A DNA stretch of 64,000 nucleotides from Candidatus Marinacidobacterium sp. (GTDB lineage: Bacteria > Acidobacteriota > Vicinamibacteria > Marinacidobacterales > Marinacidobacteraceae): positions 2,820,673-2,884,672 of the forward strand of contig OZ244852.1 in the NCBI GenBank assembly GCA_965220965.1, given 5' to 3'. Below, in pieces: positions 1-64,000 of this stretch. The position numbers and the translations under genes are program-made. The notes under the pieces were generated by a model. The model had not been told where the DNA came from. It did no database searches and saw only the letters and a list, made by a program, of their open reading frames with translations. Position 1 is the stretch's first letter, and each line of letters opens with the position of its first letter.

Positions 1-1090
1 GGTCATGCTGGTCCCCGTGAGGCGGCCGGATCACGATGTCGAAGGTCTCTCCCCCGTCGATCGACTTGTAGAACCCGGTGTTCAGCGCGTAGACCGTGTC
101 CTGATCGACCGGATCGGCGTAGACCCGCGAGTAGTAGAAGGCTCGTTGCCGGAGCTTGCGCTCGTTGTTCACCAGCCGCCAGGTGGCGCCCCGGTCCTCG
201 GACCGGAAGACCCCGCCCTCCGGGGCCTCCACGATGGCCCACACCCGGTTCGGGTTCGCCGGCGACACCGTCACGCCGATCTTGCCGATCGGCCCCTCGG
301 GCATCCCGGGGTTTTCGGTGAGCTCCGTCCAGGTCTCGCCGCCGTTGTCCGAGCGGTAGAGCCCGGAGTCCGGTCCGCCGCCCCACATCTTCCAGGCCTT
401 CCGGTAGACCTGCCAGAGCGTGGCGTAGATCACGTCCGGATTCGTGCGGTCGATGATCAGGTCCGCGGCGCCCGCCTTCGGGCTCACGAACAGGATCCGC
501 TCCCAGGTGGCGCCGCCGTCGGTGGAGCGGAAGACGCCCCGCTCCTCGTTGTCCCCGTAGGGGTGGCCGAGGGCGGCCACGTAGACGATGTCGGGGTTCA
601 CCGGGTGGATGCGGATCCGCGCGATGGCCTGAGTGTCGCGGAGCCCCATGTGCCGCCATGTCTGGCCCCCGTCGGTGCTCCGGTAGACCCCGTCGCCCTG
701 GGTGATGCTGCCCCGGAGCTGGGTCTCGCCGCCCCCGATGAACACGATGTCCGGGTTCGTCTCGGCCACTGCGACCGCTCCGATCGAGGAGCTCGAGATC
801 TGCCCGTCGGTCACCGGGAACCACGTCGTCCCGGAGTCGAGCGTCTTCCAGAGTCCACCCCCGGTCGCCCCGAAGTAGTACTCGTGGCGCCGCCCCGGGC
901 TCCCGGAGCAGCTCAGCGACCGGCCGCCCCGCAGCGGACCGATGTTGCGCCACTCCATCGTGCGCAGGTCGTGGGCTTCCGGTCGGAATCCTTGCGCCGC
1001 AGCCGGCGCGGCGACGAGCGGCAGGGCGAGCGCGAACGCGGCCAGCGCGCCGGGCAGGGCGCGCGAGACCGTCAGGGGGCGATGCTGCAT
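1..1090 (-). CDS. Secreted VPS10/sortilin-like BNR-repeat beta-propeller 'glycosyl hydrolase' (5' part; runs off the window)
   Basis: Not in the ORF track because there is no stop in the window. Read manually from ATG 1090 (GAGG RBS upstream): MQHRPLTVSRALPGALAAFALALPLVAAPAAAQ...MEWRNIGPLRGGRS...YYFGATGGGLWKTLDSG, with repeated SxDGGxTW Asp-boxes. Confidence 0.85.
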   Translation of the reverse strand, partial: MQHRPLTVSRALPGALAAFALALPLVAAPAAAQGFRPEAHDLRTMEWRNIGPLRGGRSLSCSGSPGRRHEYYFGATGGGLWKTLDSGTTWFPVTDGQISSSSIGAVAVAETNPDIVFIGGGETQLRGSITQGDGVYRSTDGGQTWRHMGLRDTQAIARIRIHPVNPDIVYVAALGHPYGDNEERGVFRSTDGGATWERILFVSPKAGAADLIIDRTNPDVIYATLWQVYRKAWKMWGGGPDSGLYRSDNGGETWTELTENPGMPEGPIGKIGVTVSPANPNRVWAIVEAPEGGVFRSEDRGATWRLVNNERKLRQRAFYYSRVYADPVDQDTVYALNTGFYKSIDGGETFDIVIRPPHGDQHD

Positions 1091-1196
1091 GGAAGACCTC
1101 CGGGGAGAAGAGCGGCGGGGGCGCCACGGCGCGGCCGGGAAATCCGGCGACGCCGAACCCCGTAGCATACGGGCGGCGAGCGCCGCCCCGGCTGAC

Positions 1197-1314
1197 TCAG
1201 GGCCTGAACGGCGAGGGATCCACGCTCGGCGGGGTCCCGTCGGCGAGTTCCTGGACGTGTAGTCCGGTCCCGAGCGACTGGGTGAAGCCGAGCATGCCGT
1301 GCCCGGCGGCGACG
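1197..1314 (-). repeat. Displaced duplicate of the last ~38 codons of the D-amino-acid dehydrogenase gene (direct repeat of 1630-1747)
   Basis: 1201-1314 matches 1634-1747 (offset 433) with about 5 mismatches in 114 bp. It ends in its own in-frame TGA. Confidence 0.95.
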
Positions 1315-1363
1315 CGTGTGGCAAGCTAGGGAATCGGCGGGCGGCTTTCGCCCGAGCCAGACA

Positions 1364-1633
1364 ATGGAACCGTTGCCCGAAGTAGCCCCGATGACGAGTG
1401 CGGAAAAGGCCCGCCGCGAGGCGGAAGTCGCGGCCTTCTGGGACGCCGTCGCTCGGCGGCTGCGACGCCGACCTCCTCCGGACCCGCTGCTCGAGGGCTT
1501 CCGTTCCGCGTTCGACCTGAGTCCGCGCTGGCGCCGGACGTGGCTCTCGGAAAGCGAGGGAGCCTGGGCGGACTGGGTTGGGCTTGGCTGCGACCTGCGG
1601 CGGGCGATCCGGAAGGCGCCTCCTCGGTCCTAA
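1364..1633 (+). CDS. Small hypothetical protein lying between the two repeat copies
   Basis: ORF MEPLPEVAPMTSAEKARREAEVAAFWDAVARRL...WADWVGLGCDLRRAIRK; convergent with dadA, with overlapping stops. Confidence 0.5.
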   Translation: MEPLPEVAPMTSAEKARREAEVAAFWDAVARRLRRRPPPDPLLEGFRSAFDLSPRWRRTWLSESEGAWADWVGLGCDLRRAIRKAPPRS

Positions 1634-2889
1634 GGCCTGAACGGCGAGGGATCCACGCTCGGCGGGGTCCCGTCGGCGAGTTCCTGGATGACCAGTCCGG
1701 TCCCGAGCGACTGGGTGAAGCCGAGCATGCCGTGTCCGGCGGCGACGAGCAGCCCCTGCCGCCCCCGGGGGCGTCCGATCCTCGGAAGGCTGTCGGGCGT
1801 CAGCGGCCGGAAGCCGGCCCACGGCTCTTCCTCGTCCAGCGGGATGTCGGCGTTCAGGACCTGGCGCGCTCCCTCGATCACCGCGCGGTAGCGCACCGGG
1901 TTGAGCGCCGGATCGAACCCGGCGAGCTCGAGCGTCCCGGCGAACCGCACCCGGTCCAGGAACGGCGTGATGATGACCTTCTTCTCGGCGACCGTCGCCG
2001 GGACGGCGGGGCTGCCGGGAAAGGCGCGCACCGTGGCGCTGTAGCCCTTGGCGGGCTGGATCGGTAGCCGCACGCCGGCGGTCCGGGCGATGGCCGGCGA
2101 GTGCGCGCCGAGCGCGAGCACGGTCTCGTCGGCGGTTCGCTCGCTCGAGGCGCTGCTCTCATCCTCGACCGCGGCCCCGAGCACCCGGTCGCCGTCCCGG
2201 AGCAGCCGGGTCACGTTGAGTCCGGTCTCGATCCGGACCCCGTTGCGCTTCAGGGCCGCGGCGAGCGACTCCGCGAACCCGAGGCTGTAGCCGTGGGCGT
2301 CGGAGCCCAGGAAGAGCGCCCCGCGCACCGCGCCCGAGAACACGGGTTCGCGCTCCCGGACTTCGTCCCCGGTAAGCGTCTCGATGGGGAAGCCCCGCCG
2401 CTCCAGCCACGCCGCCTGTTCTCCCGCTCCGGCGAAGCCGGCGTCGGTGACGAAGACCCACCAGCCGCCCTGGCGCTCGAAAACGAACTCGAGATCGCCC
2501 TCGTCGAGCAGCTCTCCGAAGAGGCGCAGGCTCAGGTGGGAGAGCGCGGCGATGGCCTCGAATCCGGCCTCGGACCGCGCCCGGGTCGCGGCCCGCGCGA
2601 AACCGAGGAGCCATGCGGCGAGCGCGGGGTCGGCCCGCCAGCGGATATGGAACGGGCTGTCCTCGCGGAGCATCCAGCGGAGCGCCTTCCAGACGACGCC
2701 GGGGGCGGGCAGCGGGTGCGAATGCGCCGGACAGAGGAGCCCCGCCGTTCCCCGGGTCGCGCCGTGTCCGGGAAGTCCGCGGTCGATGACGCGGACGTCC
2801 CAGCCCGCCCTGCGCAGGAACCAGGCGCAGGAGAGCCCGATCGCCCCCGCCCCCAGGACGAGGGCGGTGCGCTTAGGGCGCGTTTTCGT
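1630..2889 (-). CDS. dadA: FAD-dependent D-amino-acid dehydrogenase/oxidase (DAO family)
   Basis: The frame extends upstream of the track's ATG (2673) to include the Rossmann motif ALVLGAGAIGLSCA. C-terminal WAGFRPLTPDSLPRIG...GHGMLGFT. There is no in-frame ATG/GTG/TTG before the motif; the start is placed tentatively at ACG 2889. Confidence 0.8.
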   Translation of the reverse strand, partial: TKTRPKRTALVLGAGAIGLSCAWFLRRAGWDVRVIDRGLPGHGATRGTAGLLCPAHSHPLPAPGVVWKALRWMLREDSPFHIRWRADPALAAWLLGFARAATRARSEAGFEAIAALSHLSLRLFGELLDEGDLEFVFERQGGWWVFVTDAGFAGAGEQAAWLERRGFPIETLTGDEVREREPVFSGAVRGALFLGSDAHGYSLGFAESLAAALKRNGVRIETGLNVTRLLRDGDRVLGAAVEDESSASSERTADETVLALGAHSPAIARTAGVRLPIQPAKGYSATVRAFPGSPAVPATVAEKKVIITPFLDRVRFAGTLELAGFDPALNPVRYRAVIEGARQVLNADIPLDEEEPWAGFRPLTPDSLPRIGRPRGRQGLLVAAGHGMLGFTQSLGTGLVIQELADGTPPSVDPSPFRP

Positions 2890-3373
2890 CGGCCGAGGGC
2901 CCGTAGGCGCCCGGCACCGGGATGCCGAGGAGCCGGTAGGAGACGCTGAGCTGTCCCCGGTGGTGGATGATGTGGCTCACGATGAACCGCCGGAGCGCGA
3001 GGTCGCGGGGATGCTGCTCGAGCACCTTCCCCGACAGGAGCATGCGCCAGGTCTTGCGCATGTGCTCGTCGGTCTTGCCGTCGAGGCTCCGAAGAAACCG
3101 CGCGGTGTTCGCATCGTGCGCCTCGATCAGTTCGGCGCGGGTCCGCCAGTCGGGGAGCTTGTAGTCCGACGTGGCGAAGTCGAAGTCATCGGCGTCCAGA
3201 AGCGTCGTCGCCCAGTTGGGCATGTCCACCACGTGGGTGGCGAGCTTGGCGAGGGTCATCGACTTCTCGTGCGGCTTCCAGTCGGCATGGGCGTCATCGA
3301 AACGCTCGAGGAACCTCCGGGTGCAGGTGGCCTCAAGAATGAACTCGGCGATGAAACTCTCGGCGATCGTCAC
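2873..3373 (-). CDS. DinB/YfiT family protein
   Basis: WKPHEKSMTLAKLATHV and SHIIHHRGQLSVSYRLLGIPVPGAYGPSADE motifs. Confidence 0.9.
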   Translation of the reverse strand: MTIAESFIAEFILEATCTRRFLERFDDAHADWKPHEKSMTLAKLATHVVDMPNWATTLLDADDFDFATSDYKLPDWRTRAELIEAHDANTARFLRSLDGKTDEHMRKTWRMLLSGKVLEQHPRDLALRRFIVSHIIHHRGQLSVSYRLLGIPVPGAYGPSADENAP

Positions 3374-3497
3374 GGCGGCGGCCTCCTTGCGGGCTCACGG
3401 AGAGCGAGTCTAGATCAGCCATGGCGCCGGCGGAGGCGGCTTCCTCGCCTTGTTCCTATACTGCGTCCGGACTCGCCGTCGCGCGTCCATCCGCCCC

Positions 3498-4385
3498 ATG
3501 ACTCATCCCGAAAAAAGCGATCCCACGCCCGTTGACGCGCCTTCTTCCGGCGCCAACCCCGGCCCCACCGAGGCGACCGATTCCGCGTACGCGATGGGCT
3601 ACACCGAGGAGTTCCTCGGCATGCTGACGCGACGCAACGCGCCCCGGGTCGCCGGCCACCTCCTGCCCCGCCTGAAGCCGGGCATGAGAGTCCTCGACAT
3701 CGGCTGCGGGCCGGGCACGATCTCGGTGGGGTTGGCGGACGCCGTCGCTCCTGGCGGCGAGCTGCACGGCGTCGATATCGAGGATGGCCAGATCGGAATC
3801 GCCACCGCCGCAGCCCGCGCCGGAGGTCACCACAACGCGCACTTCCGCGTCGCGAGCGCGACCGACCTTCCCTTTGATGCCGGTACGTTCGACGCGGCGC
3901 ACGGCCACGCCGTGCTCATGCATGTCCCGGAACTCGGGAAGGCGCTGTCGGAGGTCCGCCGGGTCCTGAAGCCGGGGGGGATCCTCGCGTCCCGCGAGCT
4001 GATCGCATCCAGCAACTGGTTCGACCCGGATCCCGGGGGGAACCTGGACCAGGCCACGAAGCTCTTCGCCGATCTGCTCGCGGCCAATGGAGGAAGCCCC
4101 GACCTTGGGAAGCAGCTCAAGCGGCATCTTCGTGAGGCGGGATTTGTGGATCCTGTGGCGACTGCAAGCTTCGAGGTCTTCGCCGACGAGAGTGATCGCA
4201 CGTTCTTCGAGGGCTTCGTGCGAGGCTGGTTCCTCTCGCCGGGGATGAAAGGGCCGGCGATCAGGCTGGGGCTGGCCACGGAGGCCGACTTCGAGGCCTG
4301 GGAGGGGGCGCTCGGCGAGTGGCGCAGTCACCCGGGGGGCGCTGCGGCCTTCGCCTGGGGAGAGTGCGTCGCGTTGAGTCCCTGA
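3498..4385 (+). CDS. Class I SAM-dependent methyltransferase (UbiE-like)
   Basis: RVLDIGCGPGTI motif I; LPFDAGTFD; RRVLKPGG. Start approximate. Confidence 0.9.
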   Translation: MTHPEKSDPTPVDAPSSGANPGPTEATDSAYAMGYTEEFLGMLTRRNAPRVAGHLLPRLKPGMRVLDIGCGPGTISVGLADAVAPGGELHGVDIEDGQIGIATAAARAGGHHNAHFRVASATDLPFDAGTFDAAHGHAVLMHVPELGKALSEVRRVLKPGGILASRELIASSNWFDPDPGGNLDQATKLFADLLAANGGSPDLGKQLKRHLREAGFVDPVATASFEVFADESDRTFFEGFVRGWFLSPGMKGPAIRLGLATEADFEAWEGALGEWRSHPGGAAAFAWGECVALSP

Positions 4386-4451
4386 GTCGGAGTCCAAGGG
4401 AAGTCGAGGCCGCGGGGCGCGCCGGAATTGGCGGGGTAGCATCCGCCCCCC

Positions 4452-5243
4452 ATGCGCTCCGTTTCGTCCGTCCTGCTTCCCGGTCTGCTGACCGCTTCGC
4501 TCGCGACCGCAGCCGACGGAGAGTTCCTCGCGCGGACCTCTTCCGTCAGAGGACAGGAGTACCGGTGGCAGGTGTTCGCCCCCGCCGCCGTGCTCTCCGG
4601 TGAAGACCCGAATCCGCCGGTCATCCTCTTCCTTCACGGCGCGGGCGAACGCGGGTCCGACGGCGAGCGTCAGCTCGAGATCGGGCTTCCCGCCGTGCTT
4701 CGCGAGCGGCCCGATTTTCCGGCGCTGGTGGTGATGCCGCAGGCGCCGCAGAGCGCCTGGTGGGGCACCCCCGGGATCGAGGAGATGGCGCTCGGCGCGC
4801 TGGATGCGGCGATGGCCGAGTTCGGCGGCGATCCGGACCGCGTCTACCTCACCGGGCTCTCGCTCGGGGGCTACGGGACCTGGGCGTTCGCCTACCGGGA
4901 CCCGGAGCGGTTCGCGGCGCTCATCCCGGTCTGCGGCGGGGTCGCCGCCGCCCGCTCCCGGCTGCCGACGCCCGACTGGCACCCGTCCGCGGTCCGCCCG
5001 GACGATCCGTGGGCCGAGACCGCCGCCGCCATCGCCGACATCCCGATCTGGATCTTCCACGGCGCGCTCGACCGCCGGGTTCCGGTGGACGAGTCCCGCC
5101 GGATGGTGGCCGCGCTCGAAGCGGCCGGCGGCGCTCCCCGCTACACCGAATACCCCGACGTGGCGCACCGCGCCTGGACGCCGGCGTACCGCGAGGAGGG
5201 CCTCTACGAGTGGCTCTTCGCGCAGCGCCGGACCGACCGCTGA
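4452..5243 (+). CDS. Secreted alpha/beta hydrolase (predicted peptidase/phospholipase-esterase)
   Basis: Signal peptide; ILFLHGAGERG; GLSLGG nucleophile elbow; IWIFHGALD; YTEYPDVAH. Confidence 0.85.
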   Translation: MRSVSSVLLPGLLTASLATAADGEFLARTSSVRGQEYRWQVFAPAAVLSGEDPNPPVILFLHGAGERGSDGERQLEIGLPAVLRERPDFPALVVMPQAPQSAWWGTPGIEEMALGALDAAMAEFGGDPDRVYLTGLSLGGYGTWAFAYRDPERFAALIPVCGGVAAARSRLPTPDWHPSAVRPDDPWAETAAAIADIPIWIFHGALDRRVPVDESRRMVAALEAAGGAPRYTEYPDVAHRAWTPAYREEGLYEWLFAQRRTDR

Positions 5244-5262
5244 GACGGTCGCGGCGAAAGCC

Positions 5263-5952
5263 ATGGGGCGCAGCCACATCCGGAGCCGGAGGAACGCCGA
5301 TCCCTCGGGCTACGGCTTCGCTCCCGCGGAGGTCCCGAATCCGCTGGACCCGACTCACCTCTTCGGGGATCCGGCGAAGACGGCGCCGCTCGAGATTGAG
5401 GTGGGTTCCGGCAAGGGGACGTTCCTCGTCGCCGAGGGCGAGGCCCGCCCCGAGACGCTCTTCCTCGGCATCGAGCGGGCGCGCCGCTACTGGCTCTTCG
5501 CCGCCGACCGGCTCCGCCGCCGCGAGCGGGACAACGCCCGCATCCTCCGCGCCGACGCAAACGAGGCGCTGGCCGCCCTCCCTCCGGCCTCGGCCGCCGG
5601 CGTCCACGTCTACTTCCCCGACCCCTGGCCCAAGCGGCGCCATGCGCACCGCCGCCTCCTGGTGAACGCCGACTTCCTGGCGGCCGTCGAACGGGTGCTG
5701 CGCCCGGGCGGGCTCCTCCGGGTGGTCTCGGACGCCCCCGACTACTTCGCGGCCATCCGGGAGACGCTCGCGACCCGTCGCAACCTGGTCCCCTGTCCCT
5801 ACGAGCCGCCGGCGTCCGCCGGCGACGGAGAGCTGGCGGGCTCGAACTTCGAGCGGAAGTACCTCGTCGAGGGCCGCCCCATCCAGGCGCTCGCCGCGCG
5901 GCGCGTGGAGTCGCCGCCGGAGGCGCTGGGGGATACGCCGGAGCGCGACTGA
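5263..5952 (+). CDS. trmB: tRNA (guanine-N7)-methyltransferase
   Basis: LEIEVGSGKGTF, FLGIE and YFPDPWPKRRHAHRRL motifs; SNFERKY. Confidence 0.9.
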   Translation: MGRSHIRSRRNADPSGYGFAPAEVPNPLDPTHLFGDPAKTAPLEIEVGSGKGTFLVAEGEARPETLFLGIERARRYWLFAADRLRRRERDNARILRADANEALAALPPASAAGVHVYFPDPWPKRRHAHRRLLVNADFLAAVERVLRPGGLLRVVSDAPDYFAAIRETLATRRNLVPCPYEPPASAGDGELAGSNFERKYLVEGRPIQALAARRVESPPEALGDTPERD

Positions 5953-5976
5953 CGCGGCGGGAAGGGACAGCGAGGG

Positions 5977-7407
5977 ATGTCCGGTACCGTTAGGGCTCCG
6001 ATGACGCGCGGACAGATCGCCGAATGGGTGGCCGCAGGAGAGTCAGAGACCCAGGAGTTCAAGCGCACAACCGGCCAGCGGCGAGCGGCGGCCAAGGCTG
6101 TCTGCGGGATGCTGAACCATCGCGGCGGGCGGGTTCTGTTCGGCGTGACTCCTGCGGGCGAAGTCGCCGGGCAGCGAACTGGAAGGGACACGCAGGAGGA
6201 CATTTCCCAGGAGCTGCAGCAGATCGACCCGCCGGTCTTCCCCGACATCGACCAGGTCGACGTCGGGGACTCGCTGGTCGTGATCGTCGTGACCGTTCCC
6301 ACCGGGACGAATCGTCCGTACAGCTATCGGGGCCAGGCGTACCGGCGCGTGGGCAGGACGACGCTGTCCCTCTCCGGGGACGAGTACAACCGGATGTTGC
6401 TGGAGCGGCTCCACGGTGACTCGCGCTGGGAGACCGAGGAGGCCGCCGGGTGGGACATCGCCGATCTCGATCACGATCAGATCGCCGCAACGGCCGAAGA
6501 GGCGGTGCGGCGCGGGCGCTTGGAAGAACCCGGTACGCGGGCGGCGGAGCCGCTGCTGCGCGGCCTCGGCCTGCTGCGTGGGCGAACGGTTCTGCGGGCG
6601 GCGGTCGCGCTCTTCGGCCGCCGACAACGGCTCGCCACGGAGTACCCGCAGTGTCTCCTGAGGGTCGCCAGGTTTCGGGGGACGACTCGGACGGCGTTCC
6701 TCGACAACCGACAGGTCCACGGCAACGCCTTCGATCTGCTCCACGCCGCGCAGCGCTTCCTGGTGGAGAGCTTGCCGATCGCTGGCCGTGTTGTCCCGCA
6801 CCTCTTCGAGCGGGTCGATGATCCGCTGTATCCGCCGGAGGCCCTGCGGGAGGCCGTGGCGAATGCGATCTGTCATCGCGACTATGCGGCGGGAGGCGGA
6901 TCGATCGGGATCGGCATCTACGACGACCGCCTCGAAGTTACGTCAACCGGCGGACTTCCCTTCGGACTGACGCCGGAGATGCTGTTCGAGCCGCACGAGT
7001 CCCGGCCCTGGAATCCCCTGATCGCCGGCGTCTTCTTCCGTCGGGGGATCATCGAAAACTGGGGTCGCGGAACGCTCCGGATGGCGGAGCTCACCGAGAG
7101 CGCCGGACTTCCTCGCCCGGAGATCGAGGACCAGGCGGGCGCCGTTACGGTGCGCTTCCGACCAGGCCGCTACATCGCCCCCCAGCGGATCGGACGCGAT
7201 CTGACCGAACGACAACGGGCGATCCTGACGATCCTCGGCGAGGCGCCGGAGGGGGTCGCCGTGCGGGACCTCCGGGCTCGTCTGGTGAATGGCTCCACGG
7301 CGCGGCAGGTCGGCAAGGACCTCCAGACACTCCGGGCCCTCGGACTGGCTCTCCCCGCCGGACGGGGACGGGGCGCGCGCTGGCGCCGAGCTCAAGCAGC
7401 CCGTTGA
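5977..7407 (+). CDS. AlbA_2 (Schlafen-like) + HATPase_c_4 + C-terminal wHTH protein ('RecG-like' ATP-binding regulator)
   Basis: GESETQEFK, CGMLNHRGGRVLFGV, EALREAVANAICHRDY, PWNPLIA..F...IIENWGRG, C-terminal HTH ending GRGRGARW. Confidence 0.9.
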   Translation: MSGTVRAPMTRGQIAEWVAAGESETQEFKRTTGQRRAAAKAVCGMLNHRGGRVLFGVTPAGEVAGQRTGRDTQEDISQELQQIDPPVFPDIDQVDVGDSLVVIVVTVPTGTNRPYSYRGQAYRRVGRTTLSLSGDEYNRMLLERLHGDSRWETEEAAGWDIADLDHDQIAATAEEAVRRGRLEEPGTRAAEPLLRGLGLLRGRTVLRAAVALFGRRQRLATEYPQCLLRVARFRGTTRTAFLDNRQVHGNAFDLLHAAQRFLVESLPIAGRVVPHLFERVDDPLYPPEALREAVANAICHRDYAAGGGSIGIGIYDDRLEVTSTGGLPFGLTPEMLFEPHESRPWNPLIAGVFFRRGIIENWGRGTLRMAELTESAGLPRPEIEDQAGAVTVRFRPGRYIAPQRIGRDLTERQRAILTILGEAPEGVAVRDLRARLVNGSTARQVGKDLQTLRALGLALPAGRGRGARWRRAQAAR

Positions 7408-7579
7408 CAAAGTCCCGCGGCGTTCGAGCGGCGATGCATCCCGCCCGAACCACGCCCCTTCGGGGCGCTCATCGTTGCGTTTCGCTCGGAATATTCCCGA
7501 TATTCCTCGCTCACGCGCCTTGTCGGCCGGGCGCCTCACCGCTCTCGGCGCTGCACGCGACCTTATCAACGGACTGCTA
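7395..7579. mobile_element. MITE-like element (~185 bp), copy 1
   Basis: Imperfect TIRs AGCAGCCCGTTGACAAAGTC / GACCTTATCAACGGACTGCT; internal hairpins; near-identical inverted copy at 27002-27187. Confidence 0.8.
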
Positions 7580-7621
7580 GGCGGCGCTGGGTGTGGGACG
7601 ACGCCACGGAGGTTGGTGAGG

Positions 7622-7734
7622 CCATTGGGAAACCATTCGGGCCAATTCCGGAACAATTCGGAACAATTCGGGGCCAATTCGGAACCATTCGCGGAACCAT
7701 TCGGAACAATTCCGGGACAATTCGGAACCATTCG
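7622..7734. repeat. Tandem array of 11 degenerate 10-12-bp units (GGAACMATTC-like)
   Basis: ATT cores at 7624, 7635, 7645, 7656, 7666, 7677, 7687, 7699, 7709, 7720 and 7730. Confidence 0.9.
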
Positions 7735-7742
7735 AGGCGATC

Positions 7743-8012
7743 ATGCCCATCACGCCCGGTTCGACCGCCAAGCGAAAGATCAGGCTGCGCCAGGAGGCGC
7801 GGCGGACGCCGGTAGCCCCGCCTGACGACACGGTGGATCAGGAACTCCAGCGTGACGGCGAGGACCACGTCGAGGCCGGACCGGCCACGGCGGTGTCCGC
7901 GGCCTTCGGGCTGCTCGCTCGGCCGGGCGCGGCGCCACAGTCCATCGAGGCGCTGAACGAAGCGATCAGCGCCGGATGGGCCGGTGAGACGCCTCCATCA
8001 GGAAAGCGCTGA
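7743..8012 (+). CDS. Degenerate or orphan AbrB/MazE/SpoVT-type antitoxin-like protein
   Basis: C-terminal FGLLARPGAAPQSIEALNEAISAGWAG resembles the tail of AbrB-type VapB antitoxins. The N-terminus is divergent and no PIN toxin follows. Confidence 0.5.
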   Translation: MPITPGSTAKRKIRLRQEARRTPVAPPDDTVDQELQRDGEDHVEAGPATAVSAAFGLLARPGAAPQSIEALNEAISAGWAGETPPSGKR

Positions 8013-8135
8013 ACGCGATCTGGCGCGTCAATCAGGGTCAGACGCGCGCGGCAATCAGGATGAGACGCTGAACGCCGGTCGCGAGGGCGGGTGGGCGAGC
8101 CTTCACTGGGGCGCGGTGTGATGTCTCGCTCAAGT

Positions 8136-8178
8136 CATTGGTGCACATCACACGTGACATGGGCAATATGCACCAATG
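8136..8178. promoter_or_regulatory. 13-bp inverted repeat overlapping the start of the AAA_14 gene (putative operator)
   Basis: CATTGGTGCACAT ... ATATGCACCAATG (1 mismatch), AT-rich against the background. Confidence 0.55.
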
Positions 8179-9372
8179 GTCCCTCGTCGAGCGCGAACTC
8201 TCGTCGACCGGATGCTCCGCCTGGAGGCCGCTGTTGGTCTGCTTGGGCCGCGCCAGGCGGGGAAGACGACGCTCGCGCTCGCGATCGCAGCCTCCCGGGA
8301 CGCCGTCTACCTGGACCTCGAGCGGCGCGAGGACCGCGCCGCCCTCGCCGACCCGGCGCGGTTCTTGGCCTCGCAGGAGGACCGGCTGGTCATCCTCGAT
8401 GAAGTGGGCCACGTTCCCGAGCTCTTTGGGGAGCTCCGGGGCCTGATCGACGACGGCCGCCGCCGCGACCGTGGCCTGAGCCGCTTTCTCATCCTCGGAT
8501 CGGCCGCCGTTCCTCTCCTGCGCCAGTCGGAGAGTCTCGCCGGCCGCATCGGCTGGGTGGAGCTTGGACCCCTCGACGTTCTCGAGGTCGACGACGCGGA
8601 ACCGGTGGAGCGGCTCTGGGTTCGAGGGGGCCTGCCGCGCAGCTACCTCGCCGAGACCGACGCCGACAGCCTCACGATCCGGACGAACCTGATCGGAACG
8701 GTGCTGGGGCGCGACCTCCCGCACTTCGCCCCACGCCTCCCCATCGAGACCGTGGACCGGCTATGGGCGATGCTGGCCCATGGCCAGGGAACGCAGCTCA
8801 ACCTCTCGCAATTGGCTGGAAGCCTTGGCGTGAGCACTCCCACCGTTGGCCGGTACGTGGATCTGCTCGTGGACCTTCTCCTCGTGCGTCGCCTTCCGCC
8901 CTGTCTCCCGAACCTCCGGAAGCGTCTCGTCAGGTCTCCCCGGCTCTACCTGCGGGATCCGGGGCTGCTCCACGCGCTGCTCGGCATCGGGGACCTGAAC
9001 GCCCTCCTTCGCCACCCCGTCGTCGGCGCAAGCTGGGAGGGCTTCGTGATCGAGACCCTCCTCGCCGCCGCTCCGCCGCGCACCCAGGCGTCCTTCTACC
9101 GGACGGCGCGCGGCGCCGAAGTTGATCTGGTCCTCCACCTGCCCGGGCGCGCCACCCCCTGGGTGGTCGAGGTCCGCCACGGCGCGGCGCCGAAGCTCAC
9201 CCGCGGATTCCACTCCGCGTGTCACGATCTGGCGCCGGAGCGGGCGTTCGTGGTCCACGCGGGGTCCCGTCGCTTTCCGCTCCCAGGTGGCGCCGAGGCG
9301 ATCCCCCTCCGGGCGATGGCGCGCCTGCTCGCTGGGAGCGCGGCCCCCGCCGGCGAGGCTCTCAAGGGTTGA
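8176..9372 (+). CDS. AAA_14 ATPase with DUF4143 C-terminal domain
   Basis: GPRQAGKTT Walker A; VILDEV Walker B; RGGLP; KRLVRSPRLYLRDPGL; GASWEG; FYRTARGAEVDLV. Confidence 0.92.
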   Translation: MVPRRARTLVDRMLRLEAAVGLLGPRQAGKTTLALAIAASRDAVYLDLERREDRAALADPARFLASQEDRLVILDEVGHVPELFGELRGLIDDGRRRDRGLSRFLILGSAAVPLLRQSESLAGRIGWVELGPLDVLEVDDAEPVERLWVRGGLPRSYLAETDADSLTIRTNLIGTVLGRDLPHFAPRLPIETVDRLWAMLAHGQGTQLNLSQLAGSLGVSTPTVGRYVDLLVDLLLVRRLPPCLPNLRKRLVRSPRLYLRDPGLLHALLGIGDLNALLRHPVVGASWEGFVIETLLAAAPPRTQASFYRTARGAEVDLVLHLPGRATPWVVEVRHGAAPKLTRGFHSACHDLAPERAFVVHAGSRRFPLPGGAEAIPLRAMARLLAGSAAPAGEALKG

Positions 9373-9444
9373 ACGGGGTGTGGCGCGAACCGCCATCAGT
9401 CTCGCCGGGTCTTCTGACGCCGACGCCCCCCTGCGCTCCCTAAG

Positions 9445-9966
9445 TCAACCGCAGAGCGCGTCCAGAATCGGACCGACGACCGACTTTGCGCGACAGGTCT
9501 CCGCGGCGCGCCAGATCTCTGCTGGGCTCGCCTTCCGGTCCCACAGCGCGTCCCGCATCGCTTCGAGCGCCACATCCTTCCCCACGAGCCGACGGAAGCG
9601 AAAGCAGTCCACGACCGTCCGGGCCGGGTTTGTGATCCAGGCGGGCGCGCCCTCGAACTCGATGCGCTCGACGCCATAGCGGAGCGACGCCCCGGAGAAG
9701 CGGATGACCCGTACGGGAAGCTCGGGGATCCGGGGCGCGCGGGCCTTGTGCGGGATCGCGATCCACACGCGTCGCGGGAGCTGGGTCCCAAGCTCGTGAA
9801 CGCTCAGCGCGGTCAGCAGGCAGACGATGCCGCTCGGGACGCGCGCGCAGACCGCCGCTTCGGTGTGGTGCTCAGTCACCTCCGCGTCACGCCAGCGATA
9901 CAGCCCTCTCGCCACCCGCTCAACCGAGCCGTCTTCCCTGAGTCGCCGGAGAGTGCGCGCACTCAT
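9445..9966 (-). CDS. Type IV toxin-antitoxin AbiEi-family antitoxin (no toxin downstream)
   Basis: VERVARGLYR, GIVCLLTALSVHELGTQ, TNPARTVVDCFRFRRLVGKDVALEAM. The true start may lie up to ~80 nt upstream of ATG 9966. Confidence 0.88.
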   Translation of the reverse strand: MSARTLRRLREDGSVERVARGLYRWRDAEVTEHHTEAAVCARVPSGIVCLLTALSVHELGTQLPRRVWIAIPHKARAPRIPELPVRVIRFSGASLRYGVERIEFEGAPAWITNPARTVVDCFRFRRLVGKDVALEAMRDALWDRKASPAEIWRAAETCRAKSVVGPILDALCG

Positions 9967-10043
9967 GCCGGCGGCGAACGCGTCCCTACGCCGGAAGAAG
10001 GCGGCTCGGCGCAGGTTCGGTTCCGGTTGCTGTGGACGTTCGG

Positions 10044-10077
10044 AAACGTCGGCAACAAGAGCTGGGCGCCGACTTTT
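10044..10077. promoter_or_regulatory. Inverted repeat upstream of AbiEi (putative autoregulatory operator)
   Basis: AAACGTCGGC ... GCCGACTTTT (9/10 complementary). AbiEi proteins are known to bind promoter inverted repeats. Confidence 0.45.
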
Positions 10078-10527
10078 TGGGCGGAGTTCCCGGTCGACCT
10101 CGCGTTGCTCCGGCGACGGGACGGGCACGGGACTCACGGTGGGGCGCCAGCCGGTGAACGGAGCCAGCGAGAGCCAGCCGAGTGGCTCGGCGCGGTTCGG
10201 AGGAAATTGCTCTCTCCCGCTGCGGTCGGACCGAACGGCGCCGCGAACGGTGACGCGAATCGCTACGCGCCGCAAACGGGATGGTGGCGCGCCCGCAGGG
10301 CCGTGGCCCTCGCGTGACCCTCCGCCTGGAACGGCCGCTCACGAAGTCGAATCACGTTCAGCCCGGGGGCGTCGCGGAGGAGCCCCGCTTCCTGGGAGGT
10401 GGCGCGGGCGGTGGCTTCGGCTTCCGAATGCGACCTGGATGGGGCGTCACCGCCCTCCCCGGTCGCTCGCGGCCCTGTCGACCCGGCGGAGGCACTGGTT
10501 CCCTTGCCACGGTAACTCCCTTACTCC

Positions 10528-11028
10528 TCAGGCAGGCTTCGGGCCTTCTGTGACGTCGGTCGCTGGGTCCGAAGCTCTTCGCAGCCACCCGATGATCTCG
10601 TCGCGCCCCTGGTCCAGGGGTCTCGACGTGGCGCTCTCGCCTCCAGCATGGTCTGCGCACCACGAGGCCGCTCCGGTCGGTTCGAATTCGACTTCGATAT
10701 CCACGCCGCGTCGCTGCCACTCGAGTTGCACGCCACCCGGCGCCGTCGGTACGACGGCTGGCGCGGCCAGGTTCGGGACCAGGGCGACCATCGAAACCAG
10801 GAAGGCGATGGCCTCCTCGATGGCCTCCTCTTTGGGAGTCGCTGCGTTGTAGGAGTTCCAGCCCTTCGGAAGACCCTTCAGCCGTACGGCTGAACGAATG
10901 GAGTCCAGAATCGGGACCGGCAGGTTGAGGCGACCGACACGGATTCGCGCTTCCGCATCCGGGCGCAACGAAGTATCCGCAGCGTTGTGCGGACGCCGGC
11001 CCCCCGGTTCTTCGGTCACCGCGCCCAC
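10528..11028 (-). CDS. Hypothetical protein
   Basis: Protein-like core LKGLPKGWNSYNAATPKEEAIEEAIAFL...AVVPTAPGGVQLEWQRRGVDIEVEF. Start uncertain. Confidence 0.7.
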   Translation of the reverse strand: MGAVTEEPGGRRPHNAADTSLRPDAEARIRVGRLNLPVPILDSIRSAVRLKGLPKGWNSYNAATPKEEAIEEAIAFLVSMVALVPNLAAPAVVPTAPGGVQLEWQRRGVDIEVEFEPTGAASWCADHAGGESATSRPLDQGRDEIIGWLRRASDPATDVTEGPKPA

Positions 11029-11100
11029 GATATCGCTCGGGCGCCATTCACGGCGTTCCGTTACGCCGCCTGTTCAAGGTTGCGCAACGTGAGCCCCGCA

Positions 11101-11127
11101 GGCCGGGGCTCGTGGTGAGCCCCGGCC
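11101..11127 (-). terminator. GC-rich hairpin after the TonB receptor gene
   Basis: GGCCGGGGCTC-GTGGT-GAGCCCCGGCC, a perfect 11-bp stem 12 nt past the stop. No U-tract. Confidence 0.55.
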
Positions 11128-11139
11128 CGGGGTTGTGGG

Positions 11140-14070
11140 TCAGAAGGAGTAGCGCAGGGCCAGCTCGAACTGACGCGAGGGGGCGTTGATGTTCGGGGTC
11201 AGCGAGGTGTCGTTGTTCCCGAAGCTCAGCGACCGCAGGTTGCCGTTCGCGTTGCCGAAGTTGGCGCGGTCGAAGAGGTTCAGCACCTGGAACACCGCTT
11301 CGATGCCGTGCGTCCCGCCCACATAGAAGTTCCGCGAAGCGCGGAAGTCCACGTTCAGGAAGTTGGAGCAGGCGAAGTCCTGGACAGCAGACCGATCGAC
11401 GGTCGACCGGTAGGCGTTCGCGAGGCCGAGGTCCAGATTCCGGCAGCCGTAGGTGTTCGCCGCGCTGAATCCGGGCGCCAGGTCGCCGTTGTAGCCGTCG
11501 CCGTTGAGGTTCGTGCCCGAGGTCACGAGCACCGGCAGCGGCGAGCGGTAGTCGAAGATCGCGGAGATCCGGATGTCGCCCGGCAGCACCGCGATGGCGC
11601 TGCTCACCAGCCGGTGGCGGCGGTCGGTGTCCCCCGGACGGGTGATCTGCGTGTAGCCGGGGAAGCGGCTGTCCCAGCCCGAGGACTCCGTGTTCCGCGT
11701 CCAGAACTCGTGGGTCTCGGTCTTCGACAGCGTGTAGCTGACCAGGAACTGCCAGCCGTCGGCGTAGCGCTTCTCGAACTTGGCGTAGAACGCCTGGTAG
11801 TCGTGGTCGAGCAGCGAGTAAGTCGTGTTCACCCGGTTGAACTGGGGCCAGGGGCGGGCGCCGTCGACCGGGTAGTTGATGTTCACGTTCCGCATCGCGT
11901 CGGCGCGGGTCGCGACCCGGGTCAGGTCGAGCGAGAGCGCCATGTCATCCCGCAACTGGTGCGCGAGGCCCAGGTTGAAGTGGTGCGCGTAAGGCTGCTC
12001 GTAGTCGTTGTCGAGGAGCGTGATGTTCGGGGGAGCGCCCGAGACGTACTCCTCTCTCGACCTGCCGCCCAGCGGATCGAGGAAGTCCGGGTTGTTGATG
12101 ATGATCGTCTGGGCCTGGTGCCACCAGCGCTCGCCGAAGTTGGTCAGCGTGCGGATGTTCTCGAAGAACTTGCCGTAGCCGCCCTTGACCGTCGTGCGGC
12201 CGGTGTTGTCGCCCGAGAGGTCATAGACGAACCCGATGCGGGGTCCCCAGTTGTCCGTATCGCCCCGCGAGCCGGCGCCGTCGTGCCACGGGACGGCCAG
12301 GGGGAACTGGATGTCCCGGATGTCCTCGTTGAAGGTGCCGACCTGGAGGTCGTAGCGGAGGCCGAGGTTCAACGTGAGGCGATCGCTCGACCAGTCGTCC
12401 TGGACGTACGCCGAGTAGTGGTAGACCGGCACGTCGTCGAACCGGGGGTTGCTCTGGGTGTACTGGATCGGATGGGTGTCCGGGTCGTTCGGGTCGAAGG
12501 GAGCGTTCGTGTCGAAGGTGAACGTCCCGGAGTAGTTGTTCAGGATGTCCGCCTTGAACTCGATGTAGTTGACGTCCACGCCGAACTTGACCTGGTTGTC
12601 GCCGCCGAGTCCCTGGGTGAACCAGGTGAAGTCGTCCTTGAACTGCCAGCGGGTCTCGGGGCCCATCTGGTCGTTGCAGGAGCCGGTGCGCAGGTCGGGT
12701 CGACGAATCGCCTGGTCGCAGAGCGCGAGGCGCTCCGGGCTGAAGTCGCCGGCGTCATAGGACCCCGCGCTGAACGCCGGGCTCACCTCGTACTTGGAGA
12801 ATGCCCGCTGGAAGCGGAACTCGTTCAGCGAGTTGGCGCCGGTCACCGAGGTTACGCCGAAGACTTCGGCGTTCCGCGGCACTGCGAAGTCGAACCCCTC
12901 GGTCGTGATCCCGGAGGCGTTCAGGTTGGGCCGGTACTCGTTCTCCCAGGCGACTCGCAGCCAGACCTGGTGGTCGTCGTTCAACTGGTGGGTCATCCGG
13001 GCGAGCCACATGTAGCGCCACTCGTCCTTGGGGAAGGTCCCCTCGAACTCGGGGAAGGCGCCGTTCGTGTCGATGTCGTAGAACAGCTCCTCGTCGGTCC
13101 GCTCGTAGGCGAAGAAGAAATGGGTCCGGTCCTCCACGATCGGCCCGCCGAACGAACCGCCCAACTGGTGGCGCCGGTACTCCGGCTTCTCGAAGCTGGC
13201 GTTGTTCGCGGCGAATTCCTTCTGCTGGTAGGTCAGTTCGGTCAGCGCCTTGTCGCGGAAGAACCAGAACGCGCTCCCGGAGAAGTCGTTCGTGCCCGAC
13301 TTGGTGACGACCGTCATCAGCCCGCCGGTGGCGAGCCCGTACTCCGCCTTGAAGTTGCTCGTCGTGACCTGGAACTCGCCGATGGCGTCCATCGGGAAGT
13401 TCTGGCGCGCCTCGCCCATTTCGGCCCAGGTGTTGTTCACCCCGTCCACGATGAAGGCGTTCGCGTAGTAGCGGCCTCCGGCCCCCATGTTCACGTTGCC
13501 CCGGTAGTAGAAGCCGCGGATCGCGTCCTGGCTCGTGCCGGGGGTGAGGAGGGCGAGGTCCACCCAGCGGCGCGAGGCCACCGGGAGGTCCTGGATCTGG
13601 AGATCCGAGACCGAGGTCGAGATGTCCGAGCGTCGGGTGTCGAGCAGGGGGGCGGCGCCGGTGACGGTCACCGTCTCCTCGACCTGCGCAAGCGCGAGCT
13701 CCTGGTTCAGGATGATCGTCTGCTGGATCGTCAGGATGACGCCGGTGGTCTCAACCGTCTGGAACCCGCTGAGCTCCGCGCGCACCGTGTAGGGGCCCGG
13801 GACCAGCGCCGGCAGGCGGTAGTTCCCGGCGGAGTCGCTGACCGCGGAGCGGGAGACGCCGGTGTCCTCATTTGTTGCGGTCACCGTCGCGCCGGGAAGG
13901 ACGGCGCCGGTGGCGTCGGCGACCGCGCCCTCGATCTGCCCGTACTGGGCGAAGGCGGGGGTGGCGAGGAGGAGAAGGGCGGCCGCCAGCGCGACCGCCC
14001 CCCGACAGGCCGGACCGGCCGGATTCCTGCAGGTCCGCTGCTGCTGGCTGGGGTTCGGCTGTCTGGCCAT
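11140..14070 (-). CDS. Oar-type TonB-dependent receptor with N-terminal carboxypeptidase-regulatory-like domain
   Basis: Signal peptide; GAVADATGAVLPGATVT; VTKSGTNDFSG; LTLNLGLRYD; C-terminal RQFELALRYSF. Confidence 0.95.
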   Translation of the reverse strand: MARQPNPSQQQRTCRNPAGPACRGAVALAAALLLLATPAFAQYGQIEGAVADATGAVLPGATVTATNEDTGVSRSAVSDSAGNYRLPALVPGPYTVRAELSGFQTVETTGVILTIQQTIILNQELALAQVEETVTVTGAAPLLDTRRSDISTSVSDLQIQDLPVASRRWVDLALLTPGTSQDAIRGFYYRGNVNMGAGGRYYANAFIVDGVNNTWAEMGEARQNFPMDAIGEFQVTTSNFKAEYGLATGGLMTVVTKSGTNDFSGSAFWFFRDKALTELTYQQKEFAANNASFEKPEYRRHQLGGSFGGPIVEDRTHFFFAYERTDEELFYDIDTNGAFPEFEGTFPKDEWRYMWLARMTHQLNDDHQVWLRVAWENEYRPNLNASGITTEGFDFAVPRNAEVFGVTSVTGANSLNEFRFQRAFSKYEVSPAFSAGSYDAGDFSPERLALCDQAIRRPDLRTGSCNDQMGPETRWQFKDDFTWFTQGLGGDNQVKFGVDVNYIEFKADILNNYSGTFTFDTNAPFDPNDPDTHPIQYTQSNPRFDDVPVYHYSAYVQDDWSSDRLTLNLGLRYDLQVGTFNEDIRDIQFPLAVPWHDGAGSRGDTDNWGPRIGFVYDLSGDNTGRTTVKGGYGKFFENIRTLTNFGERWWHQAQTIIINNPDFLDPLGGRSREEYVSGAPPNITLLDNDYEQPYAHHFNLGLAHQLRDDMALSLDLTRVATRADAMRNVNINYPVDGARPWPQFNRVNTTYSLLDHDYQAFYAKFEKRYADGWQFLVSYTLSKTETHEFWTRNTESSGWDSRFPGYTQITRPGDTDRRHRLVSSAIAVLPGDIRISAIFDYRSPLPVLVTSGTNLNGDGYNGDLAPGFSAANTYGCRNLDLGLANAYRSTVDRSAVQDFACSNFLNVDFRASRNFYVGGTHGIEAVFQVLNLFDRANFGNANGNLRSLSFGNNDTSLTPNINAPSRQFELALRYSF

Positions 14071-14145
14071 GGGTCGGTCTCCTCGGGAGGGACTCCGGGG
14101 TTGGCCCGACCGTCGGCCGGACCGGTTGACGGATGCCGTGGACGG

Positions 14146-14649
14146 TTATTCCACGGTGAAACTGGCGCTCATGGTGGTCTCGCCCCACTGGAAGTGGAGC
14201 TCACCTCCGCTCCCGTCGCCGCTGACGGTGGCGGTGAACATCTCGGCGGACGGGCCGCTTCCGAGCGTCATCGGGATCTCGGCGACGTCATTGGCGGCGT
14301 CCCGCTCCGTGCCCCACTGTCCCGTCTGCGAGTTCACGAGAAGCGTCCAGCCGTCGGCGGTCTTCTCGGCGAACAGGCTGTAGGACCCGGCGGCGACGCT
14401 GACTCCGCTGAAGTCGAGGTCGGCGCTCGTCGTCAGGGTCGTGGAGGTGTCGGCTCCGAGCCGCCAGACGGTTCCTTCTCCGGCCATCCCCAGCATGTCC
14501 CGACCCTGCAGGCTGGGACGCCCGTACTCGATGGAGATGTCGGCGCCGCCGACGGTGGCCTCCGCCGTGCCCCGGGGGTTGGCGTGCTGCGCGAACGCGA
14601 ACGATGCCGCGAGCGCGGCGGCGAGGACGAGAGTTGCCGTGGACTTCAT
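14146..14649 (-). CDS. DUF2911 domain secreted protein
   Basis: ISIEYGRPSLQGR, VWRLGAD, AGSYSLF, QTGQWGT. Confidence 0.88.
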   Translation of the reverse strand: MKSTATLVLAAALAASFAFAQHANPRGTAEATVGGADISIEYGRPSLQGRDMLGMAGEGTVWRLGADTSTTLTTSADLDFSGVSVAAGSYSLFAEKTADGWTLLVNSQTGQWGTERDAANDVAEIPMTLGSGPSAEMFTATVSGDGSGGELHFQWGETTMSASFTVE

Positions 14650-14710
14650 GAAGGACCTCCAGGTCACTTGCGGGAAATGGGCGCCGGCACCCCCTGAAGG
14701 GTCCGGGACG

Positions 14711-15274
14711 TCAGGCCGTCGAGCCGACAGGCTCGGCGGCGGGGGAAGAACGGGGGGCGCGCCGGCGGATCCCGATGACCCGGCCCCGCTCCGGCGGGTC
14801 GGGCATCCCCGTCTGGCGCCGGGTGATCTCTTCGAGGAGCGCCCGGTAGTCGGGCGGGATCGGCGCCGAGCGCCGGGTGCGCATGTCCACGTGGATCCCG
14901 ATGTGCTCGCAGGTCGCGGCGAGCACCGGACCGGTCCCCGAACCCGATTCCGGTTCGGCGAACAGGCGCAGGAAGGCGTGGATCAGCTTGTCGCTGAAAT
15001 CGAGGAGCTGCCAGGTCACGAAGAACGGCCGCCCCGGATGCAGCTCGTGCTGGTAGGTCACGTGATCCTCCAGCGCGAAGCTCGAGCGGTCCTCCTCGTC
15101 CCATAACCCGATGCCGGCGAGCATCGTCTGCGTCGCCTGATCGAAAGCCTTCCGATAGTACACGACGTTCATGTGCCCGTTGAGGTCGGTCCAGTCGCGC
15201 GAAACCACCCCGTCGTAGATGCGGAAACCGCGTTCCGGATCGAAGCTCAGGTCGGGTGGAAGGCGGAAGGACAA
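14711..15274 (-). CDS. Hotdog-fold thioesterase (4HBT-like)
   Basis: WTDLNGHMNVVYY motif. Confidence 0.85.
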   Translation of the reverse strand: MSFRLPPDLSFDPERGFRIYDGVVSRDWTDLNGHMNVVYYRKAFDQATQTMLAGIGLWDEEDRSSFALEDHVTYQHELHPGRPFFVTWQLLDFSDKLIHAFLRLFAEPESGSGTGPVLAATCEHIGIHVDMRTRRSAPIPPDYRALLEEITRRQTGMPDPPERGRVIGIRRRAPRSSPAAEPVGSTA

Positions 15275-15359
15275 GGGACTCCCGGAAGCCTATCCGCGCC
15301 GCCTCCGGAGGGCGGGCGTACCCTTGTCCGCCGCGTCCAGCGGCGCGAGGAGGTCTGCG

Positions 15360-17534
<2,175 letters not shown>

Positions 17535-17553
17535 GCCGCGCGACCTGAGCTGA

Positions 17554-19179
17554 CTACCCGAGCGTCGCCTCGAAGGACGGCGCCCGGCGGTGCTGCGTCG
17601 CCTGCTCGAAGGCGTAGGCGATGCGGATCAGCGTCGGCTCGCTCCAGGCGCGGCCGAAGAAGGAGACCCCCACCGGCAGCCCCGAGACGAACCCCATCGG
17701 GACGCTGATGTCCGGGTACCCGGCGATCGCGGCCGGCCCGGCGCTGCTGCCGCCGTCCAGCCGGTCGCCCTTGATGTGGTCGGTGATCCAGGGAAGGTCC
17801 CGGGTGGGCGCCACGATGGCGTCGAGCTCGTGCTCGTCCATCAGCGCGTCGATGCCGTCCTCGCGGTTGCCGCGCTGGATCGTGCGGACCGCATCCAGAT
17901 AGGCCTGGTCGGTGAGCGGGCCGCGCGCCTGCGCCGCGATCATCCGCTGCTGGCCGAAGTGCGGCATCTCCAGCTCCGCGTTCTCCTCGTTGAAGGCGAT
18001 GATCTCCTCGAGCGTGCGCACCGGCGCGGCGTCCCCGAGCGTCGCGAGGTAGGCGTTCAGGTCCGCCTTGAACTCGTACTCGAGGACGAGCAGCGGCAGC
18101 TCGTCGTTCCACGCCGACTGGGCGAGGTTCGCGGGGTCCACGACGACCGCGCCCGCGTCCCGCATGGCGAGAATCGCGTCCTCGAAGAGCGCGGTGATCC
18201 GCGGATCGAACCCGGTGAAGCTGCGCGCCACGCCGATGCGCGCTCCCTCGAGGCCGGCCGGATCGAGGAACTGCGCATAGTCGGAATGGAAGTTCCCGTC
18301 GCTGCGCGCCGTCGCTTCGTCGCGGGGATCCACCCCCACCGCGCCCCCGAGCAAGATCGCGGCGTCGGCGACCGTGCGGGTCATCGGCCCGGCGGTGTCC
18401 TGCGAGTGCGAGATCGGGATGATCCCGGAGCGGCTCCAGAGCCCGACGGTGGGCTTGATGCCCACCACGCCGTTGCTGGATGACGGACACATGATCGAAC
18501 CGCCGGTCTCGGTGCCGACGGTGAGCGCGCACAGGTTCGCCGAGGCCGCGACCCCCGACCCCGAACTCGAGCCGCAGGGGTTGCGGTCGAGCGCGTAGGG
18601 GTTCCGGCACTGACCGCCCCGCGCGCTCCAGCCGCTCGTCGCCCGCTCCCCCCGGAAGTAGGCCCACTCGCTCATGTTGAGCTTGCCGAGGAGGATGGCC
18701 CCGGCGGCGCGCAGGCGCTCGGCCACGAAGGAGTCCTGCGGCGGGATCGACCCCTCGAGAGCGAGCGATCCCGCGGTCGTGGTCATGCGGTCGTGGGTGT
18801 CGAGGTTGTCCTTGAGCGCGACCGGGATGCCGTGGAGCGGTCCGCGGACTTCGCCCGCCTGGCGCTCCGCATCGAGCCCGTCGGCGATCTCCAGCGCGTC
18901 CGGGTTGATCTCGATCATCGAGCGCAGTTCCGGTCCCTGCCGGTCCAGCGCCTCGATGCGCGCGAGGTAGGCCTCGGTGATCGAGCGGGCCGAGTGTTCG
19001 CCCGACTCCATCATCCGCTGGAGGTCGGCGACGGTGACCTCATCGAATTCGAAGGGCGGGATCGCCTGCTGCCCGCTTCCCGCCTCCGGCGCCCCGCCCG
19101 GGGTCGGCGCACAGGCGAAGCCGGTGCTCAGGGCGGCGCCGCCGGCCGCCGTCGTCTTCAGAAAGTCTCGTCGGTCCAT
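17554..19179 (-). CDS. Amidase-signature family enzyme with Tat signal
   Basis: DRRDFLK Tat motif; GPLHGIPVALKDN; GSSSGSG; GTETGGSIMCPS. Confidence 0.95.
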   Translation of the reverse strand: MDRRDFLKTTAAGGAALSTGFACAPTPGGAPEAGSGQQAIPPFEFDEVTVADLQRMMESGEHSARSITEAYLARIEALDRQGPELRSMIEINPDALEIADGLDAERQAGEVRGPLHGIPVALKDNLDTHDRMTTTAGSLALEGSIPPQDSFVAERLRAAGAILLGKLNMSEWAYFRGERATSGWSARGGQCRNPYALDRNPCGSSSGSGVAASANLCALTVGTETGGSIMCPSSSNGVVGIKPTVGLWSRSGIIPISHSQDTAGPMTRTVADAAILLGGAVGVDPRDEATARSDGNFHSDYAQFLDPAGLEGARIGVARSFTGFDPRITALFEDAILAMRDAGAVVVDPANLAQSAWNDELPLLVLEYEFKADLNAYLATLGDAAPVRTLEEIIAFNEENAELEMPHFGQQRMIAAQARGPLTDQAYLDAVRTIQRGNREDGIDALMDEHELDAIVAPTRDLPWITDHIKGDRLDGGSSAGPAAIAGYPDISVPMGFVSGLPVGVSFFGRAWSEPTLIRIAYAFEQATQHRRAPSFEATLG

Positions 19180-19273
19180 GGATGCTCTCCCGGCTGGCGA
19201 GCATACCGGTCGCCCGGCGCGACCGCGCTGCCGCCCCGGACGCCGGCGCGTAGGTCGCCGCGGACGCGCGCGG

Positions 19274-20155
19274 TCAGGACGCGCGCGCGGTCCAGCCCTT
19301 CTTCGGCTGGTCGAACCAGACGTGGACCTGACCCGTCCCGATCGCGTTCTCGTAGTCGGAGAACTTCCGCCCGGGCGCGGCGCAGGCCGAGCCTCCCACC
19401 GCCGCCACCGCCATCAGGTAGTGGCCGAAACGGCCCTCGGGCGCGAACCGCGCGTAACGGTCCATCGTCTCGATGACCCGCCGGTGGTCGCCCGCCGCGA
19501 ACCAGCGGAGCCGCTCTTCGTCGGCGGCGCGGGCTTCGGCGGTGCGGATGTGTCTGGGGTCCGAGGCTTCCCGTCGCGGGATCTCGGAGAGCGGCCAGAA
19601 CCGGTGGCTCATCCCCCCCGACGCGAGGAGCACGACGCGGCGGCCGGTCGCCGCGACCGCGTTGCCGATCGCCCGGCCCATCGCGAGGAAGTCGGGCGGT
19701 TCTCCGGTCTGGACGCAGCTCACCGAGACGACCCGCTCGCCCTGGTGGAGGTAGTGGAGCAGATTCGTGGTGGGGTAATGGATCGGGAGATAGGGGTCAT
19801 CCGAGGCGTGCGCCGGCTGGCCCTTCTTGCGCGCCGCCGCCGCGGCGGCGTGCGCGAGTTCCGGGTCCCCCGGGAAGTCGTAGGGAAGGCCGCTCATCCC
19901 CCGCGGCAGCTCGTCCGAGGTGTAGCGCCCGCGCCGCCGCTCGTGGGCCGTGAGCAGGTGCTCCACCGTGCTCGCCCAGTGGGTGTCGAAGATGACCAGC
20001 GTCTCCGGCTTCAGGCGGTCCAGCACCTCGGAACGAAGGCGGCGCAGGCCGGGGACCAGGCTGATCTCCTTCCCGGAGTTCAGCGCCTTCCGTTCGGCCT
20101 CCGGCAGCATGATCGTGGGCACATGCGAGACCAGCCCGAATCCGACAACGGCCAC
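19274..20155 (-). CDS. Extradiol ring-cleavage dioxygenase, LigB/HpaD-like (3,4-dihydroxyphenylacetate 2,3-dioxygenase-like)
   Basis: SHVPTIM, IFDTHW, YDFPGDPELA, LASGGMSHRFW, YENAIGTGQVHVWF. GTG start at 20155. Confidence 0.88.
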   Translation of the reverse strand: MAVVGFGLVSHVPTIMLPEAERKALNSGKEISLVPGLRRLRSEVLDRLKPETLVIFDTHWASTVEHLLTAHERRRGRYTSDELPRGMSGLPYDFPGDPELAHAAAAAARKKGQPAHASDDPYLPIHYPTTNLLHYLHQGERVVSVSCVQTGEPPDFLAMGRAIGNAVAATGRRVVLLASGGMSHRFWPLSEIPRREASDPRHIRTAEARAADEERLRWFAAGDHRRVIETMDRYARFAPEGRFGHYLMAVAAVGGSACAAPGRKFSDYENAIGTGQVHVWFDQPKKGWTARAS

Positions 20156-20159
20156 GGGG

Positions 20160-20957
20160 TCAGGCTCTCGGCTGGCTGGTGAGCGTGTGACCGCCGCGGA
20201 ACGTGAACCCCACCCGCCGCCAGAAGGCCCCGAGCATCCGCTGCGGCGCCAGCGTCTCCAGCTCCTCGGTCGGCGAGCCGAACACGCGCAGTTCGGCGTC
20301 ACCGGTGAACGCCGTTCCCAGCTCCACGTCGGAGGAGGCCGCGGAGATGAGCTCGTGGAGCGCGTCTTCCCCGTCCGCCTCGATGCGGGGCAGGAGTCGG
20401 TGGTGGAGCATGGGATGGGCGTTGACGAAGCCGGGCCCCTCCGCTTCCCCCGTCACCGTGAAGCGCGCCTCCATGAGCCGCCGGGACCCCGCCGCCACTG
20501 TAGCGCCGAAGACCCCGCCGGGGGCCAGCCGCGGCCCCGCCCGTCCGATGAGCGCCGGGCGGGTCATCCAGATCTCCCCGAGCTTCTTGGGGTAGCCCTG
20601 GAAGTGGCCCCGCGTGAGCGAGGCGTCGCTGTCCACCCAGATGAAGACGCACCGCGACCAGTCGCGCCCCTGGTAGCGGCAGCGCGCCACCAGCAGGCAC
20701 TCCTTGTACTGCGCCCGCACCGGGTCGAGCAGCTCCTCGCCCGAGCCGCTGCAGCACTGCCACTCGGCCCAGATCGCCGCCACCGCGTCCGGGCGGTCCC
20801 CGACCGGTTCGAGCGGAGCGGGCAGAAGGCTCGCCACCGCCCCCGGCGCCGCCTCGTACTCGATCGTCAGCATCTCCCCCGAGTAGTGCCAGGGAGGCGA
20901 CGTCAGCAGCGAGGCCCTGCCGGAAGGCGTGCGGGGGAACAGGAAACCGGCGGTCAT
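20160..20957 (-). CDS. Acetoacetate decarboxylase (ADC) superfamily protein
   Basis: PPWHYSG, QYKEC, FIWVDSDASLTRGHFQGYPKKLG (Schiff-base Lys motif). Confidence 0.88.
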   Translation of the reverse strand: MTAGFLFPRTPSGRASLLTSPPWHYSGEMLTIEYEAAPGAVASLLPAPLEPVGDRPDAVAAIWAEWQCCSGSGEELLDPVRAQYKECLLVARCRYQGRDWSRCVFIWVDSDASLTRGHFQGYPKKLGEIWMTRPALIGRAGPRLAPGGVFGATVAAGSRRLMEARFTVTGEAEGPGFVNAHPMLHHRLLPRIEADGEDALHELISAASSDVELGTAFTGDAELRVFGSPTEELETLAPQRMLGAFWRRVGFTFRGGHTLTSQPRA

Positions 20958-21049
20958 GGCGTGGCTATGCCCGAGCCGCACGCCTTGGTCCGCCTCGCCC
21001 AAGTCACTTCCGGACCCTCCACGTGGATGAGAAGCCTCAGCGGGGCCAT
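20954..21049 (-). pseudogene. Remnant 5' end of a DUF4276-like partner gene
   Basis: MAPLRLLIHVEGPEVT...*, 31 aa. RLLIHVEG resembles the N-terminus of DUF4276 proteins that usually follow such ATPases. Confidence 0.55.
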
Positions 21050-22152
21050 CGCTCGGGCTGTGGTCGACCGCCGATTTCGTTCTTCTCCCAGAGCTCGCCG
21101 AGGCTGAACTCTTCCAGCCACGGAGCAAGCGACTCCGGAGACTTCCGATCCAGAGTCGTGCTTCCGTTCCGCCGTTCCACGACGACCGCGTCTTCCGGGT
21201 CGAAGTGATCGAGCAGGGTCGGTGACTGGGTGGCGACGATCACCTGCGAGCCCGCCGAGGCGTGCCGGATCAGGTCGGCGAGCAGCGTCACCGCCGCGGG
21301 ATGGAGTCCAAGTTCCGGTTCGTCAACCAGGATGACCGCCGGTCGCAGTTCCGTCGGCGACAGGAACAGGGTCGTGAGTGCGATGAATCGAAGCGCGCCG
21401 TCCGAGAGCGCCGCGCCGTCGAACTCATCGTCGGCCTTCTGATGCCGCCAGCGGAGCCGGACCATCTCCTCGTTCTCCGGGAGGGGGCTCAGGTCGAAAT
21501 CGTCGAAGAAAGGGGCCGCGAGACGGATCGTGTCCCGGATCAGCGTGTACGTGGCGCTGTAGCGCTCCCTGAGACGGAGGAGGAAGGGCGCCAGATTCGC
21601 TCCGTCTTCGTCGAGATCCCGGTTGTCGGTAATCCCGCCGTGCTTCAGCATCGGTGAGCCCCGGCCAGTGTGATGGAAGTGGTAGCGCCGGAAGCGGTCC
21701 AGGCGACCCTGGAGCGAGCGCACCGGGCCGGAGCGGACGTCCTCGCTGATGCCCGGCTCCCCCCGGACGCCGTGGAGCTGGACTTCCGTCGTCTGCCCGG
21801 ACCCGCGCGTCTCCTCGAAGCGAATGAACTCTTCGAGCGGGTACAACGTGTCGTCGTCCCGAATCCCCAGCACAATCGAGTATTCGTTGGTCCCGTTGGC
21901 GAATCCGATCTGGAGGCGGATCCGTTCCGTGCGCTCCGTTCCCACATGGAGCAGCCGGGCCGCGCCTCCCCTCTCGAGGACATAGAGCCGCAAGCGGCCG
22001 CGCCGGATCGCCCGGAGCAGCGAGAAAGCCTCAAGGATGTTCGACTTGCCTGCGCCGTTGGCTCCCACCAGGACGTTCACCGGGCGCAGATCCAGGGTGA
22101 GTTTCCGGATGCTCCGGAAGCCCTCGATCCGGATCGAGTCGATTCCTGTCAT
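21037..22152 (-). CDS. ABC/SMC-type AAA ATPase (AAA_21 'predicted ATPase')
   Basis: IRIEGFRSI, GANGAGKSN, LSDGALRFI signature, ILVDEPELGLHP, VATQS. Confidence 0.92.
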   Translation of the reverse strand: MTGIDSIRIEGFRSIRKLTLDLRPVNVLVGANGAGKSNILEAFSLLRAIRRGRLRLYVLERGGAARLLHVGTERTERIRLQIGFANGTNEYSIVLGIRDDDTLYPLEEFIRFEETRGSGQTTEVQLHGVRGEPGISEDVRSGPVRSLQGRLDRFRRYHFHHTGRGSPMLKHGGITDNRDLDEDGANLAPFLLRLRERYSATYTLIRDTIRLAAPFFDDFDLSPLPENEEMVRLRWRHQKADDEFDGAALSDGALRFIALTTLFLSPTELRPAVILVDEPELGLHPAAVTLLADLIRHASAGSQVIVATQSPTLLDHFDPEDAVVVERRNGSTTLDRKSPESLAPWLEEFSLGELWEKNEIGGRPQPERWPR

Positions 22153-22172
22153 GTCGCGTCCGGCGTCGTCCC

Positions 22173-23342
22173 TCAGGCGTCCCATCGCACCCGCACTTCC
22201 TTCGGGCCGCGGAACTCGAAGCCGCGGAGTTCTACCTCGCTCTCCGGGTCGAGGCGGAGGTTGGGAAGCCGCCGGAACAGGCGCTCCGCGCCCACCCGGA
22301 TCTCCTGGCGGCCGAGCCACTCGCCGATGCACCGGTGCGCGCCGAGCGCGAACGCGGCGTTGCCGCCCTCGGTCCGCGCGAGGTCGATCCGCTCCGGGTC
22401 TTGGAACCGGGCGGGGTCGAGGTTCGCCGAGCGCAGCACGCCCGCCACCAGCGCTCCCTCGGGCAGCGGCGTCCCTCCCAGCTCCGTGGGCTCGGTGGTC
22501 TGCCTGGTGATCGTGCCCACCGGCGTGTAGCGCCGCAGCACCTCGTCCACCAGCCGCCGCATCGCCGCCGGGCTCGAGAGCGCCTGCTCCCGCAGGTCGT
22601 CGCGGGTGAGCAGCGTCCAGACCACGAGCCCGATCCCGTCGCGGGGTTCGTTGATGCCCCCGGAGATCATGAGCCGGACGTTGTTCACGATCTCGGCCGC
22701 GGAGAGCTTCTCCTCGGCGCGCAGGAAGTGAAGCAGTCCCGACGCCTCGGGGCGGGCGCGAAGCTCCTCGAGCCGCCCGAGCACCGCGGTCTCGACCGCT
22801 TCGGCGGCGGTCCGCCCCACCGCGAAGAGTTCCGGGTCGCGCTCGAAGTTGGCGACGCCGACGCAGAGCCCCTCGCACCAGTCCCAGACCTCCCGCCAGC
22901 CGTGCGCGTCGAGGCCGAGAACCGAGGCGAGCGAGCCGGCGCTCACCGCGTCGGCGTAGCCGCGGGCGATATCCGCGGCGCCTTCGTGGCGGAACTCCTC
23001 GATGAGGCCGTCGCACAGCGCCGGGAGCTCCTCCTCCACGAACGCGCCGCTGCGGCCGGCGCGGAGGAACGGGGGCTTCATCGCCCGCTGCAGACGCGAG
23101 CACGCCGGGGGGTCGAGCGTCAGCATGTTCTCGCCGAGCGTGCGGGCGAGGAAGCTGGGCTCGGTGGCGGCGCTGAAGACCTCGGGGTTGTCCTCCATCG
23201 TCTGGACGTCGTCCCACCGGGTCACGAGCCACATCCCGAGCGCCGGCGTCCACGCCACCGGGGTCTCCTCGCGCAGCCGCGCGAGGATCGGGTCGGGGTC
23301 GCGGTCGAGCCCGGCGGCGGTGATCGTCGCCGCGAAGCTCAT
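22173..23342 (-). CDS. Cytochrome P450 with atypical I-helix (GGINEP)
   Basis: EVLR (ExxR), SANLDP, FALGAHRCIG heme-Cys motif. Confidence 0.95.
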   Translation of the reverse strand: MSFAATITAAGLDRDPDPILARLREETPVAWTPALGMWLVTRWDDVQTMEDNPEVFSAATEPSFLARTLGENMLTLDPPACSRLQRAMKPPFLRAGRSGAFVEEELPALCDGLIEEFRHEGAADIARGYADAVSAGSLASVLGLDAHGWREVWDWCEGLCVGVANFERDPELFAVGRTAAEAVETAVLGRLEELRARPEASGLLHFLRAEEKLSAAEIVNNVRLMISGGINEPRDGIGLVVWTLLTRDDLREQALSSPAAMRRLVDEVLRRYTPVGTITRQTTEPTELGGTPLPEGALVAGVLRSANLDPARFQDPERIDLARTEGGNAAFALGAHRCIGEWLGRQEIRVGAERLFRRLPNLRLDPESEVELRGFEFRGPKEVRVRWDA

Positions 23343-23359
23343 GGAGGGGGAGGCGCCCG

Positions 23360-24652
23360 TCAGAGGTACGGGATGTACTCGCGCTGCTCCCAGTCCGTCG
23401 TGTGGGCGCGGAAGCGCTCCCATTCGGCCCGCTTCACCGCGAGGTGCATCCGGCGGAACTCGTCGCCAAAGGCGGCGGCGAGATCGGCGTCGCCCTCGAA
23501 ATCGTCGAGCGCCCGGCCCAGATCAGCCGCAACCGTGACGTCGGTGGAGGCGCTCTCGAGACAGTCCTTCGTCTCTTCCGGGGGAGGGCCCTCGCCCCGC
23601 TCGATGCCGAGCCGCGCCGCCAGCAGCGAGGCGGCGACCCCGATGTGGGGTCCGCAGGCCCCGTCCGCGAGCCGGTGCTCGATCCGGGCGCCCGCGCCGC
23701 GCTCGGGCGGGATGCGCACCGCGCAGCCCCGGTGGTCGCGGGCCCAGTTGGCCCAGTAGCCGCTCATCTGGCCGGGGAGGAGGCGCCGGTAGGCGTTCAC
23801 GGTGGGCGCGACGACGCCGGCGAGGCCGCGGTGATGGTGGAGGAGCCCCGCCACCGCCGACCACGCGAGGTCCGACAGCCCGTGTTGTCCGGCGGGGTCG
23901 TCGAAGACGTTTTGGCCGTCCTCTTCGAGGCTCAGGTTGACGTGCAGGCCGGAGCCGCCGCGATCCGAGAAGGGCTTGCCGATGAACGTGAGGTGGAACC
24001 CCTCCTCGTGGGCGATCTCCCGGGCGAGCTGCTTGAACCGGAACGCCTCGTCGGCGGCGGCGAGCGCATCCTTCTTCCCGAGCGTCAGCTCGAACTGCCC
24101 GTCGTCGTACTCGCTGTGGCACGACTCGAGGTGGATCCCGCACCGGTCGGCGGTGTCCAGCACCGCGTCGATCACGCCGCCAGGGTCCGCGAACGGACCG
24201 GAGCCATACACGTGGGAGCCGGGCGTCCGGATCGGCTGGAACCCGCCGTCGCCGTCCGGCGTGAGGAGGAACGCCTCGAGTTCGATCCCGACGACCGGGC
24301 GCTGGCCGCGTCGCCCGAACGCCTCGACCGCGCGCTGGAGGACCCGCCGGGGCGAGCGCTCGAGCGGCTCGTCCTCATGATCGCCGACGCGGAACAGGTC
24401 GGCCACCACCACCCCCTCGCCCTCGCGCCATCCCGGCTCGACCGCCTTCGGATCGAACACCGCGCGGCAGTCGGGGAGCCCGTCGAGGAGGCCCGACTCC
24501 CGGTAGGGGGTCATGTTCCGGTCGAAGCCGAGCGCGAAGGTGGCGAGGCAGTGTCCGGTGGACGCCGCCCCCGGCCGGAGCAGCTTCCCCCGCGCCAGTC
24601 CGAGGTGGTCGGGCCAGAGGATGCGAACGCGCCGGATCGATGGGTCAGCCAC
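23360..24652 (-). CDS. Glutamine synthetase-like gamma-glutamyl ligase (PuuA/TdnQ-like)
   Basis: DHLGLARGK, GIELEAF, HSEYDDGQFE, GSGLHVN, PTVNAYRRL, RIEHR. Confidence 0.9.
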   Translation of the reverse strand: MADPSIRRVRILWPDHLGLARGKLLRPGAASTGHCLATFALGFDRNMTPYRESGLLDGLPDCRAVFDPKAVEPGWREGEGVVVADLFRVGDHEDEPLERSPRRVLQRAVEAFGRRGQRPVVGIELEAFLLTPDGDGGFQPIRTPGSHVYGSGPFADPGGVIDAVLDTADRCGIHLESCHSEYDDGQFELTLGKKDALAAADEAFRFKQLAREIAHEEGFHLTFIGKPFSDRGGSGLHVNLSLEEDGQNVFDDPAGQHGLSDLAWSAVAGLLHHHRGLAGVVAPTVNAYRRLLPGQMSGYWANWARDHRGCAVRIPPERGAGARIEHRLADGACGPHIGVAASLLAARLGIERGEGPPPEETKDCLESASTDVTVAADLGRALDDFEGDADLAAAFGDEFRRMHLAVKRAEWERFRAHTTDWEQREYIPYL

Positions 24653-24720
24653 GGACGGGGTTGTACCACCGAAGCCCGGCGCCGCGGGAGGCGGAGGAGA
24701 GGCGGGGTTGGGGCTCTACG

Positions 24721-25298
24721 TCAGGACGCGGACCGGCGGCCGGGGAACAGGACGAGCGCGGCGATCGCGCCGCTGACCAGGAAGAAGTAGACCGGGTAGA
24801 CGAGGATGGCGAATTCCCAGCGGTCCACCGCCAGCAGGTTGAAGATGTTCCCGCCGATGAAGAGCGCCCAGGCGAGGCGGTCTTCGGTGTGGGGAGCGAG
24901 CCACGCCTTGCGGATCGTGGGCAGGGCTCCGAGGAAGTCGACGCCCAGCGTGGTGACGAGCGCCACCACCGGCGAGTCGAACAGCCACCACAGCAGGAGC
25001 CCGGCCCCCGCGCCGGCGAGGCAGCTCCGGTCCAGCGGGGTCGAGCCCCCGACGCCGTAGCGGAGGCTCAGCAGCGCCGTCACCAGCGAGCCGACGGCGT
25101 AGCCGACCGGGACCCAGATCGTGCTGTCGGCCCCCGAGAACCAGTAGCTCGCGCCGAGCACGAGGCCGTCGTAGTCCAGATCCACCAGGTCGCCCGGTTC
25201 GGTCGGGCCCGGCCCCGCAGGATCGCGACGATGTAGGGGATGAAGGCCGCCAGCGACAGCACGCCGGCGATCCACCCCGCCAGAACCGGGAACGGCAT
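24721..25298 (-). pseudogene. Small multi-pass membrane protein with a frameshift near 25170
   Basis: Frame 1 MPFPVLAGWIAGVLSLAAFIPYIVAILRGRARPNRATWWIWT continues in frame 2 as GLVLGASYWFSG...DFLGALPTIRKAW...; the span is 578 nt, not a multiple of 3. Confidence 0.75.
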
Positions 25299-25420
25299 CA
25301 GCTCCTCCGCGGAGCGGGCGAGAGCCGGGTCGCGTCCGCGTCCATGTTGATGGGCTCCGAGGGTACAACCGCTCCGCCGGAGCCCGGCCAGCCGCCGAAC
25401 CGGTACGCTCGCTCCCGACC

Positions 25421-27004
25421 ATGCCCGGGCCGCGTTTTCTCCGTCGTTCCCTGCTGCTCGCGCCCTGCCTCGCCGCCGGGTGCGGACTCCTCGCCCCGGA
25501 CGTTCCGGAGGCGCCTTTCCCCTTGCCCGAGCTCGTCCCGCTCGACGCGCCGGCGGCGGAGCTCGAAGCGCTCTTCGACGAAGTCCTGGAGGCGACGCGC
25601 CGCCGGGAGGCGTTCTCCCCGGTCAAGGAGGAGGCGCTCGGGTATGCGCCGCTCGAGGACATGGAGCGGCTCCGGGAGGAGTTCGTCGGGGCGGAGAGCG
25701 AGGCCGATCTCTTCTACGCCCTCGCGAAGCTGAGCAACGCGCGGCGGGACCGGCACCTGCGGGTGCTCCCGGTCGAGGGGGGCCTCAGCGTCCCGACGCT
25801 CCCGGATCTGGCGGCGCCCATCCGGGTTCTCCCCGACTACGCCGACCCGGACGAACCCTCGTTCTTCGTGAGCGGCGCGGCGCCCGGCATGTCGTCGCCC
25901 GAACCCGGGGACCGGATCGTCGCGGTGAACGGCCGGGACATGCCCGCCTATGTCGAGGAGTTCACCGCGTGGATCCCCCACTCGACGCTCCACGGGCTCT
26001 GGTGGCACATGGCGCTCGGGCTGCCGCGGATCGCGCCCCACGTCCCGCCCCGCCTCTACCGGGAGACGCTGGATCTCACCCTCGAGAACGCCGCCGGCGA
26101 GCTCTACGACGTCTCGCTGCCCTACGGACCCGGCGAGGCGCTCGCGCCGCGCGACGAGCCGGTCTACCCCGGCTTCCGGAAGCTCCTCGAGCGCGAGAAC
26201 TTCGTCGTCCGTCACAGCGGGGACGAACGGATCGTCCTGCTGCAGTGGCTCGACTTCGAGTTCTCCCTGATCCAGGACGTGATGGACCTGATGGAGCTCG
26301 CGGAACGCGAGGAGCTCCTCGATCACGACCTGATCCTCGACGTTCGCGGCAGCAGCGGCGGCTCGAACGGGGCCTACGCGATCCAGCGGCTGGTGGACGA
26401 GCCGTTCCGGACGACCTTCGGGAACGTCCGCGTGAGCGACGCCGGCGTCGAGCTCATCGAGCGGTTCCAGGCGATGGAGCTCGACGAGGACGCCCCGGAC
26501 ATCTTCGGGCTGAACCTGAGCCGGAGCTGGCTGCGCGACTGGGCGCGGACCGACGCCGCCGAGGCGATCCGGAGGGGCGACGAGTACACCCCGCCCACCC
26601 CGTTCAAGCTGGCGCACCTCCCCCGCGACTCGGGAGGCGTGCTCGAGCCCGCGCCCGTCCACTTCACCGGCCGGATCGCGATCCTCGGCGGGCCGCACGG
26701 GGGCTCCCACCTCGACCAGTTCGTCTCGATGCTCGCCGACAACGACCTGGCGGTCGTGATCGGCATGTCGACCGGGGGCTACAGCAACACCTGGGAGCAC
26801 GAGGAGGTCCTCACCTTCCCGGGGAGCGGTCGGCCGGTCGCCCAATTCGCCTGGAATATCGGGCACACGCTCCGCCCCAACACTGAAATCCTCGAGGGGA
26901 ACCCGGTGGCGCCCGACATCCACCTCCCGCTCACCCGCGAGAACTTCCGGACCTGGGACGAGGAGCTGCTCGAACTCGCGATCGAAGCGATCCGGACGCC
27001 TTAG
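25421..27004 (+). CDS. Peptidase S41-like lipoprotein with PDZ-like segment
   Basis: Lipobox LAAGC; PGDRIVAVNG; LILDVRGSSGG; GVAPD-like C-terminal motif. Confidence 0.7.
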   Translation: MPGPRFLRRSLLLAPCLAAGCGLLAPDVPEAPFPLPELVPLDAPAAELEALFDEVLEATRRREAFSPVKEEALGYAPLEDMERLREEFVGAESEADLFYALAKLSNARRDRHLRVLPVEGGLSVPTLPDLAAPIRVLPDYADPDEPSFFVSGAAPGMSSPEPGDRIVAVNGRDMPAYVEEFTAWIPHSTLHGLWWHMALGLPRIAPHVPPRLYRETLDLTLENAAGELYDVSLPYGPGEALAPRDEPVYPGFRKLLERENFVVRHSGDERIVLLQWLDFEFSLIQDVMDLMELAEREELLDHDLILDVRGSSGGSNGAYAIQRLVDEPFRTTFGNVRVSDAGVELIERFQAMELDEDAPDIFGLNLSRSWLRDWARTDAAEAIRRGDEYTPPTPFKLAHLPRDSGGVLEPAPVHFTGRIAILGGPHGGSHLDQFVSMLADNDLAVVIGMSTGGYSNTWEHEEVLTFPGSGRPVAQFAWNIGHTLRPNTEILEGNPVAPDIHLPLTRENFRTWDEELLELAIEAIRTP

Positions 27005-27187
27005 CAGCCTGTTGATGAAGTCCCGTGCAGCGCCGAGAGCGGTGAGGCGCCCGGCCGACAAGGCGCGTGAGCGAGGAATATCGGGAATATTCCGAGCGAA
27101 ACGGAACGATGAGCGCCCCGAAGGGGCGCGGTTCGGGCGGGATGCATCGCCGCTCGAACGCCGCGTGACTTCGTGAACAGGCTGTTA
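27002..27187. mobile_element. MITE-like element, copy 2 (inverted relative to 7395-7579)
   Basis: TIRs TAGCAGCCTGTTGATGAAGTC / GACTTCGTGAACAGGCTGTTA; the interior is the reverse complement of copy 1; TA at both ends. Confidence 0.8.
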
Positions 27188-27192
27188 AAGCC

Positions 27193-28284
27193 GTGAACGC
27201 CCGGCTCCGGAGCCTCGACGGGTTCCGGGGATTCACGATCGCCGGGATGATCCTGGTGAACAACCCCGGGAGCTGGAGCCAGGTCTACCCGGCGCTGCTC
27301 CACGCCCCCTGGCACGGGTGGACCCCCACCGACCTCATCTTCCCGTGGTTCCTGTTCATCGTGGGCGTCGCGATCCCGTTCTCGCTCGGACGGCGGGTCG
27401 AAGCCGGAGCGAACCGCGCGCGCCTTCTCCTGCGCATCCTCCGCCGGAGCGCGATCCTGGTGGCGCTCGGGGTGTTCCTCGCGGCCTGGCCGTTCTTCGA
27501 GCTGACGGCGATCCGCCTGCCGGGCGTGCTGCAGCGGATCGGCGTCGTCTACCTCGTCGCGGCGTGGGCCTTTCTCTGGCTGTCGCGGCGCCGGCTCCTC
27601 GCGCTCACCGGCGCCTGCCTCGTGGGCTACCACCTGGTGATGCGCTTCGTTCCGGCGCCGGGAGGCGTCGCCGGCGACCTCGAACCGGGAACGAACCTCG
27701 CCGCCTGGCTCGACCGCGCGCTCCTCCCCGGGACGCTCTACCAGGGAACCTGGGACCCGGAGGGCGTCCTCTCGACCGTCCCGGCGATCGCCAGCGCCCT
27801 CATCGGGATCTTCGCCGGCGAGTGGCTGCGGAAACGCGCCTCGCTGCCGGAGAAGACGACCGGCCTGCTGGCGTGGGGGTTTGCGCTGCTCGCCGCCGGG
27901 TGGGCGTGGAGCTTCTGGCTCCCGCTGAACAAGAACCTCTGGACGAGCTCCTACACGGTGTTCACCGCCGGGGCGGCGCTCTCCTTCCTCGCCCTCTTCC
28001 TGCTGCTCATGGACGCCCGGCCGCCGCCGCGCTGGACCGCCCCGCTCGAGGCGCTCGGGCGGAACGCGATCACCGTCTTCGTCGGGTCGGGACTGGTCGC
28101 GAAGACGCTCCTGCTGTTTCCGGCCTCAGGCGAGGGGTCGGCGCACCACGCGATCTACACCGGCCTCTTCGCCTCCTGGCTCGGGCCCTGGTTCGGGTCG
28201 CTCGGGTTCGCGCTTGGGCAGGTCGCGCTGTGGACGCTCGTCGCGGTCGTCCTCGACCGCCGCGGGGTCTACCTGAAGGTCTGA
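27193..28284 (+). CDS. HGSNAT/NagX-like membrane acyltransferase
   Basis: RLRSLDGFRGFTIAGMILVNNPG, HAPWHGWTPTDLIFPWFLFIVG, PGVLQRIG, DPEGVLST, PLNKNLWTSSY. Confidence 0.92.
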   Translation: MNARLRSLDGFRGFTIAGMILVNNPGSWSQVYPALLHAPWHGWTPTDLIFPWFLFIVGVAIPFSLGRRVEAGANRARLLLRILRRSAILVALGVFLAAWPFFELTAIRLPGVLQRIGVVYLVAAWAFLWLSRRRLLALTGACLVGYHLVMRFVPAPGGVAGDLEPGTNLAAWLDRALLPGTLYQGTWDPEGVLSTVPAIASALIGIFAGEWLRKRASLPEKTTGLLAWGFALLAAGWAWSFWLPLNKNLWTSSYTVFTAGAALSFLALFLLLMDARPPPRWTAPLEALGRNAITVFVGSGLVAKTLLLFPASGEGSAHHAIYTGLFASWLGPWFGSLGFALGQVALWTLVAVVLDRRGVYLKV

Positions 28285-28306
28285 GCCCTGCGGGGCCGCG
28301 ACCCGT

Positions 28307-29725
28307 TCAGGAAGCCGCCGTCTGCGGGGTCCGGATCGCGGACTGCATCGCTTCGACGGTGACGAACTTCACCCGCGGCCGCCCCTGTTCCTTGCCGCGG
28401 GCCACCTCGATCGCGTCGAGCGCCTTCCAGTCGTCGAAGGAGAAGTAGTCGGGGACCCGCTCCCGGACGAGCCGCTCGATGGCTTCCGCCGAGGGGTTCT
28501 CCGGGTTCCAGTGGCGCCCGGCGGCCACGTCCTCGAGGAGGTTCTGCACCGTCTCGAGGGCGTCGGGCTTGTTCGTGCCGATGACTCCGGTGGGTCCGCG
28601 CTTGATCCAGCCGGCGCAGTACTGCCCGTTCACGCGCTCGCCGTCGGGCGCGTCGAGAACCCGGCCGCCCTCGCTCGGGATGACTCCCCAGTCATCGCGG
28701 AACGGGACCTCCGGCAGCGCGACGCCGCGGTAGCCCACCGAGCGGAACACCAGCCCGGCGTCGAGATCCTCGAACCGTTCGGTGGCGCGGGGGCGGACCC
28801 CGCCCCGATCCGTTCGGTAGAGCTCGTTGAACACCAGCCGCACCCGGCTGACCCCGCCGTCCGGGCCCGCCACCAGCTCGACCGGGGAGACCAGGAAGCG
28901 GACCGTCAGCGTCCGGGGCTTGCCGGAGCGCCTTTCCGCCGCGTACTGCTGGAGGATCTCGACCTTGCGGGGCGCCGCCTTGTCGGCCCCGCTCGCAACC
29001 CACGCCTCGCTCACCTCGTCGAGCCGCGCCTCCTCCTCGAGGACGCGGATGTCCGCCCCTTCGAGTTCGCCGAGTTCGCGGATCTCGGGGTTCGAGAACG
29101 CCGCCTGCGCCGGGCCGCGCCGGCCCAGCATGTGGATCTCGCGGATGCGGCTCTCGGCGAGCTGCTCCAGCGCGTAGTCGGCGATGTCGGTCGTCTTCAG
29201 CTCGTCCACCGAGCGGGCGAGCACCCGGCAGACATCGACCGCCACGTTGCCGACGCCGACGACCGCCACCGACTCCTGCGAGAAGTCGAACTCGCGGTCG
29301 CGGTAGTCGGGGTGGCCGTTGTACCAGGCCACGAACTCGGTGGCGGCGTGGCTCCGGGGCAGGTCCTCCCCGGGGATGCGCATCGCGCGGTCCACCTGCG
29401 CGCCCACCGCGAAGATGACCGCGTGGTAGTGGCGCCGGACATCATCAAGCCGGATGTCCGAGCCGAACTCCACCCCGCCGAAGAAGCGGAACCGGGGGTT
29501 CGTCGCGGTGCGCTCGTAGGCGCGGGTCACACTCTTGATCTTCTGGTGATCGGGGGCGACCCCGCCCCGCACCAGCCCGTAGGGCGTGGGCAGGCGGTCG
29601 TAGAGGTCCACCTCCACGGTGACCCCCGGCGCCTTGAACAGGTGGTCGGTGGCGTAGAAGCCGGTCGGGCCGGATCCGAAGATCGCGACCCGCAGCGGGT
29701 GATCGGGTGTGGCGGGGCCGGGCAT
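28307..29725 (-). CDS. Ferredoxin-NADP+ reductase, adrenodoxin-reductase/FprA type
   Basis: VAIFGSGPTG, PYGLVRGGVAPDH, FVAWYNGHPD, GVGNVAVD, GWIKRGPTGVIGTNK. Confidence 0.93.
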   Translation of the reverse strand: MPGPATPDHPLRVAIFGSGPTGFYATDHLFKAPGVTVEVDLYDRLPTPYGLVRGGVAPDHQKIKSVTRAYERTATNPRFRFFGGVEFGSDIRLDDVRRHYHAVIFAVGAQVDRAMRIPGEDLPRSHAATEFVAWYNGHPDYRDREFDFSQESVAVVGVGNVAVDVCRVLARSVDELKTTDIADYALEQLAESRIREIHMLGRRGPAQAAFSNPEIRELGELEGADIRVLEEEARLDEVSEAWVASGADKAAPRKVEILQQYAAERRSGKPRTLTVRFLVSPVELVAGPDGGVSRVRLVFNELYRTDRGGVRPRATERFEDLDAGLVFRSVGYRGVALPEVPFRDDWGVIPSEGGRVLDAPDGERVNGQYCAGWIKRGPTGVIGTNKPDALETVQNLLEDVAAGRHWNPENPSAEAIERLVRERVPDYFSFDDWKALDAIEVARGKEQGRPRVKFVTVEAMQSAIRTPQTAAS

Positions 29726-29752
29726 GCGCGCGGGAGTATAGGTAGGGCGGGC

Positions 29753-32700
29753 TTAGCGGCCGATCACCCGGTACAGCGCCGGGATGACGAGCAGCGTCAG
29801 CGCGGTCGAAAGGAGCAGCCCGCCGATCACGGCGATGGCCATCGGGGCGCGCAGCTCGCTGCCCTCGCCGAGGCCGAGCGCCATCGGGAAGAGGCCCAGC
29901 ACGGTGGTGGAGGTCGTCATCAGGATCGGCCGGAGGCGGACCTTGCCCGCCTGGCGCAGCGCGTCCAGCTTCGCCGCGCCCGCCCGGCGGAGCCGGTTCG
30001 TGGTGTCGAGCAGCAGGATCGCGTTGTTCACCACGATGCCCGCCAGCATGATCACCCCGATGAGCACGACGACGCTCACCGTGACCCCGAACAGCCAGAG
30101 CGCGAGCACGACCCCGATCAGCGAGAACGGGACCGCGAACAGGATGACGAACGGGTGGAGCAGCGACTCGAACTGCGAGGCCATGACCAGATAGACCATG
30201 AACACCGCCAGCAGGATGGCGAACTGCATCGACTGGAACGAGGTCTCCATCTCCTCCTGCTGGCCGCCGAGCCGCCAGGTGAACCCCGCCGGAAGCGGCG
30301 CCTGGGACATCGAGGCCTCGATGTCCTGCGCCACGCTCCCCATGTCGCGGTCCACGATGTTCGCGGTGATCGTGGCCACCCGCTCGCCGTCGGAGCGGCG
30401 GATCTCGGCGGGCCCGGTGACCTCGCGGACCTCCGCCACCGCCGAGAGCGGGATCGCCGCCTCGCCGCCGTCGGCGATGTTCAGGTTCTCGAGGTCCACC
30501 ACGCTGTCGCGGAACGCCTCGTTCGACCGGAGCCGGATGTCGATCGAGCGATCCTCGCGCTGGATGTCGGTCGCCACGTCGCCGAGGACCTTCGAGCGGA
30601 TGAGCGCGCCCAACTGGTTCGTGGTCGCGCCGAGCGCCGCCACCCGGTCCCGGTCGAAGCGGACCTGGAGCTCGGGGTTGCCGCCCTCGGTGGAGGACTT
30701 CACGTCGGTGAGCCCGGGGATCGCCCGCAGCCGGGCGACGGCGTCATCGGCGGCGCGCTCGAGCAGGTTCAGGTTGAAGCCCCGGATCTCGAGTTCGACC
30801 GGCGTCCGGAAGCTGAAGTAGGACGGCCGGCCGAACAGGTAGAGCAGGTCCGGGTCCCCTTCGAGCTGCGGCCTCAGTTCCGCCATCGCCGCCTCTTCGG
30901 CTTCCCTCGACACCGGCGGGTCGAGGATCACGGTGAGCTGGCCGATGTTCTCCCGGAGCTCGCCGGCGACTCCTCCCTGCTGGCTGCTGGTGCCCACGAC
31001 CGCGTAGACGGTGCGCGCTCCCGGGATCGCCGCCGCCGCCTCCTCGAGCCGCTCCATCCGCCGGGAGTTCAGGTCGAGGTGGGTTCCGGGCGGGAGCTCG
31101 GTGTCCACGAAGAACTCGCCCTGGATCAGCTCGGGCACGAGTTCGGTGCCGAGCGAACTCACCAGGTAGCCCGCTCCCGCGAACAGCGAGAGCGCCAGCG
31201 TCCCCACCCGGAACGGATGCCGGAGCGCCGCGTCCAGGACCGGCGGGTACGCCTTCACGATCCCGTTGTAGACCAGGTTGAACAGCTTGCTCGGGAGCCA
31301 GAGGATGGCCTGGACGCTGACCCGCGCCGTCTTCCCGAGGAAGCCGCCCACCGCGAAGAAGGCGATCCCGACCGCGGCGATGGCCTTGCCGATCCAGCGT
31401 CCCGGCCGGGTCCGGAACGCGCCGGTGTCGGCCTTCGTCCGCCGCAGCTCGCGCGACGCGAGCATCGGGATCAGCGTCAGCGCCACGAGCAGCGAGACCG
31501 CGAGCGAGAACGTCACCGTCAGCGCCTGATCCCCGAACAACTGGCCGGCGATCCCCTCGACGAACACGATGGGCACGAAGACGCAGACCGTGGTCATCGT
31601 GCTGGCGATGACCGCCTGCCCGACCTCGGAGGTTCCGGCGCGCGCCGCGTCCACCAGGTTCAGGCCGTCCTGACGCTTCCGCTTGATCGCCTCCAGCACG
31701 ACGATCGAGTTGTCCACCAGCAACCCGATGCCGAGGGTGATGCCGCCGAGCGACATGATGTTCAGCGAGACCCCGGAGACGAACATCAGGAAGAAGGTCC
31801 CGATGACCGAGATCGGGATCGAGACCCCGATGATCAGCGTGGAGCGGAGCTCCCCGAGGAACAGGACGAGCACGAAGACCGCGAGCAGCCCGCCGAGGAC
31901 CGCCGTCTGGAGGACCTCGGAGACCGACTGCCGGATGTAGCGCGCCTGGTCGGTGACCAGCGTGAGCTCGAGGTCCTCGCCGACCTGGTCGAGCCGCGGC
32001 TCGAGCTCCTCCACCCGGGAAAGCACCTCGTCGGCGACGGTGACGGTGTTCGTCCCGCCTTCCTTGTAGACCGCGACCTCGATGGCCTCCCGGCCGTCGA
32101 TCCGGGAGATGACCTCCCGCTCCTTGGCGCCCCGGCGGATCGTCGCCACGTCGCCGAGCCGGATCACGGTCCGGGTGGCGTCCACCACGATGTCCCGCAT
32201 GTCCTCGGGCCGCTCGAACTCGTTGATCGTGCGGACCAGGTACTCGGTCCCGCCGTCGAGGAGCCGGCCGGCGGTCAGGTTCACGTTCTCCTGGCCCAGC
32301 CGGCTGACGACCTGGGTCACCGAGAGGCCGAGGTTCGCCGCCTTGCGCTCGTCGATCTCGACGTGGATCTCCTCTTCCAGCCCGCCGCTGATGAGCACCG
32401 CGGCCACGCCCTCGACGCGCTCGAGCGACCGCTGGATCTCCTGTTCGGCGATGAGCCGCAGCCGGATCAGGTCGTCGTTCCCGGTGAGGCCGAACCGCAG
32501 GATCGGGTCCAGCGAGGGGTCGAACCGGAGCAGCGTGGGGCGGGGGGCGTCGAGCGGGAGGTTCACGACGTCGAGACGCTCCCGGACGTCCAGCGCCGCC
32601 ATGTCCATGTCGGTCCCCCACCCGAACTCCAGCGTGACCTCGCTCAGGTCGGGGCGGGAGGAGGAGATGACCCGCACCACGTTGTTCACCACGCCCACCG

Positions 32701-32908
32701 CGTTCTCGATGGGGCGGGTGATCAGGTTCTCGATCTCCGAGGGCGCGGCGCCCTCGTAGTCGGTCTGGACGCTCAGCGAGGGGTAGGTGATGTCCGGGAG
32801 CAGGTCCACCGCGAGGCGCTGGAAACCCACCGCTCCGAAGACCACCACGGCGATGAACAGGACCAGCACGGTGACCGGTCGCCGGATCGAGAAATCGACG
32901 ATGCGCAA
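29753..32908 (-). CDS. RND efflux permease (AcrB/MdtB-like)
   Basis: SIRRPVTV, IGLLVDNSIVVLE, GIVVNNAILL, RLRPILMT. Confidence 0.95.
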   Translation of the reverse strand: MRIVDFSIRRPVTVLVLFIAVVVFGAVGFQRLAVDLLPDITYPSLSVQTDYEGAAPSEIENLITRPIENAVGVVNNVVRVISSSRPDLSEVTLEFGWGTDMDMAALDVRERLDVVNLPLDAPRPTLLRFDPSLDPILRFGLTGNDDLIRLRLIAEQEIQRSLERVEGVAAVLISGGLEEEIHVEIDERKAANLGLSVTQVVSRLGQENVNLTAGRLLDGGTEYLVRTINEFERPEDMRDIVVDATRTVIRLGDVATIRRGAKEREVISRIDGREAIEVAVYKEGGTNTVTVADEVLSRVEELEPRLDQVGEDLELTLVTDQARYIRQSVSEVLQTAVLGGLLAVFVLVLFLGELRSTLIIGVSIPISVIGTFFLMFVSGVSLNIMSLGGITLGIGLLVDNSIVVLEAIKRKRQDGLNLVDAARAGTSEVGQAVIASTMTTVCVFVPIVFVEGIAGQLFGDQALTVTFSLAVSLLVALTLIPMLASRELRRTKADTGAFRTRPGRWIGKAIAAVGIAFFAVGGFLGKTARVSVQAILWLPSKLFNLVYNGIVKAYPPVLDAALRHPFRVGTLALSLFAGAGYLVSSLGTELVPELIQGEFFVDTELPPGTHLDLNSRRMERLEEAAAAIPGARTVYAVVGTSSQQGGVAGELRENIGQLTVILDPPVSREAEEAAMAELRPQLEGDPDLLYLFGRPSYFSFRTPVELEIRGFNLNLLERAADDAVARLRAIPGLTDVKSSTEGGNPELQVRFDRDRVAALGATTNQLGALIRSKVLGDVATDIQREDRSIDIRLRSNEAFRDSVVDLENLNIADGGEAAIPLSAVAEVREVTGPAEIRRSDGERVATITANIVDRDMGSVAQDIEASMSQAPLPAGFTWRLGGQQEEMETSFQSMQFAILLAVFMVYLVMASQFESLLHPFVILFAVPFSLIGVVLALWLFGVTVSVVVLIGVIMLAGIVVNNAILLLDTTNRLRRAGAAKLDALRQAGKVRLRPILMTTSTTVLGLFPMALGLGEGSELRAPMAIAVIGGLLLSTALTLLVIPALYRVIGR

Positions 32909-32962
32909 TGCGGGAGGCTCCTTACGGGACCGTGACGGGCTGCCGGAGGGCTGTAGTGGGGA

Positions 32963-34702
32963 CTACGGCTGTCCGCCGCGACGGCGGGCGATGATCCGCT
33001 CGATCTCTTCCGGCGGCAGTCCCCGCTCCTCGAGGCGGGCGCGCAGCGCGGCCTCCGCCTCCGGGGTCAGTTCCCCCGCGCCGCCCGGCGGGCCGGCGCC
33101 CCATCCCTGCTCGATCCGCGCCGCGATCTGCTCTTCGGAGAGCCCCATCGAGCGCAGGCGCTCGCGGATCGCGTCCTGGGTCTCCGGCGGCAGGTCCTCG
33201 AAATCGGGAGCTCCGCCACCCCCGCCGGGGCCGCCTCCCGGCGGGCGTCCGGGCCTGGCGGCGGCCATCGGTCGGGCCGCCGGGGTCTCGGGTTCGGCGG
33301 CGGACGGGGCCGGGTCGGCTGGCGGCGACGCGCCCGCCGGGGCCTGCGAGGGCGGACCGCCGGGTCGCGCCGCCGGAGGAGCGCCTCCGGCCGCGGGACG
33401 ACCGGCGCCCGCCGGCCGGCCCGGAGGACCCCCACCCGCGCCGAAGCTGGCGATCCGCTCCTCGATCTGCTCGTCGCTCATGCCCCGCGCCCGCATCCGC
33501 TCGCGCATCGCTTCGAGGCGCGCCGGATCGGGAGCGGCGGCCGCCGCCGTGGTTCGGGGCGCCGCTTCCTCGGCCCCCGGTCCGGCGAAGATCTGGACCG
33601 GCGTCGCGTCGGTGAGCCCGTCCTGGCCCACCACGATCACCCGGTCGCCGGCGGCGAGCCCGCTCGTCACCTCGACCCGCTCCTCTTCCTCGTAGCCGAG
33701 GGTGATCGCGCGGCGGTTCGCGACGCCGTCCTCGACCACGAAGACCTCGTCGGCGAGGCTCTCGAGCGACAGCGCCCGCTTCGGCAGGATGAGCGCGTTC
33801 GTCTTCACGTCGGTCACGAGCCGCACGGTGGCGAACATCCCGGGGCTGAGGCGTCCCTGCCGGTTCACCTCGATCGTCACCCGGATGGTCCCGGTGGCGG
33901 CGTCCACCACCGGGCTGATCCGCAGCACCCGGCCCTGGAACTCTTCGCCGGGGAACGCCTCGACCTCGATAAACGCCTCCTGGCCGATGGAGAGCCGCGT
34001 CAGATCCCGCTCGGGGACGGCGATCTGGCACAGCAGCGGGTCGAAGTCGGAGATCCGGAACAGTCGCTGTCCGTTCGTGATCGTCTCGCCCTGCTTCACC
34101 GCCCGCTCGATGATGAGCCCGGCGAACGGCGCCTGGATCCGGGCGTAGCCGAGCAGGATCTCGTTGCCCTCGAGCTGGGCGGCGGCCGACTCGAGGGTGG
34201 ACAGCGCGGTGTCGTGGACCTCCTGGCTCACGACCTGGTTCTCCAGCGAGGCCTTGGCCCGGTCGTAGGCCACCTGCGCCTGGTTCAGCGCCACCCGGGA
34301 GATCTCGACCTGCGCCCGGAGCTCGGTCTCGTCGATCTGCGCGAGCACATCGCCCGCCCGGACATAGCGACCCTCCTCGGTGAGGATCTGGACCAGCGGG
34401 CCGCCGGTGCGGGCCACGATGTCCACCTCGCGCTCGGCCTCGAGCGTGCCGTTCGTCTCGATGAACGCCGCGATCTCGCCGAGCTCGACTTCGGCGACCT
34501 CGACCGGGACCGCGGTCGCCGGGCCGCCGCCCGGCCCGCCGGGGAAGCCGCCGCCGCCGGGAGGTCCTCCCGGACCCCCGCCGGGCCCACCCGGCGCGTC
34601 ATCGCCGCCGCAGCCGACGGCGGCGGCGGTGAACAGGAGGAGTGCGGCGCGCAGCGGAAGCGCTCCACGCAGCCGGAGGAGGATGGAAGTGGGTTGGCTC
34701 AT
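32963..34702 (-). CDS. RND periplasmic adaptor (MFP) lipoprotein with long repetitive C-terminal tail
   Basis: Lipobox AVGC; EEGRYVRAGDVLA; IQAPFAG; ISPVVDAATGT; LSPGMF; GLAAGDRVIVVG. Confidence 0.93.
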   Translation of the reverse strand: MSQPTSILLRLRGALPLRAALLLFTAAAVGCGGDDAPGGPGGGPGGPPGGGGFPGGPGGGPATAVPVEVAEVELGEIAAFIETNGTLEAEREVDIVARTGGPLVQILTEEGRYVRAGDVLAQIDETELRAQVEISRVALNQAQVAYDRAKASLENQVVSQEVHDTALSTLESAAAQLEGNEILLGYARIQAPFAGLIIERAVKQGETITNGQRLFRISDFDPLLCQIAVPERDLTRLSIGQEAFIEVEAFPGEEFQGRVLRISPVVDAATGTIRVTIEVNRQGRLSPGMFATVRLVTDVKTNALILPKRALSLESLADEVFVVEDGVANRRAITLGYEEEERVEVTSGLAAGDRVIVVGQDGLTDATPVQIFAGPGAEEAAPRTTAAAAAPDPARLEAMRERMRARGMSDEQIEERIASFGAGGGPPGRPAGAGRPAAGGAPPAARPGGPPSQAPAGASPPADPAPSAAEPETPAARPMAAARPGRPPGGGPGGGGGAPDFEDLPPETQDAIRERLRSMGLSEEQIAARIEQGWGAGPPGGAGELTPEAEAALRARLEERGLPPEEIERIIARRRGGQP

Positions 34703-34730
34703 CGAAGGACGGAGGGGGGTGTGGCCCGCG

Positions 34731-37700
34731 TCAGCGGGGCAGCAGGGTCGTGACCGCGGCCGCCGCCGGAGCGGGGAGCGGCCGGTTCGGACCCGCCGCG
34801 TCAGGCGGCGGCGCCGGGCCATCGGAGGAGGCGGTCTTCGGGGCGGTGGTGAACGGCCAGAGCAACCGCTTGAGGTCGTCGGTCACCGCGTAGATCGTCG
34901 GGACCAGCAACAGGGTGAGGATCGTGGAGGTCGGAAGTCCGCCGGCGAGCACCAGCCCGATCGGCGCCCAGCTCCCCGCCCGTCCGTCGACCGTCCCGAA
35001 CAGTCCGGGCAGGAAGTAGGGGGCGGCCAGCGGCATGAGACCGAAGAAGGTCGTCAGCGCCGTCATCATGACCGGCCGCAGCCGGTGCTCGCTCCCGACG
35101 ATCAGGGCCTCGTCCCGGGAGAGCCCGGTCTTCCGCAGCGCGTTCACGTGGGCGATCAGCACGATCGCGTTGTTCACCACGATGCCGGCGAGCAATACCA
35201 GGCCGAGCATCGCCGTGTTGTCGAGCGTCTGCCCGGTCAGGTTCAGCGTGACCGCCACCCCGATGAACGAGAACGGGATGGCGAACATGATGACCGCCGG
35301 GTGGATGAAGCTCTCGAACAGCGCCACCATGATCAGGTAGATCAGCAGCAGCGCGAAGGCGAAGGCGAACCCGGCGGCCGAGAAGTCGGACTGCCCCATC
35401 CGGGTCCACCGGTCGAAGCTCCACTCGTATCCGGGCGGCAGCGGGATCTGGCCCAGTTCCTCCTGGACCTGACCCATGAGCCGGAACGAAGCCCCCGGCG
35501 TCGTGGTGTTCGCGGTGATGGACAGCTTGGGGCGGCGGTCCTCCCGCTCGATGCTCCGGGGCCCCTTGGTGGTCTCGAAGTCCGCCATCGCTCCGATCGG
35601 GACCTGTCCGGCGGAGGCGAACACCGGCATCCGCCGGAGGTGGTCCAGCCGTTCGCGCTCCTCCTCGGGGTACTGGACCACGATGTCCACTTCCCGCCGG
35701 TCGCTCTCGATCTGGCCCACCGGACGCGAGGTCAGCGCGCTGCGGACGCTCTGCGCCACCGCGTTCGTGGTCACCCCGGTGGCCAGCGCCCGGTCCGGCA
35801 GGACGCTCACGTGGAGTTCCTCGGAACCGCTTTCGAGCGAGGTGTCCACGTCCCGGATCCAGTCGAGTTGCGACAGGGTCTCGACCACGCGCCCCGAGAC
35901 GAGCTCGAGCACGGCCATGTCGTCTCCCTTCAGGTCGACGCTGATCCCGCCCCGGCTGCCGGGCCCGCGGCCGCGGGACTGGCCGATCCGGTAGTTCACC
36001 CCAACGATCTCGGGCAGCATGTCCCGGATCTCGTCAGTGATCTCGGCGACGCTTCGCTCCGCCTCGTCCTCGTCCACCAGGTAGATGTCGAACCGCCGGC
36101 CGCCGCCGTCGAAGCCCCCTCGCCGCGAGCGTCCGCCGCCGCGGCCGAACTCGTAGACCACGTCCGCGACCTCGAGCTCCTCGCGCCGCTCGTCGATCAG
36201 TCCCGCCACCGTCTCCATGACCTCGCGGGTCTCGTCGATCGTGTAGGCGCGGGGCACATCGACCCGCACCGTCACCTGGCGTTCCACCGAAGGCGAGAAC
36301 GGCGATCGCTCGACGTCCCCGTAGAGCTGGTAGGCGAGACCGAGGAACCCGAGCGCCACGAGCAGCGAGACGCCGCGGTGCTGGAGCGTCCACCGGATCG
36401 TTCGTCCGTGGTAGCGCGACAGGATCTGCATCGTGCGCGAGTAGGCCCGCCGCTCGTTTCGCAGGACGACGCCCGCCATCATCGGCACCACGGTGAGCGC
36501 GACCATGAGCGAGGCCACGATCACGATGCTCAGCGTGAGCCCGAAGTCGATGAAGATCCGGAAGAACCCTCCGATCGACGTCCCGAGGAAGATGAGCGGG
36601 ATGAACACGCACATCGTGGTGGCGGCGCCCGCCAGGATCGGCATGGTCACCGCCGAGGCGCCCTGGATGGCGGCCGTCTTCGAGTCCTGCCGGTGTTCCG
36701 TGAAGTAGCGGGAGATCGAGTCGATGACCACGATCGCCGGGTCGGCGAGCATCCCCACCGCCACCATGAGCCCGAACATGCTGATCACGTTGAGCGTCGT
36801 GTCGATCAGTCCGGCGGTGCGGCCCAGGTAGAGGATCACGAAGGTCGTGATGATCGAGAGCGGGATCGCCACCGCCACCAGCAGCGTGGTGCGCACCTTC
36901 TGCAGGAAGAGCAGCAGGATGAGCATCGCCAGCCCGCCGCCGAACAGCCCCGCGGTTGTGAGCTGGGACAGCCCGCCCCGGACATCCACCGAGGAGTCCT
37001 GGATGTAACGGACCTCGATGTCCCCGTAGCGCGGCTCGGCGGCGAGCGCGGCCATCTCCTCCTTCACCGCGTCGGCGGCCTGGACCACGTTCCCGGTGGA
37101 CGCCTTGTAGATCCGGAAGGTGACCGATTCGGCCCCGTTCAGGTAGTCGAACGAGGTCTGCAGCGGGTAGTCGTAGGTGACGTCGGCCACGTCCCGGACG
37201 CGGAGCCCGGTCGTCCCGATCGGGGTCTCACGGAGGTCTTCCGGCCGCTGGAACTCGCCCACCGTCCGGACGAGCAGCTTCCGCGACCCGTCTTCGATCG
37301 TCCCTCCGGAGACGTTCAGGTTGTTCGCCGAGAGCGCCTGGGAGACTTCGCGGACATCCACCTGCATCGCGGCCATCCGCTGGGGGTCGAGGACGACCTT
37401 CAGCTCGCGCCGGCGGACGCCGCGCAGGCTCACGCTGGCGACTCCCTCGAGCCGCTCGAGGCGGGGGAGGACGATGTCCTCGGAGAACGCGTAGAGATCC
37501 TCCCGGTCCCACGGCGCGCCGAGGTGGAACTGGAGGATGGGGATGTCGGTGCTCTGGAACCTCCGGATGCGGATGCGCTCCACATCGTCGGGAAGGAGGT
37601 GCCGGATGCGGTCCACCCGGTCCCGCGCCTCGACGATCATCAGGTCCATGTCGGCGTCTTCTTCGAACTCGACGCTGACGTTGCCGCTGTTGGCGTTCGC

Positions 37701-38039
37701 GGTGGCGGTCAGGGAGGTGATGCCGGGGATCGTCCCCATGCTCTCCTCGAGCGGCCGCACGATGAGGCGCTCTGTCTCCTCCGGCGAGGAGGAGTCGTAG
37801 TTGACGCTCACCCACAGGCTGTTCGATCCGAAGGACGGCAGGAACTCGAGCGGCAGGCGGGTCAGCGAGACGTAGCCGAGCACCACGAGTCCGGCCGCGA
37901 TCATGCTGATCGTGACCTTGCGGTGGACCGCGAAGCGGGCCAGGCCGCCGCCTCCGCCGGTCGGCCGGCTTCCGCCGGCGTCCGGGCCGGGGTTCTCCGT
38001 CCGAGGGGTCTCGGGGTTCGCGTTGTCGCTCGTCGTCAT
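34731..38039 (-). CDS. RND efflux permease (second subunit)
   Basis: VRPLEESM, GMLADPAIVVID, GIVVNNAIVL, RLRPVMMT. Confidence 0.95.
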   Translation of the reverse strand: MTTSDNANPETPRTENPGPDAGGSRPTGGGGGLARFAVHRKVTISMIAAGLVVLGYVSLTRLPLEFLPSFGSNSLWVSVNYDSSSPEETERLIVRPLEESMGTIPGITSLTATANANSGNVSVEFEEDADMDLMIVEARDRVDRIRHLLPDDVERIRIRRFQSTDIPILQFHLGAPWDREDLYAFSEDIVLPRLERLEGVASVSLRGVRRRELKVVLDPQRMAAMQVDVREVSQALSANNLNVSGGTIEDGSRKLLVRTVGEFQRPEDLRETPIGTTGLRVRDVADVTYDYPLQTSFDYLNGAESVTFRIYKASTGNVVQAADAVKEEMAALAAEPRYGDIEVRYIQDSSVDVRGGLSQLTTAGLFGGGLAMLILLLFLQKVRTTLLVAVAIPLSIITTFVILYLGRTAGLIDTTLNVISMFGLMVAVGMLADPAIVVIDSISRYFTEHRQDSKTAAIQGASAVTMPILAGAATTMCVFIPLIFLGTSIGGFFRIFIDFGLTLSIVIVASLMVALTVVPMMAGVVLRNERRAYSRTMQILSRYHGRTIRWTLQHRGVSLLVALGFLGLAYQLYGDVERSPFSPSVERQVTVRVDVPRAYTIDETREVMETVAGLIDERREELEVADVVYEFGRGGGRSRRGGFDGGGRRFDIYLVDEDEAERSVAEITDEIRDMLPEIVGVNYRIGQSRGRGPGSRGGISVDLKGDDMAVLELVSGRVVETLSQLDWIRDVDTSLESGSEELHVSVLPDRALATGVTTNAVAQSVRSALTSRPVGQIESDRREVDIVVQYPEEERERLDHLRRMPVFASAGQVPIGAMADFETTKGPRSIEREDRRPKLSITANTTTPGASFRLMGQVQEELGQIPLPPGYEWSFDRWTRMGQSDFSAAGFAFAFALLLIYLIMVALFESFIHPAVIMFAIPFSFIGVAVTLNLTGQTLDNTAMLGLVLLAGIVVNNAIVLIAHVNALRKTGLSRDEALIVGSEHRLRPVMMTALTTFFGLMPLAAPYFLPGLFGTVDGRAGSWAPIGLVLAGGLPTSTILTLLLVPTIYAVTDDLKRLLWPFTTAPKTASSDGPAPPPDAAGPNRPLPAPAAAAVTTLLPR

Positions 38040-38088
38040 GGGGAGACTCCCGGGTGGGGCGTGGAAGGGTTCCGTCGGGTCGGGACGT

Positions 38089-38661
38089 TCATCGGAGGGC
38101 TCCTCCGGGCGGGCCACCCTGCCGCTCCGGAGGCGGAGGCGGAGGGGGTGGGGGCGGCGCAGCGGGCGCGTCCGGGGAATCGGCCCCGAACCCGAGCGCG
38201 TCGAAGGCCTCGCGCTGCTCGTCGTTCAGCATGTCGCGGATCTGCCCCCGGAAACGTAGCCGCAGCTCCCGGTACCGCTCGCGCGTCTCTTCCCAGAACG
38301 TTGAAGCCTCGGCTCTGTTCCGTTCGAGGAACTCGGCGAGGAGCGCGCGCTGGCTTTCGTCGAGATCCAGCGAGGTCTCGAGCTGCTCGCGGAACCGCTG
38401 CGCCCGGTCGTCGCCCCCGCGGCTGCGCCCCCGGCTCTCGCGGTCGGCGTCACCGCGGCTGCGGCCGCGGCTCCGGCCTTCGCGGTCGGCGTCGCGATCG
38501 CGGCGCTCCGCCGCCGCGTCGCGGTCGCGGAACCGGGGGCCGCGCCGGCCATCCAGCAGCGAACTCGCGAGGACGCCGCCGGCGAGGCCGGCGACGAACG
38601 CCAGCAGCAGGCTGAACCGGCGCCAGCGGCCGTTGGCGCCCGGGGAAGTCGTCTCCGTCAT
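38089..38661 (-). CDS. Membrane-anchored periplasmic helical protein (Spy/CpxP/heavy-metal-sensor-like)
   Basis: N-terminal TM; LDLDESQR ... IRDMLNDEQREAF (LTxxQ-like motifs). Confidence 0.7.
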   Translation of the reverse strand: MTETTSPGANGRWRRFSLLLAFVAGLAGGVLASSLLDGRRGPRFRDRDAAAERRDRDADREGRSRGRSRGDADRESRGRSRGGDDRAQRFREQLETSLDLDESQRALLAEFLERNRAEASTFWEETRERYRELRLRFRGQIRDMLNDEQREAFDALGFGADSPDAPAAPPPPPPPPPPERQGGPPGGALR

Positions 38662-38673
38662 GGGAACTCCAGG

Positions 38674-39222
38674 TCAGCGACCGGGGTCGAAACCGCCCAG
38701 CGACGAACCGAGGGCGATCCGGAGCACCGGTTCGAGCGTCCCATCGCCGGAGGTCGCCGGGTTCACGTCGCCCTCGCCGGGGTCCGCGCCGAGGATCTCG
38801 TCCTCGAGCGCCAGCAGGGACTCCGCCGGGGCGGGGAGTTCCGCGCTGGCGGGAACGCTCCCCTCGGGAGCGCCGGCGTCCGGGGCGGTGAGCAGGCTGA
38901 CCGCCGCGGCCGCGAGCAGGACCGCCGCCGCGCCGGCGAGCCGCAGCCCGAGCTGACGCCAGGTCCAGCGCGGGAAGACCGACAGCGCTTCCCGCCGCGC
39001 CCGGAACCGGACGACGAAGCCCGGGTCCGGATCGGTCGGCGTCCGGAGAAACCGCGAGACGTCCCGGATCCGCTCGCGCGCCGAAGCTGCGTCCGGGTCG
39101 GAGGCGAGCCGGTCCTGGACGGCTTCGGAGGCGGACGGTTCGAGTTCGCCGTCGAAGTGCGCCGAGAGCTCCTCGGAAAACGCCCCGGATGCGACCCGGC
39201 CCCGCGCGCGCTGCCCGGTCAT
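38674..39222 (-). CDS. Putative anti-sigma factor
   Basis: ELSAHFDGEL, central TM; ATGA overlap with the sigma gene. Confidence 0.75.
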   Translation of the reverse strand: MTGQRARGRVASGAFSEELSAHFDGELEPSASEAVQDRLASDPDAASARERIRDVSRFLRTPTDPDPGFVVRFRARREALSVFPRWTWRQLGLRLAGAAAVLLAAAAVSLLTAPDAGAPEGSVPASAELPAPAESLLALEDEILGADPGEGDVNPATSGDGTLEPVLRIALGSSLGGFDPGR

Positions 39223-39887
39223 CGTCCGGTCCTCCGGGAGAGCACCTCGGCGAGCCGGAGCCGCGCCCGGTGGATCCGCGACTGCACCGTCCCGAGCGGG
39301 ACGCCGCTGGATGCCGAAATCTCGCGATAGGTCATGCCGGCCACTTCCTTGAGAACGAGCGCCTCCCGTTCCGCGGGAGGGAGGCTGCGGAGCGCCGACT
39401 CCATCTCGGCGCGGATCCCGAGCGAGGCGGCCTCGTCGTACGAGGCGCCATCGAAACTCTCCGGACCGGTCGCGGCCGCCGGGCGGACGGCCTCGGCGAG
39501 CCGCCGGCGACGCTCGGCCTTGCGGATCCGGTCGTGGGCGCAGCGGACCGCGATCCGGCACAGCCAGGCCGCCACCGGCCCTTCGTCCCGGTACGAGCCG
39601 GCCCGGCGAAAGGCGCGCAGGAAGGCGTCCTGGGCGGCGTCTTCCGCCCCCGCCGGGTCGCGCAGGACCGCGAGCGCGACGGCCCGGACCCGCCCTTCGG
39701 TGCGGCGGACGAGCTCATCGAAGGCGGCCACATCGCCCTGCTCACGGAATCGCCGCAGGAGCTCCCGCTCCTCGCGGTTCTCGGCGGCGCGTTGCTCATG
39801 GCGTCGGGACTCTTCGGTGGCGGAGTCGCGGGCTCGCTTCCCTCCGGCTGCGGAGGGGTCCGAGGAACCCATCGAACTCTCGCTCAC
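39219..39887 (-). CDS. ECF RNA polymerase sigma factor
   Basis: AEDAAQDAFLRA, WLCRIA, GMTYREI...VPLGTVQSRIHRAR. Confidence 0.93.
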   Translation of the reverse strand: MSESSMGSSDPSAAGGKRARDSATEESRRHEQRAAENREERELLRRFREQGDVAAFDELVRRTEGRVRAVALAVLRDPAGAEDAAQDAFLRAFRRAGSYRDEGPVAAWLCRIAVRCAHDRIRKAERRRRLAEAVRPAAATGPESFDGASYDEAASLGIRAEMESALRSLPPAEREALVLKEVAGMTYREISASSGVPLGTVQSRIHRARLRLAEVLSRRTGR

Positions 39888-39938
39888 AAGACGCCCGGCG
39901 CCGGGCCGCCTGTTCGCGCCGAAGCGCGAATCTGAATC

Positions 39939-41078
39939 TCAGGCGAGGGCCTGCTCCAGGTCGGCGATCAGATCGTCCGGGTGCTCGAGGCCAACCGAGA
40001 CCCGGATCAGGTCGCGGGGGGTCGGGCTGTCCGGCCCCTCGACTGCGAAGCGGTGTTCGGCCAGCGTCTCCACCCCGCCGAGGCTCGTGGCCCGCACCAG
40101 AAGCTGCAGGCGGGACATGAAGCTCCGGGCGCCTTCCTCGCCGCCGGCGACCCGGAAGGAGAGCATCGCTCCCGGACCGTCCGCCTGCCGCGACTGCAGC
40201 GCGTGGCCGGGGTCCCCCGGCAAGCCGGGGTAGCAGGTCTGGACGACTCCCGGATGGGCGTCGAGGAAGGCGGCGAGCGCCGCCGCGTTCCGGCTCTGCT
40301 CCCGGATGCGGACCGGAAGCGTCCTGACGCCGCGCCGGATGAGCCAGGCGTCGAACGGCGACGGGATGGGCCCGGTGTCGGCCTGGCTGTTGCGGATGCG
40401 CGCGCCCAGCTCCAGCCCCTCGCGGACCACCACCGATCCGCCGATCACGTCGGAATGGCCGCCGAAGTACTTCGTCGTCGAGTGGATCACCACGTCGGCG
40501 CCCAGTTCGAGGGGACGCTGGAGCACCGGGGTCATCCAGGTGTTATCCACTGCAAGGAGCGCGCCGCCCGCGCGGCAGCGCTCGGCGACCGAGGCGATGT
40601 CGGTCACCCGGAGCATCGGGTTCGAGGGGGTCTCCACCAGCGCGAGCGCCGGTCCCGCCTCGAACGCCGCGTCCAGATCGTCCGCGTCGAGGAAATCGGT
40701 GAACCGCGTCCGCAGGCCCCACCGCGCGAGCGGCTCCCGCAGCAGATGCATCGTGCCGTGGTAGGCGTCCCGGGGGGCGAGGACCAGGTCGCCCGGGGAG
40801 AGCGCGAACATGACCGCGTGGGTCGCCGCCGTCCCCGAGGCGAAGGCGATGCAGTCCGCGCCGCCCTCGAGATCGGCGATCACGCTCTCGAGCGCGCTCC
40901 GGCCGGGATTGCCGCTCCGGCCGTAGATGTAGCCGGACGGGAGTTCCCCCGACCCGTCCCGCTCGAAGGTGGTGGAGAGGTGGATCGACGGCGCCACCGC
41001 GCCGGTCGGATCTTCGGCTTGCCGACCGCCGTGGATGCTCCGGGTCTCGATCCGCCGGGAACGTGGGGAGTCAGTCAC
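39939..41078 (-). CDS. metB: Cystathionine gamma-synthase/lyase family PLP enzyme
   Basis: YGRSGNP, FASG, ETPSNP, VDNTW, HSTTKYFGGHSD, TSLGGVET, RVSVGLE. Exact specificity is uncertain. Confidence 0.85.
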   Translation of the reverse strand: MTDSPRSRRIETRSIHGGRQAEDPTGAVAPSIHLSTTFERDGSGELPSGYIYGRSGNPGRSALESVIADLEGGADCIAFASGTAATHAVMFALSPGDLVLAPRDAYHGTMHLLREPLARWGLRTRFTDFLDADDLDAAFEAGPALALVETPSNPMLRVTDIASVAERCRAGGALLAVDNTWMTPVLQRPLELGADVVIHSTTKYFGGHSDVIGGSVVVREGLELGARIRNSQADTGPIPSPFDAWLIRRGVRTLPVRIREQSRNAAALAAFLDAHPGVVQTCYPGLPGDPGHALQSRQADGPGAMLSFRVAGGEEGARSFMSRLQLLVRATSLGGVETLAEHRFAVEGPDSPTPRDLIRVSVGLEHPDDLIADLEQALA

Positions 41079-41148
41079 GGCGAGGGCGAAGCGATGGTTG
41101 TGGAGGACCGCGCCACCCCCGCGAGCGTCAGTCCGTTCCCCCCTGGGC

Positions 41149-41310
41149 GGTGAAACGGGGCGAAGGGTTGGTTCCGTCCTACGGAGTCGTAGGGGGGCGT
41201 CGCGTGTCGGGCCCGGGCTTCCCCCTGGGGGATGCGCTTCCCGCCCGGCAGTGGTGACTCCCTTGTGGTTCCATTAGTAGCCGGAACACAGGGTGTCGCC
41301 CCGGTTCGCC
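41149..41310 (-). ncRNA. ssrS: Probable 6S RNA
   Basis: The minus strand folds into a rod. GGCGAACCGGGGCGA pairs with TCGCCCCGTTTCACC and GTTCCG with CGGAAC; there is an A-rich central bubble with a small 3' hairpin (CCTACG..CGTAGG); GGGAGTC pairs with GACGCCC; the apical stem carries GCGCA/GGAAGCC. A TAAGAT -10 box lies just upstream. Confidence 0.6.
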
Positions 41311-41314
41311 ACGC

Positions 41315-41320
41315 ATCTTA
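41315..41320 (-). promoter_or_regulatory. -10 box (TAAGAT) for the putative 6S RNA
   Basis: TAAGAT about 4-5 nt upstream of the predicted 5' stem. Confidence 0.45.
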
Positions 41321-41499
41321 GCGACCGCGCGGAGCGACGCCCGAAAACCAGCCGTTGCCCGAGGGCGCCGTGATCAGCGCGGCGCGGAGGTCCTGACGCC
41401 CCCCGCAGCCCCCGGCCCGGCGGGGTTCGCCACGCCCCCAGGAGCGGCGGGCAAGCCCTCACCCCGATCGACGCGCCACCACCTCTCCCCCGGCTCCGC

Positions 41500-44400
41500 A
41501 ACCGGAGTGGGCAGTTTTCGAGTGCAACAAGTGGGCAGTTCTCGCGTGCAGGACGTGGGAAGTTCTCGCGTGCAATCCCGGACCGGGAGGAGGGTCCGCC
41601 GCCCCGCCGCCATCGTCCTGGCAATCGAATGTCGCCCTGCTGCGGGGAGCCGCTGCTTGAGGCGGAGGACCTCAGAGCGGCTTCCACGGTCTGATTGGAG
41701 TCCGCAGCCGGATCCCGGGACGCGCCCGGCCGCCACACCACAAACTGTCGACCAAAACGGGGCAACCTCATCCCGACTCCGCTCCGCGAGTGGGCAGTTC
41801 TCGAGTTCAAGAAGTGGGCAGTTCTCGCGTGCCAGAAGTGGGCAGTTCTCGAGTGCCAGAAGTGGGCAGTTCTCGAATGCAAATCCGGCCCGGGAGGGAG
41901 CGCCCGGCTCGGCCATCGGGATGGCCTCAGGCGTCGCGCCAACTGACGGAGGCCGCGGTTCGATCCCAATGGCGGCCCGGTCGCCACACAACAACCTGTC
42001 TACGAAAACGGGGCAGCCTCACCCCGACTCCGCCCCGCGGGTGGGCAGTTCTCGAGTTCAAAGAGTGGGAAGTTCTCGCGTGCCAGAAGTGGGAAGTTCT
42101 CGCGTGCAATCCCGGACCGGGAGGAGGGTCCACGGCCCTGCCTCCATCGTCCTGGCAATCGAAGTGTCGCCCTGCCGCGGAGAGCCGCTGGCAGAGGCGG
42201 AGGATCTCAGAGCGGCTTCCACGGTCTGATCGGAGGCCGCAGCCCGATCCCGGGAGGCGTTCCGGTCCCCACACTACGAACTGTCTACAAGAACGGGGCA
42301 ACCCCACCCCTCGTCGCTCACCCAGCCCGCTTCAACGGCGCGCCCTCGAACCCCCCCGAGGCTCGACCCTCGAAAATGTTTCCAGTAGCCCGACAGGCGT
42401 TGTCTCGTTATCTCCTTGACTGCACGCCCTTAATCTTCTGAAGGGGCTGTGAAGTTCCCGCTCTGGCGGCGGGGTTCCGCAATGCCCCCGCCATCGGCGA
42501 CCAGCGTCTCATCCTGATTGACGGGCGCGTCCAACTCTGATTGACGCGCCCCACAGCGGCCCGACCCCAGAAGCCGCCCGGTCGCCACACGACAAACTGT
42601 CTACGAAAACGGGGCAACCCATCCGACTCCGCCCCGCGAGTGGGCAGTTCTCGAGTTCAAAGAGTGGGCAGTTCTCGTGTGCCGGAAGTGGGAAGTTCTC
42701 GTGTGCAATCCCGGATCGGGAGAAGGGGCCACGGCCTTACCTCCATCGTCCTGGCAATCGAAATGTCGCCCTGCCGCGGGGAGCCGCTGGCCGAGGCGGA
42801 GGACCTCAGAGCGGCTTCCACGGCCCGATCGGAGGCCGCAGCCAGATCCCGGGAGGCGTCCCGGTCGCCACACTCCGAACTGTCTACGAAAACGGGGCAA
42901 CCTCACCCCGACTCCGCCCCGCGAGTGGGCAGTTCTCGTGTGCAGGAAGTGGGCAGTTCTCGCGTGCAATCCCGGATCAGGAGAAGGGCCCACGGCCCTT
43001 CCGCCATCGTCCTGGCAATCGAAGTGTCGCCCTGCCGCGGGGAGCCGCTGGCCGAGGCGGAGGACCGCAGAGCGGCTTCCACCGTCTGATCGAAGGCCGC
43101 AGCCAGATCGCGGGAGGCGTCCCGGTCGCCACACAACAGACTGGCTACGAAGACGGGGCAACCTCATTCTCGTCGCTCACCCGCCCCCCTTCACGGACGC
43201 GCCTGCGAACCCGAGGCGGCCCTGGCGCATGTTTCCAGTAGCCGGACAGGCGTTCCCCTCTTATCTCGTTGACTTCACACCCTTTATTCTCTGAAAGGGC
43301 CGTGAAGTTCCCGCTGTGGCGGCGGGGTTCCGCAATGCCCCCGCCATCGGCGTCCAGCGTCTCATCCTGATTGAAGCCCAGGCCGTGAACTCCCGAGGCT
43401 CGACCTCGCAAGTGTTTCCAGTACCCGGACAGGCCGTGCCTCTTTATCTTCTTGACTGCACGCCCTTTATTGTCTGAAAGGGCTGTGAGGTTCCCGCTGG
43501 GGAGGCCGGGTTCCGCGATGCCCTCGCAACCGGCGTTCAGCGTCTCCCCTGACGCGCCACCGCGGCCCGACCCCAGGAGGCGCCCAGTCGCCACACAACA
43601 AACTGTCTACGAGAACGGGACAACCTCACCCCTCGTCGCTCACCCACCCCCTTCAACGGCGCGCCTTCGAACCCCGAGGCACGACCCTCGAAATGTTTCC
43701 AGTAGCCGAACAGGCTGTGCCTCGTTATCTCGTTGACTAAACGCCCTTTGTTTTCTGAAAGGGCTGTGAGGTTCCCGCTGTGGCGACGGGGTTCCGCAAT
43801 GCCCCCGCGATCGGTGTCGAGCGTCTCATCCTGATTGACGCGCCCCACTCAGACAGTCGCGCCGACGGAGGGAGGCCACGGCCCGCTCTCCAATGGGGGC
43901 CCGGTCGCCACACTACGAACTGTCTACGAAAACGGGGCAACCCATCCGACTCCGCCTCGCGAGTGGGCAGTTCTCCAATTCAAAAGGTGGGCAGTTCTCG
44001 CGTGCCAGAAGTGGGAAGTTCTCGCGTGCAAATTCGGTCTGGGGACGGAGCGCCCGGCTCGGCCATCGGGATGGTCTCAGGCGTCGCGCCAACTGACGGA
44101 GGCCGCGGTTCGATCCCAATGGCGGCCCGGTCGCCACACTACGAACCGTCCAGGAGGACGGGGCAACGTCACCCCTCGTCGCTCACCCAACCCCGTTCAG
44201 GGACGCGCCGCCGAACCCCGAAGGGCCCCCGCAAGTGTTCCAGTAGCCGGACAGGCGGCGCCTCGTTATCTCCTTGACCTCACGCCCTTTGTTTTCTGAA
44301 AGGGCCGTGAAGTTCCCGCTGTGGCGGCGGGGTTCCGCAATGCCCCCGCCAGCGCCGTCCTGCGTCTCGTCCTGATTGACGCGCAACAGCTCGACCCTCG

Positions 44401-44690
44401 CACATGTTTCCAGTAGGCGGACAGGCGTTGCCTTGTTATCTCGTTGACTTCACGCCCTTTATTGTCCGAAAGGGCTGTGAAGTTCCCGCTGTGGCGGCCG
44501 GGTTCCGCAATGCCCCCGCCATCGGCGTCCAGCGTCTCATGCTGATTGACGCGCCAGACTCTTCACTACCGCGGCTCGACCCTCGCAAGTGTTTCCAGTA
44601 CCCGGGCAGGCGCTCCGTCGCTATCTCCCTGACTGCAAGCCCCTTTATTTTCTGAAAGGGCTGTGAATTTCCCGCTGTGGCGGCCCGGCA
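41500..44690. repeat. 3.2-kb non-coding modular repeat mosaic
   Basis: 18 copies of a 24-bp unit in 6 clusters, 9 copies of a ~45-bp hub, 7 copies of a ~150-bp palindromic module, plus 4+2 linker modules. All are in the same orientation. Confidence 0.95.
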
Positions 44691-44943
44691 CCAGGCGCTT
44701 CGCTGGTTGGGCGTGTCGATTGCCCGGCCCGTACGTGCTGCGACCTAGGGGCAGGGGGGAGGGTCCGGGAGGGGGGAACCCCCTCCCGCAATTTGTCTAT
44801 CGGATCGGAACTTGGCGAAGCAAGTTCCGATCCCTGGCCCGCAGGGCCAGGCGTTGTGTGGGAGGGGCCGCCTCCGCGGACGCCGACTATTGCGACGACG
44901 TCGCTCTGGCGGCCCCTCCCACGCAACGCGTGGTCACTCGCCG

Positions 44944-45027
44944 TGCCGGGAGCGGGGCTCGAACCCGCACGCCCCGGGGGGCAGGGAATTTTAAGTTCCC
45001 CACGTCTACCGATTCCGTCATCCCGGC
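44944..45027 (-). tRNA. tRNA-Leu(TAA)
   Basis: GCCGGGATGACGGAATCGGTAGACG...GGGAAC-TTAAAA-TTCCC, long variable arm, GGTTCGAGCCC, CCCGGCA. Confidence 0.95.
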
Positions 45028-45039
45028 GGCCGGCGACGG

Positions 45040-45112
45040 AGGCGGCGGGCGGATTCGAACCGCCGAATAGAGGTTTTGCAGACCTCCGCCTTGGCCACTT
45101 GGCTACGCCGCC
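45040..45112 (-). tRNA. tRNA-Cys(GCA)
   Basis: GGCGGCGTAGCCAAGTGG...GAGGT-CTGCAAA-ACCTC...GGTTCGAATCC...CGCCGCCT. Confidence 0.96.
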
Positions 45113-45155
45113 GTCACGCGCTCGTTAATCCGCCGCCCCCCTGCGTCGCGCCCCG

Positions 45156-45227
<72 letters not shown>

Positions 45228-45292
45228 CTTCGGAGCGAATCGGGGATTTTATCCGCGCCGCCGGAGTCGGCTCGTGGCGGTTTGCGTCGGCG

Positions 45293-45811
45293 TCAGAACG
45301 CGTCGCGGCGGATGCGGATCGCGGGCCGCGGCCGCCTCCGGAGGCGGAGCCAGGAGGCCGGCGAGGCGAGCCGTATTGGTGGCCGCCGGATCGCGGGAGG
45401 CTTCGGGAACCAGACCTCGACGACATCCATCCGCAGCCGGGAGCCGGGCGGGATCCGGCGCCTCTCCGACTCCTTGCGCCACATCCGCGCCGCGGAGCGG
45501 CGGAGCCGAAGCCGCTTGCGCGCGTCGACGCGTTCCGCCGGGTTCCCGAGTCCACCGCGGCGGGTCTTCACCTCGACGACGGCCAGGGTGCGCCCTTCCC
45601 ACGCCACGATGTCGATCTCGGCGTAGCGGCGGGACCGTCCGGGCCGGTAGTTGCGGGCCACGACCCGGTAGCCCGAGCGGGAGAGCGCCCGCGCCGCGAT
45701 CCGCTCGCCGCGGGCGCCGAGGCGGAGGTGCGGCGCCCGCCGCCGGGCCGTCCCCCGAAACAGGTCGCCCGCCCGCCGCGCCAGTCGACGGAGCGACGAG
45801 CCGGGAGGCAC
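45293..45811 (-). CDS. yraN: YraN (UPF0102) family nuclease-like protein
   Basis: GARGERIA, YRVVARNYR, EIDIVA, VVEVKTR, RMDVV. Confidence 0.9.
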   Translation of the reverse strand: MPPGSSLRRLARRAGDLFRGTARRRAPHLRLGARGERIAARALSRSGYRVVARNYRPGRSRRYAEIDIVAWEGRTLAVVEVKTRRGGLGNPAERVDARKRLRLRRSAARMWRKESERRRIPPGSRLRMDVVEVWFPKPPAIRRPPIRLASPASWLRLRRRPRPAIRIRRDAF

Positions 45812-45814
45812 GGC

Positions 45815-47242
45815 TCAGAGTCGCCGCCAGACGGTCCCGTCGGGGGTGTCCTCGAGGACGATGCCCTGGGTGCGGAGCTCGTCGCGGATCGCGTCGGCGC
45901 GGGCGAAGTCGCGCCGGCCGCGCGCTTCCCGGCGCTCCACGATCAGGGCGTCGATCGCCTCCCCGTCGTTCGCCTGCTCCTCCGGTCGGGCCTCCTCCAT
46001 CTCGAACACCCCGAGCACCCGGTTCATGCGCCGGATGGCGGCCGCCCACTGTCCCGGGGGCGGCCCATCCGCCGTTCCGGCGTCGAGCCGCTGGTTCTCC
46101 TTGCGGAGCGCGTGGAACACCTCGGCGAGCGCCCGGGAGACGTTGAGATCGTCGTTCAGCGCGTCGTCGAACCGGTCGAGGCACTTCCTGATGTCCTCGT
46201 CCTCGCCATCGACGGGGACCGGATCCTTCGGCGCCGCCGGCGCCCGCCGGAGCAGGTTGTCCACCCGCCGCACCGCGGTCTCGGCCTGCCGGAGGCCTTC
46301 CCGGGTGAAGTTGAGTTGCTTGCGGTAGTGGACGCTCGCGAGCAGGTAGCGGATCGCCGCCGCCGGGACCCCGTCCTCCAGCAGTTCCCGGATGGTGAAG
46401 TGGTTCCCGAGGGACTTGGACATCTTCCGGCCCTCCACCAGGAGGTGCTCGCAGTGGAACCAGTGCCGGACGAACTGCTCCCCGGTGGCGGCCTCGCTCT
46501 GGGCGATCTCGTTCTCGTGGTGTGGGAACATGAGGTCGACCCCGCCGCAGTGGAGGTCGAAGCCGGACCCGAACAGCTCGAGGCCCATCGCCGAGCACTC
46601 GAGGTGCCAGCCGGGACGCCCGGCGCCGAAGGGCGCATCCCACGAGGGCTCATCCGGCTTCGATCCCTTCCAGAGCACGAAGTCCGAGACGTTCTCCTTG
46701 TCGTACTCGTCGGAGTCGACCCGGGCCCCCGCCAGCCGTCCTTCGATCGCGGCGCCCGAGAGCATCCCGTAGCGGGGGAAGGCGGCGATCCGGAAGTAGA
46801 CGGACCCGCCGGCGCTGTAGGCCGCCCCGGTCGCGAGCAGCCGCTCCACCATCCGGATCATCGCCGCGATGTACTCGGGATCGGTGGCCCGGGGGTAGTG
46901 CTCGGCCCGACGGATGCCGAGCGCGTCGGCGTCCTCGTAGTACTGCTCGATGTAGCGCGACGTGTACTCCCGGAGCGGCTCGCCCGCCTCGTTCGCTCCC
47001 CGGATCGTCTTGTCGTCCACGTCCGTGAAGTTCTGCGCCTGGACCACCCGGTAACCCCTGGCTTCGAGGAACCGGCGGAGGATGTCCTGCGCGACGAACG
47101 TGCGGAAGTTCCCGATGTGGCCGCGGGCGTAGACGGTGAGCCCGCAGGTGTACATCCGCACCTCGTCCGGCCGGGCCGGCTCGAAAGTCTCGACGCGTCC
47201 GGTCAGGGTGTTCCGCAGGCGGAGCGGCCGGGAGGAACTCAT
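45815..47242 (-). CDS. cysS: Cysteine--tRNA ligase
   Basis: MYTCGLTVY, HIGN, GRPGWHLECS, FPHHENEIAQ, KMSKS, ADAIRDEL. Confidence 0.97.
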   Translation of the reverse strand: MSSSRPLRLRNTLTGRVETFEPARPDEVRMYTCGLTVYARGHIGNFRTFVAQDILRRFLEARGYRVVQAQNFTDVDDKTIRGANEAGEPLREYTSRYIEQYYEDADALGIRRAEHYPRATDPEYIAAMIRMVERLLATGAAYSAGGSVYFRIAAFPRYGMLSGAAIEGRLAGARVDSDEYDKENVSDFVLWKGSKPDEPSWDAPFGAGRPGWHLECSAMGLELFGSGFDLHCGGVDLMFPHHENEIAQSEAATGEQFVRHWFHCEHLLVEGRKMSKSLGNHFTIRELLEDGVPAAAIRYLLASVHYRKQLNFTREGLRQAETAVRRVDNLLRRAPAAPKDPVPVDGEDEDIRKCLDRFDDALNDDLNVSRALAEVFHALRKENQRLDAGTADGPPPGQWAAAIRRMNRVLGVFEMEEARPEEQANDGEAIDALIVERREARGRRDFARADAIRDELRTQGIVLEDTPDGTVWRRL

Positions 47243-49074
47243 CGGGCCTCCTCCCCGGTTCGCCGGAGCACGATCAGCGTCAGGTCGTCCTGCAGCGCGC
47301 GGGGCCCGGCGAAGGCGCGCGCGCGGGACAGGAGGTCTCCGCAGATCGCGCGGGCGTCGTGGGCGCGCGTCTCCATGAGCCCCTCGATGATCCGGTCGTC
47401 GTCGAACTGGTGATCCTCGGGGTCTTCGGCCTCGCTCAGTCCGTCGGTGTACATCGCGAGCACGTCCCCGGGCTCGAGCTGCACGGCGCCGACTTCGGTC
47501 GTGATGTTCGGGAAGAGCCCGAGAACGGTGGACCCGGCGCCGAGGCGCTCGACCGACCCGGAGGCGCGGACGACGACCGGCTGGACATGGCCGGCGTTCA
47601 GGTAGTCGAGGCGGCCGGTCTCGGGGGACAGCGCGGCCAGCACGGCGGTGACGTACCGGTTGTCCTCGGTGTTCTGGTGGAGCAGGTGGTTCAGTTCGAC
47701 CGCGGCGCGGTCGATGGCCGTGTCGCCGTGACGATAGAACGCGCGGAGCGACGCCTGGACCGAAGCCATGATGATCGCCGGCCCCGCGCCCTTGCCGGAG
47801 ACATCGGCGATGGTGACGAACACCCGGTCGTCGAGCCGCAGGTAGTCGTAGTAGTCGCCGCCCACCGCGAGGCAGGGGATGTTCACTCCGGAGAGATCCC
47901 AGCCGGAGAGCTGCGGCGCTTCCGTCGGGAGGAGCCGCGCCTGGATCCGGCGCGCCACGACCAGCTCCTTCTCCTTCTCGATCGTGGACCGGGTCAGCCG
48001 CGCGCTCTCGACCGCGGCCGCCGCCCGCCCGGCGAGCGAGGTCAGGAAGCCGCGGTCCGGCGCCTCCAGCGCGCGGTCGTTCCCCGCCTCCCCGAGGAAC
48101 AGCGCGCCCCGCACCGCGCCCGACGCGAAGGGGACGATCCAGCCGATCCTCAGGGCCGCGAGATCGCGGGACATCTGGCGGTCGGCGAGGTCGCGGACGC
48201 GGAGAACGTCGTGCTCCCGGGAGAGGGCGGCGTCGGCCAGCGCCAGCGCGTTCCATTCCTCCTCCGGCCCCCGGGGCCCCTTGGACGCGACCACCCGTCC
48301 GCCGGCGACCACCGAGCCCCGGCTCGCGAGCAGGTGTCCCATCGAGCCATGGAGGAGCAGGTCCCAGACCGCGGCTTCATCCCGGGCCCGGTGGAGACCG
48401 GCGGTCAGGTCGAGCAGCGACCGCAACTGGTACATCCGGAGCGCGAGTCGGCGGTTCGTGGCCTGAAGCTCTTCGTCCCGGCGGCACTTCTCGAGCGCCG
48501 CCGAGGCGATGACCGCGAGCGCCTCGAGGAAATCGGTCCGCGACCCGGACAGATCGGGGTGCGGCTCTCCCAGCAGGAGGACGCCGGCGAGCCGGCCTCC
48601 GGTCCGCAGGATGACCGCCGAATCGGCCCGGGCGGCGAGCATCAGCTCCCGGAACGGCGCTTCGGCCAGGTCCGCCGCCTCGGGATCCGGCCCCGGGCCT
48701 TGTCGCCGGAGCACCGCGTGCGCCGGAAGCGCCTCGGGCTCGGGACAGGCGAAGTCGCCCCAGTCCTCGTCGGCGGCGCCCCGCCGTTCTCCGGCGCGGA
48801 GCTGTCCCCGTCCATCGGGAACCAGGAGTCCGCTCCAGCGCGCCCCGGTCTCGCCGAGTCCCACGAGGAGCAGGAGCGAGCCGACCTGATCGACGCTCAT
48901 CGATTCTGTCAGCGCGGCGCCGAAGTCGGTGAGCGCCAGAAGCTCGGAGACCAGCCGCCCGGTCGCCGGGTCGAAGGCGGGCAGGTGGGGGGCGAAGAGG
49001 CGTTGGTAACGGGTGCTCGGGGCCGAGGGCCCCGCTGCAGATCCCGCCGTCGCCGCCGGGGGGTCCGTGGTCAC
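47239..49074 (-). CDS. GAF + SpoIIE/PP2C phosphatase (RsbU-like)
   Basis: VGGDYYD, IADVSGKG, NAGH, YTDGLSE, DDLT. Confidence 0.92.
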   Translation of the reverse strand: MTTDPPAATAGSAAGPSAPSTRYQRLFAPHLPAFDPATGRLVSELLALTDFGAALTESMSVDQVGSLLLLVGLGETGARWSGLLVPDGRGQLRAGERRGAADEDWGDFACPEPEALPAHAVLRRQGPGPDPEAADLAEAPFRELMLAARADSAVILRTGGRLAGVLLLGEPHPDLSGSRTDFLEALAVIASAALEKCRRDEELQATNRRLALRMYQLRSLLDLTAGLHRARDEAAVWDLLLHGSMGHLLASRGSVVAGGRVVASKGPRGPEEEWNALALADAALSREHDVLRVRDLADRQMSRDLAALRIGWIVPFASGAVRGALFLGEAGNDRALEAPDRGFLTSLAGRAAAAVESARLTRSTIEKEKELVVARRIQARLLPTEAPQLSGWDLSGVNIPCLAVGGDYYDYLRLDDRVFVTIADVSGKGAGPAIIMASVQASLRAFYRHGDTAIDRAAVELNHLLHQNTEDNRYVTAVLAALSPETGRLDYLNAGHVQPVVVRASGSVERLGAGSTVLGLFPNITTEVGAVQLEPGDVLAMYTDGLSEAEDPEDHQFDDDRIIEGLMETRAHDARAICGDLLSRARAFAGPRALQDDLTLIVLRRTGEEAR

Positions 49075-49082
49075 CGGTCTTC

Positions 49083-49577
49083 TCAGGCGCCCGGAGCGGG
49101 GTTCGGCGACGCCCCTTCCGGCCGGCGCCGCTCGAGCACCCAGCGGCCGACTCCGGGCGCCGGCTCCTCGTGCTCGACCCGGTCCATGAGCTTGCGCATC
49201 AACTGGACGCCGAGTCCCCCGGTGCGGCGTTCCGCCGCCAGCAGTCGGGGGTCGGCTTCCCGGGGCAGCTTGCGGGGGGCTTCCCCCCGGTGCTCCAGCT
49301 CGATCCGGAGGCCGCCGGCGTCCGGCAGGAAGCGGATCGTGACCTGGTGGCCCGGCTCCCCGCGGTAGGCGTGTTCCACCACGTTCGTCATCGCCTCGTT
49401 TACCGCGACCGCGATCTCGCCGGCGGTCAGCTCGTCGAAGCCGGCGCAGACGGCGGTGCGGAGCGTGGCCTCGTGGACAAGGGTCAGCGACTCACAGGTC
49501 GCCGGCGCCTCGATCCGGATCGGCGCGGGCCCGCACGCGGCGTCCGCCCGCCCCGGGTCCGTTCCCTCGTCCGCCAC
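49083..49577 (-). CDS. Anti-sigma Ser/Thr kinase (RsbW-like)
   Basis: AVNEAMTNVVEHAY, GGLGVQLMRKLMD. Confidence 0.9.
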   Translation of the reverse strand: MADEGTDPGRADAACGPAPIRIEAPATCESLTLVHEATLRTAVCAGFDELTAGEIAVAVNEAMTNVVEHAYRGEPGHQVTIRFLPDAGGLRIELEHRGEAPRKLPREADPRLLAAERRTGGLGVQLMRKLMDRVEHEEPAPGVGRWVLERRRPEGASPNPAPGA

Positions 49578-49618
49578 CGGGGCCGCGTCCGTTCGTCGCT
49601 CTGGAGACCCCCGGAAGG

Positions 49619-49969
49619 TCAGGGGCCTCCGAAACTGTCGACGGCCTCCGCTTCGCGTTCGAAGGTCTGGCAGAGACGGTCGAATCCGAGAACCTCGAAG
49701 ATGTGGGCGACGGGGCCGGAGAGATCGCTGACCCGGATGTCGCCGCCCTGCGCCCGGACATCCTCGATGAGGCCCATGATGGCGCCGAAGCCGGCGCTGG
49801 CGACGTAGGAGAGCTGCGCCCCGTTGATCACGATGCGGACCTCTCCCGCCTCCACCAGCCCCTTCAGGGCGGTCTCGAACGCCGCCACCGTGTGGGCGTT
49901 CACGAACCCCCGGGGCTCCACGACCACGACCGGGCCGCTCCGGCGGGTGGTGACTTCGAGGTCAGGCAT
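49619..49969 (-). CDS. STAS anti-anti-sigma factor (RsbV-like)
   Basis: LSYVASAGFG phospho-Ser motif; IFEVLGF. Confidence 0.9.
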   Translation of the reverse strand: MPDLEVTTRRSGPVVVVEPRGFVNAHTVAAFETALKGLVEAGEVRIVINGAQLSYVASAGFGAIMGLIEDVRAQGGDIRVSDLSGPVAHIFEVLGFDRLCQTFEREAEAVDSFGGP

Positions 49970-50972
49970 GGACTGGCGGCGCCTCCCGGCGCCCGGCCGC
50001 GATGGAATCCGGCGCGTCAGAGGATACGGGGCGCGCCCCGAGGAGGTTCCGGGCGCGGGCGATATCGCGCTGGATCTGCGCCCGCAGCGCCTCCGGTCCG
50101 CTGAAGGCCACGATGTCGCGGAGGAACGCCCGGAACCGGAGCCGGACCGAAGCGACCTCCCCCGAGAAACCGATAAGGTGCGCCTCGACCGAAGCGCCGT
50201 CCGCGAACGTGGGCCGCGGCCCGCAGTGGACCACCGCCGGGAACGCCGGGCCGGTGGAGTCGGGAGCGCCCGGCTCGGCCTCCGCCGCGTAGACCCCCGG
50301 CCGCAGCGCCAGATCCTGGGCGCCTTCGAGGTTCGCGGTGGGAAAACCGAGGAGGCGGCCGCGCCCCGCGCCCGGTCCGACCGGAGCGAGCACTTCGTAG
50401 GGCCGGCCGCAGAGCGCCTCCACCAGTTCGAGATCCCCTTCCGCCAGCGCCTCCCGGAGGCGGGTCGAGGAGATCACCTCGCCCCCGGCGCGCACCGTCG
50501 GCGCCTCGAGGACATCGAAGCCGAGCTCGCGGCCCAGCGTCCGCAGGGTGTCCACGCCCCCGCTGCGGCCCCGTCCGAACCGGAAGTTCTCGCCCTCGAC
50601 CACGCAGGTGGCGGCCAGCTTCCCGACGAGCAGCCGCTCGGCGAACTCCTCGGGGGAAGCGGCCGCGATCCGCTCGTTGAACCCGAGGACCACGAGCCGC
50701 GACACCCCGGCGGCCGCGAGCCGCTCCACCCGGGTGGCGAACGTCGTCACCGCCCGGGGCCCCGACTCGGGGCGGAGCAGCCGCGCGGGGTGGGGATCGA
50801 AGGTGACCGCGACGAACGCGCAGTCCCGGCGCTTCGCCTCCCGTCGCCCGAGGTCGAGCGCCGCGAGGTGGCCGTGGTGGACCCCGTCGAAGTTGCCGAC
50901 AGCGACGACCGAACGCCCATGTCCGGCCGCGCCCCCGGGGGCCGGCAGGTCCTCGATCCGCTCGACTCTCAT
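49962..50972 (-). CDS. ribF: Bifunctional riboflavin kinase/FAD synthetase
   Basis: GNFDGVHHGH, TFDPHP, GENFRFG, ISSTRLR, GFPTAN, EAHL. Confidence 0.96.
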   Translation of the reverse strand: MRVERIEDLPAPGGAAGHGRSVVAVGNFDGVHHGHLAALDLGRREAKRRDCAFVAVTFDPHPARLLRPESGPRAVTTFATRVERLAAAGVSRLVVLGFNERIAAASPEEFAERLLVGKLAATCVVEGENFRFGRGRSGGVDTLRTLGRELGFDVLEAPTVRAGGEVISSTRLREALAEGDLELVEALCGRPYEVLAPVGPGAGRGRLLGFPTANLEGAQDLALRPGVYAAEAEPGAPDSTGPAFPAVVHCGPRPTFADGASVEAHLIGFSGEVASVRLRFRAFLRDIVAFSGPEALRAQIQRDIARARNLLGARPVSSDAPDSIAAGRREAPPVHA

Positions 50973-51445
50973 GCGCCCGGCTTCGCTTCCGGCGCCGGCG
51001 GCCGCGTGCTTCCCATGTAGGCCATCCGCAACTCGTAGAGCGCCTGGGAAAGGAAGCGGGCGTCCCCCTCCGAGAGCCGGCCGGAGGTCTTCTGCTGGAG
51101 CGCTTCGAGCATGCCGATCGTGGCTTCGAGCCCCTCGATCGCCTCGGAGCGGCGGGCGGCCGACGCTTCGGCGCTCTCGCCCGGGCGGGGGTTCAGCAGG
51201 ATGGCCGCCTGCATGGTGAGCAGGTTCACGAGCTGCCGGAAGCGGATGTCGTCCGCGGGGCCGGAGGTTTCATCCGGCGCGGCGGCCTCCGGGGAGGGCG
51301 CCGGATCGGCCGGGCGCGGGTCCGGTTCACTCGCCGGGGCCCCGGCTTCGTCCGGTTTCGAGTCCGGCGTCCGCCGCTCTCCCTCGCGGGTGAAGGCGCG
51401 CCGGTCCCGGACCACGAACGGGCGAGGTTTGTCGGTTCCGTTCAT
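50969..51445 (-). CDS. DUF1844 domain protein
   Basis: FVVRDRR N-terminus; IGMLEALQQKTSGRLSEGDARFLSQALYELRMAY. Confidence 0.8.
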   Translation of the reverse strand: MNGTDKPRPFVVRDRRAFTREGERRTPDSKPDEAGAPASEPDPRPADPAPSPEAAAPDETSGPADDIRFRQLVNLLTMQAAILLNPRPGESAEASAARRSEAIEGLEATIGMLEALQQKTSGRLSEGDARFLSQALYELRMAYMGSTRPPAPEAKPGA

Positions 51446-51557
51446 CCTCCGGCGCCGTCCCGGCTCACGCTCCCGGCGCCGGAGAATCCTAACCGGGGGC
51501 CTGGAGCGCCCTGACGCCTTGCCGGAGGCTCCGGTCGCGGGGGACAATCGCGCCTCC

Positions 51558-52292
51558 ATGGACGACGCCGACGCGCCGCGAGCCCCCGCGGCGCGGGACC
51601 CCGAGGCGCCGTCCTCCCCGCCGGTTCCCGTCTCCGATCGCGCCCGCGCCGGGGGCGCCGCGACCGCCCGGCTCGCCGCGGTCATGGAGCGGCTCCGCGC
51701 CCCGGACGGCTGTCCCTGGGACCGCGAGCAGACCTGGGAGTCGCTCCGGCGCTACGTGCTCGAGGAGGCTCACGAGCTCGTCGAGGCGATCGACCGGAAG
51801 GACCCGGAGGCCGTCCGCGAGGAGTGCGGCGACCTGCTGCTCGAGGTTGTCTTCGTGGCGCAGATCGCGGCCGACGAGGGCCGGTTCGGACTTTCCGAAG
51901 TCGCGGAGGACATCGCGGCGAAGCTGATCCGGCGGCATCCGCACGTCTTCGGCGCCTCCGGCCCGGCGTCGGGGGCCGACGAGGCGCTCCAGAGCTGGGA
52001 GGCGGTCAAGGCCCGCGAGAAGGCGGCGAAGGGAGCGAAACCGCCCTCGCTGCCTCCGCTTCCCGCCCTGCTGGCGGCGGCCAAGCTCCTCGAGCGCGGC
52101 GAGCTCGCGCCGCCCCCCGCGCTGACCGCCGCGGCGCAGGACTTCGCCCCCGCCCCGGCGAAGGAGCGCGCCGCCGGCGATCTCCTGCTCGCCGCGGCCG
52201 CCGCCGTCGCGAACGCCGGACTCGACCCGGAGGCCGCGCTGCGGGCCGCTCTCCGCCGGGCGCATCGCTCCCGCTCGCCCTCCGGCCGGTAG
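51558..52292 (+). CDS. mazG: MazG nucleoside-triphosphate pyrophosphohydrolase (second domain degenerate)
   Basis: LRAPDGCPWDREQT, EEAHELVEAI, EECGDLL, KLIRRHPHVF. Confidence 0.92.
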   Translation: MDDADAPRAPAARDPEAPSSPPVPVSDRARAGGAATARLAAVMERLRAPDGCPWDREQTWESLRRYVLEEAHELVEAIDRKDPEAVREECGDLLLEVVFVAQIAADEGRFGLSEVAEDIAAKLIRRHPHVFGASGPASGADEALQSWEAVKAREKAAKGAKPPSLPPLPALLAAAKLLERGELAPPPALTAAAQDFAPAPAKERAAGDLLLAAAAAVANAGLDPEAALRAALRRAHRSRSPSGR

Positions 52293-52293
52293 G

Positions 52294-53169
52294 ATGGGCC
52301 GCATGTGCTGGCGTCGGACCGGAGGCGCGGTGCTGGCGGCGGGCCTCGGTCTCGGCGCGTGCGGCGGCGGGGCCGGCGAATCCGCCGACGAAGGGCCCGG
52401 GCCGCTGGTTCTCGCGGCCGATGTCGGGTTTGCGCCGCACGTGATGATGACCCCCACCGGGGAGGTCGAGGGGTTCAACGTGGACCTCGCGCACGAGATC
52501 GCGGCGCGCCTCGGTCGGCCGGGGGTCGAGATCGTGGACTTCGAGTGGAACTCGATCTTTTCCGGGCTCTACGCGCGCCGGTTCGAGTTCGTCATCGCTC
52601 CGACCACCATCACCGAAGGCCGCGCCCGGAGGGTGCTGCTGACCGAGGGATACCTCGACACCGACCCGGTGTTCCTCCGGCGGCGGGATGCGCCGGTGCT
52701 CGACGACCTCGAGCAGTTGCGCGGCGAGTCGGTCGCGGTGAACAACGGCTCCGCCTACGACCTGTGGGCCACCGACAACGCCGAGGCGCTCGGCTTCGAG
52801 GTCCTGCGCTACGGCAAGAACGCCGACGCGGTCCAGGCGGTCCTTTCGGGGCGGGCCTTCGCCAACCTGGTCGGCGAGTCGGTCGCCGCCTGGGCGGTTC
52901 GCCAGAACCCCGCCGTCCGGGCCGATTACCGGATCCGGGCCGAGACCGCCTTCGCCATCGCCTTCCGCAACGATGACGCCGCCACCCGCAACCGGGTGGA
53001 GGGCATCCTCGAGTGCCTCAAGGCCGAAGGGGTCCTGGCGCGCATCCACCGGGACTGGCTGGGCGAGGACCCCGCTCCCGGCTCGGCGGCGGTGACGCCC
53101 TTCGAGGGCTTCGGACCGCCGGGGCTCCCCGGCTTCGAGCCGACCCCCGGTCGGCCGCCCTGCGGTTGA
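52294..53169 (+). CDS. Polar amino-acid ABC transporter substrate-binding lipoprotein (SBP_bac_3)
   Basis: Lipobox LGAC; FAPH; GFNVDLA; TITEGRA. Confidence 0.9.
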   Translation: MGRMCWRRTGGAVLAAGLGLGACGGGAGESADEGPGPLVLAADVGFAPHVMMTPTGEVEGFNVDLAHEIAARLGRPGVEIVDFEWNSIFSGLYARRFEFVIAPTTITEGRARRVLLTEGYLDTDPVFLRRRDAPVLDDLEQLRGESVAVNNGSAYDLWATDNAEALGFEVLRYGKNADAVQAVLSGRAFANLVGESVAAWAVRQNPAVRADYRIRAETAFAIAFRNDDAATRNRVEGILECLKAEGVLARIHRDWLGEDPAPGSAAVTPFEGFGPPGLPGFEPTPGRPPCG

Positions 53170-53912
53170 CGGTCCCGTCCGGCGCGGCCCCGGTCCTCGA
53201 GTTCGAGGGCGTGGGGAAGCGCTTCGGCGGGATCCGGGCGCTCGAGGGGGTGAGCCTCGCGGTCCGCGAGGGGGAACTCGTCGCGCTCATCGGCCCTTCC
53301 GGCTCCGGCAAGAGCACGCTGCTGCGCTGCGCGAACCGCCTCGCCGAGCCCGACGCCGGAACCGTCCGGTTCGAGGGGACCGAGGTTCCCCGGAGCGGGC
53401 CGGAACTCGCCGAGGCGCGCCGCCGGATGGGGATGGTGTTCCAGTCGTTCAACCTCTACCCGCATCTGAGCGCGGTGGGGAACGTCGCGCTCGCTCCCCG
53501 CCGCGCCGCCGGCCGCTCCCCGGAAGCCGCCGCCGCCGCCGCGCGCGAGGCGCTCGACCGGGTGGGGCTCGGCGAGCGAGCCGATGCCTACCCCCACCAG
53601 CTGTCCGGCGGCCAGCAGCAGCGGGTGGCCATCGCCCGCGCGCTGGCGCTCGCCCCGCGCATCCTGCTCCTCGACGAGCCCACCAGCGCCCTCGACCCGG
53701 AGCTGGTGGGAAGCGTTCTCCGGGTCATCCGCTCGCTCCGGGCCGACGGGGTGGCCATGCTGATCGCCACCCACGAGATCGCCTTCGCCCGCGAGGCGGC
53801 CGACCGCATCGTGTTCCTCGCCGACGGCCGGATCGTGGAGTCGGGCCCGCCGGGGGAGATGCTGGAATCGCCCCGCAGCGAGCGGCTCCGGACCTTCCTC
53901 CGCCGGCTCTGA
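53166..53912 (+). CDS. Amino-acid ABC transporter ATP-binding protein (GlnQ-like)
   Basis: GPSGSGKST, MVFQSFNL, LSGGQQQRVAIARAL, DEPTSALDPEL. TTG start overlaps the upstream stop. Confidence 0.95.
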   Translation: MTVPSGAAPVLEFEGVGKRFGGIRALEGVSLAVREGELVALIGPSGSGKSTLLRCANRLAEPDAGTVRFEGTEVPRSGPELAEARRRMGMVFQSFNLYPHLSAVGNVALAPRRAAGRSPEAAAAAAREALDRVGLGERADAYPHQLSGGQQQRVAIARALALAPRILLLDEPTSALDPELVGSVLRVIRSLRADGVAMLIATHEIAFAREAADRIVFLADGRIVESGPPGEMLESPRSERLRTFLRRL

Positions 53913-53919
53913 GCGCCTC

Positions 53920-54627
53920 GTGGGCATCTTCTTCGACCCCGAGGCCCTCGCCATCGCCTGGCCGGCGGTCCGCTCCGGCATCTGGGTCACGCTGACCCTC
54001 GCGCTCGCCTCGATCGCCGCCGGCGTCTCGCTCGGCCTCGTCCTCGCCGTGCTCCGCGCGCTCGCCCGCCGGGGGCCGCTCCGGCGGGCTTCGGCGCTCA
54101 TCGTGGGCTACGCCGACCTGTTCCGGGCGATCCCGCCGCTCGTGCTGCTCGTCGTCCTCTACTTCGCCGCCCCCTTCGCGGGCGTCGAGCTGAGCGGCTG
54201 GGCGGCCTCGTTCACCGCGCTCGCGCTGGTGCTCGGCGCCTCCTCGGAGGAGATCTTCTGGGCGGGCATCACCGCCGTGGACCGCGGCCAGTGGGAGGCG
54301 GCGCTCTCCACCGGTCTCTCGCGCTGGACCGGGCTCGTCCGCGTCGTCCTCCCGCAGGCCGTCCGGCTGACGATCCCGCCGCTCACCAACCGGGCGATCG
54401 CCACCGGCAAGAACACTGCGCTCGCCTCGGTGGTGGCGGTGCCCGAGGTGCTGAACCAGGCGTCCAGCATCCAGGCCCAGACCGCGAGCCCGGCGCCGCT
54501 GCTGCTGGCCGCCGCCGTCTACCTCGCCCTCTTCCTGCCGCTGGTCCGGTTCGGACGCTGGCTGGAGACGCTCGCGCCCGCCGGATCCCGGGGCGTCCCG
54601 AAACCCGCCGCACGAGCGGCCGGGTGA
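53920..54627 (+). CDS. Amino-acid ABC transporter permease
   Basis: FRAIPPLV; GQWEAALSTGL EAA loop; VVLPQA. Confidence 0.93.
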   Translation: MGIFFDPEALAIAWPAVRSGIWVTLTLALASIAAGVSLGLVLAVLRALARRGPLRRASALIVGYADLFRAIPPLVLLVVLYFAAPFAGVELSGWAASFTALALVLGASSEEIFWAGITAVDRGQWEAALSTGLSRWTGLVRVVLPQAVRLTIPPLTNRAIATGKNTALASVVAVPEVLNQASSIQAQTASPAPLLLAAAVYLALFLPLVRFGRWLETLAPAGSRGVPKPAARAAG

Positions 54628-54632
54628 CCGAC

Positions 54633-55313
54633 ATGGGCGAACTGGTCGAGACGTTCTTCAACCTCCGGGTCATGGGGGAGAGCGCCGGGCTGCTCCTCCG
54701 GGGGCTGCTCGTGACCGCGGAGGTCAGCCTCATCGCCGTCCCGGCGGGGCTCGCCATCGGCGCGATCGCGGCCATCCTGCAGGCGCTCGCCCCACCGCCG
54801 CTGGAGCGCGCCCTGTCCTGGGTCGTGGACCTCGTCCGGGCTTTTCCGCCGCTCGTGCTCCTCGTGCTCGTGGTCCACGGCCTCCCCTTCGCCGGCATCG
54901 AGCTTCCCGCGCTCCTCGGGGTCGCCCTCGCGCTGACGGTGAACACTTCGGCCTACTACGGCGAAATCCTCCGCGCCGGGATCCTCGGCGTGGGCTCGGG
55001 CCAGTGGGAGGCCGCCCGCTCCACCGGGCTCGGGACGTTCGCCGCGCTCCGGTTCGTCGTCGTGCCCCAGGGAGTAAGAAAGGTCCTCCCCGACCTCGTC
55101 GGGAACACGCTCGAGGCGGTGAAGCTCACCGCGCTGGCGAGCGTCGTCGCGCTCCCCGACCTCCTCCGCATGGCCCGCATCACCCAGGGCGTCCACTTCA
55201 ACCCGTCGCCGCTGATCCTCGCCTCCGTCCTGTACCTCGCCTTTCTCTGGCCGCTCGCCCGCCTCGTCCGCCGGATCGAGGCCTCCCGCGCCGCCGGCGC
55301 CGCCTTCCGCTGA
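54633..55313 (+). CDS. Amino-acid ABC transporter permease
   Basis: RAFPPLV; SAYYGEILRAG; GQWEAARSTGL. Confidence 0.93.
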   Translation: MGELVETFFNLRVMGESAGLLLRGLLVTAEVSLIAVPAGLAIGAIAAILQALAPPPLERALSWVVDLVRAFPPLVLLVLVVHGLPFAGIELPALLGVALALTVNTSAYYGEILRAGILGVGSGQWEAARSTGLGTFAALRFVVVPQGVRKVLPDLVGNTLEAVKLTALASVVALPDLLRMARITQGVHFNPSPLILASVLYLAFLWPLARLVRRIEASRAAGAAFR

Positions 55314-55334
55314 GGGCGCCGCCACGCGGCGGGG

Positions 55335-55685
55335 TCAGCCGGTTTCGGTGGCGATGCGCAGCTTGCCCGGCTCGGTCGAACGCCCCGGCCGGATGACGAT
55401 GTCGATGTCCGGGCCGAGCGCGGTCAGCAGGCGGAACAGCCGCTCCAGCGAGACCTGACGGAAGTCGCCCCGCAGCAGCCGCGACACGTCGGGCTGGCTC
55501 AGCCCGAGCAGCCGCGCGGCTTCCGTCTGGGTGACGCCGCGCTGGCGCACGAGCGCGTCGATGCGGCTGACGATGTCGGCCTTGAGCAGGTGGGCGTCGG
55601 CGTCGGGACGGTCCAGGTCGGCGAAGACGTTGCCGCTCCCGGGCTCGATGTTCGCGTCAGTGGAAGTCATGGCTTGTCCGCTCAT
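55335..55685 (-). CDS. XRE/HTH_37 (HigA-like) antitoxin or regulator, orphan
   Basis: GSGNVFADL, TQTEAARLLGLSQPDVSRL, SLERLFRLLTALG. Confidence 0.9.
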   Translation of the reverse strand: MSGQAMTSTDANIEPGSGNVFADLDRPDADAHLLKADIVSRIDALVRQRGVTQTEAARLLGLSQPDVSRLLRGDFRQVSLERLFRLLTALGPDIDIVIRPGRSTEPGKLRIATETG

Positions 55686-55798
55686 GGCGATTTCACCATA
55701 TCGCGGCGGGCCGCGTCGGACACGGGGGTGGCGTCACCGGAGCCGGCTCTCTCGTCGCCAGCCGGTCGCCCCCCGGCGTCGGGCTCCGGGCCTGACGC

Positions 55799-56581
55799 TC
55801 AGGAGGACGGAAGCGCGTGGAGCTCCTGGCGCTCGATGAGGCTGCGGAAGTGGGCGATCAGCGTCCTGGCGAACACCGGATCCCGCAGCAGGACGCCGAC
55901 CTCGATGTTGTCCCTGAGCGCCCGCTCCGTCAGGTTGGCCGAGGTCACGAGGACCCGTTCCTCGTCGGTCACGAGAACCTTGGCGTGGAGGACGCCTTTG
56001 GCGCCATCCGGATTCAGCGATCGGGGGTCGTAGAAGACCCGGGGACGGCGCTTCCCCGGCCATTCGTTGCTCCAGAGCCGCTCCGCGAAGCGGAGAACCA
56101 GATCGTCGACCCGTGTCGTGTCTGTCTGTGTGCGCTCGATGTTCAGGAGGAGGGTGACGGCGAGTCCGGGAACCTCCTCCATGCGCTTCGCCAGCGGCTC
56201 GAAAGCGCGGGGTCCGTCAAAGAAGGCGTAGGTCGAGAGCCAGACGGAGGCGCGGACGCTTCCGAGAGCCCGGTCGAAAGCCTCCCGGGTGGGGCGCGAG
56301 GCGACGCCGGGGACCTTCGGACCGGACCACACGAACTCGGGCGCCTCGCGGCGTCGCTCCGCCGCTTCCAGACTCCGGAGCCACGCCGCCTTCGCCCGCG
56401 CCGGGACGCCGAGCCGTTCCCACGCTTCGAGGGCTGCGAGCACGCCCTCGGGCGGCTCGTCCGTCCCGAGCGCTGACAGCAGCGAGACGCGGGAGAAGGG
56501 CGCGGCGAGCAGGCCGGTCTCGAGGGCCGACGCGAGCTTTCGTCGAAGGTGCGGCGGGAGGTCGAGAAGCGCTGCGCTCAA
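55799..56581 (-). CDS. drmC: DISARM phospholipase D-like nuclease
   Basis: FVWSGP; HAKVLVTD...SANLT...NIEVG (HKD). TTG start overlaps the drmB stop. Confidence 0.9.
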   Translation of the reverse strand: MSAALLDLPPHLRRKLASALETGLLAAPFSRVSLLSALGTDEPPEGVLAALEAWERLGVPARAKAAWLRSLEAAERRREAPEFVWSGPKVPGVASRPTREAFDRALGSVRASVWLSTYAFFDGPRAFEPLAKRMEEVPGLAVTLLLNIERTQTDTTRVDDLVLRFAERLWSNEWPGKRRPRVFYDPRSLNPDGAKGVLHAKVLVTDEERVLVTSANLTERALRDNIEVGVLLRDPVFARTLIAHFRSLIERQELHALPSS

Positions 56582-58374
56582 GTGCGAAAGAACGCCGCGT
56601 CGGCGCAACCGATGACCGGGGCCACGAGCGCCCGGTCGAGGTAGTCGTTGTGCATCTCGCAGGACGTCTCGGCGACGAGGGTGCAGCCGTGGCAGGCCGC
56701 CCCGTGGAGCCAGCGTTCCTCGAGGCTCTCGCCGGGCCGGTGGTGGGCGCAGATCGGATCGCTGGAGCAGAGTCTCGCGGTCCGGAGGGCGGCCTCCAGG
56801 TGTCCGGCGATGCTCTGGGCCTGTTCCACGAGCCCCCCGAGCGTGCCTTCCGCATCCGAACTCGCGGTGAACAGCAGCAGCCCGAAACGTTGCCCCTCGT
56901 TGTCCACGTAGATGCGCTCGCGGATCGAGGCGGTGGGGTAGCCGCAACGCAGCGAGACGGACTGGATCAGCAGATGGGCGAGCGTATGGAGGAGGACGTA
57001 GGGGCCGCCGGGGAACTCCTGTGACCTCTCCCGCTCGCCGTTCCACTTCTCATGGCCGCTCGCCAGCAGTGCGACGCGCTCCTTCACCTTGCGACGGGCG
57101 GCCCACTCCTTCATCGCGTCCGCGGCGATCTCAAGGAAGACGCCCTCGCCCCGGTTCTCCACAGCCGGGAACCAGTCCTGCTCGAGCGCCAGCGCGGCGC
57201 GTTCGACATCGGTGGCGTACTCGCCGTCGATGTCCCGGGTCACCGCCTCGAAGCGGGTGAACCCGGCGAGCGCCGTCACCTCGCGCAGACGGTGGATCCG
57301 GACCACCGAGGCGATGCGCTCCGCCGCTTCGCCGCGTCGCCAGTGACCGGCCGGCAGCCGCCGCGCGTGGAAGTTCCTGTCGGGCGGAATCTCGTCTCCG
57401 AAGCCTTCGGGGACCGACAGGATCGCTTCGAGTTCCGCCTCCTTCAGCGGCCGGGCGGCAGATGCGTCGGCCCTGGCCTCATGCCTCTGGATCGCGCGCA
57501 GGACCTCCTCGTCGGAGTACCGCTCGAGACGCGCCGCAACATCAGGCTTCTCCTTGATGAAACTCAGACGCTGAGCATCCTTCGCGATCCGAAGATCGTC
57601 CCAGAGCTCCTCGACGACCTTGTCCAGCTCGCTTCCGCGCTGGGGAAGGGAGAGCACGCTCACAAGTTGCGGAAACCAGGCGTTCGTCGCCGTCCGGATC
57701 AGCAGACGGGCCTTTTCGGAGCAATCCTCCGCCGTGTTCTTTCCCAGCCAGGGCCGCTTCCCGGAGCAGGTTCCGAGGACTCCGGGGATCTTGGCCTCGG
57801 CGACGATGCGCTCCGCACCGCAACTGCAGCGGACCCGGAGCTCGGACAGGTCCCCGGTGGGACCGGTCTCGACGAGCGTCAGTTCGCCGGCGCACCCCGG
57901 ACCCTTGTGGGCGAAGCCGCGCCAATCGAGGTCGTCCACGTGCCCCCGGGGACATCCCCGGACGAACCGGGTCGCCACGACCGCGCGTCTCTCGAAACGG
58001 AACCTGTTGTCGAGGGCGCTTCTGGGCGCCAGCCGCCGCGAGCGTTCGGTTCGCCGCCCGCCGAAATCGGCGCGCCGCGGGCGCTGTTCGACGAACCAGC
58101 GGGGGAACCGCGGCGCCGGGATGCCGACCTTGTCCTTGCCCGTTTCGCTGTCGGCGGGCGGCGCCAGCAGACGCGGGACATGACCGCTGGCCAGGCGCGC
58201 TACGCGCGCCAGGCGCGCGGCGAGGCGCGGCTCCTGGATCTCCTCCAGCTTCGACGCGGGCCAGCCGTCGAGCCCCCCGACGATGGCGGAGGCCTCCGGA
58301 AGGTCCACGAGCGCGCCCACGCCGAACGTCGTGATCACCTGGCTCCGCCGAACGACGCCCGAATCCTGGCTCAA
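56578..58374 (-). CDS. drmB: DISARM DUF1998 protein
   Basis: RRSQVITTFGVGA, CPRGH, HTLAHLLI, CGYPTASIRERIY, GTLGGL, CSSDPIC, ACHGC, ETSCE. Confidence 0.93.
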   Translation of the reverse strand: MSQDSGVVRRSQVITTFGVGALVDLPEASAIVGGLDGWPASKLEEIQEPRLAARLARVARLASGHVPRLLAPPADSETGKDKVGIPAPRFPRWFVEQRPRRADFGGRRTERSRRLAPRSALDNRFRFERRAVVATRFVRGCPRGHVDDLDWRGFAHKGPGCAGELTLVETGPTGDLSELRVRCSCGAERIVAEAKIPGVLGTCSGKRPWLGKNTAEDCSEKARLLIRTATNAWFPQLVSVLSLPQRGSELDKVVEELWDDLRIAKDAQRLSFIKEKPDVAARLERYSDEEVLRAIQRHEARADASAARPLKEAELEAILSVPEGFGDEIPPDRNFHARRLPAGHWRRGEAAERIASVVRIHRLREVTALAGFTRFEAVTRDIDGEYATDVERAALALEQDWFPAVENRGEGVFLEIAADAMKEWAARRKVKERVALLASGHEKWNGERERSQEFPGGPYVLLHTLAHLLIQSVSLRCGYPTASIRERIYVDNEGQRFGLLLFTASSDAEGTLGGLVEQAQSIAGHLEAALRTARLCSSDPICAHHRPGESLEERWLHGAACHGCTLVAETSCEMHNDYLDRALVAPVIGCADAAFFRT

Positions 58375-61300
58375 CGGAGCTTCCCTCGGTCCCCGCGGGC
58401 TGAGTCCTCGAGGAGCAGCCGCACGCCGGGTTCCACGTCCCGAAGCGACCGGCCGATCCGGAATCTGGCGCGGTCGTCCCCGGGCTCGTCGAGCAGGTCG
58501 CGCAGGAGCGGCTGGCCGGACGGGGCCTTGGGCTCGTGTCGCTGGTAGCCCAGCGCCACGCCGTCCTGGGCGTGTTCCCGGGCCACGCGGATCCAGGCAT
58601 CGAGCAACTCCTGAGTCCGCGCCTGCACGCTCCGCTCTCGCGCCTCCAGGTCCTCTGAATCGTCAATCCGCTGGTCGTCCAGACGGTCCACGAACGCGGC
58701 CCGGATCGAGTCCTCCAGACCGTCGCGAACCGCCTCGATGTGGCCAGCCGAAGCGGCGGGCGTCAGCGAGGGCTCGACATGCCGGGCCAGCGCCACCATC
58801 GCGCCGGCGAAGCCCCGGTCCATCGCCCGCGCCGAGAACGGCGTCACGCTCGCCCCTTCCACCGAGCGGTAGAAGGTCTCGTGGTAGTGCCGGAAGCGCT
58901 CGTAGTGCGAGCGGTCGCGCGGTTTGTGGACGTTGAGCAGCGTCACCACCAGCCCGGGGCGCTTGGCGTCGCGACCGACGCGGCTCGTGGCCTGGATGTA
59001 CTCGGAATGGGTTTTCGGCTGCCCGACGACGACGAGGAGGCCGAGCCGCGGAATGTCGAGGCCGACCGAAATCATGTTCGTGGCGATGGCCCAGCTCACC
59101 GCGTTACGCGGCTCCTTTCCGAAGGGGTGGTTCAGGCGCTTCCGCGCTTCGGCGACTTTTTCGGTGGAGACCCGCGAGGTGAGCTCCATGACTTCGTCCG
59201 GTCCCTTCCAGTCGGCGAAGAGGCCCTGCTCCTCGTTGATGCGCTTGCGCGACCCGTAGCCGGCCGCGGTGTTCTGGACCTCCTCCTCGATGATGCGCCG
59301 GCCGCCGCCCAGCTCGCGGAGCGCGTTGAAGTAGCAGAGTATGGTCAGGTAGGGGTCGGCGGGGTTCTCGTCCGCCGTCCGGTGCTCCCGGAAGGCTTTC
59401 CAGCCCGCCGCCGCCAGCGTGACCAGAACCCGCCGCACCACCATCCTCGGGTTCCGGCCCGGCGCGGCGATCCCCAGGTAGCGGCGGGCCAGGACTTCCG
59501 TTCCCGACGGGGTCGAAGCGAAGAAGGAGTCGCGCCGATCCGGGCCCGGCGGCGGGAACACGGCGGTCTGGGGTCGGCCGAAGAGCGCCTGGACCTGTTC
59601 CCCCGCCCGGTGCGCCGTCGCCGTGGAAGCCACCAGCTTTGGTCGCACCGTGGCTTCGCCGACGGGTCTCGAAGCGAGCGCGTCGATCGCGGTCTCGTAG
59701 AGCCCGGTCATCGTTCCGAGCGGCCCGGAGATCAGGTGGAGCTCGTCCTGGACGATGAGGTCGGGCGGCGGTAGCGGCGCCGGGAGTCGTTCGCGTCCGC
59801 GCGATTCGCCCTCGGCCGCCCCGTAGAAGCCGGCCCCGTCCCAGTGGGTGGCTCCACCCAGCAGCGCCCCCGACGCTCCCACCCACGGCAGCGAGGCGAA
59901 CTTGTCCACGGTGGCGATCAGGAACGCCGGCAGCCGCCGGTAGAGCGGTTCGTCCACCGCCACGATGGGCAGCGGGCGGTCCCCGCTGAACTCGCACCCG
60001 GGGCGCAGGCAGACGATCGACAGGTTGGTCGGGTGATGGGCGTCGGGTTCGAGCGAGAAGGAGTCGGGCTCCAGTTCCTGACGGCACCATGGGCACGCCG
60101 TTAGCGGGATCGGCGAGCGGCCCTTCCCCGACCCCTGCTGGTGTTTCAGCACCCAGCGGCGCGCCGTGCCGGGCGCCTTGTCGCCCTTGTGGCCCAGCCG
60201 GTTCGGCGTCGCCGCCTGGCCCACCCAGAGCCCGATCTCGAAGCGCCACGCGCCGTAACGCGCCGGGTTGCTCTCGCGCTCCAGTTCTAGGGCGCAGACG
60301 AGGCTCGCCGCCCGGTCGAGCTGATCGAAGGTCAGCAGCCGCAGCGTGTAGCGCATGATGACGCTCACGCCGGCCCCGGCCCGGCCCTCTGCCTCCGGGT
60401 GGCGCAACCGGCGCAGCACCATGGCGAACGCGGCGAGCCCGAGGTAGGCCTCGGTCTTGCCGCCGCCGGTCGGGAAGAAGAGCAGGTCGGCCACATCGCG
60501 GCGCGGGTCCTCCGGCTTGGCCAGCCCCGGGAGGTTCAGCAGCAGGAAGGCGATCTGGAAGGGACGCCACTTCGGATCGGAGACCTCGATCCGCCTCGAG
60601 AGCGCCTTCGCCACCGCCCGGTTCGCCATCCGGAAGGCGTCGAGGACATCGTCGTCCTGCGCCAGCAGTTCGATCCCGGCCTCGATCCGGTCGGCGGCGA
60701 GCCCGGCGTGGTGGAGCAGTTGTTCGGCGGTGTCCCGTCCCGCGGATGCGCTCGCCTCGTTCTTCCGGCGTTCGCTGGCGATCCAGCGCCGGTACTGCTC
60801 GACCAGCGGGAAGAGCTTCTCGCGGGCCGCCGCTCCATCCGGAACGGATCCCAGAGCGTTCATCGAGAGGTCCGCGCCGGGAACGTCGCGCGGCCGCATC
60901 GGGGGGACCTCGGTGCGGGGAATCCAGGTGGTCCATACCTCGCGGCATGCGCCCCCGGAATCGAGCTCCCAGTCCGCCGATACGCCGTGTCCGGTGGCGA
61001 ACTCGTGGGCGTCCGCATAGTGGAGGGCCGCCACGCGGGCTTCCCAGCCGCCGGCCGTCGACGGATCCGACCGGCCGACGAAAGGCTCATCGCACGCGAC
61101 CCGGAACGCTGCCTGGAACACGTCGCCCGAATCGCGCCTCGCGCCCTCGGCCGGGACGGGCCGCTCGTTCACCAGGAAGAGGGAGACCGCCCGGGTTCCG
61201 CGTGGCATGGCGTCCGCGCCGGAACCGGGGCTGTCGAAGCCGCGCTCGAGGGCGTGGATCACGAGCCCGCCCGAATCGGGGACCGGCGTCTCGCTCTCGC

Positions 61301-61775
61301 CTTCCTTCCCGAGGGCCAGGCGCACGTCCTCCCGCCGGGGGGTCCGGCGCCAGACCGACCGGGGCTTCCCGTCGCGATCCTTGGCTTCGGCGGATTGGGT
61401 CTTCTCGTACTCGCCCCAGGTCACGGCAACCCGAAGTTCCGAGGCCGTGGGCGCGACGAGGAAGCTGAGGCCGATCGACGACGGGAAGAAACCGCGCTTC
61501 GCCGCCTTCCAGTCTTCGCTCGACTCCTCGGGGAGACCGGCCCGATCGGGAACCTCCGCCGCCCCCGGGTCGTCGTCGGAGTCGTCCTCGGCCCGGTCCT
61601 CCGCTTTCGCTCCCTTCGGAACGAGGAAGCCGGTCAGGTACCAGTTCAGCGGGCGGACCCAGCCGGGTAGCTCCTCCCGGGCCAGGGGATGATCGGGGCC
61701 GGGTCCGATCAGGTTCAGGCGCAGCGCTTCCTCCAGGCGCTCCCGGACGGCGGCGGACGTTGCGGTCGGAGTCAT
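58371..61775 (-). CDS. drmA: DISARM SF2 helicase
   Basis: WRPFQIAF, FPTGGGKTEAY, RYTLRLLT, QDELH, ATNMISVGLDI, YIQATSRVGR, RDRSHYE. Confidence 0.93.
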   Translation of the reverse strand: MTPTATSAAVRERLEEALRLNLIGPGPDHPLAREELPGWVRPLNWYLTGFLVPKGAKAEDRAEDDSDDDPGAAEVPDRAGLPEESSEDWKAAKRGFFPSSIGLSFLVAPTASELRVAVTWGEYEKTQSAEAKDRDGKPRSVWRRTPRREDVRLALGKEGESETPVPDSGGLVIHALERGFDSPGSGADAMPRGTRAVSLFLVNERPVPAEGARRDSGDVFQAAFRVACDEPFVGRSDPSTAGGWEARVAALHYADAHEFATGHGVSADWELDSGGACREVWTTWIPRTEVPPMRPRDVPGADLSMNALGSVPDGAAAREKLFPLVEQYRRWIASERRKNEASASAGRDTAEQLLHHAGLAADRIEAGIELLAQDDDVLDAFRMANRAVAKALSRRIEVSDPKWRPFQIAFLLLNLPGLAKPEDPRRDVADLLFFPTGGGKTEAYLGLAAFAMVLRRLRHPEAEGRAGAGVSVIMRYTLRLLTFDQLDRAASLVCALELERESNPARYGAWRFEIGLWVGQAATPNRLGHKGDKAPGTARRWVLKHQQGSGKGRSPIPLTACPWCRQELEPDSFSLEPDAHHPTNLSIVCLRPGCEFSGDRPLPIVAVDEPLYRRLPAFLIATVDKFASLPWVGASGALLGGATHWDGAGFYGAAEGESRGRERLPAPLPPPDLIVQDELHLISGPLGTMTGLYETAIDALASRPVGEATVRPKLVASTATAHRAGEQVQALFGRPQTAVFPPPGPDRRDSFFASTPSGTEVLARRYLGIAAPGRNPRMVVRRVLVTLAAAGWKAFREHRTADENPADPYLTILCYFNALRELGGGRRIIEEEVQNTAAGYGSRKRINEEQGLFADWKGPDEVMELTSRVSTEKVAEARKRLNHPFGKEPRNAVSWAIATNMISVGLDIPRLGLLVVVGQPKTHSEYIQATSRVGRDAKRPGLVVTLLNVHKPRDRSHYERFRHYHETFYRSVEGASVTPFSARAMDRGFAGAMVALARHVEPSLTPAASAGHIEAVRDGLEDSIRAAFVDRLDDQRIDDSEDLEARERSVQARTQELLDAWIRVAREHAQDGVALGYQRHEPKAPSGQPLLRDLLDEPGDDRARFRIGRSLRDVEPGVRLLLEDSARGDRGKLR

Positions 61776-61984
61776 CAAACGCGCAGGTCGCTGCCGAAGA
61801 AGTAGCCGAATGGCGCGTGGGTCGCCCGGGCGAAGTCCTCCAGTTGGCGCAGCGTGGGCTGCGCCGTTCCAGCCTCCCACGCCTCGTAGCGGGGGAACCG
61901 TCGCGTCCGCGCGGCGTCGTCGAGGCCGCCGCGTTCGCACGCCCAGCGGAGCAGCTCGGCAGTCACGGGGACCCGCACCGTCAT
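61775..61984 (-). CDS. Small XRE-type HTH protein (resembles the HTH half of HTH-ImmA/IrrE peptidase fusions)
   Basis: ELLRWACER...WEAGTAQPTLRQLEDFARATHAPFGYFF. ATGA and TGATG overlaps with the flanking genes. Confidence 0.75.
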   Translation of the reverse strand: MTVRVPVTAELLRWACERGGLDDAARTRRFPRYEAWEAGTAQPTLRQLEDFARATHAPFGYFFGSDLRV

Positions 61985-64000
61985 CGCGCGCGTTCCTCGG
62001 CGGCGCGACGGGCGTTCAGGTCGAGGAGGCGGCCGAGCACTTCGTCCTGGACCTCATCGGGCCAACGGTAGCGGTACCGGCGCGCTTTCCGGCGGCTCGG
62101 GGATTCGGATTCTTCGGTGTCGGTGTGGACCGGGTGGAAGTCGCAGGCGGTCGGGATGTCGTCCCAGCCGTAGGCGTCGAGCACCGCCCGGTCCATGGCG
62201 TCGTGGAGTTCGCGGAGACGGAGGATGCGCGGGTCCGTCTCGTCCGGGTCGTGGAAGCGGTTGTAGGTCTTGGTCAGACCTTCCTGGTTCGCGACCATGC
62301 AGGCGGCACGAGAGGACGAATAGCACCCTCCCTTCGCATCGAGTGACGGCAGCGACGCCCAACGGGGCGGCAGCGGGAAGTTGTTGAAGCAGTCCTTTCC
62401 CGAGTACACGGGTCGGTCTTCCAGCGTCGAACCGAAGGTGCGACACCACAGCTCGTGGATGCGGCTCTGAAGACAGGCGAAGAATCCGTTTCGATCCTCA
62501 GCGAAGACGTAGAGGCGCTGGGAGTACACCATCGGTGTGGGCAAGAACGCGAAGGCGATATGCGAAGTGATCTGCGAGATGACCAGGACGCGGTCGACGG
62601 TTCGGACCGCCTCATCGAGTCCCCGCGCCCAGCCTCCGTGCCTCCACCATCGCGTCCGGCGCTCCCGGTTAATGCTGTTCTTTGGGGGGAGGCGCTCCCG
62701 CTCGGGCCGCACGCGCTGCTCGACGATCGCCAGCACCTCGGGCCAATCGGCCGCCACCGGGTCCGGATAGTCCAAAGGCACGATCCCGGTCCGAAGCCAT
62801 CCGCGTCGCTCGGTTTCGCTGGCGGTCTCCCACCGCCCCTCCAGATCTTCCCGGAGGAGCGGGTAGTCCCGGAAGTTGATCGCGTAGCGATGGTGGGCAT
62901 GGGTCGGGCTACTCACCACTTCCTTCCCGCCGATGTAGGGCTGGATCACTTCGGCGTTCCTGGGATCCGCGGCGAGAAGGCGCTCCCGTTCCGCCAGCGG
63001 GCTGGCGACCCCCTTGGCGTCGGTGTCGTCGAACGTGAACCCGACGCCGAGCAGGATCGTGCCCTGGAAGCTCCGATTGGCGTTCGCCCGCAACTTCTTC
63101 GGGCTCTCATGTCCACCCTTCGGAAACAGGAAGGCGGTGATCGTCGGCACGGCGACGCCGTCGAGCCGTCGCTCGACGCCGGGCGCCCCGCGCGACAGAT
63201 GGATCACGCTCACGACGACGGCGGCCTCCCCCGGCCACTCGTAGCGGCGGGTGGCGTCATAGATCTCGCCTCCGTTCGTGGCGATCCAGCGGAGCCCGGT
63301 GAAGCGCGTGTCGCCCTGCGAAATCGTGTTCGTGGCGATCAGGCCGAGACATCCGCCGTCGCGCAACAGCGCAAAGCCCCGCCGGAAGAAATGCGCCACC
63401 AGATCTGAGTTCCCGTGGCTCTCCGAGTCGACCTGCTTGAGCCAGTCGAGGTAGCGGGGCGGATTCCCCGCGTTCACCGTGTTCTTGCCGGCGAACGGCG
63501 GGTTGCCCACGAAGGCATCGAACCCCGGGTTCTTGCGGTCGAAGACTTCGGGGAACTCGATCTCCCAGTGGAAGGGGGCGAGCGGCGGATGCGCCTCGCG
63601 AAGCGCCTCGACGCCGGGCTGGAGCGTCTCCGCCTCCCCCTGGCTGATCGCGGCGGCCGCCTGCTTTCGCTTGGCTTCCCGGTCCGCGGCTTTTTCGCCC
63701 TCGAAGAAGCTGCCGACGACCAGGTCGGCGAAGAGGCGGACGCTCGCGAGCGCGCTCTCGCCGTCTTTCCAGAGCGCCCGGCGCGCGGTGTCGGAGACCT
63801 CGCTTCCGGCTTCGCGGATCTCCCTTCGCAGCCGGGTCACCTCCTCCAGGGCGCGCCGCGTTTCCTGGTGGGCGAAGAAGTCGGGCGCGCCTCCCGGGTT
63901 CCAATGGGCGCGTTCAATCTGGCCTCGCGAAAGCCCCACGAGCGAGTCGCCCCACTTCAGCGCGTGGTCGAGGAACGTCAGCGGGTGGTCCTTCGCGAGC
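61981..64000 (-). CDS. drmMI: DISARM class I adenine DNA methyltransferase (3' part; extends beyond the window)
   Basis: FHWEIEFPEVF, GFDAFVGNPPF, GLIATNTISQGDTR, GLTKTYNRFHDP, YRWPDEVQDEVLGRLLDLN. The frame is open to the window edge. Confidence 0.9.
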   Translation of the reverse strand, partial: LAKDHPLTFLDHALKWGDSLVGLSRGQIERAHWNPGGAPDFFAHQETRRALEEVTRLRREIREAGSEVSDTARRALWKDGESALASVRLFADLVVGSFFEGEKAADREAKRKQAAAAISQGEAETLQPGVEALREAHPPLAPFHWEIEFPEVFDRKNPGFDAFVGNPPFAGKNTVNAGNPPRYLDWLKQVDSESHGNSDLVAHFFRRGFALLRDGGCLGLIATNTISQGDTRFTGLRWIATNGGEIYDATRRYEWPGEAAVVVSVIHLSRGAPGVERRLDGVAVPTITAFLFPKGGHESPKKLRANANRSFQGTILLGVGFTFDDTDAKGVASPLAERERLLAADPRNAEVIQPYIGGKEVVSSPTHAHHRYAINFRDYPLLREDLEGRWETASETERRGWLRTGIVPLDYPDPVAADWPEVLAIVEQRVRPERERLPPKNSINRERRTRWWRHGGWARGLDEAVRTVDRVLVISQITSHIAFAFLPTPMVYSQRLYVFAEDRNGFFACLQSRIHELWCRTFGSTLEDRPVYSGKDCFNNFPLPPRWASLPSLDAKGGCYSSSRAACMVANQEGLTKTYNRFHDPDETDPRILRLRELHDAMDRAVLDAYGWDDIPTACDFHPVHTDTEESESPSRRKARRYRYRWPDEVQDEVLGRLLDLNARRAAEERAR

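Follow-up and report, generated by a model that had tools for sequence, protein, structure and literature searches.

In eukaryotes the route by which transposons seed satellite DNA is well known. It has been described as a succession in which fragments of transposons become adjacent, form a first repeat, with tandem dimers of transposable elements, and are then expanded by recombination (unequal exchange) into a higher-order array (PMC5932611). In bacteria, arrays of Neisserial intergenic mosaic elements (NIMEs), as presented in PMC1797815, consist of RS units separated by dRS3 repeats, and recombination is thought to let the families of these 50–150-bp units both grow and vary. Bacterial interspersed mosaic elements (BIMEs), according to the account given in PMC2817692, are built of REP palindromes in alternating orientation and occupy a hundred or more sites. 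A further type of short repeat series is found at the ends of IS21-family elements, whose terminal repeats are described as multiple direct repeats 23 bp apart (PMC10122671). A narrow search of the literature on bacterial repeat arrays returned only dispersed mosaic repeats, namely NIMEs and BIMEs, and no claim is made here that arrays of the kind considered below are unpublished.

The locus studied here belongs to a 64,000-nt stretch of DNA (the window) of an uncultured acidobacterium, for which an initial annotation had reported a non-coding array of five modules, A to E, following one another in a rule-like order, and had proposed it as a candidate for an undescribed system. We searched for the origin of the modules and of their order.

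Composition of the array

The array fills positions 41507–44688, and the motif map places every module on the plus strand (Table 1), in agreement with the co-orientation reported initially. It comprises 18 A units of 24 bp gathered in six clusters, four copies of B, two of C, nine of D and seven of E. With the number of A units given in brackets, the motif map reads A(3 units)-B-D-A(4)-C-D-A(3)-B-D-E-D-A(3)-B-D in the first half and A(2)-B-D-E-E-D-E-D-A(3)-C-D-E-E-E(truncated) in the second, which is identical to the order A-B-D-A-C-...-E-E-E that had been claimed. The copies are indeed diverged, being 62–92% identical to the reference copies. Tandem Repeats Finder registered five arrays of period 24, one of period 261 (1.9 copies, 91% matches) and one of period 170 (2.5 copies, 81% matches). 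Both the repeat families and the self-comparison confirmed that each segment is repeated and that unique spacers are lacking, as had been stated. A CRISPR array is made of identical short repeats with unique spacers between them; since every segment here is repeated and unique spacers are absent, this candidate was rejected.

Table 1. Modules of the array and neighbouring features (positions in the window).
Feature	Position	Strand	Description
Family-conserved element	41170–41308	.	structured, non-coding, outside the array; initially taken for a probable 6S RNA
Genome-specific DNA	41317–44942	.	whole array included; between conserved non-coding element and tRNA-Leu 3' end
A cluster 1	41507–41574	+	3 units of 24 bp; IS21-type terminal repeat region
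B copy 1	41576–41726	+	~150 nt; array-only
D copy 1	41703–41773	+	last ~30 nt of IS3-family right inverted repeat type
A cluster 2	41790–41881	+	4 units
C copy 1	41882–41977	+	
D copy 2	41954–42024	+	
A cluster 3	42041–42108	+	3 units
B copy 2	42110–42261	+	
D copy 3	42238–42309	+	
E copy 1	42355–42553	+	head-mid 42355–42475 with 39-nt hairpin; tail with two 23-nt IS21-type units
D copy 4	42556–42624	+	
A cluster 4	42640–42707	+	3 units
B copy 3	42709–42860	+	
D copy 5	42837–42908	+	
A cluster 5	42925–42968	+	2 units
B copy 4	42970–43121	+	
D copy 6	43098–43169	+	
E copy 2	43213–43380	+	tail cut short
E copy 3	43391–43559	+	tail with internal deletion
D copy 7	43561–43631	+	
E copy 4	43672–43848	+	
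D copy 8	43877–43947	+	
A cluster 6	43963–44030	+	3 units
C copy 2	44032–44128	+	
D copy 9	44104–44174	+	
E copy 5	44220–44388	+	
E copy 6	44383–44559	+	
E copy 7	44567–44688	+	head-mid only; array stops exactly after E-mid motif
Hairpin	44847–44933	-	26-bp arms; just downstream of tRNA-Leu
tRNA-Leu(taa)	44943–45027	-	right neighbour

A GC3-based scan of 41078–45227 revealed no ORF with the coding signature of this genome (GC3 > 0.85); the claim of no credible ORF or mobility gene next to the array is correct. The G+C content of the array region (61–69%) is below that of the flanks. Searching the array by tblastn with IstA, IstB and the IS3 transposase gave nothing meaningful; matches to the N-terminal part of IstA were dismissed, as the query ORF was over-long and its start lies inside the repeats.

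Short-read contigs of run X1 showed zero differences in 30 of 30 bins, and the depth of unique pieces (~100) was the same as that of the flank. Contigs of run X2, taken from another study, and of run X3, from a third one, covered 41100–42504 and 44182–44846, respectively, also with zero differences. These contigs support the local order piecewise; for the order across the whole array we rely on the assembly.

Nearly all module copies of the genome lie at this locus. Whole-genome profile searches found no copies of B, C or E head-mid outside the array, while outside matches numbered two for D, one for the A cluster and two sites at E<0.01 for the E tail. Genome-wide dispersal of the modules as MITEs, which the initial annotation had named as speaking against its proposal, was not observed. 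A complete IS or MITE formed by any pair of modules was rejected, because the array has no inverted self-matches and B, C and E head-mid have no copies elsewhere. Collections of plasmids and phages gave no match to the array. The idea of a replication origin or partition site was also rejected: the extremes of the cumulative GC skew (~0.17 and 2.39 Mb) and the sole parS-like site (2.40 Mb) are far from the array, which is at 2.86 Mb.

Insertion sequence ends among the modules

Homology identifies A as the end of an element of the IS21 family, in its terminal part with several repeats. The A-cluster profile, applied to the whole genome with nhmmer, recovered the six clusters of the array and a single outside match (E 4e-10), located in the left terminal region of an istA/istB element (C1:1461799–1461888). 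This element (ISa, C1:1461799–1463909) encodes IstA (rve + HTH) and IstB (PF01695, E 5e-76), and in alignment its left end and the A clusters have the same three-unit layout and ~25 nt of inner flank in common. The suggested resemblance of A to IS21 ends was therefore borne out by homology to the left end of an element encoding IstA and IstB. An IS21 end is expected to have direct repeats about 23 bp apart; the array has 18 such units, 24 bp long and grouped by two to four, and this spacing fits that described for IS21 terminal repeats in PMC10122671. The terminus with the cleaved CA is missing: the last ~7 nt before the presumed terminus of ISa, CA included, have no counterpart, and the clusters pass from ...GTGCAAT or ...GTGCAAA directly into B or C. 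GTDB genomes scanned for two adjacent A units yielded two matches, both of them simple 24-bp tandem repeats with no IstA/IstB nearby.

Module D, by the same type of evidence, is an end of an IS3-family element, namely its terminal inverted repeat on the right side. All nine copies match the terminal 28–33 nt of such an element at 84–94% identity. Its parent was found in 14 metagenome contigs, in which the D core stands just after an HTH_21+rve transposase gene (the C-terminus of the transposase is visible in 13 of the 14; Pfam was run on three contigs), so the likeness of D to IS3 ends proved well founded. The flanks of these contigs diverge right after ...CCTCA, with nine distinct sites among the 14. 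Terminal TCA is retained in six of the nine D copies. All D-like sites of the array are in right-end orientation and no left end was found among them. The search for the opposite (left) inverted repeat of this metagenome element gave no match over the full length, and one contig has it in shortened form; many metagenome copies of the element are truncated to the right end. In the source genome tblastn (E<=1e-5) gave no match to an IS3-type transposase gene.

The tail of E is likewise an IS21-type terminal repeat, but it belongs to a second lineage. Its two-unit motif exists as solo copies in four genomes (G000, G001, G002 and G009), ending ...GCGCCACA, and in G001 relics of IstA and IstB, 52–62% identical, lie beyond the terminus. 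Hence the homologues of the E tail have what is expected of an IS21 end, i.e. two 23-nt direct repeats ending in CA beside istA/istB. Among the array copies both units are kept in E1 only. Taken together, the assignments of A, D and the E tail imply that the array is made up of fragments from at least three different IS elements.

The remaining parts have no such counterparts. Modules B and C have the first ~20 nt and the last ~50 nt in common and differ in the middle. An nhmmer search with B gave four matches, none of them outside the array. No similarity of B, C or E head-mid to transposase genes, other parts of the genome, plasmids, phages or relatives was found, and the search for a parent of E head-mid in the source genome, its relatives and the plasmid and phage collections was equally negative. 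An IS3 interior as the source of B was rejected, since blastn matches are limited to the terminal 28–33 nt. A 21-nt match of B to tRNA-Cys was dropped, its score of 27 being barely over the null maximum of 26. Over 22 nt, E-mid is 77–82% complementary to the first part (5') of D, which may be a chance match.

Module E had been described as palindromic and as resembling recombinase or protein-binding palindromes. The palindrome is limited to a 39-nt hairpin, conserved in seven of seven copies. When the array was compared with itself no inverted match was detected within it, and the tail of E proved to be an IS21-type terminal repeat. The conserved hairpin in a gene-free region of lower G+C could also be expected if the array consisted of tandem genes for small non-coding RNAs or were transcribed as a single long RNA that is then processed, the RNA units being B, C and E. 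On the plus strand E does fold somewhat better than shuffled sequences (z = -2.57; one of 200 shuffles was equally good). However, compensatory change was registered in one of 40 predicted pairs, the covariation term is unfavourable and mismatches in the hairpin are uncompensated. No sigma-70-like promoter was found in the array, and terminator-like sites numbered six against 3.9 +/- 2.3 by chance. Rfam models, at gathering and permissive thresholds, recognized three tRNAs only, all other hits being at chance level. Since, in addition, the array is not conserved in relatives and its recognisable parts are transposon ends, we consider an origin of the array as a set of RNA genes highly improbable.

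Chromosomal environment and comparison with relatives

On the left the array is flanked by a gene for a Cys/Met-metabolism PLP enzyme (39939–41078, minus strand), and on the right by tRNA-Leu(taa)/Cys/Gly followed by cysS, which confirms the position beside the 3' end of tRNA-Leu. The tRNA operon probably has its terminator in the hairpin that follows tRNA-Leu closely. For the conserved element on the other side the name of 6S RNA found no support: the element matches no Rfam family, and RF00013 has no match in the window or in the whole genome. The latter is weak evidence against the name, as the model gave a match in only 5 of 14 control genomes.

In genome G002, which belongs to the same genus, the conserved element (83% identical to 41170–41308) stops 29 nt from tRNA-Leu(taa), and the distance from metB to the tRNA is ~450 nt versus 3865 nt in the source genome. 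There is no array at this syntenic intergenic site; the whole 3.6 kb is missing. A similar array was not found in 40 relatives, in which matches did not exceed 58 nt and concerned D or the E tail only. Of the 28 genomes of the family, only the source genome has D-type ends in a cluster and in one orientation (nine forward, zero reverse; eight in the array), and in the other three family genomes that have them they are dispersed over both strands.

The insert thus lies exactly between the 3' end of tRNA-Leu and the sequence that abuts the tRNA in relatives. Such a position, together with 24-bp repeats whose clusters are superficially iteron-like, would suit a decayed island or integrative element at the 3' end of tRNA-Leu, with the repeats serving as att sites, origin iterons or partition sites. 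This seems quite unlikely to us. The 3' end of tRNA-Leu does not recur in the array as a direct repeat (the best local alignment scored 20–23 against a shuffled mean of 23), and scores of tRNA-Leu/Cys/Gly-like or att-like repeats in the array were inside the shuffled range, save for the match of B to tRNA-Cys. Neither an integrase, rep or par gene nor a plasmid or phage match was found, and the 24-bp units are accounted for by homology to IS21 ends.

Origin of the module order

Duplications of blocks of 170 to ~850 bp, nested in one another, explain the apparent grammar of the modules. Self-comparison revealed a match of 854 nt at 77.5% identity between 41704–42521 and 42556–43374, as well as matches of 482 nt at 83.6%, of 356 nt at 89.9% and many of unit length, all of them direct; the periods of 261 and 170 registered by Tandem Repeats Finder agree with these self-matches of duplicated units. 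Junctions between unlike fragments are constant across copies, which was observed in 6/6 cases for A|B/C, 5/5 for the D|A-linker and 4/4 for the D|E-linker. Such constancy fits the copying of one junction and not repeated independent insertions. Two sub-types of D (...TACGAAC... and ...AACAAAC...) track neither the upstream nor the downstream neighbour, and this independence points to shuffling at D. The idea of an undescribed system found no support: the array is absent at the syntenic site of G002 and was not found in 40 relatives, its order can be derived from duplications and it bears no signs of RNA genes. Positive evidence did not emerge for any of the roles suggested initially, namely a sponge, an ncRNA array or a chromosome-organising site.

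We consider it rather probable that the locus is a strain-specific scrapyard of IS ends enlarged by tandem segmental duplication. The process would start when fragments of at least three IS elements became adjacent in intergenic DNA past the 3' end of tRNA-Leu. The founding pieces may have been an IS21-family terminal region (A with ~25 nt of inner flank), an IS3-family right end (D) and a repeat of the second IS21 lineage (E tail), and B, C and E head-mid would accompany them in the founding stretch. Composite units of two types, A-B/C-D (~250–285 bp) and E (~170–185 bp), could then be multiplied in head-to-tail order, with unequal homologous recombination reshuffling them. The D segment (~70–90 nt) is common to all unit types and would be the commonest crossover point, and this shared point of exchange would give D the look of a "hub" and produce the observed rules, by which either A or E comes after D, and either B or C after A. 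This order of events, the recombination mechanism and the lack of a selected function are what we infer as most likely.

Several observations do not favour this scheme. The three E-to-E junctions are not identical. Copy divergence of 8–38% means that amplification is old or that mutation is rapid in this region, and a useless array of 3.2 kb, if old, might be expected to have been deleted. Random decay does not predict strict co-orientation of ends that come from three unrelated elements, so that a single founding composite or some orientation-specific process is needed.

Co-orientation of all ends, and junctions placed exactly at termini (D at ...CCTCA, the last E at the E-mid motif), can also be expected if IS21-like and IS3-like elements inserted serially downstream of tRNA-Leu, one within another, in one orientation and at preferred sites, and deletions between direct repeats then removed their bodies, so that one end of each was left, with no duplication at all. 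IS21 elements of the source genome do nest, as two of them and two solo ends lie inside one CRISPR array, and metagenome IS3 copies are often reduced to the right end. However, this course of events demands at least six insertions at the same B/C nucleotide and at least five that hit one and the same position in the inner flank of IS21, plus matching deletions each time, while IS21, as characterized in PMC10122671, has no strong target sequence specificity. Long matching blocks covering many units (854 and 482 nt) are, moreover, a prediction of duplication. Serial insertion therefore appears unlikely, and amplification by block duplication is the reading that we prefer.

The IS ends of the array look dead: the genome has no IS3 transposase, A is devoid of its ~7-nt terminus and there are no inverted partner ends. 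Yet cleavage-dead ends might be retained as a cis-acting array of putative transposase-binding sites, with 18 IstA-type repeats, about seven repeats of the second IS21 lineage and nine IS3 ends. It would act as a decoy or sink or, by analogy with the ends of Mu and Tn7, as a beacon of target immunity, which could shield the tRNA-Leu/Cys/Gly–cysS region or damp a resident IS21-family element. A clusters keep two to four well-conserved repeats of binding type without the cleaved terminus, as expected for a binding-only site, and the genome contains a pair of istA and istB genes that looks intact and has ends of the corresponding type. An immunity of IS21 to repeated transposition was suggested by early work, and the mechanism of this immunity is still open and was described in 2024 as awaiting further investigation (PMC11208146). 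If the array binds transposases, target immunity of IS21 could be studied on it as a natural test system and, should this reading be true, it would be the counterpart, in bacteria, of regulatory repeat clusters derived from transposons. We nevertheless regard retention for binding as very unlikely, because conservation does not extend beyond the source strain, the genome has no IS3 transposase for the D copies to bind and the copies drift apart by 8–38%, whereas neutral decay gives the same features.

Relation to known systems

With the ends of IS21-family elements (L1/L2 and R1/R2, bound by IstA, in the description of PMC10122671) the A clusters and E tails share two to four direct repeats and a spacing of 23–24 bp. 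They differ in that one end type stands in one orientation 6 + 6 times, with no partner end and no istA/istB between. Similarity to the right inverted repeat of the IS3 family covers the last ~30 nt of D (84–94% match), but the array has no left end and no orfA/orfB, there is no cognate transposase in the genome and nine co-oriented copies are packed in 2.5 kb.

Like NIMEs, the array is non-coding and alternates a short shared repeat with several unit families. NIMEs, however, as reported in PMC1797815, occupy numerous loci in each genome, show synteny between species and have as a hub a 20-bp palindrome used as a phage integration site, whereas the array is a single locus of one strain, has an IS3 end as its hub and consists of units not found elsewhere. 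A rule-like intergenic mosaic of modules and linkers is also described for BIMEs (PMC2817692, PMC3333891), in contrast to which the modules of the array are co-oriented, 45–190 nt long and limited to a single site. We did not assign the array to the NIME or BIME type, since it is a single locus, absent at the syntenic site of G002 and not found in 40 relatives.

If the ordinary reading, that is duplication of adjacent IS fragments, is right, the locus offers a clean bacterial example of unrelated IS fragments seeding a higher-order tandem repeat, and indicates that a history of duplications is by itself enough to give rise to a "module grammar". The closest parallel in the proposed route is provided by transposon-derived satellites as outlined in PMC5932611; those are eukaryotic and reach megabases, whereas the array described here is bacterial, 3.2 kb long and built from ends of three unrelated ISs.

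Architecture and genomic context of the array

The window forms the final 64 kb of a 2.88-Mb contig (genome 3.25 Mb, 71% G+C). Between the PLP enzyme gene and tRNA-Leu(taa), which is followed by tRNA-Cys, tRNA-Gly and cysS, the 3.9 kb contain no ORF with the coding signature of the genome. A motif map of the repeats gave the order A3-B-D-A4-C-D-A3-B-D-E-D-A3-B-D-A2-B-D-E-E-D-E-D-A3-C-D-E-E-E (A being clusters of 24-bp units), with all modules co-oriented, so that both the module order and the single orientation proposed in the initial annotation were reproduced exactly. Five tandem arrays of period 24, one of period 261 and one of period 170 were registered in the locus by a repeat finder. Repeat families comprise 4–9 copies each at 62–92% identity, and G+C is 61–69% within the array versus 70–79% in its flanks.

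Coordinates of the features (bare positions refer to the window)
Feature	Position	Strand	Remark
Schlafen/ATPase region	5243-11140		without high-GC3 ORFs
Solo IS21-type terminal repeat	8022-8088	minus	within the preceding region
Cys/Met-metabolism PLP enzyme gene	39939-41078	minus	left flank of array
Non-coding element	41170-41308		139 nt
Lineage-specific interval	41317-44942
Array	41507-44688
G+C-rich hairpin	44753-44797	plus	terminator-like; stem 44766-44788
tRNA-Leu(taa)	44943-45027	minus	right flank of array
IS21-family left end	C1:1461799-1461888		source genome
CRISPR array (L013)	G000:C1:1459115-1465000		source genome
SIR2_2 gene region (L045, L063)	G001:C35:50300-57400		relative
IS21-family element (L060)	G002:C1:53557-56344		same genus; one of seven sites
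24-bp repeats (L019)	6519-6582		another Acidobacteriota MAG

The array DNA was matched with zero differences by contigs of three public short-read runs from three studies. Contigs of one run covered 30 of 30 bins, and the depth of its unique array pieces (about 100) equals that of the chromosomal flank, so that the repeat is not collapsed, as had initially been considered. Contigs of the two others cover 41100-42504 and 44182-44846, the latter crossing the right boundary. Since no single record spans the entire array, its large-scale order rests on assembly. The hairpin to the right of the array is part of a short repeat that is scattered over at least nine further chromosomal sites.

The left neighbour had been taken for a probable 6S RNA. 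No Rfam family matched at 41080-41330 and RF00013 found nothing in the genome, which is weak evidence against this assignment, because no more than 5 of the 14 control genomes gave a hit with this model. It is nevertheless a real element, ~140 nt long, non-coding and single-copy, that adjoins tRNA-Leu(taa) in 15 of the 18 other family genomes. Its consensus fold, a rod with a side hairpin, has compensatory changes in 12 of 43 pairs, and we regard it as a candidate new structured RNA.

The congeneric genome G002 keeps the gene order AcrB-type pump, ORF, PLP enzyme, tRNA-Leu, with about 450 nt from the PLP gene to the tRNA. There a gap of 29 nt lies between the non-coding element (83% identical) and the tRNA, versus 3.6 kb here; by this comparison the interval between the two is lineage-specific in its entirety. 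Searching 40 relatives with the array sequence gave hits in five, all to D or the E tail and none longer than 58 nt. One could assume a relic of a tRNA-integrated element, as the position might suggest, but this is distinctly unlikely: the array carries no tRNA-end repeat, and there is neither an integrase nor a plasmid or phage match.

Modules A and D are insertion-sequence ends

Outside the six array clusters, the A profile hit a single site in the genome (E 4e-10; also by blastn). This site is the left end of an element that carries genes for IstA, with rve and HTH domains, and for IstB (PF01695, E 5e-76). Alignment revealed three 24-bp units in common, including the variant third unit, and a shared inner flank of ~25 nt; the initially suspected likeness to IS21 ends is thus homology. 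According to PMC10122671, IS21 ends are made up of several direct repeats that are spaced at 23 bp and bound by IstA; integration requires two of them, and cleavage occurs at a terminal CA. The A clusters stop ~7 nt short of the inferred terminus of the istA/istB element and therefore lack this CA. Binding-type repeats retained without the cleaved tip, together with a matching istA/istB pair in the genome, would suit an array kept as a decoy that binds transposase or as an immunity site. IS21 target immunity has been proposed and still awaits explanation (PMC11208146). This most interesting of the readings is very unlikely, however, as the array is not conserved.

IS21-type ends and A-like repeats occur in other settings. 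The CRISPR array, whose repeat is 37 nt long, is interrupted by two IS21-family elements, one represented by its left end only, and also contains a solo IS21-type end; its last repeat is truncated at another IS21-type solo terminal repeat, which lies at its far end beside a 100-aa IS3 orfA relic. An intergenic region of another Acidobacteriota MAG contains four exact 24-bp repeats in tandem that share a 12-nt core with the A unit, with no IstA/IstB within the 8 kb of sequence examined. In G002 a 2788-bp IS21-family element with two 24-bp repeats at each end occupies seven sites with identical IstB match scores (two copies compared are 99.9% identical), which shows its family to be active in the genus.

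The D core was matched in 14 metagenome contigs. In 13 of them the C-terminal end of a transposase gene lies ~45 nt before it; the fourteenth contig breaks off at this point. Three of three such genes analysed with Pfam have the IS3-type architecture HTH_21 + rve + rve_3/rve_2. Because the sequence following ...CCTCA differs at nine distinct sites, this motif marks the boundary of the IS3-family element. All nine D copies match only its final 28–33 nt (84–94% identity), as expected from the earlier comparison of D with IS3 ends, and the genome has no gene for a transposase of the parent kind. D-type ends are present in 4 of 28 family genomes. In the three others they are dispersed over both strands; here eight of nine matches lie inside the array and nine of nine on one strand. 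Only two D-like relics, both intergenic, were found outside the array, which, with the single outside site of A, speaks against modules dispersed as nested MITEs and confines the mosaic to one locus.

Modules E, B and C

The E tail is a 23-nt unit ending ...CCACA, present twice in E1. Single copies of the two-unit motif ending ...GCGCCACA are present in three relatives, and this genome has it at two further sites. Relics of IstA and IstB follow it in G001, which identifies the tail as a terminal repeat from a second IS21 lineage. The palindromic character ascribed to E was borne out in part: over the head to mid portion (~120 nt) a 39-nt hairpin is kept in 7/7 copies, but only 1 of 40 predicted pairs has a compensatory change and the hairpin mismatches in the seven copies are not compensated. 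That the array consists of RNA genes we consider the least probable reading. The final E copy ends exactly after the E-mid motif, whose complementarity to the 5' part of D (77–82% over 22 nt) may be due to chance. B and C share their first ~20 and last ~50 nt; they contain no coding relics, and no related sequences were detected in the rest of the genome, 40 relatives, or plasmid and phage collections.

In G001, a gene for a 1254-aa protein with a SIR2_2 domain lies between inverted repeats of ~330 nt ending in an IS21-type terminal repeat, flanked by IstA/IstB relics at one end and by a relic of IS256 type (Transposase_mut) at the opposite end. The structure may carry a defence gene in the manner of a composite transposon. 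In the window, a solo repeat separates a Schlafen/AlbA_2 + HATPase_c_4 gene from a DUF4143 AAA ATPase gene, in a region that looks like acquired DNA.

Origin of the module order

Self-comparison revealed nested direct duplications, namely D-A-C-D-A-B-D-E versus D-A-B-D-A-B-D-E (854 nt, 77.5%), a repeated D-E-D-A block (482 nt, 83.6%), a further match of 356 nt at 89.9% and numerous unit-length ones, with no inverted matches within the array. Junctions between unlike fragments are identical in every copy. Serial nested insertions followed by deletions are therefore unlikely, since copying one junction many times is simpler than insertions that recur at a single nucleotide. All unit types have D in common but no other long stretch, and the two sequence sub-types of D track neither neighbour, which fits recombination within D that exchanges the sequences on its two sides. 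On this view two ancestral units, A-B/C-D and E, together with crossover at D, account for the apparent rules of module order. Most probably, though with considerable reservation, the array is a scrapyard of insertion-sequence ends with no selected function, in which tandem segmental duplication would have amplified the collected ends and unequal recombination, with D as crossover point, would have reshuffled them. What the pieces are, their restriction to one locus, the lineage specificity and the block duplications are established, whereas this order of events and the neutrality we infer. Against this reading count the single orientation shared by ends of three unrelated elements, the age implied by 8–38% divergence among copies, and the fact that only about half of the array sequence is traced to a source.

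Comparison with known repeat systems

Closest in form are neisserial NIME arrays, in which 50–150-bp units of several families alternate with a short hub repeat and growth proceeds by recombination (PMC1797815); BIMEs offer a further parallel. Both are defined by their presence at numerous loci of a genome and by synteny across species, two features that the array lacks. Its proposed formation resembles that of eukaryotic satellites born from adjacent transposon copies (PMC5932611), and we would file it as insertion-sequence relics plus tandem duplication.
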